From NCBI GenBank assembly GCA_050290185.1, contig JBNKHE010000001.1:740803-804802 (forward strand): DNA of 64,000 nucleotides, read 5' to 3'. Position 1 is the first letter of the stretch. Each line of letters opens with the position of its first letter. This document shows, piece after piece, positions 1-64,000 of the stretch. The notes beneath the pieces were generated by a model. The model was given only the letters and a program-made list of their open reading frames with translations, was not told where the DNA came from and made no database searches. The translations under genes were made by a program, and so were the position numbers. Source of the stretch: Pontiella sp. (GTDB taxonomy: Bacteria; Verrucomicrobiota; Kiritimatiellia; Kiritimatiellales; Pontiellaceae).

Positions 1-815
1 CCCTGCAATTGCTTAACAAAATCGCATACCGTTCGTCGCGAGGCCAGCGTACTGATCAACGTCTCGCGCTCGGATGACACCGTCACCAGAGATTGATCTA
101 AAACCATTTTACGTTGCTGCAGCGAATCCAAATGGAGATCCTCCCGCAAATCCGCCAGTTTGCGCTCCATTTCACCCAAAGAAGAGCGTTTTTCCTCAAC
201 CTGAACCACAAGCCATTCCACAGCCTTGTCGGACTGGGCCTTGTTCTCCTGCATCATTAACAATCCAGCACAATGCGCCAGCACATTGACCAGCTTGGCG
301 GCAAATTCAGGACTTGGACTTGAGTAGGAAACTGTAACGATATTTGCCTTGGGATCCTTTGACCATTGGGCTTGCCGAATCAAGATGGCCAGCAGGGAAC
401 GGCTAACACCCTCTTTGGAATCGGCGGACTCATCTTCGGGATAACGTTTGAAATACTCCTCGGTCGCCAATTTTTCCATGGCCGGAGATTTAAACTTGGC
501 AAAGCGCGTATAAAATACAACGCCTTCATCGCGAGACAAGCTACTGTCGTCGATCACCACATCGCCCGTTATCACCCTGGGCTGACGCACGCTCATTTCC
601 ATTTCGGCGTATGCTTTATATATTGGCGTTGTATTCTGAATGTAGACAACGCCGCCTATCACTCCAAACAGCGTGAAAAGAAAAATAATTTTCCACCGAC
701 GAAGGGTCAAGCGGATCAGATTTAGCAGACTAAAACGCCCCTCCTCATGCATGGAAGATGTATGTCCTGGCTCCCTCTGAATCGGAGAACCTTGATATAT
801 ATTGGATTGGTCCAT
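1..815 (-). CDS. Polysaccharide co-polymerase / chain-length determinant (Wzc/GumC family), N-terminal part; runs off the window edge
   Basis: Not in the ORF track; translated by hand from ATG at 815: MDQSNIYQG...RRWKIIFLFTLFGVIGGVVYIQNTTPIYKAYAEMEM...NIVTVSYSSPSPEFAAKLVN...AVEWLVVQVEEKRSSLGEMERKLADLR. TM helix, PxYxA motif and coiled coil typical of Wzz/Wzc; open to position 1; same strand as wza. Confidence 0.85.
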   Translation of the reverse strand, partial: MDQSNIYQGSPIQREPGHTSSMHEEGRFSLLNLIRLTLRRWKIIFLFTLFGVIGGVVYIQNTTPIYKAYAEMEMSVRQPRVITGDVVIDDSSLSRDEGVVFYTRFAKFKSPAMEKLATEEYFKRYPEDESADSKEGVSRSLLAILIRQAQWSKDPKANIVTVSYSSPSPEFAAKLVNVLAHCAGLLMMQENKAQSDKAVEWLVVQVEEKRSSLGEMERKLADLREDLHLDSLQQRKMVLDQSLVTVSSERETLISTLASRRTVCDFVKQLQ

Positions 816-842
816 TGTTTACCGTTAATTTCAAAGGTATAG

Positions 843-858
843 AGCAGTTATTGGGCCA
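843..858 (-). promoter_or_regulatory. Putative sigma54 (-24/-12) promoter for wzc
   Basis: Minus strand TGGCCCAATAACTGCT, GG-N10-GC, 28 nt upstream of the ATG. Confidence 0.55.
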
Positions 859-965
859 AAAGGTATCAGGCGGTCGCTGATGCGATCAATCAGTATGAGA
901 TTGTAAACGGCACCCTGATTCGATGAGAGATTAAAAACCAATGTTCATTGCTTTTTTTACCGAGC

Positions 966-993
966 AAAAAATAAAGGCCTCAACTTGAGGCCT
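966..993 (-). terminator. Intrinsic terminator of the PEP-CTERM gene
   Basis: AGGCCTC-AAGTT-GAGGCCT hairpin followed by TTATTTTTT on the minus strand. Confidence 0.7.
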
Positions 994-1013
994 CATACCG
1001 TTCCAGTCATGGC

Positions 1014-2180
1014 TTATTTCATTATCTTGGCTAGAAGGGTATCCAAGTGCTTTACTGCGCTCTCCCTCACGGCCTCAGAGCGAGTCTCGAACCGTTCCAA
1101 ACATACAACAACCCAATTCCAGAACGCTTTGTCCAGTTCCCGCCTGGAGTTTGCAACGGAAGTCTTAACTCTTTCACATCCGTCTTTAGCGGTTGAACCC
1201 ACAATCTGAATCAAGTCCACACGTTCATAATCATACGGCATATCATCCGCTGATTTAAAGTCATCACAGGCACGTCCACGGATCGGAATTAGTGAGAGCC
1301 CAAGGCGCTTACGTCGACGCATAGTCCGAGTCAGGAACAGACCCACCGTACTGAGACTCATCAGGCTGATCGTGCCCGGCTCAGGAACGGCAACCACGCG
1401 CATTCCCACCGACTGGTGCTCGAGACTATAGGCATCCTGCGCTCGTGAAGCCGAACTTAGTAAAGTCCCTAAGTTATTGTATGCCCCGCCCCGGAAAGCG
1501 ATGTCCTCTGCAACCGGAAGATTCAGAGTTCCGTCATAGGCGCTCTCGGTCCACTCCCAAACATTGCCCATCATGTTCTTGGTGCCATTCTGTTCAACCG
1601 CTCCGGACTCGACGGCCCATGCCGCGGTGCCGTCATAGTTTGCATCCGCACCCTGCGTCGGAATCGTGGAGGTTCCATTGGCATAGGTGGAGTATGAGCC
1701 CGTGCCATAGTAGGCGGCCTTGTACCATTCGTCTTCAGTAGGCAGAAGATATACTTGGCCGTAGGTGGAAACCAATGCATCCATCGAGGCCCCGCTATGG
1801 GCGGTTACGTTGGTTACCTGCCCTCCGGAAATCGTATAGGCTCCGCTTGCTACGTCTCCGGATGTCATGAAGTTGCAGAAGCGGGCCGCTTCTACAAAAC
1901 TAATTTTTACGGCCGGGGCATTGCTGACGCCCAGGGCAGACCAGGAATTCTCGTTGCCATTACCGGCTCCGGTCGCCGCCTGAAACTGGCTCAGGGTTAC
2001 CTCTGTTCTTCCGATGCGGTAGTCGTAGCCGACCGCACCGTATCCTGTACCATCGGCAGCGTTTCCCGCATCTCCGATGGCTTGGAAGTCCATTTTAATA
2101 CCATGGATATTGTCGGCCATTGCCATGGTTCCGCTCACAGCCAGCGCAAGCATAGTTCCGATGATTTTATTGCAGCTCAT
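1014..2180 (-). CDS. Secreted FGE-sulfatase-like (SUMF1/CLec-fold) protein with a PEP-CTERM sorting signal and a long C-terminal tail
   Basis: Signal peptide; IGRTEVT, LPTEDEWYKAAY, MMGNVWEW, RGG and GMRV motifs; VPEP-TM-RRRKR at about 1388-1305, then 96 more residues. Confidence 0.85.
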   Translation of the reverse strand: MSCNKIIGTMLALAVSGTMAMADNIHGIKMDFQAIGDAGNAADGTGYGAVGYDYRIGRTEVTLSQFQAATGAGNGNENSWSALGVSNAPAVKISFVEAARFCNFMTSGDVASGAYTISGGQVTNVTAHSGASMDALVSTYGQVYLLPTEDEWYKAAYYGTGSYSTYANGTSTIPTQGADANYDGTAAWAVESGAVEQNGTKNMMGNVWEWTESAYDGTLNLPVAEDIAFRGGAYNNLGTLLSSASRAQDAYSLEHQSVGMRVVAVPEPGTISLMSLSTVGLFLTRTMRRRKRLGLSLIPIRGRACDDFKSADDMPYDYERVDLIQIVGSTAKDGCERVKTSVANSRRELDKAFWNWVVVCLERFETRSEAVRESAVKHLDTLLAKIMK

Positions 2181-2314
2181 AATTTACCGCCTTATCTAAA
2201 TATATAATACGTTCTATTCCCATCGACACTATACAAAGGGAGCTTGGAGCTCCATTGCAAAATACAAGTTTTTTTGATACTAACAACTACCCAAAAGCAT
2301 GTCTTTTCAAGATA

Positions 2315-3454
2315 TCAATAAGCAAATACAGCGCCGCAGGAAACCACTCGCCGATCTGCGTCTTCTTCCTCTGCAATGTAACTCCCGGACAAGTTGACTG
2401 TGACCCTGCGGCCCACATCGTATTCAATCTTCCCGTTTGCAAAATGCCGAGTCTCAACCTGCCCCGATTTAATCGTTTCCTGGCGGTCATGCAAAATCTG
2501 CGCACTGAGCCTCACTCGCTCCCAGATGGCCCAGCCGCCGCCGTAACCTGCTCGATAGACCTGTCTGGCCCCCAAACTACCAGTTCCCGGTTGATAGGCG
2601 CTCTCACCAAACACATAAGCAGAAGTCTTTTCGGTCGGTTGCCAGTGAACATTCAGCGAACCTTGCATGCCCTGGTCCGTTCCAGTCTCTTCATAATCGG
2701 CAGCGGAGACCCCAATCGCTCCACTCCAGCTGAGCTTATCCGAATATCGACTCTCTGCCCCAACGGACACCGTAGTCACCGTGCCGTCCTCATCGTTGCC
2801 AAACTGGAGATCATAGCGCCCCAAGAGACTCAGCAATGTCCGCGACGAAAAGGCATATCTAACGCGAAGACTGGCGGAATGCTCATACCATTTCAAATCC
2901 GGAAGGCCAGCAATCGTCTGTTCGTAGTACATCGCGTCATACCTAGGCAAGAGCGAGGTCTTTTCCGACAGCAGCCTTTCATACCCGACACCCGCATTGG
3001 CTCTTGTACGCGTCGAGGTCCTTGCGGTTAAAATGTCCGGAAGGTTTGATCCTCCGCCATCCTTCACCTTGGTCTCATAATCGACCGTTTTCGCGTGATT
3101 GACAGAAGCACTCAACTTCAGAGGAGACGCCTCGCTCGACAACGCCCCGCTGAAACCGTAGAAGTCATCGCTTGCTTCCGAATTTTCATCATAGGCCCGA
3201 TACCCATAATGGCCCGAACCTCCGATACCGTACAGAGCCTCGCCATTATTGAACCGGGTAGAAGCAGTGGTCTCCGCATAAAAGTCGCCGGAGGATCCAT
3301 CTTTCTTATCATAAGCACCCAACAGCTCCAACTCAGGAAAAAACCAGAAGTTACCGATATCAAAACCACTCTCATTCTCGGCATATTGCGCCAGTGCCGC
3401 GGAACCAAAAAAAACAAAGGCAAGAAGTAGCACAAGATATCGCTTTAGCGGCAT
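2315..3454 (-). CDS. Outer-membrane beta-barrel protein associated with polysaccharide export
   Basis: Signal peptide, alternating amphipathic strands rich in Y/G/S, terminal aromatic (VFAY); TGATG-coupled to wza. Confidence 0.75.
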   Translation of the reverse strand: MPLKRYLVLLLAFVFFGSAALAQYAENESGFDIGNFWFFPELELLGAYDKKDGSSGDFYAETTASTRFNNGEALYGIGGSGHYGYRAYDENSEASDDFYGFSGALSSEASPLKLSASVNHAKTVDYETKVKDGGGSNLPDILTARTSTRTRANAGVGYERLLSEKTSLLPRYDAMYYEQTIAGLPDLKWYEHSASLRVRYAFSSRTLLSLLGRYDLQFGNDEDGTVTTVSVGAESRYSDKLSWSGAIGVSAADYEETGTDQGMQGSLNVHWQPTEKTSAYVFGESAYQPGTGSLGARQVYRAGYGGGWAIWERVRLSAQILHDRQETIKSGQVETRHFANGKIEYDVGRRVTVNLSGSYIAEEEDADRRVVSCGAVFAY

Positions 3455-4113
3455 CAGAACACCCTTTCTGGAACAAAGACAATGTCGCCCTCTTTCAATG
3501 TCAGATCGTCATCGGCATTGCCCGATTTTCCAATCGTGCCAAAATCGACCTTCACACGAACCTTCTGTCCACTGGCATTGATGCGAGTGACCTGGATTTC
3601 AGATGTTTTTGCACTGGGCGCAAAACCTCCAGCCGCCCGAATCGCCGCAGAAAGACGGATTTCGGGTCCTGACTCAAGCTGAACAGGCCCCGGATTCCTC
3701 ACCCGTCCCATCACGGAAACCTGGCCCCATTCGGACTCCCCCCCGGTACCAATAAGGGAGACCATAACCACGGGTCTACTCACGTAGTATGAGCTATAGC
3801 GCTTGGTTATTACTGAGCGTGCCGCATCGAGTTTCAGCCCGCCAACCCCCACATCACCCACCAAAGGAAGAGTGACAAATCCAAGATGATTGATGATTGC
3901 ACGATGCGCCGAATATTCCATGCGCCCATCGACCTCCACCGATACCTCAAGGGCATCTCCCACGGTTAATCTTGAAACTTCCGCGGCATCCTCCCCTGCA
4001 GCAAGCTGACTGAACCCCTGAGCATCCACCGTGGTGGTACTTGTCGACTCACAGCCATTCATTGCGATAACAAACAGTAAAATCAGGAAACTATAAACCA
4101 ACGACCTAAGCAT
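3454..4113 (-). CDS. wza: Polysaccharide export lipoprotein (Wza/OPX, Poly_export + SLBB), short form
   Basis: Lipobox-like AMNGC; LTVGDALEV, GFVTLPLVGDV, VMGRVRNPG, AIRAAGGF, LKEGDIVFVPE; start moved to ATG 4113. Confidence 0.85.
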   Translation of the reverse strand: MLRSLVYSFLILLFVIAMNGCESTSTTTVDAQGFSQLAAGEDAAEVSRLTVGDALEVSVEVDGRMEYSAHRAIINHLGFVTLPLVGDVGVGGLKLDAARSVITKRYSSYYVSRPVVMVSLIGTGGESEWGQVSVMGRVRNPGPVQLESGPEIRLSAAIRAAGGFAPSAKTSEIQVTRINASGQKVRVKVDFGTIGKSGNADDDLTLKEGDIVFVPERVF

Positions 4114-4211
4114 CAAAATCTCCGAACCCATAAAGAACAACCCCAAGACGAGCAGGGTTGTTCTTTAAACCATAACGATGTTCCAGCGCAAGCCATTCCA
4201 GAGCCTGCTTA

Positions 4212-4646
4212 CTACTCAGGCGTGCTGGGAGGAAGGCTTGGAGGGGCTCCCAAGAATGAACCACCCGGGTCGACCGAACCGGCAGAGCCGCCGCCTCCGC
4301 CACTCCCTCCAGCGGATGATGCCGCAACGACACCCCCTGCCACGACAGCCTGACCTAAAAATATTCTGCCTGTTCGGCCTGGATCATCGCTCCACGCACC
4401 GGGATTCATCCACGAAAGACTCCCGCCAGTCGCAATCGGAGACTTCCAACGGCGAGGGGATACCAGAGCAAAAAAATCCCCCATGGATGTAAACTCAACA
4501 CCGACTTCAGCATACCGCCCATATTCGGTGGCTTGCCCTGAGCCAACCAGTCGTGGCCCGCGCGGACCCTGCGCTCCAGGCATGGTGGCGCATCCAGTTA
4601 ACATCGACATACATAGACACCCACTGATTAATTTTGCTGCGTTCAT
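4212..4646 (-). CDS. Hypothetical lipoprotein with a Gly/Ser/Pro-rich C-terminus
   Basis: LTGC lipobox, SD GAGGTG upstream, first gene after a sigma54 site. Confidence 0.7.
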   Translation of the reverse strand: MNAAKLISGCLCMSMLTGCATMPGAQGPRGPRLVGSGQATEYGRYAEVGVEFTSMGDFFALVSPRRWKSPIATGGSLSWMNPGAWSDDPGRTGRIFLGQAVVAGGVVAASSAGGSGGGGGSAGSVDPGGSFLGAPPSLPPSTPE

Positions 4647-4712
4647 GCTTCACCTCTTGTGCTTCGTTGCTGACAAGCGGCCGGTCGGAAAGACCTGCCT
4701 AGCATGATATTG

Positions 4713-4729
4713 AGCAATTCCAGTGCCAA
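4713..4729 (-). promoter_or_regulatory. sigma54 promoter for lipoprotein-wza-barrel operon
   Basis: Minus strand TTGGCACTGGAATTGCT, near-perfect TGGCAC-N5-TTGC consensus. Confidence 0.8.
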
Positions 4730-4820
4730 CAGGACGCCTTCCCGACAATAATTTAAAACAGCGATTCCCCTCTCCGGAAATCAATCGGGGATCTCTCATC
4801 AAAATGCATGGCATGCATAT

Positions 4821-4860
4821 AAAAAAGGCGCTGTTTCGATACATCGAAACGGCGCCTTTT
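4821..4860. terminator. Intrinsic terminator, potentially bidirectional
   Basis: AAAAAAGGCGCTGTTTCGAT-AC-ATCGAAACGGCGCCTTTT long hairpin with A/T tails. Confidence 0.8.
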
Positions 4861-4881
4861 AGCTCGGAAACACCCGAACGA

Positions 4882-5184
4882 TCAGTCGGTCAGAAAGTGC
4901 CCAACCCACTTCCCAAAAATATATTCGTCACTCGCCTCATCCCAAAGCCCTATCCAGTACCATCTGCCCCAGGAAGGTAGCTGAAAGCGGTAGTAACCCG
5001 TATGATCATAACTTTGATGTGCCTGAAGCCATTGTCCCGCCGTCTCATCCCAAACACATACCAGATAGTCTCCCTCGACTGCAGGCAGAGCAATCTGCTC
5101 CTCAGGCAACCCAATTTGTCCGCTCCAGACACAGGCGTTTCCGCATACAATCAACATTGCCAATGATAGAATTATTTTTTTCAT
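4882..5184 (-). CDS. Small secreted Trp-rich protein
   Basis: MKKIIL signal peptide, SD GAGG; resembles the C-terminal domain of the upstream 1.4-kaa protein. Confidence 0.7.
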   Translation of the reverse strand: MKKIILSLAMLIVCGNACVWSGQIGLPEEQIALPAVEGDYLVCVWDETAGQWLQAHQSYDHTGYYRFQLPSWGRWYWIGLWDEASDEYIFGKWVGHFLTD

Positions 5185-5200
5185 GTTATACCTCTAAAGA

Positions 5201-8200
5201 CTACATATTAATCCAATTTGCCTGCACTCGCACCCATTCGCCGCTCGCATCGTCATACTCTTCCATAACAACCCAGTACCACCGGTTAGGGCTCATATTT
5301 TCAAGAACAAGTTCATCGGGGCCTACCATCTCACCAAGAGTCGAAAACTGCTCCGTCGCGGCATCCCACAACCGCGCCCGCACCAGTTGCCCTTCGAATC
5401 CCGATATTGGATACACAACACGAGTAGCAACCATCCAAACGTTCAATACCTGCGTATCGGTATAGCCACCAAAACTGGCCGTAACGGTTACCTGTGCATC
5501 GGCATCAATGTTGCCGACATTCAGCGCCCCGGCAGCATTGATGGTCGCAAAACTTGTATTCTCGGACCATATGGGCGTCACGGTTGCACTCGATCCATCG
5601 GAATAATGGGCGGTACAACTGAAACTGGCAGTAGAGTTTTCCTCTAACTCGGCCGGCCCATTGATGCTGATGCTTGTTAACTCCACCGGAGGTGCGACGT
5701 ATACAATACCAACAACATGCGCATCGCTCTTTCCGGAGTAGCTGGCAGCAATTGTAACACTCTGATCGGAATCCACGTTACCGGCGCTCAGCAGGCCACT
5801 GGAACTGATCGATGCATAGCCCGAGTTTTCAGTCCAGCTGGGCGTGACCAGCGTGGAAGTACCGTCTGACCAGTTCGCGGTGCATCGGTACTGGGCGGTT
5901 GTTTCCTCATCAACGCTTGACGGACCTGAAATGGTGATCCCCGTGAGAGTCGGGGCAACATAGTTGATTGTTACCGTGTGCGTATCGGTCTTTCCATCAA
6001 AGTTCGCCGTGATGGTCACACTTTTGTCGGAAGTTACGTTTCCCGCAGTCAGCAGTCCGTTGCCATTGATCGATGCATACGAAGAGTTCTCGCTCCAGGT
6101 CGGAGCCACTACGGAACTCGAGCCGTCGGAGTAGCTTGCGGTACAGATGTATTGGGCCGTAGTTTCTTCATCACAACTCGTTGGACCAGCAATCGTAATC
6201 CCCGTAACGACCGGCGCTACATAGCTGATTGTTACCGTGTGCGTATCGGTCATTCCACCAAAGCTCGCCGTGATGGTCACACTTTTGTCGGAAGTTACGT
6301 TTCCCGCAGTCAGCAGTCCGTTGCCATTGATCGATACATACGAAGAATTATCGCTCCAGGTCGGAGCCACTACGGAACTCGAGCCGTCGGAGTAGCTTGC
6401 GGTGCAGGTGTATTGGGCTGTGGTTTCTTCATCACAACTCGTTGGACCGGAAATCGAAATCCCCGTAATAACCGGCACTACATAGTTGATTGTTACCGTG
6501 TGCGTATCGGTTTGTCCCCCAAAGTTCGCCGTAACCGTGACGCTTTGATTGGCATCCACATCACCCGCACTCAACAATCCGGAGGAACTGATGGTTGCGT
6601 AGGAGGAATTGAGACTCCAGGTCGGAACCACCGTAGCGGTCGAACCATCAGAATAGGTTGCTGTGCAAGTGTACTGCGCCGCATTTCCCTCATCAACAGT
6701 CGACGGACCCGCTATGGCAATGCTCGACAACACGGGAGCCGGCGGCGAATCCGGAGGCGGAGGACTCACGACCGCACTGGATTCATATACGACAGTCATC
6801 TGCTTCGCATCGCCGGCGTCACTCGTTACCGTGATCACGGCCGAGTCGCCGAGTTGCGGTGTGTAACCCGCTTTAACAGCTACGCTCAGCGTACCGGTAG
6901 CCGTTTCATCTGCCACCTTATCCGACACCTGACTGACCTCCACCCACGAGCCGCTTTCCGGCACAGCCGTCAATCGCAACAGCGCCGTTCCTGCATTGTA
7001 CACATCCACTTCACCAGTCGCGCTCTCAGGCGTCAGGGACAACACACGCCGGGGCAACTCAAGGACGCTGTTGGGAATAGTCCCATAATCCTGCGAAAAT
7101 CCATTCCACGTATTCTCCCGCAGTGCCGGCTCGTTCCCTGGGCTGAATGAGATCCCCGTTCCCGATCCCGTGAACTCGTTGTTGCAGCACACCAGATGCA
7201 CTAGATTATCAAGGGCACTGAAGGTATACAGATCGCTCTGACAGCGATTCCGGTCGAACACCACCAGATCCACAGGAGCCATATCATTATTGGACGATGG
7301 ATTGATGGCATAGCCTGTTATACCGGTTAACTCGTTCCGACGCCATACGCTTGCCAGAATCGAAGGATCCTTGTTTAGCGGAATACGATCGGCAAAGGCC
7401 ACATGATGGTCGGCCAGACCAATCAGGCAATGATCGATGTGGTTTCCTTCGAAAAAGTTAAAGTAGTTCGGCTGTATCACGTTGTACGCCATCCCATCGG
7501 TCTGCTCGGAAAGGCTCCAGTTCAGGATCGCCCCCTTCACATCCGAAATCGTGTTGCCGGCAACCACCGATTCAAAAAATGCCCCGTAGAATGACACCCC
7601 CGCCGACGCGGTGTAGTTGGTATAATTCGGGCCTGAACCATACAGGATCTCCGTCGGGTCGGTAGTGCGCGGATGTCCGTTCAGATGATTGCCAAAGATC
7701 GCAAACCGGCTGGCATATTTCCCGATCATCACAATGCTGTCCGCAGCCGGACGCACGTTCCAGGGTTCGCTAACCGTAATGCGCCCCGAAGCGACATCCG
7801 CAGAGGAGACCAGACGGCACTGTCCCAGGCCCGTTCCATCGACCACAACTATCATGCGGCCCACGGCACCCTCAGGCAGTCCAGAGCACTGGATCGTCGT
7901 GTCTGACAACGCGGCCTCCACCGAGCCCCGATAGATCGTGCGCAGATGTTCAAACATGATCTGCTCGCCAGAGTTCTGACCGGCCTCCTGGCCGTATTTG
8001 CCAAGGGCCGGATCATAGCGCGGCGCCATGTTTGTTGTCGTGCAGTCTCCGATATAGATATTGCGGTGTGTACCGCCGTTCCCCGAACCATTCACAAAGC
8101 GACCTTCACACCATCCGGATCCATCTGTTACATCCGAATCGTCATAGGAGCGCCCAGAGGTGCCGGTGATCGAGACCTGTTTTGACCCGTCGATGGCCAG

Positions 8201-9499
8201 TAGCTTATTGTTGTCGTGCCGACCCAGAAAGGTGCAATCCTCGACAAAAAAGCCATCCATGGTCGCTGCCAGCACATTCCTATTGAGGATGAACGTGCAA
8301 TTCTTGAACGTCAGGTTATTACCACTTGCCACATCAACCAAATCTGCGCTTCCGGTATTTTCCAGCTGGCTGAAGCGGCAGTCCACGAACCGGCTGTTAC
8401 GGGTCGAGCGGCAACGGATCAGCTTGCCGGCATAGCCCGGTGCAGCCTCGAACCCGAGTCCGCGTACCTCTACGCCGTTGAGGCCTGCATGGATCATCCC
8501 GTAGGAGGAACTCAGTACATTCGATGAATGCGAACGGATGATTGAGCTTTCATTGCCGGCACCAAGCAGGCGACAGTTCGAGCCAACCGAACTGATTCGG
8601 TCGCTCAGCAGATAGACCCCTGCCGGAAAGTAGATCGTACCTCGGGCTGGACATGCCGCGATGGCCGACTTGATGGCGATCAAGTCGTCTGCAGAGCCAT
8701 CGCCCTTGGCGCCGTAATCCTTGACATTGATAGTGCCTCCGTCCCAGAGAACGGGCGAAACAACCTCGATGCTCAACGAACGCGACCAACCAAACTCACC
8801 CCCGTGACCGTTGTGCACATAGACCGTATAGGTACCGTTCGGCACATCGGCGGGCATGGTGAACGGTGCGCGGTAGGGATTTGCTCTGGAGCTCGTAATC
8901 CAACGATCAAGTTCCACAATGTAGAGATGACACTCTCCGGCACCGAGCTTCAGGTTGCGGCCGAAGACGCAGAATGAAGAGCCGCTCGATATCCGGTCAG
9001 GACCGACCCACCACGCCTCCGTTTGATTAATGGCCACGGGTCCGCCTATACCGTTGCCATTGCGCGGCCAAAGCAGATACATCTCGTCGGCAGGAAACAA
9101 CCCACTCCCCGGCAGGGTCAGTGCGCACTGGCGGCCGGCGAGGCGCTGAATAAGTCCGGAAGCCGGCGCGAAGCCTTCTCCGTAGAAAACAAAGCCGGTA
9201 TCGCGTCCTTCCTCGCTATCTGTGCTGTATAGCGAAAGTCGTTCGCCGGTGAGTGCCATGGTATCACCTGGCTGGTTGCTTCGCGTCCATTCCGCAATTT
9301 CCGGCGTATTGGACACAGGGGCCGTGTTGGTTACCGGCGGATTAAAGGCTGCAAAATCAGCCGGAAGGGCTGGCTTGCTGGAGGGACCGGTATATTCAGG
9401 GGCAGGATAAAGTGCGGCCGAAGCGTTTAACAACATCGCTCCCCCAAGAACCCATCCCAGTACAAAACGCTTCTCTAGTAGTGCATGTGAACTATACAT
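5201..9499 (-). CDS. Large secreted right-handed beta-helix (pectate-lyase-3/GH28-like) protein with five Ig-like repeats
   Basis: INVKDYGAKGDGSADD...AIKSAI...TIYFPAGVY motif; beta-helix repeats; Pro linker; five about 87-aa repeats (I.GP...E...QYTCTA.YSDGS...PTWS...GLL.AG.V); start at ATG 9499 preferred. Confidence 0.85.
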   Translation of the reverse strand: MYSSHALLEKRFVLGWVLGGAMLLNASAALYPAPEYTGPSSKPALPADFAAFNPPVTNTAPVSNTPEIAEWTRSNQPGDTMALTGERLSLYSTDSEEGRDTGFVFYGEGFAPASGLIQRLAGRQCALTLPGSGLFPADEMYLLWPRNGNGIGGPVAINQTEAWWVGPDRISSGSSFCVFGRNLKLGAGECHLYIVELDRWITSSRANPYRAPFTMPADVPNGTYTVYVHNGHGGEFGWSRSLSIEVVSPVLWDGGTINVKDYGAKGDGSADDLIAIKSAIAACPARGTIYFPAGVYLLSDRISSVGSNCRLLGAGNESSIIRSHSSNVLSSSYGMIHAGLNGVEVRGLGFEAAPGYAGKLIRCRSTRNSRFVDCRFSQLENTGSADLVDVASGNNLTFKNCTFILNRNVLAATMDGFFVEDCTFLGRHDNNKLLAIDGSKQVSITGTSGRSYDDSDVTDGSGWCEGRFVNGSGNGGTHRNIYIGDCTTTNMAPRYDPALGKYGQEAGQNSGEQIMFEHLRTIYRGSVEAALSDTTIQCSGLPEGAVGRMIVVVDGTGLGQCRLVSSADVASGRITVSEPWNVRPAADSIVMIGKYASRFAIFGNHLNGHPRTTDPTEILYGSGPNYTNYTASAGVSFYGAFFESVVAGNTISDVKGAILNWSLSEQTDGMAYNVIQPNYFNFFEGNHIDHCLIGLADHHVAFADRIPLNKDPSILASVWRRNELTGITGYAINPSSNNDMAPVDLVVFDRNRCQSDLYTFSALDNLVHLVCCNNEFTGSGTGISFSPGNEPALRENTWNGFSQDYGTIPNSVLELPRRVLSLTPESATGEVDVYNAGTALLRLTAVPESGSWVEVSQVSDKVADETATGTLSVAVKAGYTPQLGDSAVITVTSDAGDAKQMTVVYESSAVVSPPPPDSPPAPVLSSIAIAGPSTVDEGNAAQYTCTATYSDGSTATVVPTWSLNSSYATISSSGLLSAGDVDANQSVTVTANFGGQTDTHTVTINYVVPVITGISISGPTSCDEETTAQYTCTASYSDGSSSVVAPTWSDNSSYVSINGNGLLTAGNVTSDKSVTITASFGGMTDTHTVTISYVAPVVTGITIAGPTSCDEETTAQYICTASYSDGSSSVVAPTWSENSSYASINGNGLLTAGNVTSDKSVTITANFDGKTDTHTVTINYVAPTLTGITISGPSSVDEETTAQYRCTANWSDGTSTLVTPSWTENSGYASISSSGLLSAGNVDSDQSVTIAASYSGKSDAHVVGIVYVAPPVELTSISINGPAELEENSTASFSCTAHYSDGSSATVTPIWSENTSFATINAAGALNVGNIDADAQVTVTASFGGYTDTQVLNVWMVATRVVYPISGFEGQLVRARLWDAATEQFSTLGEMVGPDELVLENMSPNRWYWVVMEEYDDASGEWVRVQANWINM
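5959..6510. repeat. Near-identical 261-bp tandem coding repeat (Ig-like repeats 2 and 3 plus part of 1)
   Basis: catagYtgattgttaccgtgtgcgtatcggt recurs at 5959, 6220 and 6481 (period 261). Confidence 0.9.
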
Positions 9500-9608
9500 C
9501 GATTTCTTCTTCCTAGAATTGCTGTTCAATGCCCACTCGCTCTCCCCCAAGAGCTGCTCCGAATCCGATCACCGGAAAATCCGAAACAAGAACGGACATA
9601 TCGACATG

Positions 9609-9624
9609 AGCATCTGCCATGCCA
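9609..9624 (-). promoter_or_regulatory. Putative sigma54 promoter for the large beta-helix gene
   Basis: Minus strand TGGCATGGCAGATGCT (GG-N10-GC), about 110 nt upstream of ATG 9499. Confidence 0.6.
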
Positions 9625-10235
9625 GTATAGGAAGGGATGTGAATATTCGATGCTGAGAAGAAAGAACCGCCATTTTTGCGGAGATCAACAGACGAATTAT
9701 CAGGAAACCTCTGCCGACGGCCGGTATGGATGCACCATAACCACAACCGCGGGACGCTTGTCTCACTATTGCCTAATCCAATCTAAAAAATCCACCGTTT
9801 TGCAAATATGAGAACAAAGCAGCACAGCTATTTACTAGCTCTCATCGGTCAAATATTTACATCAAAAACGATTCAAACTTCGCCCTTATCAACACGATAA
9901 AGTGTTATTTATCTACCTTGATTAATAAGGACTTACATCGACAGACATACCCCTACCTGTACGAAAGTGGGCAGATATATAGGAGCGAAACTCAAGCGTC
10001 AAAAGGAAAAACCTGAATATTTTTTCAGCCTAAAACACCCCTGCCGAACCGGTATCTTTACATAGGTTCGTTTTCCCCATGTATAATGGGTTTTAGATGC
10101 CAGCGAGCATGTTAAACACCGATACTGAACTAATGATTACCATCGATTACGAGATCGTGAAATCAGGTATTGAGCGAGCTTCGGAAGCATCTTGGCCAAC
10201 CCCAAATTTTAGGACGGGTTCAGCCTGAAAGCCTA

Positions 10236-10763
10236 TCAGGATTCGGTAAGCTTTCGCAGGATTTGGTCGAGGTGGCGCTTTAGTTTAACAGGAGGTTTAT
10301 CCTGTAGAACATAGCGTCCGTCTGCATCCTCACGAACATAAGTGCGCCATCCGTTTGCTTCTCGCCAAGGCATAATCACATTGTCGATGGCGATTTCCGC
10401 CTCGTCAGGCTCCAACCCGAACTGCCCGCACGTCCACAAGCAACGTTCGCGGTTTGCATTCCCGCGCTGCACGGCCTCATAGGCAAAATACTCCGGTGAC
10501 TGCTCATCGATCGCGTTTTCAGAACTGAAATAAGGATTTCTGGGCGGAGGCAGTCCGGCCGCCTTCATGTTTTCGTGGGCATACTTGTAGAAACCGCGCA
10601 TCAGCTGGATCGCCCTGTCCAGTACCTCCTCGTACTGCACCAGACCCACCGGATCCACTCCAGCCCGCTCCGCGATTTCCGCATATCCACCAACGCCATC
10701 CACAATGGCCTTCATCACCCGGTCTGCCTGTAATATATCCATAAGGTCGCCGATACTATCCAT
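10236..10763 (-). CDS. Hypothetical protein (175 aa), possibly a 5'-truncated remnant
   Basis: Protein-like composition; no recognisable motif or SD; in-frame TGA four codons upstream of the ATG. Confidence 0.55.
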   Translation of the reverse strand: MDSIGDLMDILQADRVMKAIVDGVGGYAEIAERAGVDPVGLVQYEEVLDRAIQLMRGFYKYAHENMKAAGLPPPRNPYFSSENAIDEQSPEYFAYEAVQRGNANRERCLWTCGQFGLEPDEAEIAIDNVIMPWREANGWRTYVREDADGRYVLQDKPPVKLKRHLDQILRKLTES

Positions 10764-10797
10764 CCAGAAGCGTCATGCAACAAAAACAGCATATGGT

Positions 10798-13608
10798 TCA
10801 ATGGCAGATCGTCCGGAAACCGAGTGACCTCCAGGCATTGTCGGTGAATCCTTGCGAGGGAAGATCGATGTGGATGCCGCACTTCAGGTACGTTGCATTC
10901 TCATCGCCGAATCCCCCGCTCGCACGGCCACGCTGTTCATCGATACCGGGAGCATGGGTTGTGGTAATGTTGTCGCACCATTCCCATACGTTTCCGACGA
11001 TGTCGAACAGACCAAAGCTGTTCGCGGGGTAGCTTCCGCAAAGAGTCGTGCCCTCCTGCGCATAGTTCGCGTCGTTCGTTGTTATGGTATTGCCCCAGGG
11101 GTAGAGATAGCCTCCGAATCCTCCTCGCGCGGCGTATTCCCATTCCTCCTGGGTTGGCAGCCGGAAGCCGTTGGCCTCATAATCGGTTTCCACGTTCTCG
11201 ACCTGCCCCGTTTGGAACAAACTGCCCGACACATGGTAGCAAGGGGTTCGGCCTTCCATCTGGCTACGGGCATTGCACCACTTCACGCAGTCATACCAGT
11301 TGATCCATACCACCGGATGGTCCGCAGCCGCCCACGTACCATTGGTCGAGAAATCATATCCCTGACCGATCGCCCATTGATAGACGTTCGACCACATCGC
11401 ACCCGACACCTCGCATGCATCCATATGGAACGGCTGTTCCACGACCAGCGTGTAGTTGCTGTAAATCCCGTCGTTAACAGCTTTGGTGCCCGCCGGAATC
11501 AACACCGTGCCCACAGGCACGGGCGGAACCTCCGGCTTCAGTTCAACTTCAGTCTTGTAGAACAACTGCGACCAGGCAGTGTGCAGCAAATCGGTATAGC
11601 TATGCTGCGGATATTCAATATCCACTGCCAGCGGCTGGAAACCGTCCAGCAGGTTGGTGCTCCACCAGACTCCGTAGTAGCGCCCCGTTGCACATGGCCA
11701 CCATTCGATCGTGAAAGGCATCGAAACGGAGGAATTGGTAATCGCAAAGAACGATGCATCGTCCATCGGATCCGTATTGGCAATCTGTTCGTTCCGGTTG
11801 CTCTGGTGATCGTTGTCGTCATCGCGATCCGGATCGACGTTTCCCCCGAAATAATCCCGTTCCCAGTCGTCCGGAAGCCCGTCGTTGTCGCTATCACTCA
11901 ATCCAAGGATGCCTTGGTATTCAAGGCAACCCATATCCACGTAGTCCTCGACGACGCGCGGATTATCATCCAGATCCACTGCATTCGTCATGTAGTTGTT
12001 GTTGCCCCAGTTGATGCACGGAGAGTTTGACTGGAGTCGATAATTGCCGCTGAAAGCATCCACAAACAGGGGGATGTTGGTAATATTCCCGCTCACGCCA
12101 TGAATGGCATCTGGACAGCAGGAATTGTACATGTCTCCACTGAAGTTAGCGGGTGAATTTTCATCATTAATATTTCCTGTGATGATACAGTTATAAGCCG
12201 TCCCATTCATGGCTACGCCGTCATGCGATTCGGTATAATTATCAATGATTGTACAATTATATGCGAAAGAATTATCAAGCCCTCCGCTACCGTCGAATAA
12301 ACCACCCGTGTTGCCCGATACCAGACAATTGATCGCTGTCAATCCAACACCGCCACCACTTATTCCCCCGTGGTTATCTTGTATCCGGCAGTTGACAGCG
12401 AGTACGCCGCCTGCCCCTCCCGCATCATCATTCGCCCCATTCCCGCTTATTAAACAATCAAATGCGCTTCCTTCCCACATCCCTCCGACTCCACTGTCGG
12501 AAAAATTGCCAACAATCGAGCATCCGTATGCTATTGACAACGCCAAGCCGCCGCCCCCTCCATACAGATCCGTACGGTTATTGGTAATCACGCAATCAAC
12601 AGCCACGATGTCATATCCGCCACCGCCGCTCTGGCTCGCAAAATTGTCGGCAAGCAAACACCCGACTGCTGATCCTCCCAGCATTGCGCCACCATCCCAC
12701 CATGCATAGTTATCCACCACAATGCAGTTTGTCAGCGTGCTTTCATAGGCCCCGCCGCCGCCGGAATATTCACTCACATCCGCCCGCGTGCGATTATTTG
12801 TAAAGAGGCAGTCAATGGCTGATGCATATGCCATTCCGCCCCCATATTGAGCGAGGTTTCCGTTGAATGTACAGTTGCTGGCAGCGCCCTCATACATGCC
12901 CCCGCCTTCATCGGACGTCCTGTTACCCATGAACGTGCAGTCCATTGCGTTACCGTAGCCTATTCCTGCTCCATACTCGGAAAAATTGCTGATGATCGTG
13001 CAGCCGAACGCAGCCCCCTCGTAGAGTGCACCGCCGTAGGTATTTCCCTCATTATGGATGAAATCACAGGCATATGCGGTACCGCACATCATTCCACCGC
13101 CCCCCCATTCTCCTCCATAGTTACCTTGGAACAAACAGTTGTATGCCGTCCCACCATACAGTCCACCTCCACCCCCTCCGGCCATGTTCCCGATGATGTT
13201 GCAATTGGTAACGAATGAATCCCTATTATCGGTGTAGAGACCACCGCCATACGGAAAAGTATTTCCGTTACGAATCGTAAAACCACTGACCGCACATTCG
13301 TTGCTCCCGAGGTTGAGGCAACGCGTTGCATGGTTACCATCGATGATGGTTACATCCGGCCCGTTGATGCTCGCCAACAGGATATTCGCATCCACTGCGG
13401 TTTCGTTTGTGAGTATATAGGTGCCGTTGGTGACATAGACCATGTGACCATCGGCGCAGGCATCCACCGCCGACTGAATGTTGGTAGCCGCATCTTCCCA
13501 GCTGGCAAAGGGGTAAATATGGGCGCCTTCAGAAGATACGTAGTGCGTGGTAGCAAAAAGAGGCTCTGCGCACCACAGACAAATTACCATTGCAAGAGTC
13601 GCTTTCAT
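10798..13608 (-). CDS. Secreted protein: Gly-rich beta-helix repeats, Ca-binding/C-terminal-type module and FGE-sulfatase-like domain
   Basis: Signal peptide; about 22-aa GGG(M/A)Y.G.A..C.f.gN repeats; YRLQSNSPCINWG; DSDNDGLPDDWE; FRLPTQEEWEYAARGG, GNVWEWC, GFR. Confidence 0.85.
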   Translation of the reverse strand: MKATLAMVICLWCAEPLFATTHYVSSEGAHIYPFASWEDAATNIQSAVDACADGHMVYVTNGTYILTNETAVDANILLASINGPDVTIIDGNHATRCLNLGSNECAVSGFTIRNGNTFPYGGGLYTDNRDSFVTNCNIIGNMAGGGGGGLYGGTAYNCLFQGNYGGEWGGGGMMCGTAYACDFIHNEGNTYGGALYEGAAFGCTIISNFSEYGAGIGYGNAMDCTFMGNRTSDEGGGMYEGAASNCTFNGNLAQYGGGMAYASAIDCLFTNNRTRADVSEYSGGGGAYESTLTNCIVVDNYAWWDGGAMLGGSAVGCLLADNFASQSGGGGYDIVAVDCVITNNRTDLYGGGGGLALSIAYGCSIVGNFSDSGVGGMWEGSAFDCLISGNGANDDAGGAGGVLAVNCRIQDNHGGISGGGVGLTAINCLVSGNTGGLFDGSGGLDNSFAYNCTIIDNYTESHDGVAMNGTAYNCIITGNINDENSPANFSGDMYNSCCPDAIHGVSGNITNIPLFVDAFSGNYRLQSNSPCINWGNNNYMTNAVDLDDNPRVVEDYVDMGCLEYQGILGLSDSDNDGLPDDWERDYFGGNVDPDRDDDNDHQSNRNEQIANTDPMDDASFFAITNSSVSMPFTIEWWPCATGRYYGVWWSTNLLDGFQPLAVDIEYPQHSYTDLLHTAWSQLFYKTEVELKPEVPPVPVGTVLIPAGTKAVNDGIYSNYTLVVEQPFHMDACEVSGAMWSNVYQWAIGQGYDFSTNGTWAAADHPVVWINWYDCVKWCNARSQMEGRTPCYHVSGSLFQTGQVENVETDYEANGFRLPTQEEWEYAARGGFGGYLYPWGNTITTNDANYAQEGTTLCGSYPANSFGLFDIVGNVWEWCDNITTTHAPGIDEQRGRASGGFGDENATYLKCGIHIDLPSQGFTDNAWRSLGFRTICH

Positions 13609-13676
13609 CGTCCATCCCCCGCAATATGGCTTGCATCACTAAAATGCAATTATTCGATATATTCACACCCGCCTAT

Positions 13677-13692
13677 GGCAAGGCATGTGCCG
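13677..13692 (-). promoter_or_regulatory. Putative sigma54 promoter
   Basis: Minus strand CGGCACATGCCTTGCC (GG-N10-GC), 69 nt upstream of the 936-aa gene. Confidence 0.6.
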
Positions 13693-13988
13693 AACTGCAA
13701 CCCGCTTGCCCTCGTTAAGGCCAACAGGCTGTGGCGGATGGCAGCATGAATAATCCAAATCGTCCATGGACTTTCCATCGCCCATCCTCCCCTTCCCTTG
13801 CGAGGGAGAGAATACCGCCGGAACCAATGGATCCGCAACAAAATCAGACCGATCCCCCCTCTTTGTATTAGGTATAAGTTAGACAAATTCAAGGGGATGG
13901 CACGCATGCACCCCGGGGAAACAATTCTTTTTCGTTACAATATATTTTATTGTTTATAGACCAAGTTTCATTTATTTATTATGGCCGA

Positions 13989-15353
13989 ATGAGTTTATAT
14001 CTCCAACACATGGAATCCTGCTTCCCAAGGTCCGCACTCTATCGGCAGGCGGGGCAAGCTGGCGGAGTAATTCAAGAAGCCTCCTCATCCTTCCGACACT
14101 TTCCCTATCGAGAACGCCACCTGCAGTGCCTTTGGGCCGATCCGCGCCACAGACCAGCCGTTCTGATGACCACGGAAGGGGAAACGGTGGAGATAGAACA
14201 TCCGGGCGATTGGAACCTTGAAGCCGGGCCGGACTTCCTCAATGCCGTTCTGCGGATCGGAAAGGAAAAGCGGCGTGTTTGCGGCGATCTTGAAATCCAT
14301 ATCCACGCCAATGGCTGGAACCAGCATGGCCACGACGACGATCCTCGTTACGAAAACGTCCGCTTCCACATCGTCTACTTTCAGGGAATAGAGATACCCG
14401 GTCTGATCCAGATCCCTCTCCAGAAAACACTTTCCACCGACCCGCGCTTCTCGTTCGAAAACATCGACATTACTGTATACCCCTACTCCCTTCCCTCCGG
14501 CCATTTTCCTATGCGGGGAATTCATCCTGACCGAAAAATCAAATTCCTCGAATCCGCCGGAGAAGAACGCCTGCGCATCAAGGCCGAACGACTCGCCCTC
14601 GCCATGCAATCGAAGGAACCCGAACAGGTACTTTGGGAGGAACTGATGGCCGCACTCGGCTACAAGAACAACAAGACTCCTTTCCGGCAGCTCGCTGTTC
14701 GACTGCCTCTTGCACGGTTGCATTCACTGGCAAGAACAGCCAACGAAGCCTATTCCATTCTCCTCGGCCTCTCTGGACTGCTACCCGCCAATCCCGACCC
14801 CGCGTGGGACACCGAAACCCGGAAATTCATCAGGACGCTCTGGGATTGCTGGTGGAAGCAAACGGAGGAAGTGAAAGAGCTGGCCCTCAAGAAATCCAAC
14901 TGGACGCTCGCCGGCATCCGCCCCGCCAACCACCCCGTTCGCCGCCTCATGGCTGCCGCACACTATGCCTTTCGAATCCCGGAACTCGCCAACGAAGCAT
15001 CCATGCTGACCCACTTTCCCGACAACTTCTGGAACACGCACATCAGCTGGAAAAGCAAATGCGATCCGATCGCACTCGTCGGTCAATCCCGTGCCAATGC
15101 CATCATCACCAACATCCTCATCCCCTTCCGAGCCGCCATGGGATCGATGGACTTGGACCTGAAAAAACTACCCATCGAACCCAGCAACAGCATCATCCGC
15201 CAAACCGCCTTCACCCTCTTCGGCCCCGACCACACAGCCAAGGTCTATAAATCCGCCCTCGCCCGCCAAGGCCTCATCCAAATCTTCCATGACTATGTAA
15301 TTACGCATCGACTGAATGAGTTGCGTCAGCTAAGGAACAAGCATGACCGCTAG
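13989..15353 (+). CDS. DUF2851 family protein
   Basis: ERHLQCLW, PGDWNLEAGPDF, GDLEIH...W..HGH..DPRY..V.FHIV, RPANHP.RRL, QGLIQ. Confidence 0.85.
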   Translation: MSLYLQHMESCFPRSALYRQAGQAGGVIQEASSSFRHFPYRERHLQCLWADPRHRPAVLMTTEGETVEIEHPGDWNLEAGPDFLNAVLRIGKEKRRVCGDLEIHIHANGWNQHGHDDDPRYENVRFHIVYFQGIEIPGLIQIPLQKTLSTDPRFSFENIDITVYPYSLPSGHFPMRGIHPDRKIKFLESAGEERLRIKAERLALAMQSKEPEQVLWEELMAALGYKNNKTPFRQLAVRLPLARLHSLARTANEAYSILLGLSGLLPANPDPAWDTETRKFIRTLWDCWWKQTEEVKELALKKSNWTLAGIRPANHPVRRLMAAAHYAFRIPELANEASMLTHFPDNFWNTHISWKSKCDPIALVGQSRANAIITNILIPFRAAMGSMDLDLKKLPIEPSNSIIRQTAFTLFGPDHTAKVYKSALARQGLIQIFHDYVITHRLNELRQLRNKHDR

Positions 15354-16287
15354 TTCAGAATTAAGAATTCACCCGACAAACTCTCATTACAAAGCATGGC
15401 TTTCTCTCAAAGGAACGATTCTGTCCTACAAAGAAAGGACCCGGGACTCAGAAACCCTTGTCGATATACCCGTCGAACTTATAACAATTACTGAACGATA
15501 TCGTTTCATGGGCCAACGTTTAGTAATCGCAATGGCATCTCTTGTTCTTTCAATTGCGATGGGTGGGGCAATAGCGGGCATCCCTTATTATTCGATATTC
15601 TACGAAACGCCAAAGCATGAGGGCATATATGTCATTACCGGGCTTTGCATCATGTTTATTCCATTTCTAATCCTGATAGTCCGATTCTTCTTTAAGCAAA
15701 GAACTGCCATCTTATGGGTAAATCCAGATGGACCGGAGATTTCGTTTTGGATTCTGAAGAAGGACGAGCAAACCCTAAATGACCTGCTATCCGGCATCCG
15801 AATGCGACAAGCTCTAGTTGAAGACGAAGTTCCCTTTCCACTGTCATCAACGTCTGCATTTACCATTGAACGGCCATGGAAGAAGACAATCGCCCAAATG
15901 TGGTTGTTTGCTTTGCCAGCGATTTTCACCCAAAAACCTTGGTGGTTACTCCTAAGCCTGCTGCCCTTGGGTAAATTTCTGTGGGACATGCTGTATCTCA
16001 TGGAACAGCCATCACTTTATAGAAAAGCCTATCGCGCTGGCCTAAAACAAGATTGGGACTTGGCATTGGCCTATGCCAAACAACTTTGCTCAGACGATCC
16101 CGAATACGAATCGGGTCATGAACTTCTGTATCAGGTCCACATTCGCCGTTCGGAGATCAATGAGGCATCAGCTGTATTGGGAACCATCCGGGCTAATCTC
16201 GATCCAGATATAGCTCTCCAAATGGAAGAGCAACTTGTCTTACGCAAACGAATATCAGATCGGAAAAAAGCAGGAATTTTCGAATAA
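15343..16287 (+). CDS. Hypothetical membrane protein with a C-terminal TPR-like region
   Basis: 3-4 hydrophobic segments, then a helical YRKAY...ALAYAKQLCSDDPEY region; overlaps the upstream stop. Confidence 0.7.
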   Translation: MTASSELRIHPTNSHYKAWLSLKGTILSYKERTRDSETLVDIPVELITITERYRFMGQRLVIAMASLVLSIAMGGAIAGIPYYSIFYETPKHEGIYVITGLCIMFIPFLILIVRFFFKQRTAILWVNPDGPEISFWILKKDEQTLNDLLSGIRMRQALVEDEVPFPLSSTSAFTIERPWKKTIAQMWLFALPAIFTQKPWWLLLSLLPLGKFLWDMLYLMEQPSLYRKAYRAGLKQDWDLALAYAKQLCSDDPEYESGHELLYQVHIRRSEINEASAVLGTIRANLDPDIALQMEEQLVLRKRISDRKKAGIFE

Positions 16288-16339
16288 CGAAACGATCCTC
16301 TCCATTTAACTGCGGAAATGACCGTAATGGATTGGGGGA

Positions 16340-16368
16340 TTGCAAACACCTCTCACCAAACGTATCTA
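16340..16368 (+). promoter_or_regulatory. Putative sigma70 promoter
   Basis: TTGCAA-17 nt-TATCTA just upstream of ATG 16378. Confidence 0.45.
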
Positions 16369-16377
16369 ACATTCCAG

Positions 16378-16647
16378 ATGACTCGTTTCTTCCAACCCGT
16401 ACGTAACCTGACCCAGCCGGTCGGCAATGATCTTGCCGAACAAAAGAGGCACACGAAGACCCTTTCCATCTGGGAAGGGAGCCTTTGGGCCATCATGCTG
16501 CCGCAGTTTAGTGAAGTTCGCGAAACCGAACCTATTTCCACGGTTCGCATTCTCTGGCGCCTCGGCATCGGCCACCCCCTCTTCGGTCAAGTCGGCGCCT
16601 TCATGCCCCGCATTCGCGCCCTCATTGCGCCGAAGAATGGGAAATAG
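16378..16647 (+). pseudogene. Probable MFS transporter remnant with an in-frame deletion of the TM core
   Basis: N-part KTLSIWEGSLWAIM resembles an MFS TM1 entry; C-part LPQFSEVRETEPIST.RILWR resembles an MFS tail; only 89 aa. Confidence 0.45.
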
Positions 16648-16656
16648 CACATTGGC

Positions 16657-16709
16657 TGGAGGGCTACCGTCTGTCGCACCGAATGGACATCGAGGACGAT
16701 GTCCCTCCA
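16657..16709. repeat. REP-like palindromic element (GGAG family)
   Basis: TGGAGGG...CCCTCCA ends enclosing a GGACATCG-AGGA-CGATGTCC hairpin; related copy at 43219-43266. Confidence 0.65.
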
Positions 16710-16711
16710 TT

Positions 16712-17962
16712 TTATTCCACCGGTTGCAGCAGAAATACCTTGTCCTGGCGGCGGGCTTTGGCGGGGAGAGCAAAGGTGACCTTGTCGTTTTTGACGGCCT
16801 TGTCGGCGGGCAGGCCATCGACGCGCAGGGTTTCGGCAACGGTTTCGATCGCGCCGGTCGTCGGACCTTCGATCAGGATTTCACTACCGGGCAGCAGCTC
16901 CTGCTGCCAGAGCGTGAATTCAACGACGCCGATCTTGGCGAAATAGTTGGAGACGACGCCAAGCTGGATGCGCTTGCGCGTGGCCTGCGAATGACCGGAA
17001 GCCGCCCACTCGCCCATCTTGTTTCCGAGGTAATATCCGCCATCCCAGAAACCGCGATTGAAGACCGATGCCAATCCGGCTTCCATCGGATCGAAGTCCT
17101 CGGGGTTGTAGGTGTCGGCTTCGACGGCATCGAGAGCCTTGCGATAGGCCTTGGTGACGACATCGACATATTGCGCCGTACGGGCGCGGCCTTCGAGCTT
17201 GAAGACCGAGACTCCGGCTTCCGCCAGCCGGTCGAGATGCTGGATGGTGCAGAGATCCTTCGGCGACATGATGTAGCGGTTCTGCACCTCCAGTTCGTCG
17301 CCCGTCTCCACATCAATCAGCCGGTAGGCCCGACGGCAGTTCTGGAAACAGGCGCCGCGGTTGGCCGACTGGTTGTAGCAGCCGAGACTCATGTAGCACT
17401 TGCCGGAAATCGCCATGCACAGCGCACCGTGGGTGAAGAGTTCGATCTGGATCAATTCGCCCTTCGGCCCGCGGATATTTTCCTTCTGGATCGCATCGGC
17501 AATGGCCTTGACCTGATCGATCTCCAGCTCGCGCGCCAGCACCATTACGTCGGCGTATCTGGAGTAAAACCGCACAGCGCCGATGTTGGAGATATTCGCC
17601 TGAACGGAAATATGCACTTCGAGCCCGATCGAATGGGCATATTCGATCGCCGCGATGTCGGAGGCGATGACCGCGTCGACGTTCGCGGATTTGGCGGCGT
17701 CGCAGATCTCGGGAATCATTTCCAGTTCGTCGTCGCAGACAATCACATTCAGGGCCAGATACGACTTCACTCCGCACCAGCGGCAGATCCGTGCAATGCG
17801 TTTCAGGTCGCCCAAATGGAACGGGCTCGCCGCGCGCGAACGCATGTTCAGCTTATCGACCCCGAAATAAACCGAGTCCGCGCCCGCGCGAATCGCCGCC
17901 GACAACGACTCGTACGATCCCGCCGGCGCCATCAGTTCCAATCTAGATGATCTCTTTTTCAT
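16712..17962 (-). CDS. Peptidase U32 family protein (RNA-hydroxylation type, TrhP/RlhA-like)
   Basis: ELMAPAGS, GADSVYFG, HGALCMAISGKC, NRGACFQNCRR Fe-S cysteines, SPKDLC, FKLEGR; start ATG 17962. Confidence 0.9.
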   Translation of the reverse strand: MKKRSSRLELMAPAGSYESLSAAIRAGADSVYFGVDKLNMRSRAASPFHLGDLKRIARICRWCGVKSYLALNVIVCDDELEMIPEICDAAKSANVDAVIASDIAAIEYAHSIGLEVHISVQANISNIGAVRFYSRYADVMVLARELEIDQVKAIADAIQKENIRGPKGELIQIELFTHGALCMAISGKCYMSLGCYNQSANRGACFQNCRRAYRLIDVETGDELEVQNRYIMSPKDLCTIQHLDRLAEAGVSVFKLEGRARTAQYVDVVTKAYRKALDAVEADTYNPEDFDPMEAGLASVFNRGFWDGGYYLGNKMGEWAASGHSQATRKRIQLGVVSNYFAKIGVVEFTLWQQELLPGSEILIEGPTTGAIETVAETLRVDGLPADKAVKNDKVTFALPAKARRQDKVFLLQPVE

Positions 17963-17973
17963 GAAGGGCTGAA

Positions 17974-18002
17974 ACAATGGATAAAGCCTTTCTCGATTGC
18001 AA
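17974..18002 (-). promoter_or_regulatory. Putative sigma70 promoter of the U32 gene
   Basis: TTGCAA-17 nt-CATTGT on the minus strand. Confidence 0.45.
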
Positions 18003-18130
18003 TCCCCCAAAACCGCCAAAAAACTGACGGAAATCGTGAAATGAATTGAAAAGCCGGAATTCCATGGGTATTTTGGATGCTTCCCGCCGCTATGCCGGGA
18101 TGGGGCGTTGCCCCGGTTGATCTTTGAGGG

Positions 18131-18203
18131 GTTGCTGATTGTTAGGTATTGAGTCATGGCTGACTGAAAATCCCTATCAACCAACAACCAGGAACCAACA
18201 ACT
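18131..18203. repeat. Imperfect inverted heptamer-repeat element in the EF-G paralog leader
   Basis: gttgctg/attgtta/ggtattg ... caaccaa/caaccag/gaaccaa/caact. Confidence 0.55.
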
Positions 18204-18231
18204 GCGTGCTAGGCACGCGAAGGAGAGATAG

Positions 18232-20265
18232 ATGAAAAACATCCCCATTGATAATGTCCGCAACTTCGCTCTTATGGGCCACACTGGTAGCGGGAAGACA
18301 TCACTGATCGACAGCATTCTGTTCAAGCTGGGTCAGGTGGATCGCGTGGGCTCTCCGGAAAACGGTACCAGTGTGGCCGATTGGACCGCCGAAGAAAAAG
18401 CACATGGTATTTCCATCTGGGCGAAACCCTTCGACGGCGTCTACACCGCCGCCTCCCGCAAGGTTCGCCGCCTCGTCATGATCGACACCCCCGGCTTCGC
18501 CGACTTTATCGGCGCAATGATTTCCGCGGCCGAAGTCACCGACGCCGCTCTCATCACCGTCGACGCCTCCGCCGGCATCCAGGTCGGCACCCAGCGCGCA
18601 TGGAAAGCCGCCGAAAAACGCAACCTGCCCCGCGGCATCGCCATCACCTGCCTCGACAAGGACGACACCGATTTTGAAGCCACCCTTGCGGAAATCAAGC
18701 TGCGCTGGGGCGACGACCGCTGCGTGCCCATGGTCCTGCCGACCTCCGACGGCAAGGCCATCGATATTCTCAACTGCCCGAACGACCAGGTTCCAGACGA
18801 GCTGAAGGACCGCGTCAAGGCCATCAAGGACCACCTCATTGAACTCGCAGCCGAAACCGACGACTCGCTCATGGAAAAATATTTCGAAGGGCAGGAACTC
18901 ACCGCCGACGAGTTTTCCGAAGGCCTGCGCAAGTCCGTGCACGATGCGCACCTCATTCCCGTCTTCGCCACCTCGGTCAAAAAGGACATGGGCGTGAAGG
19001 AAACCATGGACTCCATCAGCCGCCTATTCCCCTCGCCGCACGACTATCCCGTCAGCTGCGCGGAAGGCAACCAGATTTCCGCCGAAGAGGACCAGCCTTT
19101 CTCGGGCCAGGTCTGGCGTTGCTTCAGCGATGCCTTCATCGGACAGATGACTTTTGTCCGCATCTACAGCGGAGTCCTCAAGCCCGGCATGGAAGTTTTC
19201 AATGCCACCAAGGGAGAAAAGGAAAAGGTCGGAACGATTCTCTACGTGGACGGAAAGAAAACCACCGAGGCCCAGGAAGCCAAAGCCGGCGACATTGTTG
19301 CGATCACCAAGCTCAAGAACACCTATCTCAACGACTCGCTCTGCGCCGTTGGAAGCAATATCAGGTTCGAACCGATCGTCTTCCCCTCCCCGGTCACCGC
19401 CTATGCCGTCGAACCGAAAAACAAGGCCGATGCCGACAAGATCGGGCAGGCGCTCCATCGCGCCACCGACGAGGACCCGTCCATCCGGCTCGACCATAAC
19501 ACCGAGACGCACGAGCTGGTTCTCTGGGGCATGGGCGACATGCACCTTGAAGTCACCCTAGAGCATATCCGCAACCGCAGCGCCGTGGAAATGACCCACC
19601 ATACTCCACACGTTGCCTACAAGGAAACGATCACGGGCAGCGGCGAAGGCCACTACAAGCACAAGAAGCAATCCGGCGGCCGCGGACAGTATGGTGAATG
19701 CTACATCCGCATCCGTCCGCGCGATCCGAACGATGAAATCTGGTTCATCAACAAGCTCGTCGGCGGCTCGATTCCGGGCAACTTTGTCCCCGCCTGCGAA
19801 AAGGGTTTTGTGGAAGGCCTGAACAAGGGCCCGCTCGTCGGAGCGGAAGTAATCAACGTGCAGATCGAGCTCTACGACGGATCTTACCATGACGTCGACT
19901 CATCCGAAGTCGCCTTCAAGATCGCCGGCTCGCGCGCCCTGCACGAGGCCATCGAGAAGTCGAATCCGGTACTGCTCGAACCCATCGTGAGCGTCAAGGT
20001 CATCGTGCCCGAACAGTTCATGGGCGACATCTCCGGCCTGCTCAACACCAAACGCGGCCGCATCCTCGGCATGGGTCCGGAAGATGGACTGCAAGCCATC
20101 GATGCCGACGTGCCCCAGGCTGAAATGTTCAAGTTCTGCTCCGAGCTGCGCTCGATCACCAGCGGACAAGGCTCCTTCGAAATGGACTTCAGCCGCTACG
20201 AGCAGGTACCCGCACACATGGCCTCGAAAGTCATCGAAGCCGCCAAGACGGAGCATGACGACTAG
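18232..20265 (+). CDS. Elongation factor G paralog (EF-G II / FusA2-like)
   Basis: GHTGSGKT, DTPGF, GMGDMHLE, YKETI, KKQSGGRGQYG, DGSYHDVDSSE, LLEPI; strong SD AAGGAG. Confidence 0.9.
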   Translation: MKNIPIDNVRNFALMGHTGSGKTSLIDSILFKLGQVDRVGSPENGTSVADWTAEEKAHGISIWAKPFDGVYTAASRKVRRLVMIDTPGFADFIGAMISAAEVTDAALITVDASAGIQVGTQRAWKAAEKRNLPRGIAITCLDKDDTDFEATLAEIKLRWGDDRCVPMVLPTSDGKAIDILNCPNDQVPDELKDRVKAIKDHLIELAAETDDSLMEKYFEGQELTADEFSEGLRKSVHDAHLIPVFATSVKKDMGVKETMDSISRLFPSPHDYPVSCAEGNQISAEEDQPFSGQVWRCFSDAFIGQMTFVRIYSGVLKPGMEVFNATKGEKEKVGTILYVDGKKTTEAQEAKAGDIVAITKLKNTYLNDSLCAVGSNIRFEPIVFPSPVTAYAVEPKNKADADKIGQALHRATDEDPSIRLDHNTETHELVLWGMGDMHLEVTLEHIRNRSAVEMTHHTPHVAYKETITGSGEGHYKHKKQSGGRGQYGECYIRIRPRDPNDEIWFINKLVGGSIPGNFVPACEKGFVEGLNKGPLVGAEVINVQIELYDGSYHDVDSSEVAFKIAGSRALHEAIEKSNPVLLEPIVSVKVIVPEQFMGDISGLLNTKRGRILGMGPEDGLQAIDADVPQAEMFKFCSELRSITSGQGSFEMDFSRYEQVPAHMASKVIEAAKTEHDD

Positions 20266-20293
20266 CTAAACCCGCCGGGCAACGGAAAACAAC

Positions 20294-20321
20294 GGGGGCA
20301 GGCTGCAAGCCTGCCCTTTTT
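20294..20321 (+). terminator. Intrinsic terminator after the EF-G paralog
   Basis: GGGCAGGCT-GCA-AGCCTGCCC followed by TTTTT. Confidence 0.8.
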
Positions 20322-20436
20322 CATGCTCTGGACACACCGCACGTCCCGGCCATGTACTTCCGCTGAAGCTGATTCCAGTGGCGTATTGACCAAGCAACCA
20401 ATTTTAATTCTTAACAATAAGCCCTCAGGCTATAAG

Positions 20437-20452
20437 TGGCACGTTGAATGCA
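20437..20452 (+). promoter_or_regulatory. sigma54 promoter
   Basis: TGGCACGTTGAATGCA (GG-N10-GC) preceded by an AT-rich tract. Confidence 0.7.
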
Positions 20453-20599
20453 TCTTCACTGGCGAACCGTACGTGCCTTTCCTAGACATGGTGGAAAGAT
20501 CCGGCCATGCCCATAGAAGTATCAGGCGTATGACCGTATCGTAATGGCATATACACGCTGAATGGAGATGGATTTAACCGTAACCCAAGGGTTCGGATC

Positions 20600-21322
20600 A
20601 TGAATAGACGCCGGTATATGGACCAGCTTCCCAAACAGAGCGCACTTCGCCAGTCCAGGATCGCCATCGTGCTCATAGCGGGCTTCCCGGTTATAGCGAC
20701 CCTATATATATGGGCCATGCTCCAGCTGCAACCGGAACAGCTCTCCCTGTACATCCCTGCGGGCATTTTCGCATCCACGATAATCCTGGCGGCCACCGGG
20801 TGTTCGATCCTGCTGAAATTTCCGAAAAACATCATGCGGCTGCGGCAGTATATTGCCGAAGCCGGCCCAGCGGGCTTTCCCTCCACCATCAGCCTGAGCG
20901 ATACGCGAGATTCCGATGACCTGCGGCATATCGAAAACGACCTGAATGCCGTGCTCCGGAAAATGCGACAGCAAATTGAACAGGCCGAACTCAACCAGCG
21001 CAAGGAGCATTGGCTAAGGGAAAAGGTGGAGGAACAGCAGCGCGCACTGATCCATGCCGAACGCCACCGCGCCATGATCCAAAGCCTTGGCGCGGCCTGC
21101 CATCACCTCGGGCAGCCCGTGACGACGCTGAAAATACGCCTGTATCTTATGAAGCAGCACGGCGACCTATCGGAGAAGGAGCGTGAAAATATCGCAGAAT
21201 GCGAGACGGACATCGAAATGGTCCAGTCTGTTCTCGAACGGCTCAGAACCGTCAGCCAGTTCAGAACGGAACCGTATATCTCCGACGAAAACAAGGGAGA
21301 GAATGAAATCCTGGCTATCTAG
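20600..21322 (+). CDS. 2-TM HAMP-like + DHp (HisKA-like) protein lacking a catalytic ATPase domain, copy 1
   Basis: Two TM helices, SDDLRHIENDLNAVL HAMP-like segment, coiled coil, H-box-like SLGAACHHLGQP; ends about 70 aa later with no N/G boxes. Confidence 0.75.
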   Translation: MNRRRYMDQLPKQSALRQSRIAIVLIAGFPVIATLYIWAMLQLQPEQLSLYIPAGIFASTIILAATGCSILLKFPKNIMRLRQYIAEAGPAGFPSTISLSDTRDSDDLRHIENDLNAVLRKMRQQIEQAELNQRKEHWLREKVEEQQRALIHAERHRAMIQSLGAACHHLGQPVTTLKIRLYLMKQHGDLSEKERENIAECETDIEMVQSVLERLRTVSQFRTEPYISDENKGENEILAI

Positions 21323-21540
21323 ACAATGGTTTCGGACAGGTGCCCCCCCACACGCGCGTCCACCGTAATCTCCGCCGTTTCGTCCGAACCCGCCATAGTG
21401 ACCGCCTTTTATCAATCATTACCCGCATGATTTTAAAGATTCATAACCCATTCATTTCATATCACTTGGCGTAATTTTATCCATGCAAACGGATGGCTGG
21501 TTTATGAATCCCGGTCTTCCGATTAGAGAGGAGATGTCTG

Positions 21541-22266
21541 GTGAATAGGATTTATCACTTAACGCATTTAGCTTCCCGGAATGCGTTGCGTCAAACGATC
21601 ATCGCCACGTTGCTGATGTCGGTCATTCCCCTATTGTCGATGATCTACATTGTCGTTATGGTTTGGATATATCCCGGAAGGATCACGTATATGACCGGGG
21701 CGGTGCTGATCGCATTGATTCTGCTTATGAACATTGCCGGATTCCTCATTCAGCTTGAATACCCAAGAATTCTCATGAAGCTCCGCAACCATATCTCCGG
21801 CATTGCCCGCGGAATACTGCCGGACAAAGGCCGTCTGCCCGAATCCCGCAACTCCGATGACTTGATCGATTTGGAAAACGGAGTCAACGAGGTGATCGAG
21901 GAAATGCGGCGGCAACTCAGGGTTGCCCGGGATAACCAGCTTCTGGAACAAGAGCGACGGCAACGCATCGAACAGCAGCAACAGGAGCTTATCCATGCCG
22001 AAAAACACCGCGCCATGATCCAAACCCTCGGAGCGGTCTGCCATCATATGGGGCCGCCTTTGAAGATCCTGCGCATGCGCATGCGTTTGATGAAGCATAT
22101 TGATGATATGTCGCCCATGGAACGGGTGCAGATCGAGGAGTGCAAGAAGGAACTCGAAGTCACCGTGAACATCATCGAGCGCTTAAGAACCATCCGCGAA
22201 TTCAGGACCGAACCATACACCGGCGACGACGACCACTACAACGATACTGAAATCCTGGCCATATAG
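21541..22266 (+). CDS. 2-TM HAMP-like + DHp protein lacking an ATPase domain, copy 2 (paralog)
   Basis: Same architecture; TLGAVCHHMGPP; shared ending FRTEPY...EILAI; SD GAGGAG. Confidence 0.75.
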   Translation: MNRIYHLTHLASRNALRQTIIATLLMSVIPLLSMIYIVVMVWIYPGRITYMTGAVLIALILLMNIAGFLIQLEYPRILMKLRNHISGIARGILPDKGRLPESRNSDDLIDLENGVNEVIEEMRRQLRVARDNQLLEQERRQRIEQQQQELIHAEKHRAMIQTLGAVCHHMGPPLKILRMRMRLMKHIDDMSPMERVQIEECKKELEVTVNIIERLRTIREFRTEPYTGDDDHYNDTEILAI

Positions 22267-22297
22267 CATTCCGTCGGCAAGACGGCCGGCCAACGGG

Positions 22298-22333
22298 GAA
22301 AAAAAGGGCAGGCATGCGGCCTGCCCTTTCTTT
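22298..22333. terminator. Bidirectional terminator
   Basis: AAAAAAAGGGCAGGC-ATGCG-GCCTGCCCTTTCTTT between convergent genes. Confidence 0.75.
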
Positions 22334-22449
22334 ATGGATGCGATGACTGGATATTGGAATGAACCGCGAATGAACGTAAGAAACACGAGAACACATCCGG
22401 TTCAATGTTCATACCCCATCAGCGGGAATGCAACCGGATCTGGATAGTC

Positions 22450-22477
22450 GACGCGACGCCCTCGTCGCTTCTACGTT
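22450..22477. repeat. REP-like element (GTAG family)
   Basis: Reverse complement AACGTAGAAGCGACGAGGGCGTCGC; related to AACGTAGAGGCGACGCCCTC at 63981-64000. Confidence 0.55.
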
Positions 22478-22507
22478 ACAGGCTCCCTCATGCGAGGAGT
22501 GTAAACT

Positions 22508-22942
22508 TTATTCCTTCCCAAGCTCCTCCGTGGCCTCCTTCTTGCCCATGGCACGGATTTCCTGCAGCCGGGTCTGGATGGCTTCGCCCCGTAGCGCGAT
22601 CTTGCCTTCGGTTTTTTCCCAGCGCACGACGGTCTGCTGGGTGACGCCGGCGAGCTGGGCCAGCTCCATTTGCGTGATGCCCAGACGCTTCCGAAGCGAC
22701 AATACGCCTTTGCCGGTGATCCAAAACCGTTGCTCCGTTTCTTCCTCGACCGCCGGAGCGGATTGACCGAGTTCCTTTTGCAGCCGCTTCACTTCCTTTT
22801 GTTGCTCGGAGAGTTCCCGCCGCAGGTCGGCGATATACTTCCGTTGCTGGGCATTGACCCGTTTGATGGGATCCAGTTCCTTCTTGATTTCCCTGCGCGC
22901 CACGCGCGCAATCTCTGATCGAAGTTCTTTTATAACAGACAT
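22508..22942 (-). CDS. XRE-family HTH regulator with N-terminal coiled coil
   Basis: LRSEIARVARREIK coiled coil; LRKRLGITQMELAQLAGVTQQTVVRWEK HTH_3; SD AAGGAG. Confidence 0.85.
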   Translation of the reverse strand: MSVIKELRSEIARVARREIKKELDPIKRVNAQQRKYIADLRRELSEQQKEVKRLQKELGQSAPAVEEETEQRFWITGKGVLSLRKRLGITQMELAQLAGVTQQTVVRWEKTEGKIALRGEAIQTRLQEIRAMGKKEATEELGKE

Positions 22943-23193
22943 ATTTTATCTCCTTTGCTTCTCAAAGTTCTATCTCAACAAATGATATATGACAAGGTTC
23001 TATTCATATCTGCCGGATATTGCGGGTTGCCTCAATGATGGTTCCAATGAAAATCTCCGTCTGATTCTCTTCGAGTAGTTCGGGAATCCTGAGGTCGCCC
23101 GGCAGGTTCGTGGTAAAGACACGTAAATTGTTGCTGTTTATGCTAGCGGATGCGCATGACGGGAGTAAAAAAAACCTCTGAGAGGAAAGAATA

Positions 23194-24858
23194 ATGTTAA
23201 CACGATTTTTATGGCGGCTCCTGCTTCTCTGGTGCGTGATGCCGATGGTTACTTCAGAGGCGGCCTCCCTGACGCGGGGTCCCTATCTCCAATTTGCGTC
23301 CCCCACGACGATGTCCGTGCGGTGGCGAACAGACACCGTGAACACGGGCCGTGTGTTCTTTGGGGTATCGCAGACCAATCTGAATCAGTCGGTGCAGGAA
23401 AGCGGGAACACGGATGAACATGAGATACCGCTCTCGGGCTTACAGCCTGCGACAACCTACTACTACGCCGTCGGGACCGGAACCAACATCCTGGCCGGCG
23501 ATGAAAGCTACCGGTTCAGAACGTTTCCCGCAGCCGGCACAAGAGACTCGATCCGCGCCTGGATACTCGGAGATCCGGGAACGGGATCGGTCAATGCCCT
23601 GGCCGTCTATACCGCCTATCTGGGCTTCACCGGAACGAACCGGACCGACCTTCTGCTTACGCTGGGCGACAACACCTACGAAAACGGAACCGATGCAGAA
23701 TTTCAAACCGGCTTTTTTACCCCTTACCAGGAAATACTGCGGACCACTCCGGTCTTTCCGAGCTTTGGCAACCACGATGGCAGATCCTCCAACAGCTCGT
23801 CCCAGACCGGCCCCTATTACAATAACTTTTCCCTTCCGACAGCCGCAGAGTGCGGCGGCAGGGCATCAGCAACGGAAGCCTATTACAGCGTCGACTATGG
23901 CAATGCGCATTTTATCTGCCTGGACTCCTATGGATCCGACCGCACCACCAACAGCGCCATGTACGCATGGACAAAGCAGGATTTGACCGCATGTACGTCC
24001 ACATGGATCATTGCGTACTGGCATCATCCCCCGTACTCCATGGGCTCCTATAACTCCGATGAGCAAACGAAAATGATCGATATGCGCTCAAACTTTCTCC
24101 CGCTGCTGGAGCAGTATGGCGTTGATCTGGTGCTGGGGGGACATAGCCATGCTTACGAGCGAACCTATTTGATGAATAGCCACTACGGTTATTCCGGAAG
24201 CTACGACTTCAATAGCCATGCCCTGAATCAGGGCAACGGACAGGAGGGCGGAGATGGCGCGTACATGAAACCATCGGCCATAAAGGCAGCCCATTCCGGA
24301 ACCGTCTATGTGGTGTCGGGAGCAAGCGGGAAAGAGGTAACAAGCCTTCTTGGCGACCATCCCGCAATGCAAACCAACCGGCTCGATATGGGCTCGGTGG
24401 TACTGGATATCGCCAGCAACCGGCTCGATTTCGTTTATCTGAACAAGGATGGCCTTATCTCAGATTCATTTTCCATGCTTAAAGGCGAAGCCGACTATGA
24501 CGGGGACGGTATGCCCGACCTGTGGGAACAGGACAAATTCCGCATCAATGTCGCGCCGGAAGATAATGCGGACGGAGATCCCGCCGATAATCTAAGTGAA
24601 TTTATCGCAGGTACCGACCCTGCCAACGCCGATTCCTATTTCAGCATCACCACAAACGTCCTGGACGCAACGAACTTCGTTCTGCACTGGTCCAGCGTCA
24701 GCAACCGCTTCTACAACGTGCAGTGGTCCAGCCATCTGACCAATACCATGGTGAGCATTGCGACGAACCTCCTCTATCCGCAAAACTCCTATACGGACAC
24801 GCTGAACACGGCCTTAGAGGCGGGCTTCTACCGTGTAGAGGTTGGCGTCTCTGAATAA
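23194..24858 (+). CDS. Secreted purple-acid-phosphatase-like metallophosphoesterase (FN3 + Metallophos + C-terminal module)
   Basis: RGPYLQ...VRWRTD, GLQPATTYYY, LGD, LGDNTY, GNHD, HHPPY, GHSH. Confidence 0.9.
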   Translation: MLTRFLWRLLLLWCVMPMVTSEAASLTRGPYLQFASPTTMSVRWRTDTVNTGRVFFGVSQTNLNQSVQESGNTDEHEIPLSGLQPATTYYYAVGTGTNILAGDESYRFRTFPAAGTRDSIRAWILGDPGTGSVNALAVYTAYLGFTGTNRTDLLLTLGDNTYENGTDAEFQTGFFTPYQEILRTTPVFPSFGNHDGRSSNSSSQTGPYYNNFSLPTAAECGGRASATEAYYSVDYGNAHFICLDSYGSDRTTNSAMYAWTKQDLTACTSTWIIAYWHHPPYSMGSYNSDEQTKMIDMRSNFLPLLEQYGVDLVLGGHSHAYERTYLMNSHYGYSGSYDFNSHALNQGNGQEGGDGAYMKPSAIKAAHSGTVYVVSGASGKEVTSLLGDHPAMQTNRLDMGSVVLDIASNRLDFVYLNKDGLISDSFSMLKGEADYDGDGMPDLWEQDKFRINVAPEDNADGDPADNLSEFIAGTDPANADSYFSITTNVLDATNFVLHWSSVSNRFYNVQWSSHLTNTMVSIATNLLYPQNSYTDTLNTALEAGFYRVEVGVSE

Positions 24859-25044
24859 CCGGATAGCCGACACTCCACCTTTCAACGCCTTCGAAGCCGG
24901 TCATGAGATAACCATGACAGACCGCCCTCGGCTGGACCGGCGAAAACCATAGGGCGTTGACGCGAAGGTCGCACAAAGACGACAGCGTTCCACCACGCCC
25001 GGAAAGTGCCAGCCAGGGGCAATGATTCTGGAATGGACACCGTG

Positions 25045-25419
25045 TTATTCGGCGTTGGTGAGATACATGGTGGCGGTGGCTTTGGCGACCAGCTCGCCGG
25101 CGGCATTCCTGATCGCCCCTTCCACATAGGCCGTGCGGCGGGTGGCATGGATAAGGAAGCCGGTGGCGGTCAACCGGCCTTTCTTAACGGCCGTGAGATA
25201 ATTGATCTTCATCTCGAGCGTGACGCCGGTATTGCGCTCCGGCGGCAGGGTGTCAAAAAAGGCGCGCGACATGGTGGTATCGAGCAGCGTGAACAGGACG
25301 CCGCCGTGCGCATGGCCATAGCGATTCCAATGCCGCTCTTCCAGTTCCAGTTCCATAACGTAGGCACCGTCGCGCATACCGACATCGATGAGCCCGACCT
25401 GTTCGTTAAAATCCTTCAT
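25045..25419 (-). CDS. PaaI-family hotdog thioesterase
   Basis: HWNRYGHAHGGVLFTLLD, TLEMKINYL; SD GGAGGT. Confidence 0.9.
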   Translation of the reverse strand: MKDFNEQVGLIDVGMRDGAYVMELELEERHWNRYGHAHGGVLFTLLDTTMSRAFFDTLPPERNTGVTLEMKINYLTAVKKGRLTATGFLIHATRRTAYVEGAIRNAAGELVAKATATMYLTNAE

Positions 25420-25509
25420 GCCACCTCCATAGCCTGACTACATTTTTACCTCGGAGGACACACTGGGCCCCGAGGCAACGCCGGGGTATTTCGTGATTAC
25501 TAAAACACA

Positions 25510-27687
25510 TCATGCAACCTCCGCCTTCACAGTTTGGGCTTCTCGTTCACGGATAAATTCGAGCACTTCATGGAATATTTTTTCGCGTCCGTTCTGCTGG
25601 ACCAGATTGTGGTAGTCGGCCTCCACGAACACTTTTTTCTTAATGCTGGACGCGATATGCTTGTAGATGACATCGGCGCTTTCGGGATCGGCCACCGGAT
25701 CGTCGGATCCATGGATGATCAGGCAAGGAGCCTCCACTTCGGCCAGATGATCGCGGCAGACGGACATGAGATTGCAGAACTCCCGTACGCCTTCGAGATA
25801 GTGCACGGGATAGTTAATATCAGGGGTTTCAGATATATTCTCGATGCTCTCGGCCATCGTGACTCCCATCCCGATTTTTTTCATCATCCGGTTCCAGCCC
25901 AGCGCGGCAGGAGCAATGGTGCAGGTGTGGCGCTTCATCAGGATCAACGGCGTATCGATGCAGAAGATGGAATCGATGGCGCTTTGCTTGCGGGCGGCAT
26001 TCAGCAACACCAGCAGGGCGCCGGCGGAGAAACCGCCGAGAATCACTTTCTGGCAGCTGTTGCGTACAACGGCATAAGCGCGGTTGAACGACAGTACCCA
26101 GTCCTTCCAGGTGACATCGCGCAGCTGTTCCGGTGCCGTACCGAAGCCCTGGAGCCGAACACCGTAGACCGTGTAGCCGGCATCGTGCAGGTATTCGCCG
26201 AGCGGCCGCATTTCCTCGGGCGCCGCGAGATAGCCGTGGCAGAGCACAATGCCCGTGTCACGATTAGGCGATTTGAGAAAGAACGGCCGGCCAATGGATG
26301 GCGCTTTGGACAGCCCTTCTTTAAAGTACTGGGCATAGTCCTCCTCGAAGTGCTGAACATCCAGTGCCGCCATACGCTCGGCCAGCTCCTCCCTCCGACC
26401 GGATGAAGACATGTTGACATATCGCGTTACGGCTTGGACGACAAACGACAAAGGTTCCACCTCGTTGGCGATCACTTTGGTCGCACCGCGCAATCGCACG
26501 GTCTCCGGGGAAGCGGCCTGCTTCATTTTACGGCGGACAATGCAATAATTACCGTTTTTACGGGAAACAATCCCTTCCTTTTTTGCCAGCGCATAGATGT
26601 CTTCCAGCGGGCCGTAGGGTTCGTCGGCAACGATCTTGATCAGATCGTTGTAAAGCGATTCATGCACACGCCGGTTGTCGTGCTCGCGGATGGTGAGCGC
26701 CGAGAGATACAGCGCCCGGTGAAAATCATCAATGGGAATCGAGTCGGCCTTCATCTCCCGCAACCCGATGCAAAAGAGATGGTCCATGTTGACGGCGGTG
26801 GTGGAGTAGATGGTTTTCATGAACCGTTCGGTCAGAGGCCAGCGCTGGGTCGAAAGCACCAGGCTCTCCCGCCGCGGCTCCTTGAGCAAAGGCAGATTGC
26901 GCAAGCGGGCAAGCGGACGTGCAAGATACTCATCCACCGGAATTGCGGGGCTGAAATAGATCGTCATGTCCGTATGTCGAAGCAGCAGGCTCCCTTCCGT
27001 CTTGAGTTCCTCGATCAGATAGTCCGGTATGTCATGCTTGATGCCGACGGCCATGCGGGAAAGAATATTGTTGTCCGGCCGCAGCGGATAGAAAGTAATG
27101 TTAACCGGGGTGACCACCAGCTCGGGAAAAAACTGGCATTGGTCCTGTTCAATACCGTAGCGCTCGCCCAGCTCCTTGATCACATCGGCATTCCCCCCGC
27201 GGCAGGCCTCCAAAAACTTTTCACGAACCAACGCGGCCTTGAGGGCCAGCACCGCGGCCCCCGTATGCGGCCGCCTCGCCTGACGGGGAAGCGACATCCG
27301 CAACTTGCCGTGCTCAACCACCTTCTTGTTTTTGACCATCACCCCTTCGGGAAATATGACCCAATCGTGCCGACCCGAAACCAGGTCGCCAATGATCAAG
27401 CGGTTGCGCAGGGGCTCGAGTGTTGAAAGTGCGCCCATCCGCCGAAGGTATTCACCGAACAAGCCTTTGAAGAGCTTGCCGTGGGCCAGGGCACGCAGTT
27501 CCTTGTCGGTATGCTTGTACAGCACGTAGGGAACGATGAAGGTTTCCATCCGTGTGAAATGGTTTACCACGAAAAGCGTCGGCCGGTCGGTGATGTTTTC
27601 CAATCCCTCGACGTGGATGGACAGCTTGAGCATGCGGTGCATCAGCCCTATCATTGCTGCGGTTGCCCTGAACACCCGGGTTGCCAT
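25510..27687 (-). CDS. Fusion of a PlsC-like acyltransferase and an alpha/beta-hydrolase (esterase/lipase)
   Basis: NHFTRME and IFPEG acyltransferase motifs; C-terminal LCHGY, GFSAG, HGSDDPV and YHN catalytic elements. Confidence 0.85.
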   Translation of the reverse strand: MATRVFRATAAMIGLMHRMLKLSIHVEGLENITDRPTLFVVNHFTRMETFIVPYVLYKHTDKELRALAHGKLFKGLFGEYLRRMGALSTLEPLRNRLIIGDLVSGRHDWVIFPEGVMVKNKKVVEHGKLRMSLPRQARRPHTGAAVLALKAALVREKFLEACRGGNADVIKELGERYGIEQDQCQFFPELVVTPVNITFYPLRPDNNILSRMAVGIKHDIPDYLIEELKTEGSLLLRHTDMTIYFSPAIPVDEYLARPLARLRNLPLLKEPRRESLVLSTQRWPLTERFMKTIYSTTAVNMDHLFCIGLREMKADSIPIDDFHRALYLSALTIREHDNRRVHESLYNDLIKIVADEPYGPLEDIYALAKKEGIVSRKNGNYCIVRRKMKQAASPETVRLRGATKVIANEVEPLSFVVQAVTRYVNMSSSGRREELAERMAALDVQHFEEDYAQYFKEGLSKAPSIGRPFFLKSPNRDTGIVLCHGYLAAPEEMRPLGEYLHDAGYTVYGVRLQGFGTAPEQLRDVTWKDWVLSFNRAYAVVRNSCQKVILGGFSAGALLVLLNAARKQSAIDSIFCIDTPLILMKRHTCTIAPAALGWNRMMKKIGMGVTMAESIENISETPDINYPVHYLEGVREFCNLMSVCRDHLAEVEAPCLIIHGSDDPVADPESADVIYKHIASSIKKKVFVEADYHNLVQQNGREKIFHEVLEFIREREAQTVKAEVA

Positions 27688-27713
27688 ATTCTACCTCACT
27701 TAATCCCTGCGGT

Positions 27714-29609
27714 CTATTCTTCCGGACCGATCCAAATGATCCCCTCTTCGAGCCATCGGGCATCGCCGGACGAAACCTTTCTGGCCAGCTGGTCGATGGC
27801 ACGGTTGTCGTTGCAGCGCAACGCGGCAAAGTGGGCCTTGATCCGGCGGGCCGCCTGCCTGCAGAAGAGGTCGGCCAGCTCAATCCCCATCGCACCCCCG
27901 GGCTGGTCTTTGGCAGCCAGCGCATAGCTGCACGTGGCAGACATCGTGAACAGCTCCGTGCCGATATCCATCAGGTGCCCCAGCACAATCTGGCGGCGGT
28001 CGAGGGTCGGACCATAACGCGCCATGGCATGGAGCAAGCCTCTCGCCAGACGGTGTGATGTGCGGTTTGCATAACGGATGTGCCGCACCAAAGGGCCCGC
28101 ACCTTCCGGCAGTCGTAGCGGCTGAAGGCTGATCCACTGCCGCGGATACCACAGTGCATAGAATCCCAGCAGCGTGAATGATGTTCCGATTTTTTTACCC
28201 AGCGGGGTCCCCGGCTTCATCAGCGGCCCCGCCATTTGAAGGTGCGGATCCATCGCCTCGCGCGCGAGGAACAGGCGCATGATTTCCGACGATCCCTCAA
28301 TGATCGTGTTGATCCGCGCATCGCGCATCATTCGCTCCACCGGATAGGGCGTTTCACCCCGTTCCTTCAGTGAAGCCGCCGTTTCATAGCCGCGGCCACC
28401 GCGCAACTGGAGGGTCTGGTCGACGATCTTCCAGCCGTACTCGGTGCAGAAATACTTGGCCATGGCGGCCTCCAGCCGGATGTCCATGTTTTTCAGGTCG
28501 ACGTAGCGCGAAGTCAGCATCGTGAGCGCCTCCATGGCAAAGGTCGTCGAGGCAATGAACGCGATCTTTTCGCGGCCGGCCTCATGCTGTCCAATGGGTT
28601 GCCCCCACTGTACGCGCTCGTTCCCCCAGCGCCGCGCAATCGACAGGCACTGCTTTCCCAGACCGGTACAGGCCGCGGGCAGTGTAAGGCGCCCGATGTT
28701 GAGCGTGTCCAGCGCCAGCTTAAGTCCGCGCCCCTCGTCGCCAATACGGTTTCCGACGGGAACCTTCACATCGGTAAACTTCAGGTTGCCGTTCTGCATG
28801 CCGTTCAGCCCCATGAAGTCGCAGCGCTGCACCACCTCCACACCGGGCATGTCGCGCTCGACAATGAAAGCACTGATCTGCTGGCGCTCCTTGCCCTTGA
28901 TGACTTTCGGCGCGGTCTTCGCCATCACCACGAATACATCGGCCACCGGAGAGTTCGTGCACCATTGCTTGGCTCCATTGAGGATGTAGTGCGTACCGTC
29001 TTCCGAAAGCTTCGCTTCGGTGGTCATGCGCGCCGGGTCGGATCCCACATCCGGTTCGGTCAGTGCAAAGGCGGAAATTTTACCGTCCACGAACCACGGG
29101 AAATATTTTTTCTTCTGTTCCTCCGTACCGAACAGTTTGAGCGGTTGCGGCACGCCGATCGACTGGTGCGCCGAAGCCAGCACCGCCGTCGATCCGCAGT
29201 AGGAGGCAATCATCATCATGATGCGGTTGTAGTTGACCTGCGACAGTCCGAGCCCGCCGTATTCCTTCGGAACCTTGAGCGCAAAGACGCCCAGCTTCGC
29301 GAGCCCGTTCATCACCTCGTCCGGAATCTCGCGGGTGCGGTCGACTTCATCGGGATCGAGATGTTCTTCCAGAAATTTCCGGATGCGCCCGATATGCACA
29401 TCGCCTTCGGCCTTGTCGTCCTCCGGCTGCATCGGAAAGGGAAACATCAGATCGCCGCGCCAGCGGCCCATGAACATTTCGCTGCAAAAGCTCGGCTGAT
29501 TCCACGTGGTCTGGCGCGAAGCTTCCGCCACTTCAAGCGCCGCGCGCTTGCCTTCGCTCATCTTCGAAGTATCGATTACCATCTCGTCATCATGTTCATG
29601 CTGGTCCAT
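27714..29609 (-). CDS. Acyl-CoA dehydrogenase (long VLCAD/ACAD9-like type)
   Basis: VPKEYGGLG, AHQSIG, FALTEPDVGSD, NGAKQWCTN, GGRGYE, RDARINTIIEG. Confidence 0.92.
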   Translation of the reverse strand: MDQHEHDDEMVIDTSKMSEGKRAALEVAEASRQTTWNQPSFCSEMFMGRWRGDLMFPFPMQPEDDKAEGDVHIGRIRKFLEEHLDPDEVDRTREIPDEVMNGLAKLGVFALKVPKEYGGLGLSQVNYNRIMMMIASYCGSTAVLASAHQSIGVPQPLKLFGTEEQKKKYFPWFVDGKISAFALTEPDVGSDPARMTTEAKLSEDGTHYILNGAKQWCTNSPVADVFVVMAKTAPKVIKGKERQQISAFIVERDMPGVEVVQRCDFMGLNGMQNGNLKFTDVKVPVGNRIGDEGRGLKLALDTLNIGRLTLPAACTGLGKQCLSIARRWGNERVQWGQPIGQHEAGREKIAFIASTTFAMEALTMLTSRYVDLKNMDIRLEAAMAKYFCTEYGWKIVDQTLQLRGGRGYETAASLKERGETPYPVERMMRDARINTIIEGSSEIMRLFLAREAMDPHLQMAGPLMKPGTPLGKKIGTSFTLLGFYALWYPRQWISLQPLRLPEGAGPLVRHIRYANRTSHRLARGLLHAMARYGPTLDRRQIVLGHLMDIGTELFTMSATCSYALAAKDQPGGAMGIELADLFCRQAARRIKAHFAALRCNDNRAIDQLARKVSSGDARWLEEGIIWIGPEE

Positions 29610-29620
29610 TTTCGACTCCT

Positions 29621-31756
29621 TTATCCAGTCTCCGCACTGCCGTAAAACATTCCGCCCTGCAGCGCCATGGTCTGCAGCAGATCGCAGGGTTTGAACCGTT
29701 CGCCGCCGGACTCCTGCAATTCATCCAGGCGTTTGACCACATTGGCCATGCCGCTTTCATCCGCATAGCGCAGCAGCCCGCCCCGGAATGGAGGGAAGCC
29801 GATCCCGGCGATCAGCGCCATGTCCAGATAGTCGGCGCGCTCCACAATACGCTCCTGCAGGCACATGGCCGCCTCGTTCAGCATGGTGAGCATCAACCGG
29901 TCGACGATTGCTTCATCGGATATCTCCCTTTTCCGGAAGCCTTCCAGCAACTGAACGGCCTGCGGATTGGGAGAACGCTCCCTCCCCTTATAGCGATAGA
30001 AGCCGCCACCGGATTTTTTACCCAGCAGACCTGCCTGGATAAAACGCTCGAGCACGGGAGCGGCCTGGAGGCGCGGCGAGAATGCCGCTTCCAGTTCAAG
30101 GATGACCTTGTAGCCCACATCAATGCCGGTCACGTCGGCCAGCGCAAACGGGCCCATCGGCATTCCAAAGGATTCTATCAACCGATCGATCCGCTCAAAG
30201 TCCACGCCTTCCTGCAACAGCAGTCCTGCTTCGTTCAGGTAGGGAATAAGAATGCGGTTAACGAGAAATCCGGGGCTGTCCTTGACGACGATGGGCGTTT
30301 TCTTGAGCTCGTGCGCCAGCGCAACAACGGAAGCAATGGCCTCATCGGACGATTTTTCGCCGGCGATTACCTCCACCAGAGGCATCCGGTTGACCGGATT
30401 GAAGAAATGCATTCCAACGAAACGTTCCGGATGTTCGAGCGCGGCAGCCATTTCGGTGATCGATAGCGCCGAGGTGTTCGAACAGATGATCGCATCGTCC
30501 GATACTTCTTTTTCCATCTCCGCCAGTACCACCTTCTTTGCCGACATTTTTTCGATGATGGCTTCAATCACGATATCGACATTTGCAAATCCAGCGTAGT
30601 CGAGCGTTCCGGTGATGCGGTGCATGTTAAGGGTTACTTCATGCGGCTTCATCCTGCGCAGCTTGACCAGCTGCCGGTAATAGTCGGCCGCCTCGGCAAA
30701 CGCCTTGCCGACCGCCTCCCACGAAACATCCTTCACCCGCACCGGCCGGACATGCCGGCTGAACAGCCAGGCGATACCGCCACCCATCACTCCCGCGCCA
30801 AGAATCGCGGCGCAATTGACGGGTAGCGGTGTCACGGTCGAAGCCACTCCACGTTCTTTCCTGAGCAGCTGGTCGGCATGGAACAGGCCGATCAGGTTGC
30901 GGCAAATTGATGTGGTCGCCAGCTGGGAGAATGCACGCGATTCCTTTTCCAACCCTTGTTTCAGCTTGGTGTGGCAGGTTTCCTTTATCAGCGAGAGTAC
31001 GGCGGGGATAGCCGGATAGTGGCCTTTGCTCTTCTCCAGCGCGTGTGCCGAGGCTCGGTTGATCACGAGGGCACGGACCGGCCAGATCCGGTCCCGCATA
31101 TGGGACGGTCGTTTGGCCCTCAACGCTCGACGCCCTTTACCCGTCAGACAATGCCCCGTGAACTCGCGCACTTTTTCCGCCACAAACTCGTGCGGCACCA
31201 GCGCATCGACCAAACCGATCCGAAGCGCCTTTGAGCCCGAAACCGGCTTACCGGAAAGAATCATCGTCAGCGCCTGCACCAATCCGATCAACCGCGGTAA
31301 ACGCTGGGTTCCTCCCCACCCCGGCAAAATGCCGAGAGAGACTTCGGGCAGTCCAAGTTTCGTCTTTTCGCTATCGGTCACGATCCGGAACGAACAGGCC
31401 AGAGCCAGCTCGAGACCGCCACCCAGACAAACCCCGTCGATGACCGCAATGGTTGGATACGGCAACGCTTCCAGCTTATTGAATACCATCTGCCCCAACT
31501 GCGACTTTCCATAGGCTTCTTCGGGACTTTTCAATGTTTCAATTTCGTTGATGTCCGCTCCGGCAATAAACACGCCCGACTTCGCACTCGTAATCACGAG
31601 CGCGCGAATGCTGTCGTTATTCAAGTCGCCGTCCAGCAGACCCATCAGCTCAGTCATCACGCTCGATGAAAGTTTGTTGACCTTTTCATCCGGCAGATCG
31701 AATTCCAGATAGGTGATCCCGGTTTCGTTCGGAGGAATAAGGTTCATCGCATTCAT
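29621..31756 (-). CDS. fadJ: Fatty-acid oxidation complex alpha subunit (enoyl-CoA hydratase/3-hydroxyacyl-CoA dehydrogenase)
   Basis: FIAGADI, CLGGGLELALAC, LGLPEV..GILPGWGGTQRLPRLIG, GAGVMGGGIA, SNTSAL, GMHFFNPV; TAATG-coupled start at 31756. Confidence 0.9.
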   Translation of the reverse strand: MNAMNLIPPNETGITYLEFDLPDEKVNKLSSSVMTELMGLLDGDLNNDSIRALVITSAKSGVFIAGADINEIETLKSPEEAYGKSQLGQMVFNKLEALPYPTIAVIDGVCLGGGLELALACSFRIVTDSEKTKLGLPEVSLGILPGWGGTQRLPRLIGLVQALTMILSGKPVSGSKALRIGLVDALVPHEFVAEKVREFTGHCLTGKGRRALRAKRPSHMRDRIWPVRALVINRASAHALEKSKGHYPAIPAVLSLIKETCHTKLKQGLEKESRAFSQLATTSICRNLIGLFHADQLLRKERGVASTVTPLPVNCAAILGAGVMGGGIAWLFSRHVRPVRVKDVSWEAVGKAFAEAADYYRQLVKLRRMKPHEVTLNMHRITGTLDYAGFANVDIVIEAIIEKMSAKKVVLAEMEKEVSDDAIICSNTSALSITEMAAALEHPERFVGMHFFNPVNRMPLVEVIAGEKSSDEAIASVVALAHELKKTPIVVKDSPGFLVNRILIPYLNEAGLLLQEGVDFERIDRLIESFGMPMGPFALADVTGIDVGYKVILELEAAFSPRLQAAPVLERFIQAGLLGKKSGGGFYRYKGRERSPNPQAVQLLEGFRKREISDEAIVDRLMLTMLNEAAMCLQERIVERADYLDMALIAGIGFPPFRGGLLRYADESGMANVVKRLDELQESGGERFKPCDLLQTMALQGGMFYGSAETG

Positions 31757-33045
31757 TATTCCACCTCCAATGCCAATGCGGCGCCTTGTCCGCCGCCGAT
31801 GCACAAGGTGGCGAGTCCCCGCTGGAGACCACGACGGCGGAGTTCCATGAGCAGGGTTACGATTAAACGTGCCCCCGTGGCGCCAACCGGATGACCCAGT
31901 GCGATCGCGCCGCCGTTGACGTTCAGTTTTTCGGGATCGATCGTACCCAACGCCTCGTTACGGCCGAGGTGCTTTTGGGCAAATTCGTGCGACGAAAATG
32001 CGCGCTCGCATGCAAGCACCTGCGCGGCGAAGGCTTCGTTAAGTTCGATCAGGTCAAAATGTCCGAGACCGAAACCGGTTTGCTTGAACAGCTTGGCGCA
32101 GGCATAGACCGGACCCAGTCCCATGCGGTCGCCGGACAGCCCGGCATAGGCATAGCTGTGGAGATAGCCCAGCGGCTGGAGGCCCATGGACTTCGCCCTC
32201 TCCTCGGACATCACCAGCGCGGCGACGGCACCGTCGGTGACCTGCGAAGCATTGCCAACGGTTACTGTGCCGGTCTTGCGATCAAAATAAGGCCGCAGCT
32301 TATGCAAATCTTCCATCGACTGGTTCGGGCGCGGCCCTTCGTCGACCTGCTGGATTGCGTCGTATTTAAGGGGTATCGGAACCGGCACAATTTCCTCGGC
32401 CAGCTTTCCGGCCTCGATGGCCGCAGTGGCGCGCCGGTGGCTTTCAAGAGCATATTCATCCTGCTGTTCACGAGTAATCAGGAAGTCGCGGGAAAGTCTC
32501 TCGGCGGTCAGCCCCATAATCAACCCGCAGATCGGATCGGTCAATCCCTGCTCCAGCGCAATGATGGGTTTAAGATGGCGCAGCCGGAACGAGGAAAGTG
32601 CCTTCATCTTTTGCCCAAAGGTCTTTGCCTTGAAGAGCCGCTGGAACAGCGCCGTCATTTCCGGGCCATAGAGCAGCGGATAGTTGCTCATCGACTCGGT
32701 TCCACCCACCAGCACAACCTCGGCATCACCCGCCGCGATCATCTGAGCCGCACTCGTGAACGACTGCATGCCCGAGGCGCAGTTGCGATGGACCGTAAAC
32801 GCAGGAAGCGAAGTGGGCAACCCGGCTTTCAGCGCGATCACCCGGGCAATGTTTGCCGCATGAACCGGTTGCCCGACATTGCCGAAGACCATCTCGTCGA
32901 TTCCCTCCGGCGGAAAGCCGGTTCGGATCATCAGTTCCTTCACAGCAAACGCGCCCAGATCGTCGGCTTGCGCGTGTTTCAGCTTCCCGCCTGCCTTGCA
33001 GAACGGCGTGCGGATGCCTTCAACAATGGCCAATCGCGAACTCAT
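31756..33045 (-). CDS. fadI: 3-ketoacyl-CoA thiolase
   Basis: RTPF, NCASG, GNASQVTDGA, NEAFAAQ, GHPVGATG, CIGGGQG; start ATG 33045. Confidence 0.88.
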   Translation of the reverse strand: MSSRLAIVEGIRTPFCKAGGKLKHAQADDLGAFAVKELMIRTGFPPEGIDEMVFGNVGQPVHAANIARVIALKAGLPTSLPAFTVHRNCASGMQSFTSAAQMIAAGDAEVVLVGGTESMSNYPLLYGPEMTALFQRLFKAKTFGQKMKALSSFRLRHLKPIIALEQGLTDPICGLIMGLTAERLSRDFLITREQQDEYALESHRRATAAIEAGKLAEEIVPVPIPLKYDAIQQVDEGPRPNQSMEDLHKLRPYFDRKTGTVTVGNASQVTDGAVAALVMSEERAKSMGLQPLGYLHSYAYAGLSGDRMGLGPVYACAKLFKQTGFGLGHFDLIELNEAFAAQVLACERAFSSHEFAQKHLGRNEALGTIDPEKLNVNGGAIALGHPVGATGARLIVTLLMELRRRGLQRGLATLCIGGGQGAALALEVE

Positions 33046-34828
33046 TCGAATCCTCCATCTTTTTGCTTTCGTCGTAGATGCGGGCAATCACCGTCTTGTA
33101 TTGCTCCGCCACCTTGTAGCGTCGTATTTTCAATGTCGGGGTCAATTGGCCGTTTTCCACCGTAGGCGGTTCCAGCAGCAGAGCATAGGTGTGGATCTTT
33201 TCCCAGTGGTCGAGATCGGCATTGACCTGCCGGACCAGCGACTGGATTTCCTGGTTCACTACAGGGGATCTGGCAAACGCGGCGTCCGTTTCGTTTCCTG
33301 CTCCGCAGCGCTGCTTCAACCGGGCGAGGCCGCTGCGGTTCAGGAAAATCAGTACGCTCGTAAATTTGCGGGATTCGGCAACAACGCAAGCCGTGTCGAC
33401 GAGATCCGAGCAACACAGGGCCCGCTCGATCGGCAGCGGACATACAATTTCGCCGGTGGAGGTTTTGAACAGCTCCTTCTTGCGCGCCTTGATGCTCAGG
33501 TAGCCGTCCGCATCGAACTGCCCCAGGTCTCCGGTATGAAGCCAGCCGTCCGCATCGATGGCCTGCGCGGTTTCCTCCGGCCGGTTATGATAGCCGCGCA
33601 TGATACTCGGGCCGCGCGCCAGCACCTCGCCCTCATCCGTCAGCCTGACCTGCACGCTTGGCAGCGGCCGCCCGACGGTACCCACTTTACGCTGGCTGGG
33701 ATAATTCACGCTAATCACCGGCGCGGCCTCGGTCAGCCCGTACCCCTCGTAGAGCGGCACGCCCATGCGTACAAAAAAGCGGTTCAAATCGTCCGGCATG
33801 TGCGCGCCGCCGACCACCATGGTTCGCAGCTTTCCTCCCAGCGATTTTCGGATTTGCCACCCGACCAGGCCGTCGGCAAGGCGGTCCGCCAGAGACCCCC
33901 TCCCCGGACCGTCATCCGATCGGCCGGCATGTTTCCACGTCCACCGGGCAAACCCGCCGAGCGGCCCGAAAACCAGGTCCGACTTCCCGGCAATGCGTTC
34001 GTAGGTTTTTTCCAGCAAGCGCGGCACCACCGTCATCATCGTCGGGCGGACTTCCTGCAACACAACGCCGAGATGCTCGATATCGTCGACAAAATAAACC
34101 GACATGCCGCGCGAGAGATAAAGGTAGATGACAATCCGTTCGAAGCAGTGGGCCACCGGCAAAAAACTCAGCGCCCGGTCCCGGCACGGCTTGATCGGAA
34201 ACATCGGTTCAAGCTCGTGCAGCTGCTCCACCAGATTACGATGCGTCAGCTCCACGCCCTTCGGCGTACCCGTCGAACCGCTGGTGTAGATGATGACGGC
34301 GAGGTCGTCCGGTTTGATACGCAGTAAAAGATGTTCAGACAGCTCAGGCCCGGCCGCCATCCTTTCCCCTCCCTGGAAATATAGTTCGTCCACATGCAGC
34401 ACTCCCGGGACATCCGTCACCAGCTGATCGGTAATAATCAGATCAAAGCCATCAGCCAGCGGCCGGAACCGCGCCCACAGCGATTCCCCGAACACAAAGA
34501 TCGCCTTCATGCCCGTATCATCGATCTTGTGCTGCAGATGCGCTTCGGAAAAGTCGACGAAAAACGGAACCGCCACGTGACCCGCCAGCATCGTCGCCAG
34601 GTCCGCCACCAGCCAGTTGCTGGAGGGTGCCGCCAGAATACCCACACATGCGCCGGCGTCGGGGATCCGCTCCTCAAGCGCTGCAGCCAGACAGGTAACC
34701 CGTTGAACCACATCGACCATTGAAACCGACCGCCATTCGCCTTCCACCCGGTCGTTGAACGCACGCTTGACGTTGTGCTGAGCTGCATGGCCGAGCAGCA
34801 TCTCGGGAATGGTATGGTACGATTCCAT
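33020..34828 (-). CDS. fadD: Long-chain acyl-CoA synthetase
   Basis: IIYTSGSTGTPKGV, YEGYGLTE, GWLHTGDLG, LTPTLKIRR; start ATG 34828 with SD AAAGGA. Confidence 0.9.
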   Translation of the reverse strand: MESYHTIPEMLLGHAAQHNVKRAFNDRVEGEWRSVSMVDVVQRVTCLAAALEERIPDAGACVGILAAPSSNWLVADLATMLAGHVAVPFFVDFSEAHLQHKIDDTGMKAIFVFGESLWARFRPLADGFDLIITDQLVTDVPGVLHVDELYFQGGERMAAGPELSEHLLLRIKPDDLAVIIYTSGSTGTPKGVELTHRNLVEQLHELEPMFPIKPCRDRALSFLPVAHCFERIVIYLYLSRGMSVYFVDDIEHLGVVLQEVRPTMMTVVPRLLEKTYERIAGKSDLVFGPLGGFARWTWKHAGRSDDGPGRGSLADRLADGLVGWQIRKSLGGKLRTMVVGGAHMPDDLNRFFVRMGVPLYEGYGLTEAAPVISVNYPSQRKVGTVGRPLPSVQVRLTDEGEVLARGPSIMRGYHNRPEETAQAIDADGWLHTGDLGQFDADGYLSIKARKKELFKTSTGEIVCPLPIERALCCSDLVDTACVVAESRKFTSVLIFLNRSGLARLKQRCGAGNETDAAFARSPVVNQEIQSLVRQVNADLDHWEKIHTYALLLEPPTVENGQLTPTLKIRRYKVAEQYKTVIARIYDESKKMEDSNEFAIGHC

Positions 34829-34989
34829 GGCTACCGCGTTTCCTTTCTTGCGATACAAGAACTTTAAGCGGAAGCAACGCACCCGTCAAGATATGTGCGC
34901 CAATAGTCTCAAAGCTCTTGAAGCCATCAATAAAGACAGAAAACATCGATTCAGGGTTCAAAACAGTTGCAGTTTCCTTGAGACCAAAT

Positions 34990-35020
34990 AAAAAGGCCGG
35001 ACTGATCAGTCCGGCCTTTT
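34990..35020 (-). terminator. Terminator of tRNA-Leu
   Basis: AAAAAGGCCGGACT-GATC-AGTCCGGCCTTTT immediately after the CCA end. Confidence 0.85.
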
Positions 35021-35024
35021 AAAA

Positions 35025-35112
35025 TGGTGCTCGGGATGAGATTCGAACTCATACGGCCTTAACGGCCACAAGGCCCTCAACCTTGCGTGTCTACCAATTT
35101 CACCACCCGAGC
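35025..35112 (-). tRNA. tRNA-Leu (anticodon GAG)
   Basis: GCTCGGG/CCCGAGC acceptor stem, CAAGG-TTGAGGG-CCTTG anticodon arm, long variable arm, TTCGAAT T-loop, ACCA end; 88 nt. Confidence 0.97.
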
Positions 35113-35134
35113 GATAAATGAAAAGAGGATGTGC

Positions 35135-35163
35135 AAGATACCGATGCCCCTAGGGGCGTGCAA
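35135..35163 (-). promoter_or_regulatory. sigma70 promoter of tRNA-Leu
   Basis: TTGCAC-17 nt-TATCTT on the minus strand. Confidence 0.65.
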
Positions 35164-35312
35164 GCGGTAAATAAAAAAAGTTGGACAGGCCGGAACCGGA
35201 GGGTTCCGGCCTGTATTCCCGGCAAAATCCAACCGGAAAAGGCTCATCGAACTCTTTCCAAACCAAGTCCTTTTTCAGTAGGCTTGTGACTCTTGGAGAG
35301 CGAGGTGCCTGA

Positions 35313-37628
35313 ATGGTCGTTAAAGTGAAAAAAATCGTCGGCGCCGTACTGGCGGTGCTGGCCGTATTAATGGTCATTCTGCTGAGCATATTTCTGTTCT
35401 GGCTGGGACCAGCCGTGAAAATGGTGGCGGAGCATATCGGCTCAAAGGCGCTGGGAACCCCGCTAACGATCAACGAGCTGAAAATCAACCCCCGCCACGG
35501 TACGTTTCACATGACCGGCTTTGCGATTGGCAATCCGGATGAATTCGGCCAGACCAATGCCGTGTCGCTGGCCGGCATGGATATTGCGCTTGATATCGGT
35601 TCCATCTTTTCCCGGACCGTTGTTGTGCACCGGGTGCAAATTGATAGCCCCTACTTTATCTACGAGCAAAACGAAGCCTCCGACAACGTCACTGAGTTCA
35701 TGAAAAACCTGGAGGAGTATCTGGGCGGCGATGCGGAAAAGCCGGAGCCTAGGAAGCCGGACGAGGACGACAGCAAGGAACCAAAGATCGTCATCGTGGA
35801 GCAACTTGAAGTCAACGATATCCAGTTCCATCTGGCCCATACCGACGCCACCAACATGGATATCAATGTCGGTATTGAGCAGGTCGCCGCCAGCATGACC
35901 AACGGGATCGCAACCGTGAAAAACCTGCATGTCAGCAATCCGTCTCTTCTTGAAACACCCAACCTGTTTAGACTCGATGGCATCGAGATCGAAGTGGATC
36001 CGGCAAGCATCTATTCCGACAGGATTTCCATCCGCGATGTGCAGGTGATTCGTCCCTATGCCTACCTTGAAAGAAATCCACAGACCGATACGGTCACCGA
36101 GTTCATGAAGATCGCCGACCGTTTTGCAAACGCCGCGACCAACGCGCCTGCCGCCATGGAACCGGTTGTTGAAGAAACAACCGAGACGGAGGAAACCGCG
36201 ACAGGAGCACCTCCGTTTGAGCTGCATAACCTTCTGGTAGACGATATCCAAATCAAACTGCTCGACTCGACGGCAACGAATACTGTTACACAACCGCGCA
36301 TGCTGGCCGGCATTGGTTCTATTGCCGTCAAACTGGTGGACGGCCACATTCAGCTCAAAGGGATCAGCATTCCCAATCCGGACGGATACCTTTCGACCAA
36401 CCTGTTTCAACTAGCCGGCATCGATGTTTCCCTTGATCCCGACTCGCTCTTCTCCGGCCAGGTCAATATCGAGAAAATCTTGGTCAACTCCCCGGAAATC
36501 AACCTGGAACAGACCGAGACCAGTGGCAATGTGGCCGACCTTCAAGCATCCCTGATGGGCTTTGCATCACCGGCAGGAGCTGTGGATGAAGCCCCCTCTC
36601 CAGAAGCAACTCCGCAAACCGGAGAAGGGCCGGAGCCCATCCCGCTGGATGAGCAACCTGTTGTACTGCATTCCCTGCTCGTAACGAACTTCGCGATTAA
36701 TTTGACCCTTCCCGCCGTAACCAACAAACCGGTCCAGTGGGCGCTGGATATGTCGGAGATACAAAAGCTCAATCCCATGAACAAACTCTCCCTCGGGAAA
36801 CTCAATATTTTTGCACCGGGATCCGCCGCGACTAACGAAACAGAGGCCGCGGAGGAAACCGACGACGGAGGCCCGCTGAAACTCGTCGCCTTCAAGCTGC
36901 TGTCGGTTCGTCCACTTGAAGGCGTGATTCAGCTGGACGGTCTTACTGTCGCGAATCCGCACGGATTCACATACAGGCACCTTGTCGAGCTAGGTCAGTT
37001 CCGGCTGGAGCTTGATCCGGACACGCTGCAATCCGACACCCTGGTGATCAAGGAGATCCTGATCGGCGCTCCCAACATTGTCTTCGAACGACATCTGACG
37101 ACCGACAACATCAAGGATCTTCAGGCCGAAATTAAAAAGCTGGTCTCGCAGCAACAGGAGGAGCCGGAGGAAAACGCCCCGACTCAACCGGTATCTGCCC
37201 AGCAGGAAGCCGGAGGCCAAAAAGTGATTATCAAACACTTGCAGATAAAAAAAGGTACCGTGCGTCCCAAGCTCTCCGTACTCCCTGCACCGTCCATACC
37301 ATTGTCTCTCGAACTGTCCAATATCGGCGAAGACACGGGGGGCACGAGTATCAGTGGAATGCTCTCCGACCTGGGAAGCATCAGCTATGACTTCATTATT
37401 GGAACCGTTGCCAACTCAACCGACTTTGCCACCGATACCTTGAAGGGTGCCGGAGCGCTGACTTTCGGATCGCTGCTCAATTTGACCAGTGGAGACACGG
37501 AAGAAGGTATGACCGGCGAGGACAAACAGGTTACGGACCAAAGCTCCAACGGAAACACGGTTATTGAAGAACCAGAAAAGGACAAGCGTTCGAGAGGTAG
37601 GCACAGACTGCCTGGCCGGTCCTTCTAA
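35313..37628 (+). CDS. AsmA-like inner-membrane-anchored protein with four tandem beta-groove repeats
   Basis: N-terminal TM; four copies of G...l.g..i.NP.gf......l..i.v.ld..sl.s..v.I..i.i..P...E......N separated by acidic/Pro linkers. Confidence 0.75.
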   Translation: MVVKVKKIVGAVLAVLAVLMVILLSIFLFWLGPAVKMVAEHIGSKALGTPLTINELKINPRHGTFHMTGFAIGNPDEFGQTNAVSLAGMDIALDIGSIFSRTVVVHRVQIDSPYFIYEQNEASDNVTEFMKNLEEYLGGDAEKPEPRKPDEDDSKEPKIVIVEQLEVNDIQFHLAHTDATNMDINVGIEQVAASMTNGIATVKNLHVSNPSLLETPNLFRLDGIEIEVDPASIYSDRISIRDVQVIRPYAYLERNPQTDTVTEFMKIADRFANAATNAPAAMEPVVEETTETEETATGAPPFELHNLLVDDIQIKLLDSTATNTVTQPRMLAGIGSIAVKLVDGHIQLKGISIPNPDGYLSTNLFQLAGIDVSLDPDSLFSGQVNIEKILVNSPEINLEQTETSGNVADLQASLMGFASPAGAVDEAPSPEATPQTGEGPEPIPLDEQPVVLHSLLVTNFAINLTLPAVTNKPVQWALDMSEIQKLNPMNKLSLGKLNIFAPGSAATNETEAAEETDDGGPLKLVAFKLLSVRPLEGVIQLDGLTVANPHGFTYRHLVELGQFRLELDPDTLQSDTLVIKEILIGAPNIVFERHLTTDNIKDLQAEIKKLVSQQQEEPEENAPTQPVSAQQEAGGQKVIIKHLQIKKGTVRPKLSVLPAPSIPLSLELSNIGEDTGGTSISGMLSDLGSISYDFIIGTVANSTDFATDTLKGAGALTFGSLLNLTSGDTEEGMTGEDKQVTDQSSNGNTVIEEPEKDKRSRGRHRLPGRSF

Positions 37629-37744
37629 TCCGGAAAAACCAATGAAAAGAAAGCTCCTGATTGCCAGCGGGAGGCCCCGGATGTAATTCCATGGAGGGGT
37701 GCCCGCCGGTTCTGAGCGATGCCGAAGAACGTCCACCAATCCAC

Positions 37745-37780
37745 AAAAAAGCCGCCGCAAACCTACGTTCGCAGCGGCTT
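37745..37780 (-). terminator. Terminator of the helicase gene
   Basis: AAGCCGC...GCGGCTT imperfect stem with a T6 tail on the minus strand. Confidence 0.6.
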
Positions 37781-37812
37781 GGCAAGTGGTGGCTGAATGC
37801 CACGCTAGGTTT

Positions 37813-39735
37813 CTAGCGAGACGGACGGCTTCCGCCGCTTCTGCGCTGGCCACCGCCGTGGCGGTTGCCCCCGCCATGCGAACGGCCCCCTCCTCCATGG
37901 CGACCGCCACTAGGCCCGCTGGAACGCGGACGGCGCTTGCGAGGAGGCGCCGGCGGAAGCTCTTCAAGCAGCTCTTCCGTCGGCATGAGACACTTCAGCT
38001 CCATGCCGAGCAGCTCTTCAATCTTGGGAAGCTCGAACGACTCCATTTCGCAGGCGAAGGTGATCGACTGCCCCAAGGCACCGGCGCGGCCGGTGCGGCC
38101 GATGCGGTGTACATAGTCGTCCGGGTTTTCGGGAATGTTAAAGTTGACCACGTGGCTGAGCCCGTCAACGTGGATTCCGCGACCCGCAACGTCAGTCGCG
38201 ACAAGCACCTTGACCTTGCCCGACTTGAAGTCCTCCAGAATGCGCATGCGCTTTTTCTGGGTGACGGCACCGGAAAGCATTTCGCACTTGTGGCTGTAGC
38301 GGTCGAGGTCTTCGGAAAGGCGCTCGGCCTGGTCGCGCCGGTTGGTGAAGATAAGGATCCGCTCCGGCTTGTCATTCTTGATGATGTTGTAGAGCAGTTT
38401 GAACTTCTGGTCATCGGTCACGATAAAGACCTTCTGATCTATGGTATCGACGGCCACCTGATCCGGTTCGATATCGATGCGCTCAGGATCAACCATCCAT
38501 GCCGAAGCCAGGTTCATCACATCGTCCGAAAGGGTTGCGCTAAACAGCACGGTCTGGCGTTTTTCCTTCGGCGGCGTCTTGTAGATAATGCGGCGCACGT
38601 CGGGAATAAAACCCATATCGAGCATGCGGTCGGCTTCGTCAATCACCATGATTTCGGTAAATCCGAGCTTCACGACATTCTTGGTGGCGAAGTCCAGCAG
38701 ACGTCCCGGCGTGGCAACCACGATATCGATCTGGTTGTCCTCCAGTTCGCGCTGCTGCTTGTTGTAGTCCATGCCGCCGTAAAGCACGACGGTGCGCAGG
38801 CCGGTGAACTGGTTGAGGCCCTCGGAATCGGCACCAATCTGCATGGCCAGCTCGCGTGTCGGCGCAATGATCAGCGCACGAGGACAGGCATGGCTTTGTT
38901 TCGGCAACGGGTTCTTCAAGCAGTGGTTGATGATCGAAATCAGAAAGGCCGCCGTTTTACCGGTGCCGGTCTGGGCGCGGCCGGCCATATCCTTGCCTTT
39001 GAGCGTGCCGGGCAGGATTTCGCCCTGGATGGGTGTGGCATACTGCCAGCCCAACGCATGGATGCTGCGCATCAGCCGGGGATGCAGATCCAGATCATGG
39101 AAACGGATTTTTCCCTCTTCCGGCGCAACGGTGAACTCGGAGGGATCCCACGGCGTTTCTTCAGCCCGGGGTTTCGGCTCACGCTTCGGAAGCGGTTTGA
39201 ACTGATTGTCGGGGCGGGGCTCGCGCTCGCGTTGATTCTTTTCGCCTTCGGGACGCGGCTTGCGTTCCCCCTGCGGCTTGCGGTTTCTTTCCCGCGGGGA
39301 CTTTTCAGAGCGATTCTGATCGCCTCCCCGGCGCAAACGAAGCCGCTTTTCATATGCCAGACGCCGATCCTCTTCTTCGGGGCGGAACTCTTTCATCCGC
39401 TCCTGTTCTTCGGCCGTCAGAACAAAGGGCTCATTGGCCACCTCTTTCTTACGCGGCGGGCGGGGTTTCCGTTCCCCCTGCGGCCGGGGCTTGCGCTCGC
39501 CCTGCGGGCGGTCGCCTTCCTTCGGCTTCCTTGACGGACGTTGTCCACCGCCCTGCGGCTTGCGGCGCTGCTGCTGACGCGGCTTCTTTTCGCTGCCGGG
39601 GCGCCATTCCTCCTGGTGAGGCTTGATCGATTTCTTCTGATCGGCGGACGATTGCTTCTTTTGTTTCGGGGCTTCCTTGCTTTTCGACTCGTCCTTCTTG
39701 CCGAAAACCGAAGCGATTTTCTTGATTAAACTCAA
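37813..39735 (-). CDS. DEAD-box RNA helicase (RhlB/RhlE-like) with a long charged N-terminal extension
   Basis: TPIQ, AQTGTGKT, PTRELA, TPGRL, DEAD, SAT, HRIGRTGR; about 200-aa R/K/P/E-rich N-terminus; RGG-like C-terminus; TTG start. Confidence 0.92.
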   Translation of the reverse strand: MSLIKKIASVFGKKDESKSKEAPKQKKQSSADQKKSIKPHQEEWRPGSEKKPRQQQRRKPQGGGQRPSRKPKEGDRPQGERKPRPQGERKPRPPRKKEVANEPFVLTAEEQERMKEFRPEEEDRRLAYEKRLRLRRGGDQNRSEKSPRERNRKPQGERKPRPEGEKNQREREPRPDNQFKPLPKREPKPRAEETPWDPSEFTVAPEEGKIRFHDLDLHPRLMRSIHALGWQYATPIQGEILPGTLKGKDMAGRAQTGTGKTAAFLISIINHCLKNPLPKQSHACPRALIIAPTRELAMQIGADSEGLNQFTGLRTVVLYGGMDYNKQQRELEDNQIDIVVATPGRLLDFATKNVVKLGFTEIMVIDEADRMLDMGFIPDVRRIIYKTPPKEKRQTVLFSATLSDDVMNLASAWMVDPERIDIEPDQVAVDTIDQKVFIVTDDQKFKLLYNIIKNDKPERILIFTNRRDQAERLSEDLDRYSHKCEMLSGAVTQKKRMRILEDFKSGKVKVLVATDVAGRGIHVDGLSHVVNFNIPENPDDYVHRIGRTGRAGALGQSITFACEMESFELPKIEELLGMELKCLMPTEELLEELPPAPPRKRRPRSSGPSGGRHGGGGRSHGGGNRHGGGQRRSGGSRPSR

Positions 39736-39763
39736 TTTCTAGTCCTTTCGCATCCGAAAGGGC

Positions 39764-39865
39764 TGGAAGAATGGATTACTGGATCCGTGTTTCTTTCAAA
39801 GGGGTTATCTCATGGCCTCCTTAAGGCACATTCAAATGTTCAGTAGTCCAAAATCCATTCTTCCA
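39764..39865. repeat. Inverted octamer-like repeat element in the helicase leader
   Basis: Perfect 14-bp IR TGGAAGAATGGATT ... AATCCATTCTTCCA with further GGATTACT/GGACTACT units. Confidence 0.7.
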
Positions 39866-41062
39866 TCATCGATCGGATGATGCGTTTAGTATTTGTTGTA
39901 TCCATTCGCAGGCCATGCACTGAACGATACCTTCGTTCACGTTTTCGTCGAACGCAGCCTGCGCGTCTGTTTCTCCCACGGGTCCTGTCATGACCGCCAT
40001 GGGAACGGGCTCGGAGGTATGCCCCTTGAGGGCTACCGGCGTTCGGTGATCTGTGCACAGCAGCAACGTATAGGCTTCGCCGCGATCTTCCAGCCATTGG
40101 AAAACCGGTGCGCAAACCCGGGCATCGAACTCTTCGATCGCCAGCGTCTTCTTCTGTGCGTCACCCATGTGCCCGCATTCATCCGGCGCTTCGATATGGA
40201 TGAAGACAAAGTCTTCCCGCTCCAGTATCTCCAGCGCCGCGTCTACTTTGCCCTGGTAATTTGTATCCAGGAAGCCGGTCGCACCCTCCACATCGGGGGC
40301 TTCCAGACCGGCCAGTTTTGCAATGCCCTTCAGCAGGTCGACCGCGGAGATCACTCCGCCGCCCAGACCGTAGAGGGACTTGTATGATTCCAGCTGCATG
40401 GCATTCCCCTGCCCCCACAGCCAGATTTGCGTTGCGGGCTTTTTTCCTTCCGCAATACGCTTTTGGTTAACCGGATGATCGGCGAACACTTCTTTGGATA
40501 GTTCCATCAGTTCGCGGATTTCATCCTGCCGATCTCCTGCCGGAAGGTTTCCTTCCACCGGCTTGTCCGAGATCTCATGCGGCGGCACGCATTCGCTATC
40601 CGCCGGGCCGCCGTCCCACACCAGCAGGTGACGGTACTGTACGCCGGGATGGAAGGTCAGCCCCTCGCGTCCCAGCTTTTCCTGGACGGATGCCATCAGC
40701 GCCCGCCCCTCTTCCGTGGTAATGTGCCCGGCGGAATAGTCGTCCATAATCCCGTCCTTGACCGTCACCAGATTGCAGCGAAACGCCACATCCTGCGGGG
40801 TCATCGGGATTTCCGCGCCGGCGGCCTCGATCGGGGCGCGGCCGGTATAGTTCTTTGCCGCGTCATAGCCGAGCAGGGCCAGGTTGGCCACATCGCTCCC
40901 GGGAGGCATGCCTTCCGGGACCGTCTGCACCAGACGGGTTTCACCCAGTCCGGCAAACTTCCTAACCGTCGGGGCGTTTGCCGCCTGCAATGGCGTCTTT
41001 CCGCCAAGTGCGTCAACAGGATAGTCACCCATGCCGTCGCCAACCAATACCACATACTTCAT
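39866..41062 (-). CDS. Cofactor-independent phosphoglycerate mutase family protein (ApgM / proposed homoserine kinase subfamily)
   Basis: MKYVVLVGDGM, GKTPLQ, PPGSDVANL, YTGRAPIEAA, AFRCNLVT, EAPDECGH, TDH, HTSEPVP. Confidence 0.85.
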   Translation of the reverse strand: MKYVVLVGDGMGDYPVDALGGKTPLQAANAPTVRKFAGLGETRLVQTVPEGMPPGSDVANLALLGYDAAKNYTGRAPIEAAGAEIPMTPQDVAFRCNLVTVKDGIMDDYSAGHITTEEGRALMASVQEKLGREGLTFHPGVQYRHLLVWDGGPADSECVPPHEISDKPVEGNLPAGDRQDEIRELMELSKEVFADHPVNQKRIAEGKKPATQIWLWGQGNAMQLESYKSLYGLGGGVISAVDLLKGIAKLAGLEAPDVEGATGFLDTNYQGKVDAALEILEREDFVFIHIEAPDECGHMGDAQKKTLAIEEFDARVCAPVFQWLEDRGEAYTLLLCTDHRTPVALKGHTSEPVPMAVMTGPVGETDAQAAFDENVNEGIVQCMACEWIQQILNASSDR

Positions 41063-41228
41063 CGAACAAACTCCAAATAATTGCGGCGGAATTTCCATGA
41101 AATGCGGCCAAAAGGCAAATCTTAAGCGCATTCAATTAGCGCACGAATAATCTGTTTTTCCGCCGCCGGATACAGGTTTTGGCAGAAATGACTTCCATTC
41201 AACAAGCCCAGGGCCTATACGGGCTCCC

Positions 41229-43133
41229 TTGAAAAACAACGATACAGATTGGTCAGTCGAACAATCGGCTGAGTTATACGGCATCAATAACTGGGGGGCG
41301 GACTACTTCAGTGTGTCCCGCAAAGGCGAAGTCCTGGTACACCCGCACGGTAACGGCGTAGGGGTCAGCCTTCAGAAAATCATCGATGGTCTGGACGACC
41401 GCGGCCTCGACATGCCCGTACTGTTGCGTTTGAGCGACATCCTGGACTCCCGTATTCAGAAGCTCCACGAAAGCTTCGCCAAGGCGATTGCTGAATTCGA
41501 GTATGACGGCCGCTATCGCGGCGTCTATCCCATCAAGGTCAACCAGCAGCAGCAGGTTCTGGAGGAGATTACGCATTTCGGCGCGCGCTACCACCATGGC
41601 CTCGAAGCCGGCAGCAAACCGGAACTGATCGCCGCGCTGGCCTATATGCACGACACCGAAGCCTACCTGATCTGCAACGGCTACAAGGACGCCGAATTCG
41701 TCGATCTTGGACTCTATGCCTGCAAGATGGGCTTGCAGTGTGCGTTTGTGGTGGAAAACCCGTCTGAGCTGGCATTGATCATCGAGCGCTCCCGGGAACT
41801 CGATATCAAGCCGATCATCGGCGTGCGCCTCAAGCTTTCGACCCAGGCTTCCGGCCACTGGAACGAATCCGGCGGCGAACGCAGTGTTTTCGGCCTCAAC
41901 CCGTCCCAGGTGTGCGACCTCGTCGATATGCTTCGCGATGAAGACATGCTCGACTGCCTCAAGCTGCTCCACTACCACGTCGGATCGCAGATCCCGAACG
42001 TCCGCGACATTCGCGAAGCAGTGGTCGAGGCCTGCCGGGTCTACATAGGCCTGGTCAACGAAGGCGCCCCCATGGGGGTACTCGACCTCGGCGGCGGCCT
42101 GGCGGTCGATTATGATGGATCCCACTCGGATACCGCATCAAGCCGCAACTATGGTCTCGATGAATACTGTGCGGCCATTGTGGAAAACATCGTGAGCACC
42201 CTAGACGAGGTGGATATCCCGCACCCGGATATCGTCACCGAATCCGGCCGCGCCACGGTGGCCTACTACTCCGTACTGCTCTTCAATATTCTCGACGACA
42301 GCCGCTTCGAGATCGACGCACTCCCGAAGGAACTGGAGGACGACGCACACGAGCTGCTGCAGAACCTGATGACCGTGGTCAACGTGCTCGAAGCCAAAAA
42401 TGCGCAGGAGTGCTACCACGATGCCTTCTACTACCGTGACGAGATCCACCAGCGCTTCAAGCGCGGAACCATGTCGTTGCGCGAACGCGCGTTGGCCGGT
42501 GAAATCTTCTGGCACATCATCACGCGCATCGCGGCACTGACCAAGGAGATGGAGTTCGTGCCCGATGAGCTGCAGAAGCTCCACTCCGTTCTAGCCGACA
42601 TCTACTACGGCAACTTCAGCCTCTTCCAATCGCTCCCCGATGTCTGGGCCATCGACCAGCTATTCCCGATCATGCCGATCCACCGGCTCGACGAAAAGCC
42701 AACCCGCGAGGTCGTATTGGCCGACATTACCTGCGACTGCGACGGAAAGATTGATCATTTCGTTGGACAACACACAACACGCGATACCCTTCAGCTCCAT
42801 AATCTGACCAAGGACGAGTACTATCTCGGCGTCTTTCTGGTCGGCGCCTATCAGGAAACATTGGGCGACCTGCACAATCTGCTGGGCGATACCAATGTGG
42901 TTACCGTTCGCGTGGATTACGAAGGGCACCTTCAGTTCACGCGCGAGATCGAAGGCGACTCGGTGGCCGACGTGCTCAGCTATGTTGAATACGACCCGAA
43001 ACGCATGATCCGCCATATCCGCGAGCTGGCGGAAGAGGCCGTTCAGAACGGCCGCATCTCTCCCAAGGAACGCCGGCACATCATGGATGCCTACGAAGAC
43101 GGCATGCGCGGCTACACCTATTTCGAGCGCTAA
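41229..43133 (+). CDS. speA: Biosynthetic arginine decarboxylase
   Basis: YPIKVNQ, GLEAGSKPEL, CNGYKD, HYHVGSQI, DLGGGL.VDYDG, TESGRA, DITCDCDGKI, GAYQE.LG. Confidence 0.95.
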   Translation: MKNNDTDWSVEQSAELYGINNWGADYFSVSRKGEVLVHPHGNGVGVSLQKIIDGLDDRGLDMPVLLRLSDILDSRIQKLHESFAKAIAEFEYDGRYRGVYPIKVNQQQQVLEEITHFGARYHHGLEAGSKPELIAALAYMHDTEAYLICNGYKDAEFVDLGLYACKMGLQCAFVVENPSELALIIERSRELDIKPIIGVRLKLSTQASGHWNESGGERSVFGLNPSQVCDLVDMLRDEDMLDCLKLLHYHVGSQIPNVRDIREAVVEACRVYIGLVNEGAPMGVLDLGGGLAVDYDGSHSDTASSRNYGLDEYCAAIVENIVSTLDEVDIPHPDIVTESGRATVAYYSVLLFNILDDSRFEIDALPKELEDDAHELLQNLMTVVNVLEAKNAQECYHDAFYYRDEIHQRFKRGTMSLRERALAGEIFWHIITRIAALTKEMEFVPDELQKLHSVLADIYYGNFSLFQSLPDVWAIDQLFPIMPIHRLDEKPTREVVLADITCDCDGKIDHFVGQHTTRDTLQLHNLTKDEYYLGVFLVGAYQETLGDLHNLLGDTNVVTVRVDYEGHLQFTREIEGDSVADVLSYVEYDPKRMIRHIRELAEEAVQNGRISPKERRHIMDAYEDGMRGYTYFER

Positions 43134-43218
43134 GCCGGGTTTGACGAACCCGTCACAACCCGCTACCTTTTCTCGAAATTCCGGCAAAGATGATCGGTAA
43201 GGTCTCTTTACTAGGTAA

Positions 43219-43266
43219 GGACGATGTCCTCATCGTCCGGCGGACAGCGAGGACGCTATCCCTCCA
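43219..43266. repeat. REP-like double hairpin (GGAG family)
   Basis: GGACGATG-TCCT-CATCGTCC and GGACAGCG-AGGA-CGCTATCCCTCCA; related to 16657-16709. Confidence 0.65.
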
Positions 43267-43302
43267 GAAAGAAAACCGGGAAAAACCTAATACGGACCAA
43301 AC

Positions 43303-44445
43303 ATGAAATTTGATACAGCGGCTATTCACATCGGACAGGAACCGGACCGGGAAACCGGCGCGGTCATTCCACCGGTCTATCTGACCTCGACCTTTGCTCA
43401 ACTGGAACCCGGCCAAACCCACGGCTACGACTACACCCGTTCCGGCAATCCGGCTTTTGATCGGCTCGGCGCCACACTGGCGCATTTGGAGCAGGCCGAA
43501 TATGCCACGGTATTCGGTAGCGGAATGGCGGCTGTCACCGCCGTAATCTCCACCCTTTCGTCGGGCGACCATGTGGTGGCCGAGGAAAACATCTATGGTT
43601 GCACCTACCGCATCTACGACAAGGTCTTCAAGAAGTTCGGCGTGACCATCAGCTATATAGATCTCAGCGACCCAGCCAACTATGCCGAGATCGAAAAGCA
43701 GAAGCCGGCCCTGGTCTGGATCGAATCGCCCACCAACCCGTTGCTGAAAATCATCGACATCGCTGCCGTCGCCGATGCCTGCCACGCCGCCGGAACCGAA
43801 CTCCTGGTCGACAACACCTTCGCATCCCCCTGTTTCCAGAACCCGATTACACTCGGCGCCGACGTCAGCCTTTCGAGCACCACCAAATACATCAACGGGC
43901 ACTCGGACTGCCTCGGCGGCGTGGTTTGCACCAGCTCCAAGGATTGGAACGAAAAAATGGTTTTCGCCCAGAAGGCGATCGGCCTCAATCCCTCGCCGTT
44001 CGACTGCTGGCTTATCTCGCGCGGCCTCAAAACGCTGGGCGTGCGCATGAAAAAGCATGCCCAGAACGCGCTCAAGATGGCCGAATTCCTCGAAGGACTC
44101 GATTGCACAACCTCGGTTCGTTATCCGTTCCTTCCGTCACACCCGCAGCATGAGCTCGCGAAGCAGCAAATGCGCGGTGGTAGCGGCATGGTAACGGCTC
44201 TCTTCGACCTCTCGTTCGAGCAGGTCGTAAAACTGGTCTCGAACCTGAACCTGTTCTCGCTGGCCGAAAGCCTCGGCGGAATCGAGTCGCTCATCTGCCA
44301 TCCGGCGTCGATGACCCACGCCTCCATTCCGAAAGCCGAACGCGAAGCGGTCGGCATTACCGACGGACTTGTACGCTTTTCGGTAGGCATCGAGGATGCC
44401 GACGACCTGATCGCCGATATTCAAACCGCCCTGAACCAGCTTTAG
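43303..44445 (+). CDS. Cystathionine gamma-lyase/beta-lyase/gamma-synthase family PLP enzyme
   Basis: YTRSGNP, FGSGMAA, ESPTNP, VDNTF, STTKYINGHSD, LAESLGGIESL, RFSVGIE. Confidence 0.92.
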   Translation: MKFDTAAIHIGQEPDRETGAVIPPVYLTSTFAQLEPGQTHGYDYTRSGNPAFDRLGATLAHLEQAEYATVFGSGMAAVTAVISTLSSGDHVVAEENIYGCTYRIYDKVFKKFGVTISYIDLSDPANYAEIEKQKPALVWIESPTNPLLKIIDIAAVADACHAAGTELLVDNTFASPCFQNPITLGADVSLSSTTKYINGHSDCLGGVVCTSSKDWNEKMVFAQKAIGLNPSPFDCWLISRGLKTLGVRMKKHAQNALKMAEFLEGLDCTTSVRYPFLPSHPQHELAKQQMRGGSGMVTALFDLSFEQVVKLVSNLNLFSLAESLGGIESLICHPASMTHASIPKAEREAVGITDGLVRFSVGIEDADDLIADIQTALNQL

Positions 44446-44449
44446 TCCC

Positions 44450-45940
44450 ATGCCGCAGGAAAATCTACGCAACCATCCGCTCTGCCGCGCCGAAGATCTG
44501 GGTAAGCCGATCCCCAACACGAAGCACGCCATCTCGATGTGCCTGCCGCGCTGGCAGGATGTGGTCGGCTACGAGGAACGCGATCCGGCCACGATGAAAC
44601 GGTTGCAATTGGGTTATCCCCGTTTTTTCTACCACCCGCTGGTGGAGGCGGCGTTTGAAAAGTTTCGCCAGCCTTCGGATGATCAGATCCATCTATACAC
44701 GACCCGCGCCGCCGCCCAACGCTGCGCCGCCTACCTTTGGATCAAGGATCCCAAAGCCGAAGTGCATATTCGGGGACTTATCAATTCTCCGGTCACGCTC
44801 ATCAGTTTTCCGGAATCGCTGGCGGAGCATGCCAAGGCTTACTGGCAACATGCCGGCGAAGGCATTTCCTCGCGGTGCGCCGAAATGCTTCTAAACAACA
44901 CCACACTTCCCGATGCCTCGGAAGCGCAACGGAAGATCGTCGAACGCGTTGCAGATTTCACGGGGACCACCGCGGACAATGTCTACCTGTTTTGCTCTGG
45001 CATGGCGGCTATCAATGCGGCCTACATTGCATCGCGGAACCTGAATCCCGATGCCCCGACCGTTCAGTTTGCTTTCCCATACGGTGACACGTTGAAACTG
45101 CAGAACAAGTTTAACAAGTCGGGAGCATTGTTCTACTCCAACGGACATGAAGACGATTTGAAACAGCTGGAGTCGGATCTGGAAGACACAAAGGTCAGCG
45201 GTCTCTTTTGCGAGTTTCCGACCAACCCGTTGCTTACCAGCGTCGATCTTCAGCGGCTTCGCGAACTCGCGGACCAGTATAACTTCCCGATCATCATCGA
45301 TGAGACGCTCGGGGCATGCATCAATCAGAATACCCTACCCGCTTCCGACGTGTCGGCGATCAGCCTGACCAAGTTTTTCTCGGGCACCAGCGACGTCATG
45401 GGCGGCGCGTTGATCATTAACCCCGACGCACCCTTTGCGGCTCACTTCCGGAAACAGCTTGGCGAAATCCACGAACCGGAGGCTTTCCATCCGGCAGATA
45501 TCATCCAGCTGGAATCCGATTCGCGCAACTATCGTGAAAGGGTGGAACGGATCAACCGGACCGCGCTGGAAATATGCGAGCACCTTCACAAGCATCCGGC
45601 CGTGGAGTCGGTCTACTATCCCGCCGTTACCGACAAGGAAATGTACGATCGGTTCCGACGGCCCGAGGGCGGATACGGAGGACTGCTATCCTTTGTGCTC
45701 AAGGATGCGGCCAAGCATACCGAAGCCTTCTACGATGCGCTGGAAATCACCAAGGGCCCCAACCTCGGAACGAGTTTCAGCCTCTGTTGCCCTTTCGTAC
45801 TGATTGCCCACTACGATGAGCTGGAATGGGCCGAAAGAGCCGGCGCCTCGCGCTATCTTATTCGGATCTCGGTTGGTCTCGAACCGGCCAGCGAATTAAT
45901 CGAACGCATTGATCGCGCCCTCAATACCAAATTCGCGTAA
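44450..45940 (+). CDS. Long-form cystathionine gamma-synthase-like PLP enzyme (fungal Str2-like N-terminus)
   Basis: HAISMCLPRW..VVGYEE, GYPRF, WQHAGEGISSR, CEFPTNPLL, SLTKFFSG..DVMGG, KGPNLGT. Confidence 0.8.
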   Translation: MPQENLRNHPLCRAEDLGKPIPNTKHAISMCLPRWQDVVGYEERDPATMKRLQLGYPRFFYHPLVEAAFEKFRQPSDDQIHLYTTRAAAQRCAAYLWIKDPKAEVHIRGLINSPVTLISFPESLAEHAKAYWQHAGEGISSRCAEMLLNNTTLPDASEAQRKIVERVADFTGTTADNVYLFCSGMAAINAAYIASRNLNPDAPTVQFAFPYGDTLKLQNKFNKSGALFYSNGHEDDLKQLESDLEDTKVSGLFCEFPTNPLLTSVDLQRLRELADQYNFPIIIDETLGACINQNTLPASDVSAISLTKFFSGTSDVMGGALIINPDAPFAAHFRKQLGEIHEPEAFHPADIIQLESDSRNYRERVERINRTALEICEHLHKHPAVESVYYPAVTDKEMYDRFRRPEGGYGGLLSFVLKDAAKHTEAFYDALEITKGPNLGTSFSLCCPFVLIAHYDELEWAERAGASRYLIRISVGLEPASELIERIDRALNTKFA

Positions 45941-45957
45941 ACCGCCATATCCGCGTA

Positions 45958-45997
45958 GCACTATCATCCAGATCCACGGCCGTGAAGCTGGATGATA
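45958..45997. repeat. Self-palindromic about 40-bp repeat, left flank of the PaaX/Cas2-like gene
   Basis: GCACTATCATCCAGATCCACGGCCGTGAAGCTGGATGATA. Confidence 0.85.
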
Positions 45998-46001
45998 TGG
46001 C

Positions 46002-46811
46002 CTACAGGCGTTCATTGATCTTCGAAAACAATGTCCTGTGCAGTGAAAGCACTTCCATCCCACGATAGTTGGATGGACAGAGCGACATCGGAAGCAAAGG
46101 ATCTTCGACAAATACGCTATGATAGGCATCCAAGGCCAAGCGCATCAGCGGGCCCAATTCTTCAGCCTTGCAATTGCCTTGCTCCATCCTATCAATGTTT
46201 TCTTCCATAACTTCGCAATAGCGATCCTGTAGCAGGGAAAGTCTCCCAAAGTTCCACGCCTCCTCCACCACCCGGTTTCTTGGCAAACCCAACACGGTTT
46301 TCGCCTCGAATAGAAATGCAAACGCATCGATGCTGACCGCCTTTGAAAGGTCGTCAAAATCCGGACGAATATCCTGGGGCGTCACCCACACGCTTTGCTG
46401 CAGGCAACCCATTCGCATACGTTTCAAGAACTGCCGCAGGACATCCCTGTATTTTCGGTCTATTTCTGGTACATCGTACACAAGGAGATACCAAATACCG
46501 TTCCATTTCCTGTTCCACATTTTTTCGGGCGAGAAATACGGAGGCAGGCCGCTCTTCCCCGCTGCGGTAAGCGTCAGGTGCGGGGTTTGGCCACTCTCGG
46601 ATCGATTCACGACCAGACCGTTCTTGCGCAAGCGGCTTGTAGCATTGAGATAGGCCGCATGATTGGGATAGCAGGATTGGTTCAGCAGCCCCCAACCACC
46701 GCGCGTCAGAAAAACAGCCGACAGCTCCAGCATCTCCATAAGCTCAATGCCGACACGCCGTCGAACCACGGGCCAACTGATATCGGGATGGTGAAATTCG
46801 GTCCACTTCAT
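46002..46811 (-). CDS. PaaX-like protein (wHTH remnant + Cas2-like central domain + PaaX_C)
   Basis: SRLRKNGLV...LTAAGK; WNGIWYLLVYDVPE..RKYRDVLRQFLKRMRMGCLQQSVWVTP; AWNF..L...Y; DPLLP..L.P. Confidence 0.85.
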   Translation of the reverse strand: MKWTEFHHPDISWPVVRRRVGIELMEMLELSAVFLTRGGWGLLNQSCYPNHAAYLNATSRLRKNGLVVNRSESGQTPHLTLTAAGKSGLPPYFSPEKMWNRKWNGIWYLLVYDVPEIDRKYRDVLRQFLKRMRMGCLQQSVWVTPQDIRPDFDDLSKAVSIDAFAFLFEAKTVLGLPRNRVVEEAWNFGRLSLLQDRYCEVMEENIDRMEQGNCKAEELGPLMRLALDAYHSVFVEDPLLPMSLCPSNYRGMEVLSLHRTLFSKINERL

Positions 46812-46819
46812 TTCACCCT

Positions 46820-46861
46820 ACTATCATCTATCCTCACGGCCGTCGAGATGGATGATAGTGC
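46820..46861. repeat. Self-palindromic about 40-bp repeat, right flank of the PaaX/Cas2-like gene
   Basis: ACTATCATCTATCCTCACGGCCGTCGAGATGGATGATAGTGC; its reverse complement matches the left copy at 34/40 by manual count. Confidence 0.85.
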
Positions 46862-46942
46862 AATAATTCTCCTCGACTCCACGACTTGCAATAGCGTTGG
46901 CGATGGGATATCTGTTCGGCCTCATTTTTCAGGAGATTTTCT

Positions 46943-48139
46943 ATGTCGAAAGTTTTGATCATTGGAGCCGGTGGAGTCAGCGGCGTGGTTGTGCACAAGT
47001 GCGCGGCGTTGCCGGAAGTGTTTTCGGAAATCATGCTGGCCAGCCGCACGAAGTCGAAGTGCGATGCCATCGCCGCCCAGCTTTCCCGTCCGATCCAGAC
47101 GGCACAGGTCGATGCCGACAACGTGCCTGAGCTGGTTGCGCTGATTAAGTCGTTCGGGCCGGAGCTCGTGATCAATGTCGCCCTGCCCTACCAAGACCTG
47201 CATATCATGGATGCCTGCCTTGAAACCGGTGTGGCCTATCTCGACACCGCCAACTATGAGCCGGAAGATACCGCCAAGTTCGAGTACAAGTGGCAGTGGG
47301 CCTATCATGACCGCTTCAAGGAAGCCGGACTGATGGCGTTGCTCGGCAGCGGCTTCGATCCCGGCGTCACCTCCGTCTTCTGCACCTACATCCAGAAGCA
47401 CTATCTCGACGAAATCCATTATATCGATATCATCGACGTAAACGCCGGTGACCACGGCTATCCCTTTGCCACCAACTTCAACCCGGAGATCAACATCCGC
47501 GAAGTCACCGCCAAGGGGCGCTACTGGGAAAACGGCGAATGGATCGAAACCGCGCCGCTCTCCGTCAAGCACCGCTTCGAGGTGCCGGAAAACATCGCCA
47601 CGCCCAACATTTACCTGATGTACCACGAAGAACTCGAATCGCTCGCCACGCATATTCCGCACCTTAAGCGCGCGCGCTTCTGGATGAGCTTCGGCGACAG
47701 CTATCTCAAGCATCTCGAAGTGCTCGGCAACGTCGGCATGACCCGCATCGACGAAGTAGAGTTCAACGGCCAGAAGATCATTCCGCTGCAGTTCCTCAAG
47801 GCGCTGCTGCCCGACCCGGCCTCGCTAGGTCCGCGCACCAAGGGCAAGACGTGGATCGGCTGCCAGGTGACCGGCCTCAAGGACGGCAAGGAAAAGACCG
47901 TGGTCGTCTACAACACCTGCGATCATCAGGAGTGCTATGCCGAAGTGCAATCGCAGGCCATCTCATACACTACCGGCGTGCCGGCTTTCATCGGCGCCAA
48001 GATGCTCATCGAAAAGAAGTGGACCGGAAACGGCGTCTTCAACATGGAACAGATGGATCCCGACCCCTTCATGGAAGACCTCAACAAATACGGCCTCCCT
48101 TGGAAGGTTGTGGAAGGTCCGGTCATCGATCTCGACTGA
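46943..48139 (+). CDS. Carboxy(nor)spermidine dehydrogenase (saccharopine dehydrogenase family)
   Basis: IIGAGGV, NVALPYQDL, YLDTANYE, GFDPGVT, FATNFNPEINIRE, HEELESL, ISYTTGVP; context with speA and nspC. Confidence 0.92.
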   Translation: MSKVLIIGAGGVSGVVVHKCAALPEVFSEIMLASRTKSKCDAIAAQLSRPIQTAQVDADNVPELVALIKSFGPELVINVALPYQDLHIMDACLETGVAYLDTANYEPEDTAKFEYKWQWAYHDRFKEAGLMALLGSGFDPGVTSVFCTYIQKHYLDEIHYIDIIDVNAGDHGYPFATNFNPEINIREVTAKGRYWENGEWIETAPLSVKHRFEVPENIATPNIYLMYHEELESLATHIPHLKRARFWMSFGDSYLKHLEVLGNVGMTRIDEVEFNGQKIIPLQFLKALLPDPASLGPRTKGKTWIGCQVTGLKDGKEKTVVVYNTCDHQECYAEVQSQAISYTTGVPAFIGAKMLIEKKWTGNGVFNMEQMDPDPFMEDLNKYGLPWKVVEGPVIDLD

Positions 48140-48160
48140 TCCACCGGCGTACGAGCGCAC

Positions 48161-48802
48161 TTAATCCGTACCGTACTCGGGACGGTACGGGCCATAAAGC
48201 AATCCCTTGTTGCGCGTCGTAAAGAGTTTCGCACTGGCCGTAACGGCCACATTGTGCGCCTCATCCACACTGTGGGATACGACCTGACTGACCGCGGCGG
48301 AGACCAGCATGCCGACCAGATCGCTTGATCCACTGGAGGAACTCTGGTGCACGTCCACCACCCCGCTCCAGAGCAACGTTCCGGTTTTTACATCCACCAG
48401 CCGTGCATGCATACGCACAATCGTGGAACTGTCTAAAACGGCATACTTCGTTCCATACTGGTTCACCGTGAGATAGAGGACGGCATCCGCCCCAATGATT
48501 TCGTCTACCTTGCGTAGTGGAATCTGGTTCATTTCTCCGGCGGTGGGCATTCCATTTTCCTTGAGAAACTGGTCGATGACCGCCACGGGAAATACATAAT
48601 AGCCCATTTCCGCCAGCGGTCGGGTCACCGTCGAAAGCACCCCGTAAGTCGCCTTCAGGTCCGTACTGTCATTCAATGGCGGAATCACCAGCACCGATCG
48701 AGGGCGATATGCACGGAAGGCCGTGTAATCCGGTGGCGTGGCACAACCAGATAGAAACCCGATTGCCAAAACCGCGAAAAAGAATCCGGTCAACCTACGC
48801 AT
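48161..48802 (-). CDS. DUF799 (GNA1162-like) lipoprotein
   Basis: LSGC lipobox, PRSVLVIPPLN, PLAEMGYYVFPV, GADAVLY, LLYGPY. Confidence 0.85.
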   Translation of the reverse strand: MRRLTGFFFAVLAIGFLSGCATPPDYTAFRAYRPRSVLVIPPLNDSTDLKATYGVLSTVTRPLAEMGYYVFPVAVIDQFLKENGMPTAGEMNQIPLRKVDEIIGADAVLYLTVNQYGTKYAVLDSSTIVRMHARLVDVKTGTLLWSGVVDVHQSSSSGSSDLVGMLVSAAVSQVVSHSVDEAHNVAVTASAKLFTTRNKGLLYGPYRPEYGTD

Positions 48803-49151
48803 GGCCGCCCCCCAGTTTCTTGATAAACCGATCCATCAGCACGGAAGATTCAGGGAAAGCCGCCTTTTCGGCTTCGAAGGATTGCTTCGCCAGATCGAAC
48901 TTGCCGAGCTGGAAATAGAGAAAGCCGAGATGCGCCTCGAACCCGGGCGGAAGTGGCTTGTCTTTGGAACGAGCCCGCTCGATATCAGCCTCCATCAGCT
49001 CAACCTGACGTTCCGGCGGCATTTCACCGGGCTCGTTATACATTTTATAGATCTGGTTTTCATAACTCCCCCAGTAATACAGGCTGGGCGAAGCGCAACC
49101 GGAGAGCAGAAGAATTCCAGCGAGTCCAACAACGGCGGCAATAGGCTTCAT
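48795..49151 (-). CDS. DUF4810 lipoprotein
   Basis: LSGC, LYYWGSYE..IY, PPG..AHLG.LY, F..EK..FPES. Confidence 0.85.
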   Translation of the reverse strand: MKPIAAVVGLAGILLLSGCASPSLYYWGSYENQIYKMYNEPGEMPPERQVELMEADIERARSKDKPLPPGFEAHLGFLYFQLGKFDLAKQSFEAEKAAFPESSVLMDRFIKKLGGGHA

Positions 49152-49152
49152 G

Positions 49153-49836
49153 CTAGTCCTTCGTCGGGGTCCATGCCCCGGACTCGATGCCTTCAACCAA
49201 GTGGTTCACTGCCTCGCGGATGGCCAGATCAAGCACCTTGCCATTGAGCGTGGAATCATAGCCGGCGGTACCGCCCGTTCCGACAATCTCACGATTGCTC
49301 AACACATATTCGCCGGCACCCTGAACCGAAAAGACCACGGATGAGCTTTTGACATCGACGATATTCAGCGTGACCTTGGCGTAGGCCACCTGCTTCTTGC
49401 CGGAACCGAGGATGCCGAAGAGCTGGACATCGCCGGTTTCCTTGCGACCGAACTCGGAGACCTGACCGGTAACAACATAGTCGGCCCCTTGAAGCTTTTG
49501 TTCCACGCCCTGCAGTTGCGCTTCCTTGGCGATCTCCTCCATGTTACCGCGATCCAGCACATTGAAACGGCCGGTCTGTTGCAGGTGGGAAATCAGAATA
49601 GTCTTGGACTGGCTTCCCAGCCGATCAACGCCATCCGAAAAAAGTCCGCGCATGTAGCCGGTCCGGTTTTCAAACTTGCCGACGGCCAGCTTGTTTTTGG
49701 GTCCGCTATAATACGTGTTGGCCGAAGCTACCTGCGTCGGCTGTATCGTCTTGTGCGATTCCGAGGCACAACCGGCCAGTACGACCGCCATGGCCGAACA
49801 AGCGATCCATTTCCATCCGCAAATCATCCTATTCAT
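49153..49836 (-). CDS. CsgG/HfaB family lipoprotein
   Basis: LAGC, AVGKFENR, LQQTGRFNVLDR, GADYVVTG.VSEFG, LDLAIREAV. Confidence 0.85.
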   Translation of the reverse strand: MNRMICGWKWIACSAMAVVLAGCASESHKTIQPTQVASANTYYSGPKNKLAVGKFENRTGYMRGLFSDGVDRLGSQSKTILISHLQQTGRFNVLDRGNMEEIAKEAQLQGVEQKLQGADYVVTGQVSEFGRKETGDVQLFGILGSGKKQVAYAKVTLNIVDVKSSSVVFSVQGAGEYVLSNREIVGTGGTAGYDSTLNGKVLDLAIREAVNHLVEGIESGAWTPTKD

Positions 49837-49962
49837 GAAGCGACTCCTTCTGTTTGACTCGCGCCAAATACTACCACGAAGCCTTGCAACCACAAGTCCA
49901 GACACCGTTCAGTTCGCATTCCACCTTCCCTTTTTCCATCATCCCGTGTATTGCGTATCGGC

Positions 49963-51120
49963 ATGAAAACCCCGGTATTTATTGTCGACGAAGAACGCAT
50001 CCGCAAAAACTGCCAGACCCTCGCCTCCGTGAAGGAACGCACGGGCTGCACAGTATTGCTCGCCCTCAAGGGTTTTGCCATGTGGCCGCTGTTTCCACTG
50101 ATTCGCGAATACCTCGACGGCACCTGCGCCAGCTCACCATGGGAAGCGCGCCTTGGCCGGGAAGAATTCAACGGCGAAGTGCATGCCTTTGCCGCCGCTT
50201 ATTCCGAAGCGGACTTTGCCGAGTTGCTGACACTATGCGACGAGATCGATTTTAATTCGTTTACGCAATGGGAACAATTCAAGCCGCTCGCCGAATCGGG
50301 GACCCAGCCGACAAAGTTTGGCTTGCGCATCAACCCGGAATGCTCGACGCAACCGGCCGACCACGCCATCTATGATCCGTGCGCGCCGAAGTCGCGCCTC
50401 GGCATCCGGCGACGAGACTTTGAAGGACAATCCCTTGACGGCATATCCGGCCTGCACTTCCACACGCTCTGCGAGCAGAATTCGGATGACTTGCAAACGA
50501 CGCTGAAAGCGGTCGAGGAAAGGTTTGGAGAATTCCTGCCACAGATGGAATGGGTCAACTTTGGCGGCGGGCACCACGTTACGCGCAACGACTACAACAT
50601 CGACCTGCTCTGCACGCTGATTAACGACTTCAAGGCGAAGTACGGCGTTCAGGTCATTCTCGAACCCGGCGAAGCCGTCGCACTTAATGCCGGCGTACTG
50701 GTTTCAACGGTGATGGACGTGATCGACAATGATGGCGCAATCGCAATTCTCGATGCGTCCTGCACCTGCCACATGCCCGACGTTCTGGAAATGCCCTACC
50801 GTCCCCTCATCGGAATTTTGAAGGGCGACAATCTGTTTTCCCCCTTGAACGATCCTGCAGGCGAAGCCGGAGAAAAAGCGTACACCTACAAACTGGCCGG
50901 GCTAAGCTGTCTGGCGGGCGACGTCATCGGCGACTATTCCTTCGATGAACCCCTCCAGACCGGCGACCGGCTGGTTTTCGGCGACATGGCGCACTACTCG
51001 ATGGTAAAAACCTCCTTCTTCAACGGCATCCAGCATCCCGACATCGCCATCCTGCGCGATGGAGAAATACATCTTGTTCGCCGCTTCGGCTACGACGACT
51101 ATAAAAACCGGCTGTCCTAA
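49963..51120 (+). CDS. nspC: Carboxynorspermidine decarboxylase
   Basis: LLALKGF, LRINP, YDPC...SRLG, GLHFHTLCEQ, NFGGGHH, EPGEA, HMPDVLEMPY, CLAGDVIG, DYKNRLS. Confidence 0.95.
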   Translation: MKTPVFIVDEERIRKNCQTLASVKERTGCTVLLALKGFAMWPLFPLIREYLDGTCASSPWEARLGREEFNGEVHAFAAAYSEADFAELLTLCDEIDFNSFTQWEQFKPLAESGTQPTKFGLRINPECSTQPADHAIYDPCAPKSRLGIRRRDFEGQSLDGISGLHFHTLCEQNSDDLQTTLKAVEERFGEFLPQMEWVNFGGGHHVTRNDYNIDLLCTLINDFKAKYGVQVILEPGEAVALNAGVLVSTVMDVIDNDGAIAILDASCTCHMPDVLEMPYRPLIGILKGDNLFSPLNDPAGEAGEKAYTYKLAGLSCLAGDVIGDYSFDEPLQTGDRLVFGDMAHYSMVKTSFFNGIQHPDIAILRDGEIHLVRRFGYDDYKNRLS

Positions 51121-51125
51121 AACGA

Positions 51126-51153
51126 GAAAAGCGCCCGAAAAAAGGGCGCTTTC
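51126..51153. terminator. Bidirectional terminator nspC/porin
   Basis: GAAAAGCGCCC-GAAAAAA-GGGCGCTTTC. Confidence 0.8.
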
Positions 51154-51176
51154 CTGATGATTAATTTTAGGCGTAG

Positions 51177-51920
51177 CTACATGCTGCAGCCAACGCTAAA
51201 CGTGGCCACCAATCCTCTATCATAGGCAGCGTCCGTCAGCACGTTGTCATCGATCTGTCCAATATAAGTCAACGCTCCGCCGACACTCCACATTTCATTC
51301 AGAGCGTAGTTGAATGCGCCACTCAGTTCATATTGGTTAAAACCATCATCGAGTCCGGCCGATGCGTTTCCGTCGCCCTGAACCATCACACCGAGCAGGG
51401 CGCCTAACGAGACATCAAGCTCTTCGGAAACCTGCTTGGAGTAATTCGCATGCATATCGAAGTATTTCTGGCTTTCCGTAGCCGCAACTTCATCGTCGAT
51501 CATGAAATTGGCGCGGCCTCCGATTGAGATGTTTTCGCACAATGCATACGCCGCACCGAGGTTGACTTCCTGTTCACCCGCACCACCGGCATATTGGTAT
51601 TCCGTAAATCCGATGTTCAGATTCAGGTTGCTCACGATTTCCGGCAAGGTATATGCCGCATACCAGTCGGTTTCATGGAGGTTGTCATATGTATCCCAGA
51701 ATGGGGCCGTACTCCCCCATACGCCCAGATCAATCGATCCGTATTCATCCTTTAGCCCAAAGCCATCCACCTCAATGCCTGGCTGCACCACCAGATCATC
51801 TACGACCGTGGTACCCCGAAACACATAGGCTGAAGCAAAGTCCGCTGTCACACTTGTTCCAGCAGACGCTATGGTTGCAACAAGGCTAGACGCCAAGGTA
51901 GTAACAATTACCTTCTTCAT
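51177..51920 (-). CDS. TorF/TIGR02001-like putative outer-membrane porin, copy B
   Basis: Signal peptide, DFASAYVFRG, QPGI, WGS, ETDWYAAY, EYQY. Confidence 0.75.
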   Translation of the reverse strand: MKKVIVTTLASSLVATIASAGTSVTADFASAYVFRGTTVVDDLVVQPGIEVDGFGLKDEYGSIDLGVWGSTAPFWDTYDNLHETDWYAAYTLPEIVSNLNLNIGFTEYQYAGGAGEQEVNLGAAYALCENISIGGRANFMIDDEVAATESQKYFDMHANYSKQVSEELDVSLGALLGVMVQGDGNASAGLDDGFNQYELSGAFNYALNEMWSVGGALTYIGQIDDNVLTDAAYDRGLVATFSVGCSM

Positions 51921-52103
51921 GCAGTATCTCCTTACTTGTGTTTACGTGTATGCACTCTAATCGGAGATCGCCTCCTACCTAAAACCCTCGAGGACCGAAT
52001 CGCATTACCACAGATCTGGAAATCCTGTCAATTCTTTGAATACCCTCCTGTCCGAGGCGAGTTGGCTGATTGATTGTTCGCAAGACAACTGTAAGCAGGA
52101 AAC

Positions 52104-52135
52104 AAAAAACGCCCTCCGCCGAAGCGGAGAGCGTT
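52104..52135 (-). terminator. Terminator of the truncated porin copy
   Basis: AACGCTCTCCG-CTTCGG-CGGAGGGCGTTTTTT on the minus strand (UUCG loop). Confidence 0.8.
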
Positions 52136-52158
52136 CGTCTTACTAGGGGAGGATATCC

Positions 52159-52242
52159 TCAGAAGGAGGCTGCAAGGCTGAACATACCGACGAAGTCGAC
52201 ATCATACGCGTACATTCCATCAGGAAGAACCGCGTCATCCAG
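52159..52242 (-). pseudogene. 3' fragment of a third porin paralog
   Basis: Translates LDDAVLPDGMYAYDVDFVGMFSLAASF*, matching the C-termini of both intact porins (IDSDVLTTDVDFVGMFSLACDM). Confidence 0.85.
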
Positions 52243-52329
52243 CACCCCGATATCGCCATCCTGCGCAACGGCGAAATTAAAGTGGTCCGGGAATTAGGCT
52301 ATAACGACTACAAGAACCGTCTAGCCTAG
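52237..52329 (+). pseudogene. Diverged duplicate of the nspC 3' end
   Basis: IQHPDIAILRNGEIKVVRELGYNDYKNRLA* versus nspC IQHPDIAILRDGEIHLVRRFGYDDYKNRLS*; both 93 nt. Confidence 0.9.
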
Positions 52330-52334
52330 AATGA

Positions 52335-52362
52335 GAAAAGCGCCCCGGAAGGGACGCTTTTC
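52335..52362. terminator. Bidirectional terminator (homolog of 51126-51153)
   Basis: GAAAAGCGCCCC-GGAA-GGGACGCTTTTC. Confidence 0.8.
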
Positions 52363-52382
52363 AACAATCCATGTTGCATGGA

Positions 52383-53093
52383 TTACATGTCGCAAGCCAA
52401 GCTGAACATGCCAACGAAGTCTACGTCGGTAGTTAGAACGTCGGAGTCGATCTCACCGATGTAGGTTCCGGAAAGACCTGCACTCCAGGTTTCAGACAGC
52501 GCATAGCTTGCGCCAATGGACAGGTCGTAGTCGCTGAAGCCGGACTTACCAGCGTCAGGATCCAGATAACCCAAGCGCGCACCAAGGGATACAACCAAGT
52601 CGTCAGATGCCTCGATATCATACCCGGCACCGAGTTCGCCATACATCTGAGTACCAATCAATCCGCCAATACCCTGATAATAGGTAGCAGACAGAGCAAC
52701 TCCGGCCAGATCATAGCCAAGACCCAGACTGGCTTCCTTGTCGCTGCTACCCGCACCATAGGCGTATTCGCAATAACCGACAGAAACATCCAGACCATCT
52801 ACCAAGGTCGGCAGGCTGTAGGCCGCATACGCGTCTACTTCCTGAAAGGTGCTTGAATTATCCCCTTCAAGGTCGGCACTACCCCAAAAACCAGCGGATA
52901 CGGCACCGCATTCTTCTGGCAAACCGAACCCGGAAGCCTCGATACCCGGCTGGAAACTTGCTCCATCCAGCAACGTCACACCGCGAAATACGTAGGCGGA
53001 CGCGAAGTCCATTGAAACACTCACTTCTGCGGATGCGACGGCTGCAACCAGTCCGGCTGCCATTGTAGTAATAATAATTTTCTTCATATTCAT
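52383..53093 (-). CDS. TorF/TIGR02001-like putative outer-membrane porin, copy A
   Basis: Signal peptide, DFASAYVFRG, FQPGIE, EVDAYAAY; downstream of glnK. Confidence 0.78.
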   Translation of the reverse strand: MNMKKIIITTMAAGLVAAVASAEVSVSMDFASAYVFRGVTLLDGASFQPGIEASGFGLPEECGAVSAGFWGSADLEGDNSSTFQEVDAYAAYSLPTLVDGLDVSVGYCEYAYGAGSSDKEASLGLGYDLAGVALSATYYQGIGGLIGTQMYGELGAGYDIEASDDLVVSLGARLGYLDPDAGKSGFSDYDLSIGASYALSETWSAGLSGTYIGEIDSDVLTTDVDFVGMFSLACDM

Positions 53094-53215
53094 CTCCTTC
53101 TGTTTGTTTTTTACTTTATTGGTTTATCAAATGTATTCGGAGACCGGGCCCCGATGAAGTCCCTCGAGGATGCGTAAGGAAATCGCACGGGAACCCGGCC
53201 CCCAGATTCTATATT

Positions 53216-53557
53216 CTAGCCAACAGCCTCCGGCCCTTTTTCGCCTGTCCGGATGCGGATGCATTCAGGCAGATCGAGGATGAAGATCTTGCCGTCACCA
53301 ATATTTCCGGTACGGGCACCCTTGATGAGGGCGTCAACAGTCATGTCGACGAAATCGTCGTTGACCGCGATCTCCATGCGGACCTTCTTCAGCAGGTTCA
53401 CTTCGATGTCTGCACCGCGATAGGTTTCGTGGTAGCCCTTCTGCTGACCGCAGCCCATGGCGTTGGTCACCGACATCTTGTAGACTTCCTTCTCGTACAA
53501 AGCCTGTTTCACTTCGTTAAGCTGTTCAGGCTGTATGTATGCAATAATCAGTTTCAT
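53216..53557 (-). CDS. glnK: PII nitrogen regulatory protein
   Basis: GCGQQKG...[33 protein letters not shown]; adjacent to amtB. Confidence 0.93.
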
Positions 53558-53584
53558 GATAATTCTCCTATTCTCAGCCCGTGA

Positions 53585-54985
53585 TTAGTTGGTAGTGAAG
53601 ATCTGGAAGCCGTTGTAGGCTTCTTCGCCGTGTTCGCCGATGTCCAGGCCGCGCAGTTCTTCTTCCTTGCTGACGCGGAGCATGCCGATCTTCTTAAGAA
53701 CGAAGAACAGGATGAACATGGTGGCAAACGCCCAGAGCGGAATGGCGACCGAACCTACGATCTGAGCAACCCAGTTGCCGTATTCGCCGATGGTCTGCGA
53801 GGAGCATCCATCGTAGGAGCCGAAGATCGCAACAGCGATACCGCCCCACACACCGCAAAGGCCATGTACCGGGAACGCACCAACTGTGTCGTCGATTTTA
53901 AGCTTATCGAGTAACTTGACCCCGAGGCAGACCAGGACGCCGGCAACGGCACCGATAACAATGGCTTCAACGTTGGTCACGCCATCACAGTTAGCCGTGA
54001 TACCCACCAAACCGCCCAGTACCCCATTGGCCGCCATGGTCAGGTCGGGCTTCCTGTGCATGAACCAGGTGGTAAGCATGGCAACGAATCCACCAGCTCC
54101 AGCTGCGAGCAGGGTGTTGACCGCGATCAGCATGACTGCATCGGTGTTATCCTTACCGACAATCGCGAGCTGCGAACCGGGGTTGAAACCGAACCAACCG
54201 ATTAAGAGAATAAATACACCAAGCGCCGCAATCGGAAGGTTGTGTCCGGGCATGGCCTTGGACTTGCCATCCTTGGTGAAGCGGCCAATACGCGGTCCGA
54301 GAACAATTGCAGCGGCCAGCGCGGCAAATCCACCCACGGCGTGTACAACGAGCGAACCGGCAAAGTCATAGAAACCCATTCCATCGAGCCACCCGCCGCC
54401 CCATTTCCAGTAGCCGGAAACCGGATAAATAAACGCAGTGATCACCGCGCTGTATACAAGGTAGGCGCTGAATTTAAGACGTCCGGCAACCGCACCAGAT
54501 ACAATCGTAGCAGCCGTCGCTGCAAACGCCACCTGGAACAACCAGTCGACCTGTGGGTGCAAAGCACCGGCTCCTGCGGCAAAATCGGCTGCGGGCTTAT
54601 AAATTCCGAATCCGCCAAAATTCAAATAGGGATTCACATCACCACCATATGATCCCGCGTACATGATGCCGAAGCCGACAGCAAAGAACAGGATCATACC
54701 GATACACAGGTCCATCAAGTTTTTGAACAGGATGTTCACTGTATTCTTTGCCTGATTGAAACCTGACTCAACCATCGCGAATCCGGCCTGCATGAACAGC
54801 ACCAAAACCGCAGCCAGCATCAGGAACATATTATCGATGGCATACGCCGATTCATTCACCGCAGCCGCAGCATCGAACGCCGGCTCCGTAACGGCAGCAT
54901 CCTGCGCCCAGACCGGAGACGCCAAACCAAGCACCAATGCCGCCGCAATCAATGCTGGTATCTTCAACCACTTCATTTTTTTCAT
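53585..54985 (-). CDS. amtB: Ammonium transporter
   Basis: FMQAGFAMVESG, FQVAFAAT..TIVSGAVA, DFAGSLVVH, WFGFNPGS, IDD..GAFPVHG, GLDIGEHG. Confidence 0.96.
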   Translation of the reverse strand: MKKMKWLKIPALIAAALVLGLASPVWAQDAAVTEPAFDAAAAVNESAYAIDNMFLMLAAVLVLFMQAGFAMVESGFNQAKNTVNILFKNLMDLCIGMILFFAVGFGIMYAGSYGGDVNPYLNFGGFGIYKPAADFAAGAGALHPQVDWLFQVAFAATAATIVSGAVAGRLKFSAYLVYSAVITAFIYPVSGYWKWGGGWLDGMGFYDFAGSLVVHAVGGFAALAAAIVLGPRIGRFTKDGKSKAMPGHNLPIAALGVFILLIGWFGFNPGSQLAIVGKDNTDAVMLIAVNTLLAAGAGGFVAMLTTWFMHRKPDLTMAANGVLGGLVGITANCDGVTNVEAIVIGAVAGVLVCLGVKLLDKLKIDDTVGAFPVHGLCGVWGGIAVAIFGSYDGCSSQTIGEYGNWVAQIVGSVAIPLWAFATMFILFFVLKKIGMLRVSKEEELRGLDIGEHGEEAYNGFQIFTTN

Positions 54986-55052
54986 CTACACATCCTCCGT
55001 TGAGGTTTTCTTTCTCTGCGAACACCATGCTCGCGATTACGGAGGGCCCTAT

Positions 55053-55068
55053 TGCACCAGGTATGCCA
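55053..55068 (-). promoter_or_regulatory. sigma54 promoter of amtB-glnK
   Basis: Minus strand TGGCATACCTGGTGCA (GG-N10-GC), AT-rich upstream region; expected context for nitrogen genes. Confidence 0.7.
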
Positions 55069-55284
55069 ACGCGGCATACAAGGCGCCTGACTGATTCATA
55101 AAGCATTACCATGCAACGTAATAAAAAATTGTGCGATTTTTGACAAATTTGATCCACAAACCATTTTGTATCCATTTTTGTTTTCATTAGCCATCGTTAT
55201 ACAATTTTGTAACCTCATCCAATAAAATGTCTAAAATCCGCTATTTATTCTCCTATTTCTCTGTTTCCCCATTAAGATTGCGCC

Positions 55285-56907
55285 ATGGATTTCGATATAA
55301 AAATCGAGAAAGGGCTCGTGTTCGACGGAACTGGAAATGATTCAATTCCCTGCGACATAGGCATTAACAATTCATTAATTACAAAAATGGGCGACCTTTC
55401 ATCCGAAACCGCCGAAAAAACGATCGATGCTTCCGGATGCATTGTTTGCCCCGGATTTATCGATACCCACTCCCATTCAGATGTGTATCTGCTAATCGAG
55501 CCCTCGGCGGCATCGAAAATCTATCAAGGCATCACCACCGAAATCTGCGGGAACTGCGGCGCCTCTGCCGCCCCCCTCAACGGCGCCTATAAAATGCCCT
55601 CCGACTGGTGCGCACAGCTGGATGCCGTGCGGCAAGGCGCATGGAGCAAGGGGACCGGAAAAGATGCCGAGGGCGTCCCGCCCGCCCTAAGACCCTGGAA
55701 AACCGTCGCCGACTACCGTGAACGCTATGCCGAGGCCCAACCAGCCATCAACGCCGCTCTACTGATCGGCCACAACACCTTGCATGCCGGCATATGCGGA
55801 TACGAGCCGTGCGCCGCCACCCCGGACGAAATGCGGCAAATGAAAATGGAACTGGAACGGGCACTTGAAGAAGGCGGTATTGGTCTAAGCTCCGGCCTTG
55901 CCTACCCGCCCGGCTCCGCCGTCCCACGCGAGGAAATCATCGAGCTTTCCAAGGTGGTTGCGAAACACGGCGGCCTCTACACCACCCACATGCGTTCCGA
56001 ATCCGGCGAGCTGCTCGAAGCGATCGACGAATCCATCGACATCGCCGAACGTTCCGGCGCACGACTCCAGGTTTCCCACCTCAAGGCGTCGGGTTCCGGC
56101 AACTGGGGCAAGATCAATGCCGCCTTCGAGAAGATCCGTTCCGCACAGCAGCGCATCTCGATCGGCTCCGACCGCTATCCCTATACGGCCGGAAGCACAG
56201 ATCTAGACATTCTGCTACCGCAGTGGGCAACCTATGGCGGGCGCGACGCCATTCTCGCCCGCATCCGCGATCCCGAAACCCGCAAGAAACTCCGCGCCGA
56301 ATTCGACAACAAGCCTTCTGACTACTGGGACAACGTAATGGTCGGATCCACACAGTTCGAAGATTTCAAGGGGAAATATCTACCCGAAATCGCCGAAGCC
56401 CTCGGCATGGAAACGGTCGACGCCTTCCTTTACCTGATTGACACCGACGACCTGAAAACCGGCGGCGTGTTTTTCAGCATGTCGGAGGATAATCTCTGGC
56501 GGGTTTTGGCAGAGCCGTATGTCTCGCTTGGATCCGACGGCTCGATGCGCGCGCCCTGGGGTCCCCTCAGTACGGATCACCCCCATCCACGCGCCTACGG
56601 CAGCCACACCAAATTCCTGCGCGCGGCGCTCGACGGGGAAACGGTCCACTTGGCCGAAGCCATCCATAAGATGACCGGCCTACCCGCCATGCAGTTCGGC
56701 CTGAACAAACGCGGCCTGCTGAAAGTGGGCTATTCGGCCGACATCCTTGTATTCGAACCCGCCGCCATCAAGGAAAACACCACATACGCCCACCCGCACC
56801 AGCTTTCCGACGGCATGCGCCACGTCATCGTCAACGGGGTCCATTCCCTGGTTGACGGCAAACACACCGAAAATCGCGGTGGACAATTTCTAGCCCAAAA
56901 CGACTGA
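55285..56907 (+). CDS. N-acyl-D-amino-acid deacylase (amidohydrolase family)
   Basis: PGFIDTHSHSD, QGITTEICGNCG, GLSSGLAYPPG, THMR, SHLK, DRYPY.AGST, GSDG, HPRAYG. Confidence 0.9.
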   Translation: MDFDIKIEKGLVFDGTGNDSIPCDIGINNSLITKMGDLSSETAEKTIDASGCIVCPGFIDTHSHSDVYLLIEPSAASKIYQGITTEICGNCGASAAPLNGAYKMPSDWCAQLDAVRQGAWSKGTGKDAEGVPPALRPWKTVADYRERYAEAQPAINAALLIGHNTLHAGICGYEPCAATPDEMRQMKMELERALEEGGIGLSSGLAYPPGSAVPREEIIELSKVVAKHGGLYTTHMRSESGELLEAIDESIDIAERSGARLQVSHLKASGSGNWGKINAAFEKIRSAQQRISIGSDRYPYTAGSTDLDILLPQWATYGGRDAILARIRDPETRKKLRAEFDNKPSDYWDNVMVGSTQFEDFKGKYLPEIAEALGMETVDAFLYLIDTDDLKTGGVFFSMSEDNLWRVLAEPYVSLGSDGSMRAPWGPLSTDHPHPRAYGSHTKFLRAALDGETVHLAEAIHKMTGLPAMQFGLNKRGLLKVGYSADILVFEPAAIKENTTYAHPHQLSDGMRHVIVNGVHSLVDGKHTENRGGQFLAQND

Positions 56908-56960
56908 TTCCGGGTCCGGATCACGCTTCAGGATTGCCTCTCGACATATTCCCATATTAA

Positions 56961-56976
56961 AGGCATGCTTTTTGCG
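56961..56976 (+). promoter_or_regulatory. Putative sigma54 promoter
   Basis: AGGCATGCTTTTTGCG (GG-N10-GC), 46 nt upstream of ATG 57023. Confidence 0.6.
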
Positions 56977-57022
56977 TATTAGCATTGAATAACTCCAGTT
57001 TCACAAAAAGGGGAATCATAAT

Positions 57023-60000
57023 ATGAAATCGTCAACGGTCTTCGGCGTGGTGTTTACTGGTATTTTTCTAACGTTGCCCGTTCTGGTGCAGGCTCAACCG
57101 GCTTATTTTCCCATAGCTACCAACGGCGTGGCAATGAGCCTTGCATTTGACGGAACCAACTATCTCATCGGCATCGAAAACCACCAGACGTCCCCCTCCA
57201 CGATCGGCGCCCAAATGATTTCCGACTCCGGCAACAAGATCGGATCGTTGATTTCAACAGGGCGCTCCGGCATCTCGACCGCCGTCGCATTCGATGGAAC
57301 CAACTACCTCCTGATCTGGGAAGACGACGGACTCGGCACGCTGACCAACGGAGACACTCGGATATACGGACAGTTCATAGGCACATCGGGCACAACAAAC
57401 GGTGCGCCATTTGATATCAGCGGCCCAAATGCCTGGTTCGATGGAATCAAAACCATGGCCTACGGCGGCGGCAAATACCTGGTGACTTACACGCAGCTTA
57501 TTAATCCAGCATTGGGTGAGGATTCCACCAACCGCTACATTGCCGGACGAATCGTCGATCCCAACGGAACGGTGGGAAATGAAATAAGGATTAGCACGGG
57601 CTATGGCCAGGAAAGCGATGTGGCCTTCGATGGCGCCAACTTCTTCGTGGTCTGGTGCGAAGACCAATTCGACACGGAAATCCGCGGGCGACTAGTGACT
57701 CCTGCCGGCTTCATCGGCTCGGAAGTGTCCATCAACGCCAGCGCAGCCCCCAGCGATAATCCCAAATCGGTCACCTTCGACGGAACCAACTACCTCGTGG
57801 TATGGAACGATGCGGTTACGACGAATGACTTGAATTGCCTTGGCCAGCGGATCGATACCAGCGGAAGTCTCGTCGGCAACGTGATAACCATCACAGATGA
57901 ACCCGGATCGCAGATGGTTACCACAGTTGCATTTGATGGCGACAACTACATGGCCGCCTGGATCGACATGCAGAACGAAACGAACTGGAACATGTATGGC
58001 CAGTATATCAGTCCTATCGGCTCCCTGATCGATAGCAAGATCACCCTCAGCACCAATGCGCTAAACCAACTGGGAGGAATCGGGTTTGCCGATGGAAACT
58101 ATCTTGTTCTGGTGAACAACGGCGTGGAGATGGGAGAGGGAGGAATCACCCAGGTCGATAACGCCACGGGCGCGTTCATCACACCCTCTTCAGGACCGCC
58201 CCCCTCGCCCTTCAGCGATGACTTCAACGACAACGTCGTGGATACAAACAAATGGAGCGACGATATTTTTGTGGATTCCGGAACAAACGCCGCCCTGACC
58301 GAAACCAATGGCCGACTGGAATTTACCGGCAGTACATCCGGAACGAATTCCACCGTCATTATCCGCCCATGGATCGGCTCTCTTGGAAGCTATACACAAA
58401 ACTGGGAAGCGGCGGTCGACGTCAATCTGGGAACGCTCACACTCCCTGAAAACTCCGGCATGGAGATGTTCCTGGCCGTGATCGATGCCAGCGACGAAAC
58501 CCTGGGCAACCGAATTGTGGCGGAACTGAGCCTCGACCAGGACTTCGACGGGCAGAGTCGGGAGTACAGCGCAAGTCCCGCCGTTGGCGATGTCGAGCTG
58601 TACGACGTACCGCACTACGGCTACATTACAACTGCGGATACCATCGGCCGGTTGCGCATTGCTTTCGATGCCTCCACGAAAGTCCTCGCTGTTTCATACA
58701 ACGGAAATCCGCTGAGCTGGCTGGATGTCGACGAGGCTGGAACCAGCTGGGGCATGACTGCAGACGCCGGCTTCTCGTTTGCCTTGGGGGGCAGCATGTG
58801 GGGCAACGCTACCAACAGCGGTCACGCAGCCTATGCCGACAACTTTGAGTTCCGGACCGGCGACCAGCTGGACTACCTCCTCACAGTCAACAACGGTAGC
58901 GGAAGCGGGACCTATACCAATGGCGTCGGCGTCGGCATCGTGGCCGCAACCGCGCCTGCGGGACAGGTTTTCGACAAGTGGGTCGGTTCAACGCAATACC
59001 TGTCCGCCGCGGATTCCGCATCGACCACCGTCACCATGCCCGCCCAGGCCATCAGCATAACGGCCACCTACAAGCTGACCGGAATGGCCATCGGCGACGA
59101 CTTCAACGACAACAGCGTAAACTCCAACCTCTGGGGAAAAGATGTCCTCTTTGATAGTGGGACAAACATCGTATCGACGGAAACCAACAGCCGACTGGAA
59201 TTCACAGGTAGCGCCGTTGGCGGAAACGACTCATCACTCCTGCATCCATGGATCGGAAACGTGGGCAGCTACACTCAGGACTGGGAAGTCGCCGTGGACG
59301 CCCATGTGGGCTCGGTTGCATTGTCCAACCAGTGGGACGACAGCAGCCTGTTTCTTGCCGTGATCAAAGCCAGCGATGCCTTGAGCGACAACTACAACGA
59401 CTATATGTCGGTTGAACTCTATAAGGAATGGGGCGACAACGGCATCGAACGCAGATTCGAGATAAACGCCGGGGCCGGCGCCAATGATGTTCTGTGGTTC
59501 GAGGAAGCGACCGCCGCCGAGCAAGGCCGGTTGCGCATCGCCTTCGACGCCTCCACCAAGATCCTCACGGCCTCGTTCAACGGAATGCCACGGGCCTCGC
59601 TCGACGTAGACCAGGTAGATTCCCAATGGAACATGACCGACGCATCTACCTTCATGTTTGTCATAGGCGGAAATTTTTACGGCAACTTCAGCTATACTGG
59701 GCACGATGTCTATGCCGATAACTTCACGACGATTGGATCGGCTCCAACGCCGGCGGACTGGGATGGGAACGGCCTCCCCGACTGGTGGGAAAGGTTGTAT
59801 TTCGGTGTCCCGGGGGTTGACCCGAACTCCATTTGCGCGAACGGATTTAACACGGTCCAGCAGGCCTACATTGCCGGATTCTCCCCGATCAATCCGGAAT
59901 CCTCGTTCGGCATCACGGGAATCAACGGCAACCAGATCCAATGGGATGCAGTTTCCAACCGCGTATACACGGTGTACTGGTCGACCAACCTCCCGGACGG

Positions 60001-60106
60001 CTTCCTGCCTCTGCAAACCGACTATACCGGCGGTTCCTACACGGATTTGCTACACGGCGCGGCCGATAGCTGCTTCTATAAACTCGACGTCCAGTTGCAG
60101 CAATAA
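57023..60106 (+). CDS. Large secreted modular protein (AFDG.NY propeller-like repeats, two beta-sandwich domains, B-repeat, C-terminal module)
   Basis: Signal peptide; about seven (A)FDG.NYLvvW repeats; duplicated DDFNDN...TETN.RLEFTGS...LRIAFDASTK domain; LTVNNGSGSG...FDKW. Confidence 0.85.
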   Translation: MKSSTVFGVVFTGIFLTLPVLVQAQPAYFPIATNGVAMSLAFDGTNYLIGIENHQTSPSTIGAQMISDSGNKIGSLISTGRSGISTAVAFDGTNYLLIWEDDGLGTLTNGDTRIYGQFIGTSGTTNGAPFDISGPNAWFDGIKTMAYGGGKYLVTYTQLINPALGEDSTNRYIAGRIVDPNGTVGNEIRISTGYGQESDVAFDGANFFVVWCEDQFDTEIRGRLVTPAGFIGSEVSINASAAPSDNPKSVTFDGTNYLVVWNDAVTTNDLNCLGQRIDTSGSLVGNVITITDEPGSQMVTTVAFDGDNYMAAWIDMQNETNWNMYGQYISPIGSLIDSKITLSTNALNQLGGIGFADGNYLVLVNNGVEMGEGGITQVDNATGAFITPSSGPPPSPFSDDFNDNVVDTNKWSDDIFVDSGTNAALTETNGRLEFTGSTSGTNSTVIIRPWIGSLGSYTQNWEAAVDVNLGTLTLPENSGMEMFLAVIDASDETLGNRIVAELSLDQDFDGQSREYSASPAVGDVELYDVPHYGYITTADTIGRLRIAFDASTKVLAVSYNGNPLSWLDVDEAGTSWGMTADAGFSFALGGSMWGNATNSGHAAYADNFEFRTGDQLDYLLTVNNGSGSGTYTNGVGVGIVAATAPAGQVFDKWVGSTQYLSAADSASTTVTMPAQAISITATYKLTGMAIGDDFNDNSVNSNLWGKDVLFDSGTNIVSTETNSRLEFTGSAVGGNDSSLLHPWIGNVGSYTQDWEVAVDAHVGSVALSNQWDDSSLFLAVIKASDALSDNYNDYMSVELYKEWGDNGIERRFEINAGAGANDVLWFEEATAAEQGRLRIAFDASTKILTASFNGMPRASLDVDQVDSQWNMTDASTFMFVIGGNFYGNFSYTGHDVYADNFTTIGSAPTPADWDGNGLPDWWERLYFGVPGVDPNSICANGFNTVQQAYIAGFSPINPESSFGITGINGNQIQWDAVSNRVYTVYWSTNLPDGFLPLQTDYTGGSYTDLLHGAADSCFYKLDVQLQQ

Positions 60107-60113
60107 TCTGACA

Positions 60114-60149
60114 ACATTCCATTCCGGCCAAAACAGGCCGGAATGGAAT
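60114..60149 (+). terminator. Hairpin after the secreted-protein gene
   Basis: ATTCCATTCCGGCC-AAAACA-GGCCGGAATGGAAT; no clear U-tract. Confidence 0.5.
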
Positions 60150-60205
60150 CAATGATCCGCTTATGAATTGATCGCTTTTATCGCGTATGCCATAAAAGCT
60201 GGTCT

Positions 60206-61246
60206 ATGAATAAAACAACCATCACTTGCCGAGAACGCTTCCTGCGCGCCTGCCGCTGCGAGGCCAACGTCCGCCCCCCGATTTGGATGATGCGCCAGGC
60301 CGGCCGCTCCCTGCCCGAATACCGCAAACTCAAGGAAGGCTACCGCTTTACCGAATTGGTCCAGAACCCCGAGCTGGCCGCCGAGGTTACCCTCCAGCCC
60401 GTTCGCCGTTTTGGCTACGATGCCGCCGTGGTCTTTTCCGATATCCTCGTCATCGCCGAGGCCATGGGCCAGAAATACGAACTGCTCGACCAGGGCGGCG
60501 TACGGATGGACTTCGAACTCAACTCGAAGGCCGACGTCGACAAGCTCGATCCCAGCCACGTGATGGATCACATCGCCTACACCCCCGAAGCCATCAAGCT
60601 GGCCCGCAAGGAACTCGGCGACGAGCGCGCCATCATCGGTTTCGCCGGCTCGCCGTGGACGCTCGCCTCGTTCATGATCGAAGGCGGAAGCTCGCGCGAA
60701 AACACCCGCTCGCGCGCCATGCTCTATTCCGAGCCCGCGCTCTGCCAAAACCTGCTCGAAAAGATTACCGAAGCCACGATTGTCTACGTCAAGGCGCAGA
60801 TCGAAGCCGGTGCAGACGTCATCCAGATTTTCGACAGCCAAGGCGGCACGCTCTCCCCCAACCTGTTCTGGGAAGTCTCCGGAAAATGGATGAAGCAGAT
60901 CGTCGCCGCCATCGACGGCGCGGCACCCACCATCGCCTTCGCGCGCAATGTCCACCACAACTGGGATGAAGTTGTAAAGACCGGCGCCAATGTCCAGGGC
61001 ATCGACTGGAGCATCAACCTGCGCGATACGGCCGATCATCTTCCGTCGAACGTCGCCGTGCAGGGAAACCTCGACCCCGCGGTTCTGAACGCAAAACCCG
61101 AAGCCGCCGCTGCAGAGGCTCAACGCCTGCTTGAAGAGATGCGCGGACGCGACGGCTTCATCTTCAACCTCGGCCACGGCGTCCCGCCGGACGCCGACAT
61201 CGCCGCCATCGAAGCCGTCACCCAAACCGTGCAGAATTTTGGGTAG
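60206..61246 (+). CDS. hemE: Uroporphyrinogen decarboxylase
   Basis: PIWMMRQAGRSLPEY, FSDILV, IGFAGSPWTLA, QIFDS, QGNLDP, FNLGHG. Confidence 0.96.
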   Translation: MNKTTITCRERFLRACRCEANVRPPIWMMRQAGRSLPEYRKLKEGYRFTELVQNPELAAEVTLQPVRRFGYDAAVVFSDILVIAEAMGQKYELLDQGGVRMDFELNSKADVDKLDPSHVMDHIAYTPEAIKLARKELGDERAIIGFAGSPWTLASFMIEGGSSRENTRSRAMLYSEPALCQNLLEKITEATIVYVKAQIEAGADVIQIFDSQGGTLSPNLFWEVSGKWMKQIVAAIDGAAPTIAFARNVHHNWDEVVKTGANVQGIDWSINLRDTADHLPSNVAVQGNLDPAVLNAKPEAAAAEAQRLLEEMRGRDGFIFNLGHGVPPDADIAAIEAVTQTVQNFG

Positions 61247-61286
61247 ACAGCCGCCTTTAGGAGATGGGGCATTCGGTGCCGATGGG

Positions 61287-61322
61287 TGTAGCCGCGGGCC
61301 GAGGTCATGGACCTCGGCTACA
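61287..61322. repeat. REP-like element (GTAG family)
   Basis: TGTAGCCG...GCCGAGGTC-ATG-GACCTCGGCTACA. Confidence 0.6.
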
Positions 61323-61351
61323 GGGTATGGGGCCTGACTGGATAAGTGACT

Positions 61352-62293
61352 TTAGAAGCCTCTTGACTTAAGCCACTGGCTGCAAGCCTCCGGCCAGCTT
61401 GATTCGGTATTTTTCGACCATCCCAATCCATAGCCATGCCCCCCGGATTGGTATAAATGCAGCTCGCACGGAATCTTCAACTTATGAAGCGCCATGGCGT
61501 AGGCGATACTGTTTTGCACCGGAACCGCATCATCATCGAAGGATTGGACCAGGAATGCCGGCGGGGTATCACTGGTCACCTGCAATTCGTTGGAGAAATG
61601 CTTCACCAGTTCCGGCGATGGATTATCGCCCAACAAGTTCACACGCGACCCCTGGTGGGTGATGCCCGCCCCCATGGATATAACCGGATAGATCAGCAAC
61701 GAGAAATCGGGCCGGGCACTGGTTGAATCTTCGGGCTCATATACCTTTTCATTGAAATGGGTGGAGAGCGTCGATGCCAGATGTCCCCCGGCGGAAAACC
61801 CCATGATCCCGATCTTATCGGGATCGATCCCCCACTCCTTGGCATGGCGGCGAACCATGCGTATCGCCCGCTGTCCATCCTGCATCGGGCCAATCGACTT
61901 GTTTTCCATGATGGCACTATCCGGCAAACGGTACTTCAACACGAACGCGGTGACCCCCAAGCCATTCAACCATTTAGCAACCTGCGCCCCCTCGTGATCG
62001 ATGGCAAGCCCCCAATAACCGCCGCCAGGGCAAATGATTACCGCCGTCCCCGTTGCTTTCCCGGAAGGTGCCGGGTACATATCCAGGGAGGGATCGGTGA
62101 TGAACCGCATCTTGGTCCAGTTGTTATCCGAATCAACGGTTTGCTTGTAGTCGCTGTTGGGAATACTCCCCGGCACCTTGCCGTTCCACAAATCAATCAC
62201 CTTGGTTTGGGCAAAAAGATTGCCGGAAAACGCAACCATGCAAACAAGTGCCATCGCAATATGCTTAAAACCCAATGTCTTCAATATCTTCAT
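61352..62293 (-). CDS. Secreted alpha/beta-hydrolase (carbohydrate acetylesterase-like)
   Basis: Signal peptide, ICPGGGY, FVLKYRLP, GFSAGGH, RPDF..LIYPVI, DDDAVP, GGHGYG. Confidence 0.88.
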   Translation of the reverse strand: MKILKTLGFKHIAMALVCMVAFSGNLFAQTKVIDLWNGKVPGSIPNSDYKQTVDSDNNWTKMRFITDPSLDMYPAPSGKATGTAVIICPGGGYWGLAIDHEGAQVAKWLNGLGVTAFVLKYRLPDSAIMENKSIGPMQDGQRAIRMVRRHAKEWGIDPDKIGIMGFSAGGHLASTLSTHFNEKVYEPEDSTSARPDFSLLIYPVISMGAGITHQGSRVNLLGDNPSPELVKHFSNELQVTSDTPPAFLVQSFDDDAVPVQNSIAYAMALHKLKIPCELHLYQSGGHGYGLGWSKNTESSWPEACSQWLKSRGF

Positions 62294-62626
62294 GATCAAA
62301 CCGCCAATCCATTGCTTGTTTCAACACCCATACATGGCCCTTCTTGTGTTTTTTGCGCCCGTTCGAGGCTCAAAACTCCCCGCCTTTAACAGGAGAGACA
62401 CCACCCGGAGGATCGTTCCGGCAAGGGGAGTTATGCTGGAAAGGTGTAGAGGAGGGCAGGATTCATGTCAAGATTGAGCGCCCTGCAGTCCAAGGCATAT
62501 ACCGTAGTCCAGCGACTAGCGCGGCACTGCACGCTGTATTTCTCCGGAAACCACCATAGAAGCGACCAACCGCTTTCCCGGAAAACTGGTATTTCTCTTT
62601 AGCTCCAAAACCTGCATAGTTCCACT

Positions 62627-63982
62627 ATGAATTCAATCCATGTCAGTCTCGATCAACTCCGCAAATACAACCAGCCGGGCCCGCGCTACACCTCGTACCC
62701 GCCGGCGACCCATTTTACGGAGGAGTTTGTATTTCCAAACCACAAACCACAAACCGCAAACCCGCTTTCGCTCTACTTCCACCTCCCCTTCTGCGCCCGC
62801 CAGTGCCTCTACTGCGGTTGCACCAACATTGTTACCGGCGACCAAGGCAAGAGCGCCGAATACCTCGACTACCTGACGCGCGAATTCGAAATGCGGGCCC
62901 AATATATCGTCAACGGTTCCGAAGTGCAGCAGATCCAGCTTGGTGGCGGAACCCCGACCTTTTTCCTGCCATCGGAACTCGAAGAACTTGGGCGGCTGAT
63001 CCGCAGCCATTTCCCCGTTGCATCTGACGCCGAAGCCGGTGTCGAAATCGATCCGCGCGCGTTGACCAAGGATAAAGTGGAAGCCCTGCGCAACGCCGGC
63101 CTCAACCGCGCCTCGCTCGGCGTACAGGACACCAATCCGGAAGTGCAAAAGACCATCATGCGCATCCAGCCGCCGGAAATGATCGCCGAAGCCAACCAGT
63201 GGTTGCGCGAAAGCGGATTCGAATCCGTAAACTTCGACCTGATCTACGGCCTGCCGAACCAGACCGTCGAATCGTTCAATGCAACCCTCGACGAGGTGCT
63301 GGCCTTCTCGCCCGACCGTTTCGCCATCTACAGCTACGCCCACATTCCCTGGATCAAGTCGTTCCAGAAAAGTTTCGAAGACCAGCTGCCCGGCCCGGAA
63401 ACCAAGCTGCAACTACTTCAGCTCATCATCGAAAAACTGACCGGCGCAGGCTACGTCTACATCGGCATGGACCACTTTGCGAAGCCGGACGACGCCATGG
63501 CGCAGGCGCTGGCCAACGGCACCCTGCAGCGCAACTTCCAAGGCTACAGCACCCACAAGGGCGTTGATCTCCACGGTTTCGGCATGTCGTCCATTTCGCA
63601 CGCCGGCGGAAACTATTTCCAGAACCACAAGGAGCTGGCCGACTACTACGCCGCCCTCGACGCCGGCAACCTGCCGCTCCTGCGCGGCTACGCCATGACC
63701 GACGAGGACAAGATCCGCTACCACGCCATCATGCATATCATGTGCAACCTCTACATCGACTACGCGCAGCTCTCCGCCGAAATGGGCATCAACTTCGCCG
63801 AACACTTCAAGGCCGACATCGCCTCGCTCGACGACCTCGAAACCGACGGCCTCGTCCGACGTGAAAAAGGCGGCCTGCACGTCACCCCGCTCGGCCGCCT
63901 CTTCGTCCGCATCATCGCCATGCGCTTCGACGCCTACATCCAGACCGAACAGCGCAAAGGCCGCTACTCGCAGACCGTTTAA
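62627..63982 (+). CDS. hemN: Oxygen-independent coproporphyrinogen III oxidase
   Basis: GPRYTSYP, LYFHLPFCARQCLYCGC, GGGTPT, DLIYGLP, IGMDHFA, RNFQGYST, RYSQTV. Confidence 0.95.
   Translation: MNSIHVSLDQLRKYNQPGPRYTSYPPATHFTEEFVFPNHKPQTANPLSLYFHLPFCARQCLYCGCTNIVTGDQGKSAEYLDYLTREFEMRAQYIVNGSEVQQIQLGGGTPTFFLPSELEELGRLIRSHFPVASDAEAGVEIDPRALTKDKVEALRNAGLNRASLGVQDTNPEVQKTIMRIQPPEMIAEANQWLRESGFESVNFDLIYGLPNQTVESFNATLDEVLAFSPDRFAIYSYAHIPWIKSFQKSFEDQLPGPETKLQLLQLIIEKLTGAGYVYIGMDHFAKPDDAMAQALANGTLQRNFQGYSTHKGVDLHGFGMSSISHAGGNYFQNHKELADYYAALDAGNLPLLRGYAMTDEDKIRYHAIMHIMCNLYIDYAQLSAEMGINFAEHFKADIASLDDLETDGLVRREKGGLHVTPLGRLFVRIIAMRFDAYIQTEQRKGRYSQTV
62736..62763 (+). repeat. Four heptamer tandem repeats inside hemN
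   Basis: CAAACCA CAAACCA CAAACCG CAAACCC. Confidence 0.85.
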
Positions 63983-64000
63983 CGTAGAGGCGACGCCCTC
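63981..64000. repeat. Start of a REP-like element (GTAG family), cut by the window edge
   Basis: AACGTAGAGGCGACGCCCTC directly after the hemN stop; related to 22450-22477. Confidence 0.5.

Follow-up and report, generated by a model that had tools for sequence, protein, structure and literature searches.

The window, meaning the whole 64,000-nucleotide stretch of Pontiella sp. DNA analysed here, carries a compact cassette in which a gene for a PaaX-fold protein is bracketed by two copies of a 40-bp palindrome, and comparison with its relatives indicates that this palindrome-gene-palindrome unit is likely a selfish DNA element. We give somewhat better than an even chance to the explanation that a dimer of the encoded protein binds the palindrome and, at the centre of this site, probably cuts DNA or exchanges it; new solo palindromes (copies standing apart from the gene) would be seeded in this way, existing ones overwritten and, occasionally, the cassette itself moved. 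The earlier note had proposed a mobile or self-maintaining module, a reading that is supported by cognate palindromes co-varying with their protein, by the occupation of many sites, by empty alleles, and by solos that are linked to the gene. A literature search (subscription papers were largely out of reach and supplements excluded) returned no description of such a system, the combination of PaaX with Cas2 giving none, and the element is likely of a kind that the literature searched does not describe. The locus comprises the following features:

46002..46811, minus strand: PaaX-fold gene (winged helix-turn-helix, Cas2-like and helical C-terminal domains), identified from the ORF, Pfam, an AlphaFold model and a fold match.
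46820..46861, no strand: upstream palindrome (arm 46822-46861), core ACGGCCGT at 46836-46843, centre 28 nt 5' of the ATG.
45958..45997, no strand: downstream palindrome, core ACGGCCGT at 45976-45983.
46623..46664, minus strand: predicted winged-helix recognition helix (residues 50-63); palindrome positions 16-17, counted from the centre, co-vary with its Asn56.
46287..46511, minus strand: Cas2-like central domain (residues 101-175), matching PF20803 with E 3.8e-23, with Cas2 and VapD among the fold matches.
46473..46475, minus strand: Asp113 codon; the residue stands where Cas2 nucleases have their catalytic Asp, is present in 87/87 homologues and is absent from E. coli PaaX.
46395..46397, minus strand: Gln139 codon; residue 139 predicts the palindrome's central base pair, here Gln with a GC centre.
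44450..45940, plus strand: host flank outside the element, a Cys/Met-metabolism PLP enzyme.
46943..48139, plus strand: host flank outside the element, carboxynorspermidine synthase/dehydrogenase-like, below the curated cut-off.

The open reading frame (269 aa) proved genuine when checked in the window, and the gene is single-copy in the window's genome (G000). As the earlier note had read from the letters, the two arms (45958-45997 and 46822-46861) match as inverted repeats at 34 of 40 positions (85% complementary), each arm is self-palindromic and fits the proposed consensus, the palindromes bracket the ORF closely, ending 4 nt from the stop codon and about 10 nt from the ATG, and the gene lies antisense, on the minus strand between two plus-strand neighbours. 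The palindrome centres are 860 bp apart, and as DNA hairpins the two copies have z values of -2.1 and -2.6. Of the GTAG...CTAC frame described around the left copy, the letters themselves are present (GTAG at 45955-45958, CTAC at 46002-46005) but the tag is not conserved, and since outer-end GTAG or GTGG occurs in just 8 of 146 homologous palindromes, it is an incidental detail. A scan of the 3.58-Mb genome for the palindrome, allowing up to 10 mismatches in 40, found the window's two sites and one solo (C5:58485-58528), which differs from the downstream palindrome at 5 of 40 positions; the next-best match had 14 mismatches. This solo is near-perfect, of the cassette's own type and the second most symmetric palindrome in the genome scan, and it is flanked by genes that we take to be purC and tkt. 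The surroundings of the cassette form a polyamine gene cluster (window 41229-51120), interrupted by two PLP enzymes, the cassette and a three-gene lipoprotein operon (CsgG, DUF4810 and GNA1162-like); beside the carboxynorspermidine synthase-like gene, its members presumably include arginine decarboxylase-like and carboxynorspermidine decarboxylase-like genes.

Pontiella and further members of the Kiritimatiellia supply the closest named homologues, more distant ones occurring in Lentisphaeria and elsewhere in Verrucomicrobiota, and homologues were found in 23 of 61 related genomes, the copy number ranging from 0 to 9 per genome. Among 89 full-length homologues (49 loci from relatives plus 44 new ones, minus 4 that were short or broken), 73 are bracketed by their own cognate pair of palindromes, 14 have a palindrome on one side (5 of these being cut by a contig end), and 2 have none by our filter, of which one (L160) carries 18/18 palindromes built on another core. 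Flanking palindromes, some of them decayed, are likewise present at five more remote loci (L385-L387, L389 and L390). Centre-to-centre distances across homologues are mostly 855-863 or 880-888 bp; in the homologue alignment the C-terminus of the protein often extends into the downstream palindrome, so that the repeat encodes the last residues, and palindromes are still found at broken or truncated gene copies (L033 in G007, L049 in G022, L296-L297 in G076, L023 and L423 in G060). In 43 complete cassettes the palindrome falls into zones: positions 2-4 are a nearly fixed core, positions 7-10 a loose spacer (0.57-0.75), and positions 13-19, which are 0.85-0.98 identical within a palindrome and 0.84-0.95 identical between the two palindromes of one locus, are 0.28-0.43 identical across loci. 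The operator of E. coli PaaX, given as TGATTC-N27-GAATCA in PMC9493321, has its half-sites at the same distance from the dyad as positions 13-19 of the cassette palindrome.

The palindromes co-vary with their protein, above all at residue 139 and the central base pair. Lys or Arg at this residue accompanies an AT centre in 62 loci (one further Lys locus being mixed), Gln or Gly a GC centre in 23 of 23, and Asp an asymmetric centre in one locus; on the protein tree the residue-139 class undergoes 8 Fitch changes, the centre 8, and the two jointly 8, and thus all of them coincide. Residue 139 and the central pair also give the highest mutual information (z 9.5, a score without kinship correction), and further pairs, likewise without such correction, link residue 123 to position 5 (Asp123 with G in 41 of 50, Asn123 with C in 24 of 28), residue 120 to position 6, and residue 56 to positions 16-17. 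An exception to the Lys/Arg rule is the distant homologue L387, with Asn139 and an AT centre. Unusual cores were observed in L141, L160 and L390, namely asymmetric centres with Asp139 or Gly139 and, in L160, a different perfect core. We strongly infer from the sequences that the protein binds its palindrome specifically, with two winged helices reading positions 13-19 and a Cas2-like dimer reading the centre (the central pair through residue 139 and position 5 through residue 123), and that it represses its own gene through the upstream copy. The upstream palindrome is the predicted operator and likely overlaps the promoter, an overlap read by eye from the homologues; a sigma-70 scan found no promoter in the window and none at this palindrome. 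By eye, the upstream palindromes of L014, L024, L029, L033 and L048 contain a TAnnnT hexamer 6-8 nt before the ATG, with no obvious RBS, which suggests that transcripts at these loci may be leaderless and start in or just after the palindrome.

In Pfam, the protein matches PaaX_M (PF20803), PaaX_C and, weakly, Cas2, and the best fold match of an AlphaFold model built from 142 sequences (pLDDT 87) is E. coli PaaX 8a39 (Z 18.6, rmsd 4.9, 255 residues). The description of its central domain as Cas2-like is borne out by the PF20803 match together with the VapD and Cas2 RNase structures among the fold matches; Cas2 chains match this domain at Z about 7, a level reachable by chance, and the Cas2 family match is at domain level, under the family cut-offs. 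Six residues (Asp113, Arg122, Gln138, Ser140, Asp147 and Arg149) never vary among the 87 homologues compared, and E. coli PaaX has neither an equivalent of Asp113 nor the QxSVW motif. With PaaX of E. coli W (PDB 8a39; TIGR02277; PF20803 and PF08223) the cassette protein shares the three-domain fold, a palindromic site some 39 bp long whose specificity lies 13-19 bp off the dyad and, likely, autorepression, but it scores 50.8 bits against the PaaX equivalog cut-off of 264.55, keeps Asp113 and QxSVW, and comes with a central core that is read, with another palindrome at its stop codon, with as many as 9 copies in one genome and with scattered solos. The absence of a phenylacetate cluster, remarked on earlier, was upheld, as paaA was not found in the genome (95.5% complete; the control search gave matches in 4 of 14 genomes) and the neighbours of the cassette are unrelated. 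A role as paa regulator was rejected on the score, the missing paaA and these neighbours. In complete genomes, paaX architectures are rarely found outside a catabolic context, according to PMC13186573.

With PaaX and Cas2 as models, the cassette protein is inferred to act as a dimer whose Cas2-like domains sit on the dyad, so that Asp113 would come to lie close to the palindrome's centre. In type I-C Cas2, paired Asp8 residues are needed for dsDNA cleavage, according to PMC5438308, and in the light of that source the cassette domain resembles Cas2/VapD proteins and the Cas2 of Cas1-Cas2 in its ferredoxin-like form and the position of the paired Asp, with Cas2 chains among its fold matches. It differs from these in being fused to a winged helix and a helical domain and in falling below the Cas2 cut-offs; moreover, no Cas1 was found in G000, and the Cas2-like domain appears to read specific bases. 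A CRISPR or Cas1-dependent system was rejected, as Cas1 was found in neither G000 nor G010 and the neighbours in the window are metabolic genes; weak Cas2 models were the sole matches in PADLOC. The VapD and Cas2 RNase structures among the fold matches, the invariant Asp and the presence of palindromes at both transcript ends would also fit an RNase toxin of VapD/Cas2 type that is held inactive on DNA sites, the palindromes serving as antitoxin sinks or RNA hairpin substrates. We hold this to be very improbable, given that cassettes are often lost (empty and occupied alleles being intermingled on the host tree), that the base-specific code suits a double-stranded two-fold site, and that PADLOC offers nothing beyond those weak models.

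The gene is not stably syntenic: the cassette is patchy, multi-copy and found at many sites. When cassettes sharing either neighbour are counted as one site, the 73 complete cassettes fall into up to 34 neighbourhood groups (a number that singletons from distant taxa may inflate), the two largest holding 15 and 8 cassettes, and for 32 of the 73 the nearest homologue sits in another group. Several of the sites are old, and no very recent jump was caught, because the closest cross-site pair is just 76% identical in protein. Between the PLP-enzyme and dehydrogenase genes, where the window's cassette lies, 9 genomes are occupied, with arms that differ among them, and 5 genomes have empty alleles without any palindrome; an inversion was sought at this site, and all 9 copies have the same orientation. 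Since the tree of the neighbouring gene mixes occupied with empty alleles, and host identity is only weakly correlated with cassette identity (rho 0.37 over 36 non-independent pairs), the window's cassette is, as read from these alleles, an old resident that was often lost or replaced and no fresh insertion. Intergenic empty sites are too diverged for the mapping of a target-site duplication or exact junctions, and four contig-only runs of one study, three of them possibly the source of the window's DNA, contained no joint across the cassette, excised or inverted, a result without evidential weight as contigs cannot show circles. A third palindrome was observed 190-240 bp beyond the cassette at L004:2300-2620 (G002) and L007:2300-2560 (G032), preceded by 25-40 nt that resemble the 3' end of the gene, and G002 also has a duplication of the PLP-enzyme gene's 3' end. 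Phages and plasmids were rejected as vehicles, with no homologue in IMG/VR or GenBank phages and just 13 distant plasmid matches at 24-30% identity.

The palindrome is tied to the gene family and is not a free genome-wide REP. One site pattern gave 138 matches in 17 of the 23 gene-positive genomes (cassette flanks included) and 6 matches in 5 of the 38 gene-negative ones, a reversed control pattern giving 0 or 1 match per genome; the 6 gene-positive genomes without a match carry arm types that the pattern misses. Solos also follow the resident type. The 66 collected (one is probably a terminator, and many come from genomes picked because they have cassettes) score 9.32 in matching the cassettes of their own genome, against 6.96 +/- 0.34 when permuted (p=1e-4, 15 genomes, without kinship correction), and the own cassette ranks in the top 3 of 33 in 12 of 15 genomes; solos without a matching cassette occur in G068, G003, G017 and at some sites in G007. 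Inspection of 40 loci placed most intergenic solos behind stop codons or between convergent genes. The symmetry of many solos extends past the arms, to 24-27 bp. An origin of solos as gene-end fragments was rejected, as solos mostly cease to resemble cassette flanks 20-28 bp away from the centre, and gene 3'-end sequence (25-40 nt) was found, among the palindromes compared, in two tandem extras. A second solo in G000 (C2:198875-198915), of another clade's type and located between convergent genes, is probably the fossil of a lost cassette, because the site used by that clade (C8, about 106200) is empty in G000. Among single observations, one solo in G007 (L184) is a hybrid with two arms of different types, as core exchange would yield, and another (L434:3148-5900, G001) precedes the gene for a type I restriction R subunit by about 190 nt.

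Solos recur in frame, and in different types, at the same spot of three conserved genes (a radical-SAM gene, uxaC and an SRAP gene). For the radical-SAM gene 24 of 28 alleles were readable, of which 15 are empty, with a native 75-nt loop, and 9 are filled with palindromes of several types (84-108 nt, all in frame), all 9 in cassette-bearing genomes; 4 more filled alleles were found in metagenomes, among 74 readable of 80. Two of the alleles, L208 and L309, are 94% identical over 360 flanking nt, and their inserts are wholly different in arm type and length. The metagenome scan gave no near-identical filled/empty pair, the nearest empty allele being at most 84% identical. In uxaC (20 readable of 30 fetched), 7 intact and 3 decayed palindromes occupy one position without a change in length, and filled alleles of the SRAP gene measure 138-168 nt versus 108-114 nt in most native ones (several rows being shortened by the anchor). 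The in-gene palindromes add 3-19 residues of varying sequence, and their types usually follow the resident cassette; native DNA is replaced in these coding-region alleles, and no duplication was seen. Bearing on a possible pseudo-site, native uxaC alleles, which may include decayed inserts, reach the 98th percentile of site score at the palindrome register, and the best local percentiles are only 0.78 for uxaC, 0.69 for radical SAM and 0.33 for SRAP. Point mutation followed by selection is an unlikely origin of the block replacements, and copying or strand exchange between palindromes would be the simpler reading.

Palindromes in frame within protein-coding genes are also seen in the Rickettsia palindromic elements, for which the accessible parts of PMC1458961 and PMC3733652 name no partner protein; the cassette palindromes are about 40-50 bp long, replace native sequence instead of merely being added to it, and turn over with the resident gene. 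RAYTs, in the account of PMC3733652, belong to the HUH tyrosine transposases and cleave REP DNA in its single-stranded form at a GTAG tag. The REP/RAYT systems (REPtrons) and TIRtrons of that text resemble the cassettes in having a gene flanked by cognate palindromes, several types per genome, and solos that lie mostly behind genes and sometimes in frame inside them. They differ in that the cassette protein has the PaaX fold and no Y1_Tnp match in Pfam, that the tag is mostly absent from cassette palindromes (8 in 146, counted for GTAG and GTGG), and that the cassette site, by the evidence, is double-stranded, two-fold and read at the centre; identity with REP/RAYT therefore fails on fold and tag.

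One homologue clade heads chains of palindrome-bounded units enriched in defence-like genes; the window's own cassette has no cargo. The arrays of this clade are composed as follows:

G076, first array: the gene, an AEP-TOTE primase-helicase, and a basic ORF with a 415-aa ORF.
G002: as the first array of G076, without the primase-helicase and with a TPR protein.
G022: the gene, the primase-helicase, remnants and an SNF2 helicase.
G076, second array: SNF2, DUF6429 and a 155-aa ORF.
G007: just the 155-aa ORF between two palindromes, at a host site shared with G002 and G022.

Primase-helicase homologues, 68-73% identical, occur without palindromes in G066, G015 and G013, which suggests that this gene was captured into the arrays; it is present in 8 of 53 genus genomes and not in G000. 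In G015 (L446:3-3897) an AbiEi/AbiEii pair precedes the AEP-TOTE primase-helicase, and a similar upstream gene was seen by eye in G066 and G013. Three cargo proteins could be assigned to no family (L414:6698-8301, L417:3443-5109, L415:1893-2360): the basic ORF (about 95-115 aa), the 415-433-aa protein, for which the Atlas gave no usable match, and the 155-aa protein, a coiled coil with a weak RecE-like PHROG match. No reordering of units was seen in the four multi-unit arrays read, and because all arrays fit one master order, they may have come from stepwise deletion of one composite element. Integrons pair IntI with arrays of attC cassettes. This clade is like them in that short, palindrome-bounded cargo units, enriched in defence-like genes, either occupy a given host site as a block or are missing from it, but its sites are two-fold operators and not attC, and no recombinase family, tyrosine recombinase included, was found among the array proteins scanned.

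The cargo starts from about 28-29 nt (primase-helicase) to about 60 nt after the palindrome centre, resembling the cassette gene, and this spacing, together with the recurrence of sites at the same three host genes in many genomes and the type I restriction subunit behind one solo, would suit a host transcription factor whose solos are a selected regulon, for instance of defence genes driven from operator-promoters. That the family works in this way we consider improbable, as the sites inside coding sequence add residues of varying number and sequence, most intergenic solos lie behind stops or between convergent genes, whole arms are replaced between 94%-identical alleles, and the gene itself is patchy, at 0-9 copies per genome.

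In the explanation that we prefer, the predicted protein dimer would bind the palindrome, and the paired Asp113 residues on the dyad might nick or cleave its centre. Repair or strand exchange with another palindrome might then rewrite the arms and keep both flanks of the cassette matched, loss of the gene might leave a solo palindrome, and DNA between two palindromes might be added or dropped by exchange. What counts against this explanation is that a centre-cut site is kept intact on both sides of the gene, which is unlike classical homing and needs tight control; moreover, we know of no Cas2 fold that acts as a recombinase. The copying of palindromes could be done by a host HUH (Y1) transposase, genes for which are present in 5 of 5 genomes tested, the PF01797 matches in G000 lying away from the cassette. 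The cassette protein would then be a pure DNA-binding autorepressor that protects or pairs palindromes, and the copying would fall to a host HUH transposase, RecA-type recombination or template switching during replication, an alternative that seems to us unlikely, if still deserving serious thought. The PaaX fold and operator geometry agree with it, as do the Y1/HUH genes and the many solos symmetric to 24-27 bp, which template switching would give; yet it does not explain why Asp113, Arg122, Gln138 and Ser140 are invariant when the repressor PaaX is without the Asp and QxSVW, and candidate helpers are wanting, in that no shared gene adjoins the cassettes, Cas1 was not found in the two genomes searched, and the primase-helicase is limited to a minority of genus genomes.

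A bolder form of the preferred explanation, possible in our view but doubtful, is that of a new class of mobile element, in which a wHTH/Cas2-fold dimer would be a sequence-programmable nuclease-recombinase with a residue-to-base code that acts at the centre of a 40-bp palindrome, writes palindromes into other DNA, including coding DNA, and captures or drops defence genes through integron-like joints; PaaX would descend from it as a domesticated form without catalytic activity, and the family would be a living model for the origin of Cas2.

The cassettes offer a candidate partner protein for gene-invading palindromic repeats, of a fold unrelated to known transposases, and a recognition code, linking residue 139 to the central pair and residue 123 to position 5, that can be tested directly. 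Nature supplies dozens of matched proteins and sites, which could be useful as orthogonal repressors or, if catalytic, as site-specific DNA tools, with prospective use in lineages that are uncultured or barely so. In Verrucomicrobiota, many proteins now labelled PaaX or Cas2 are likely misannotated. The arrays suggest how integron-like series of genes might arise without the integrase of an integron, and the family would link PaaX, Cas2 and mobile DNA.
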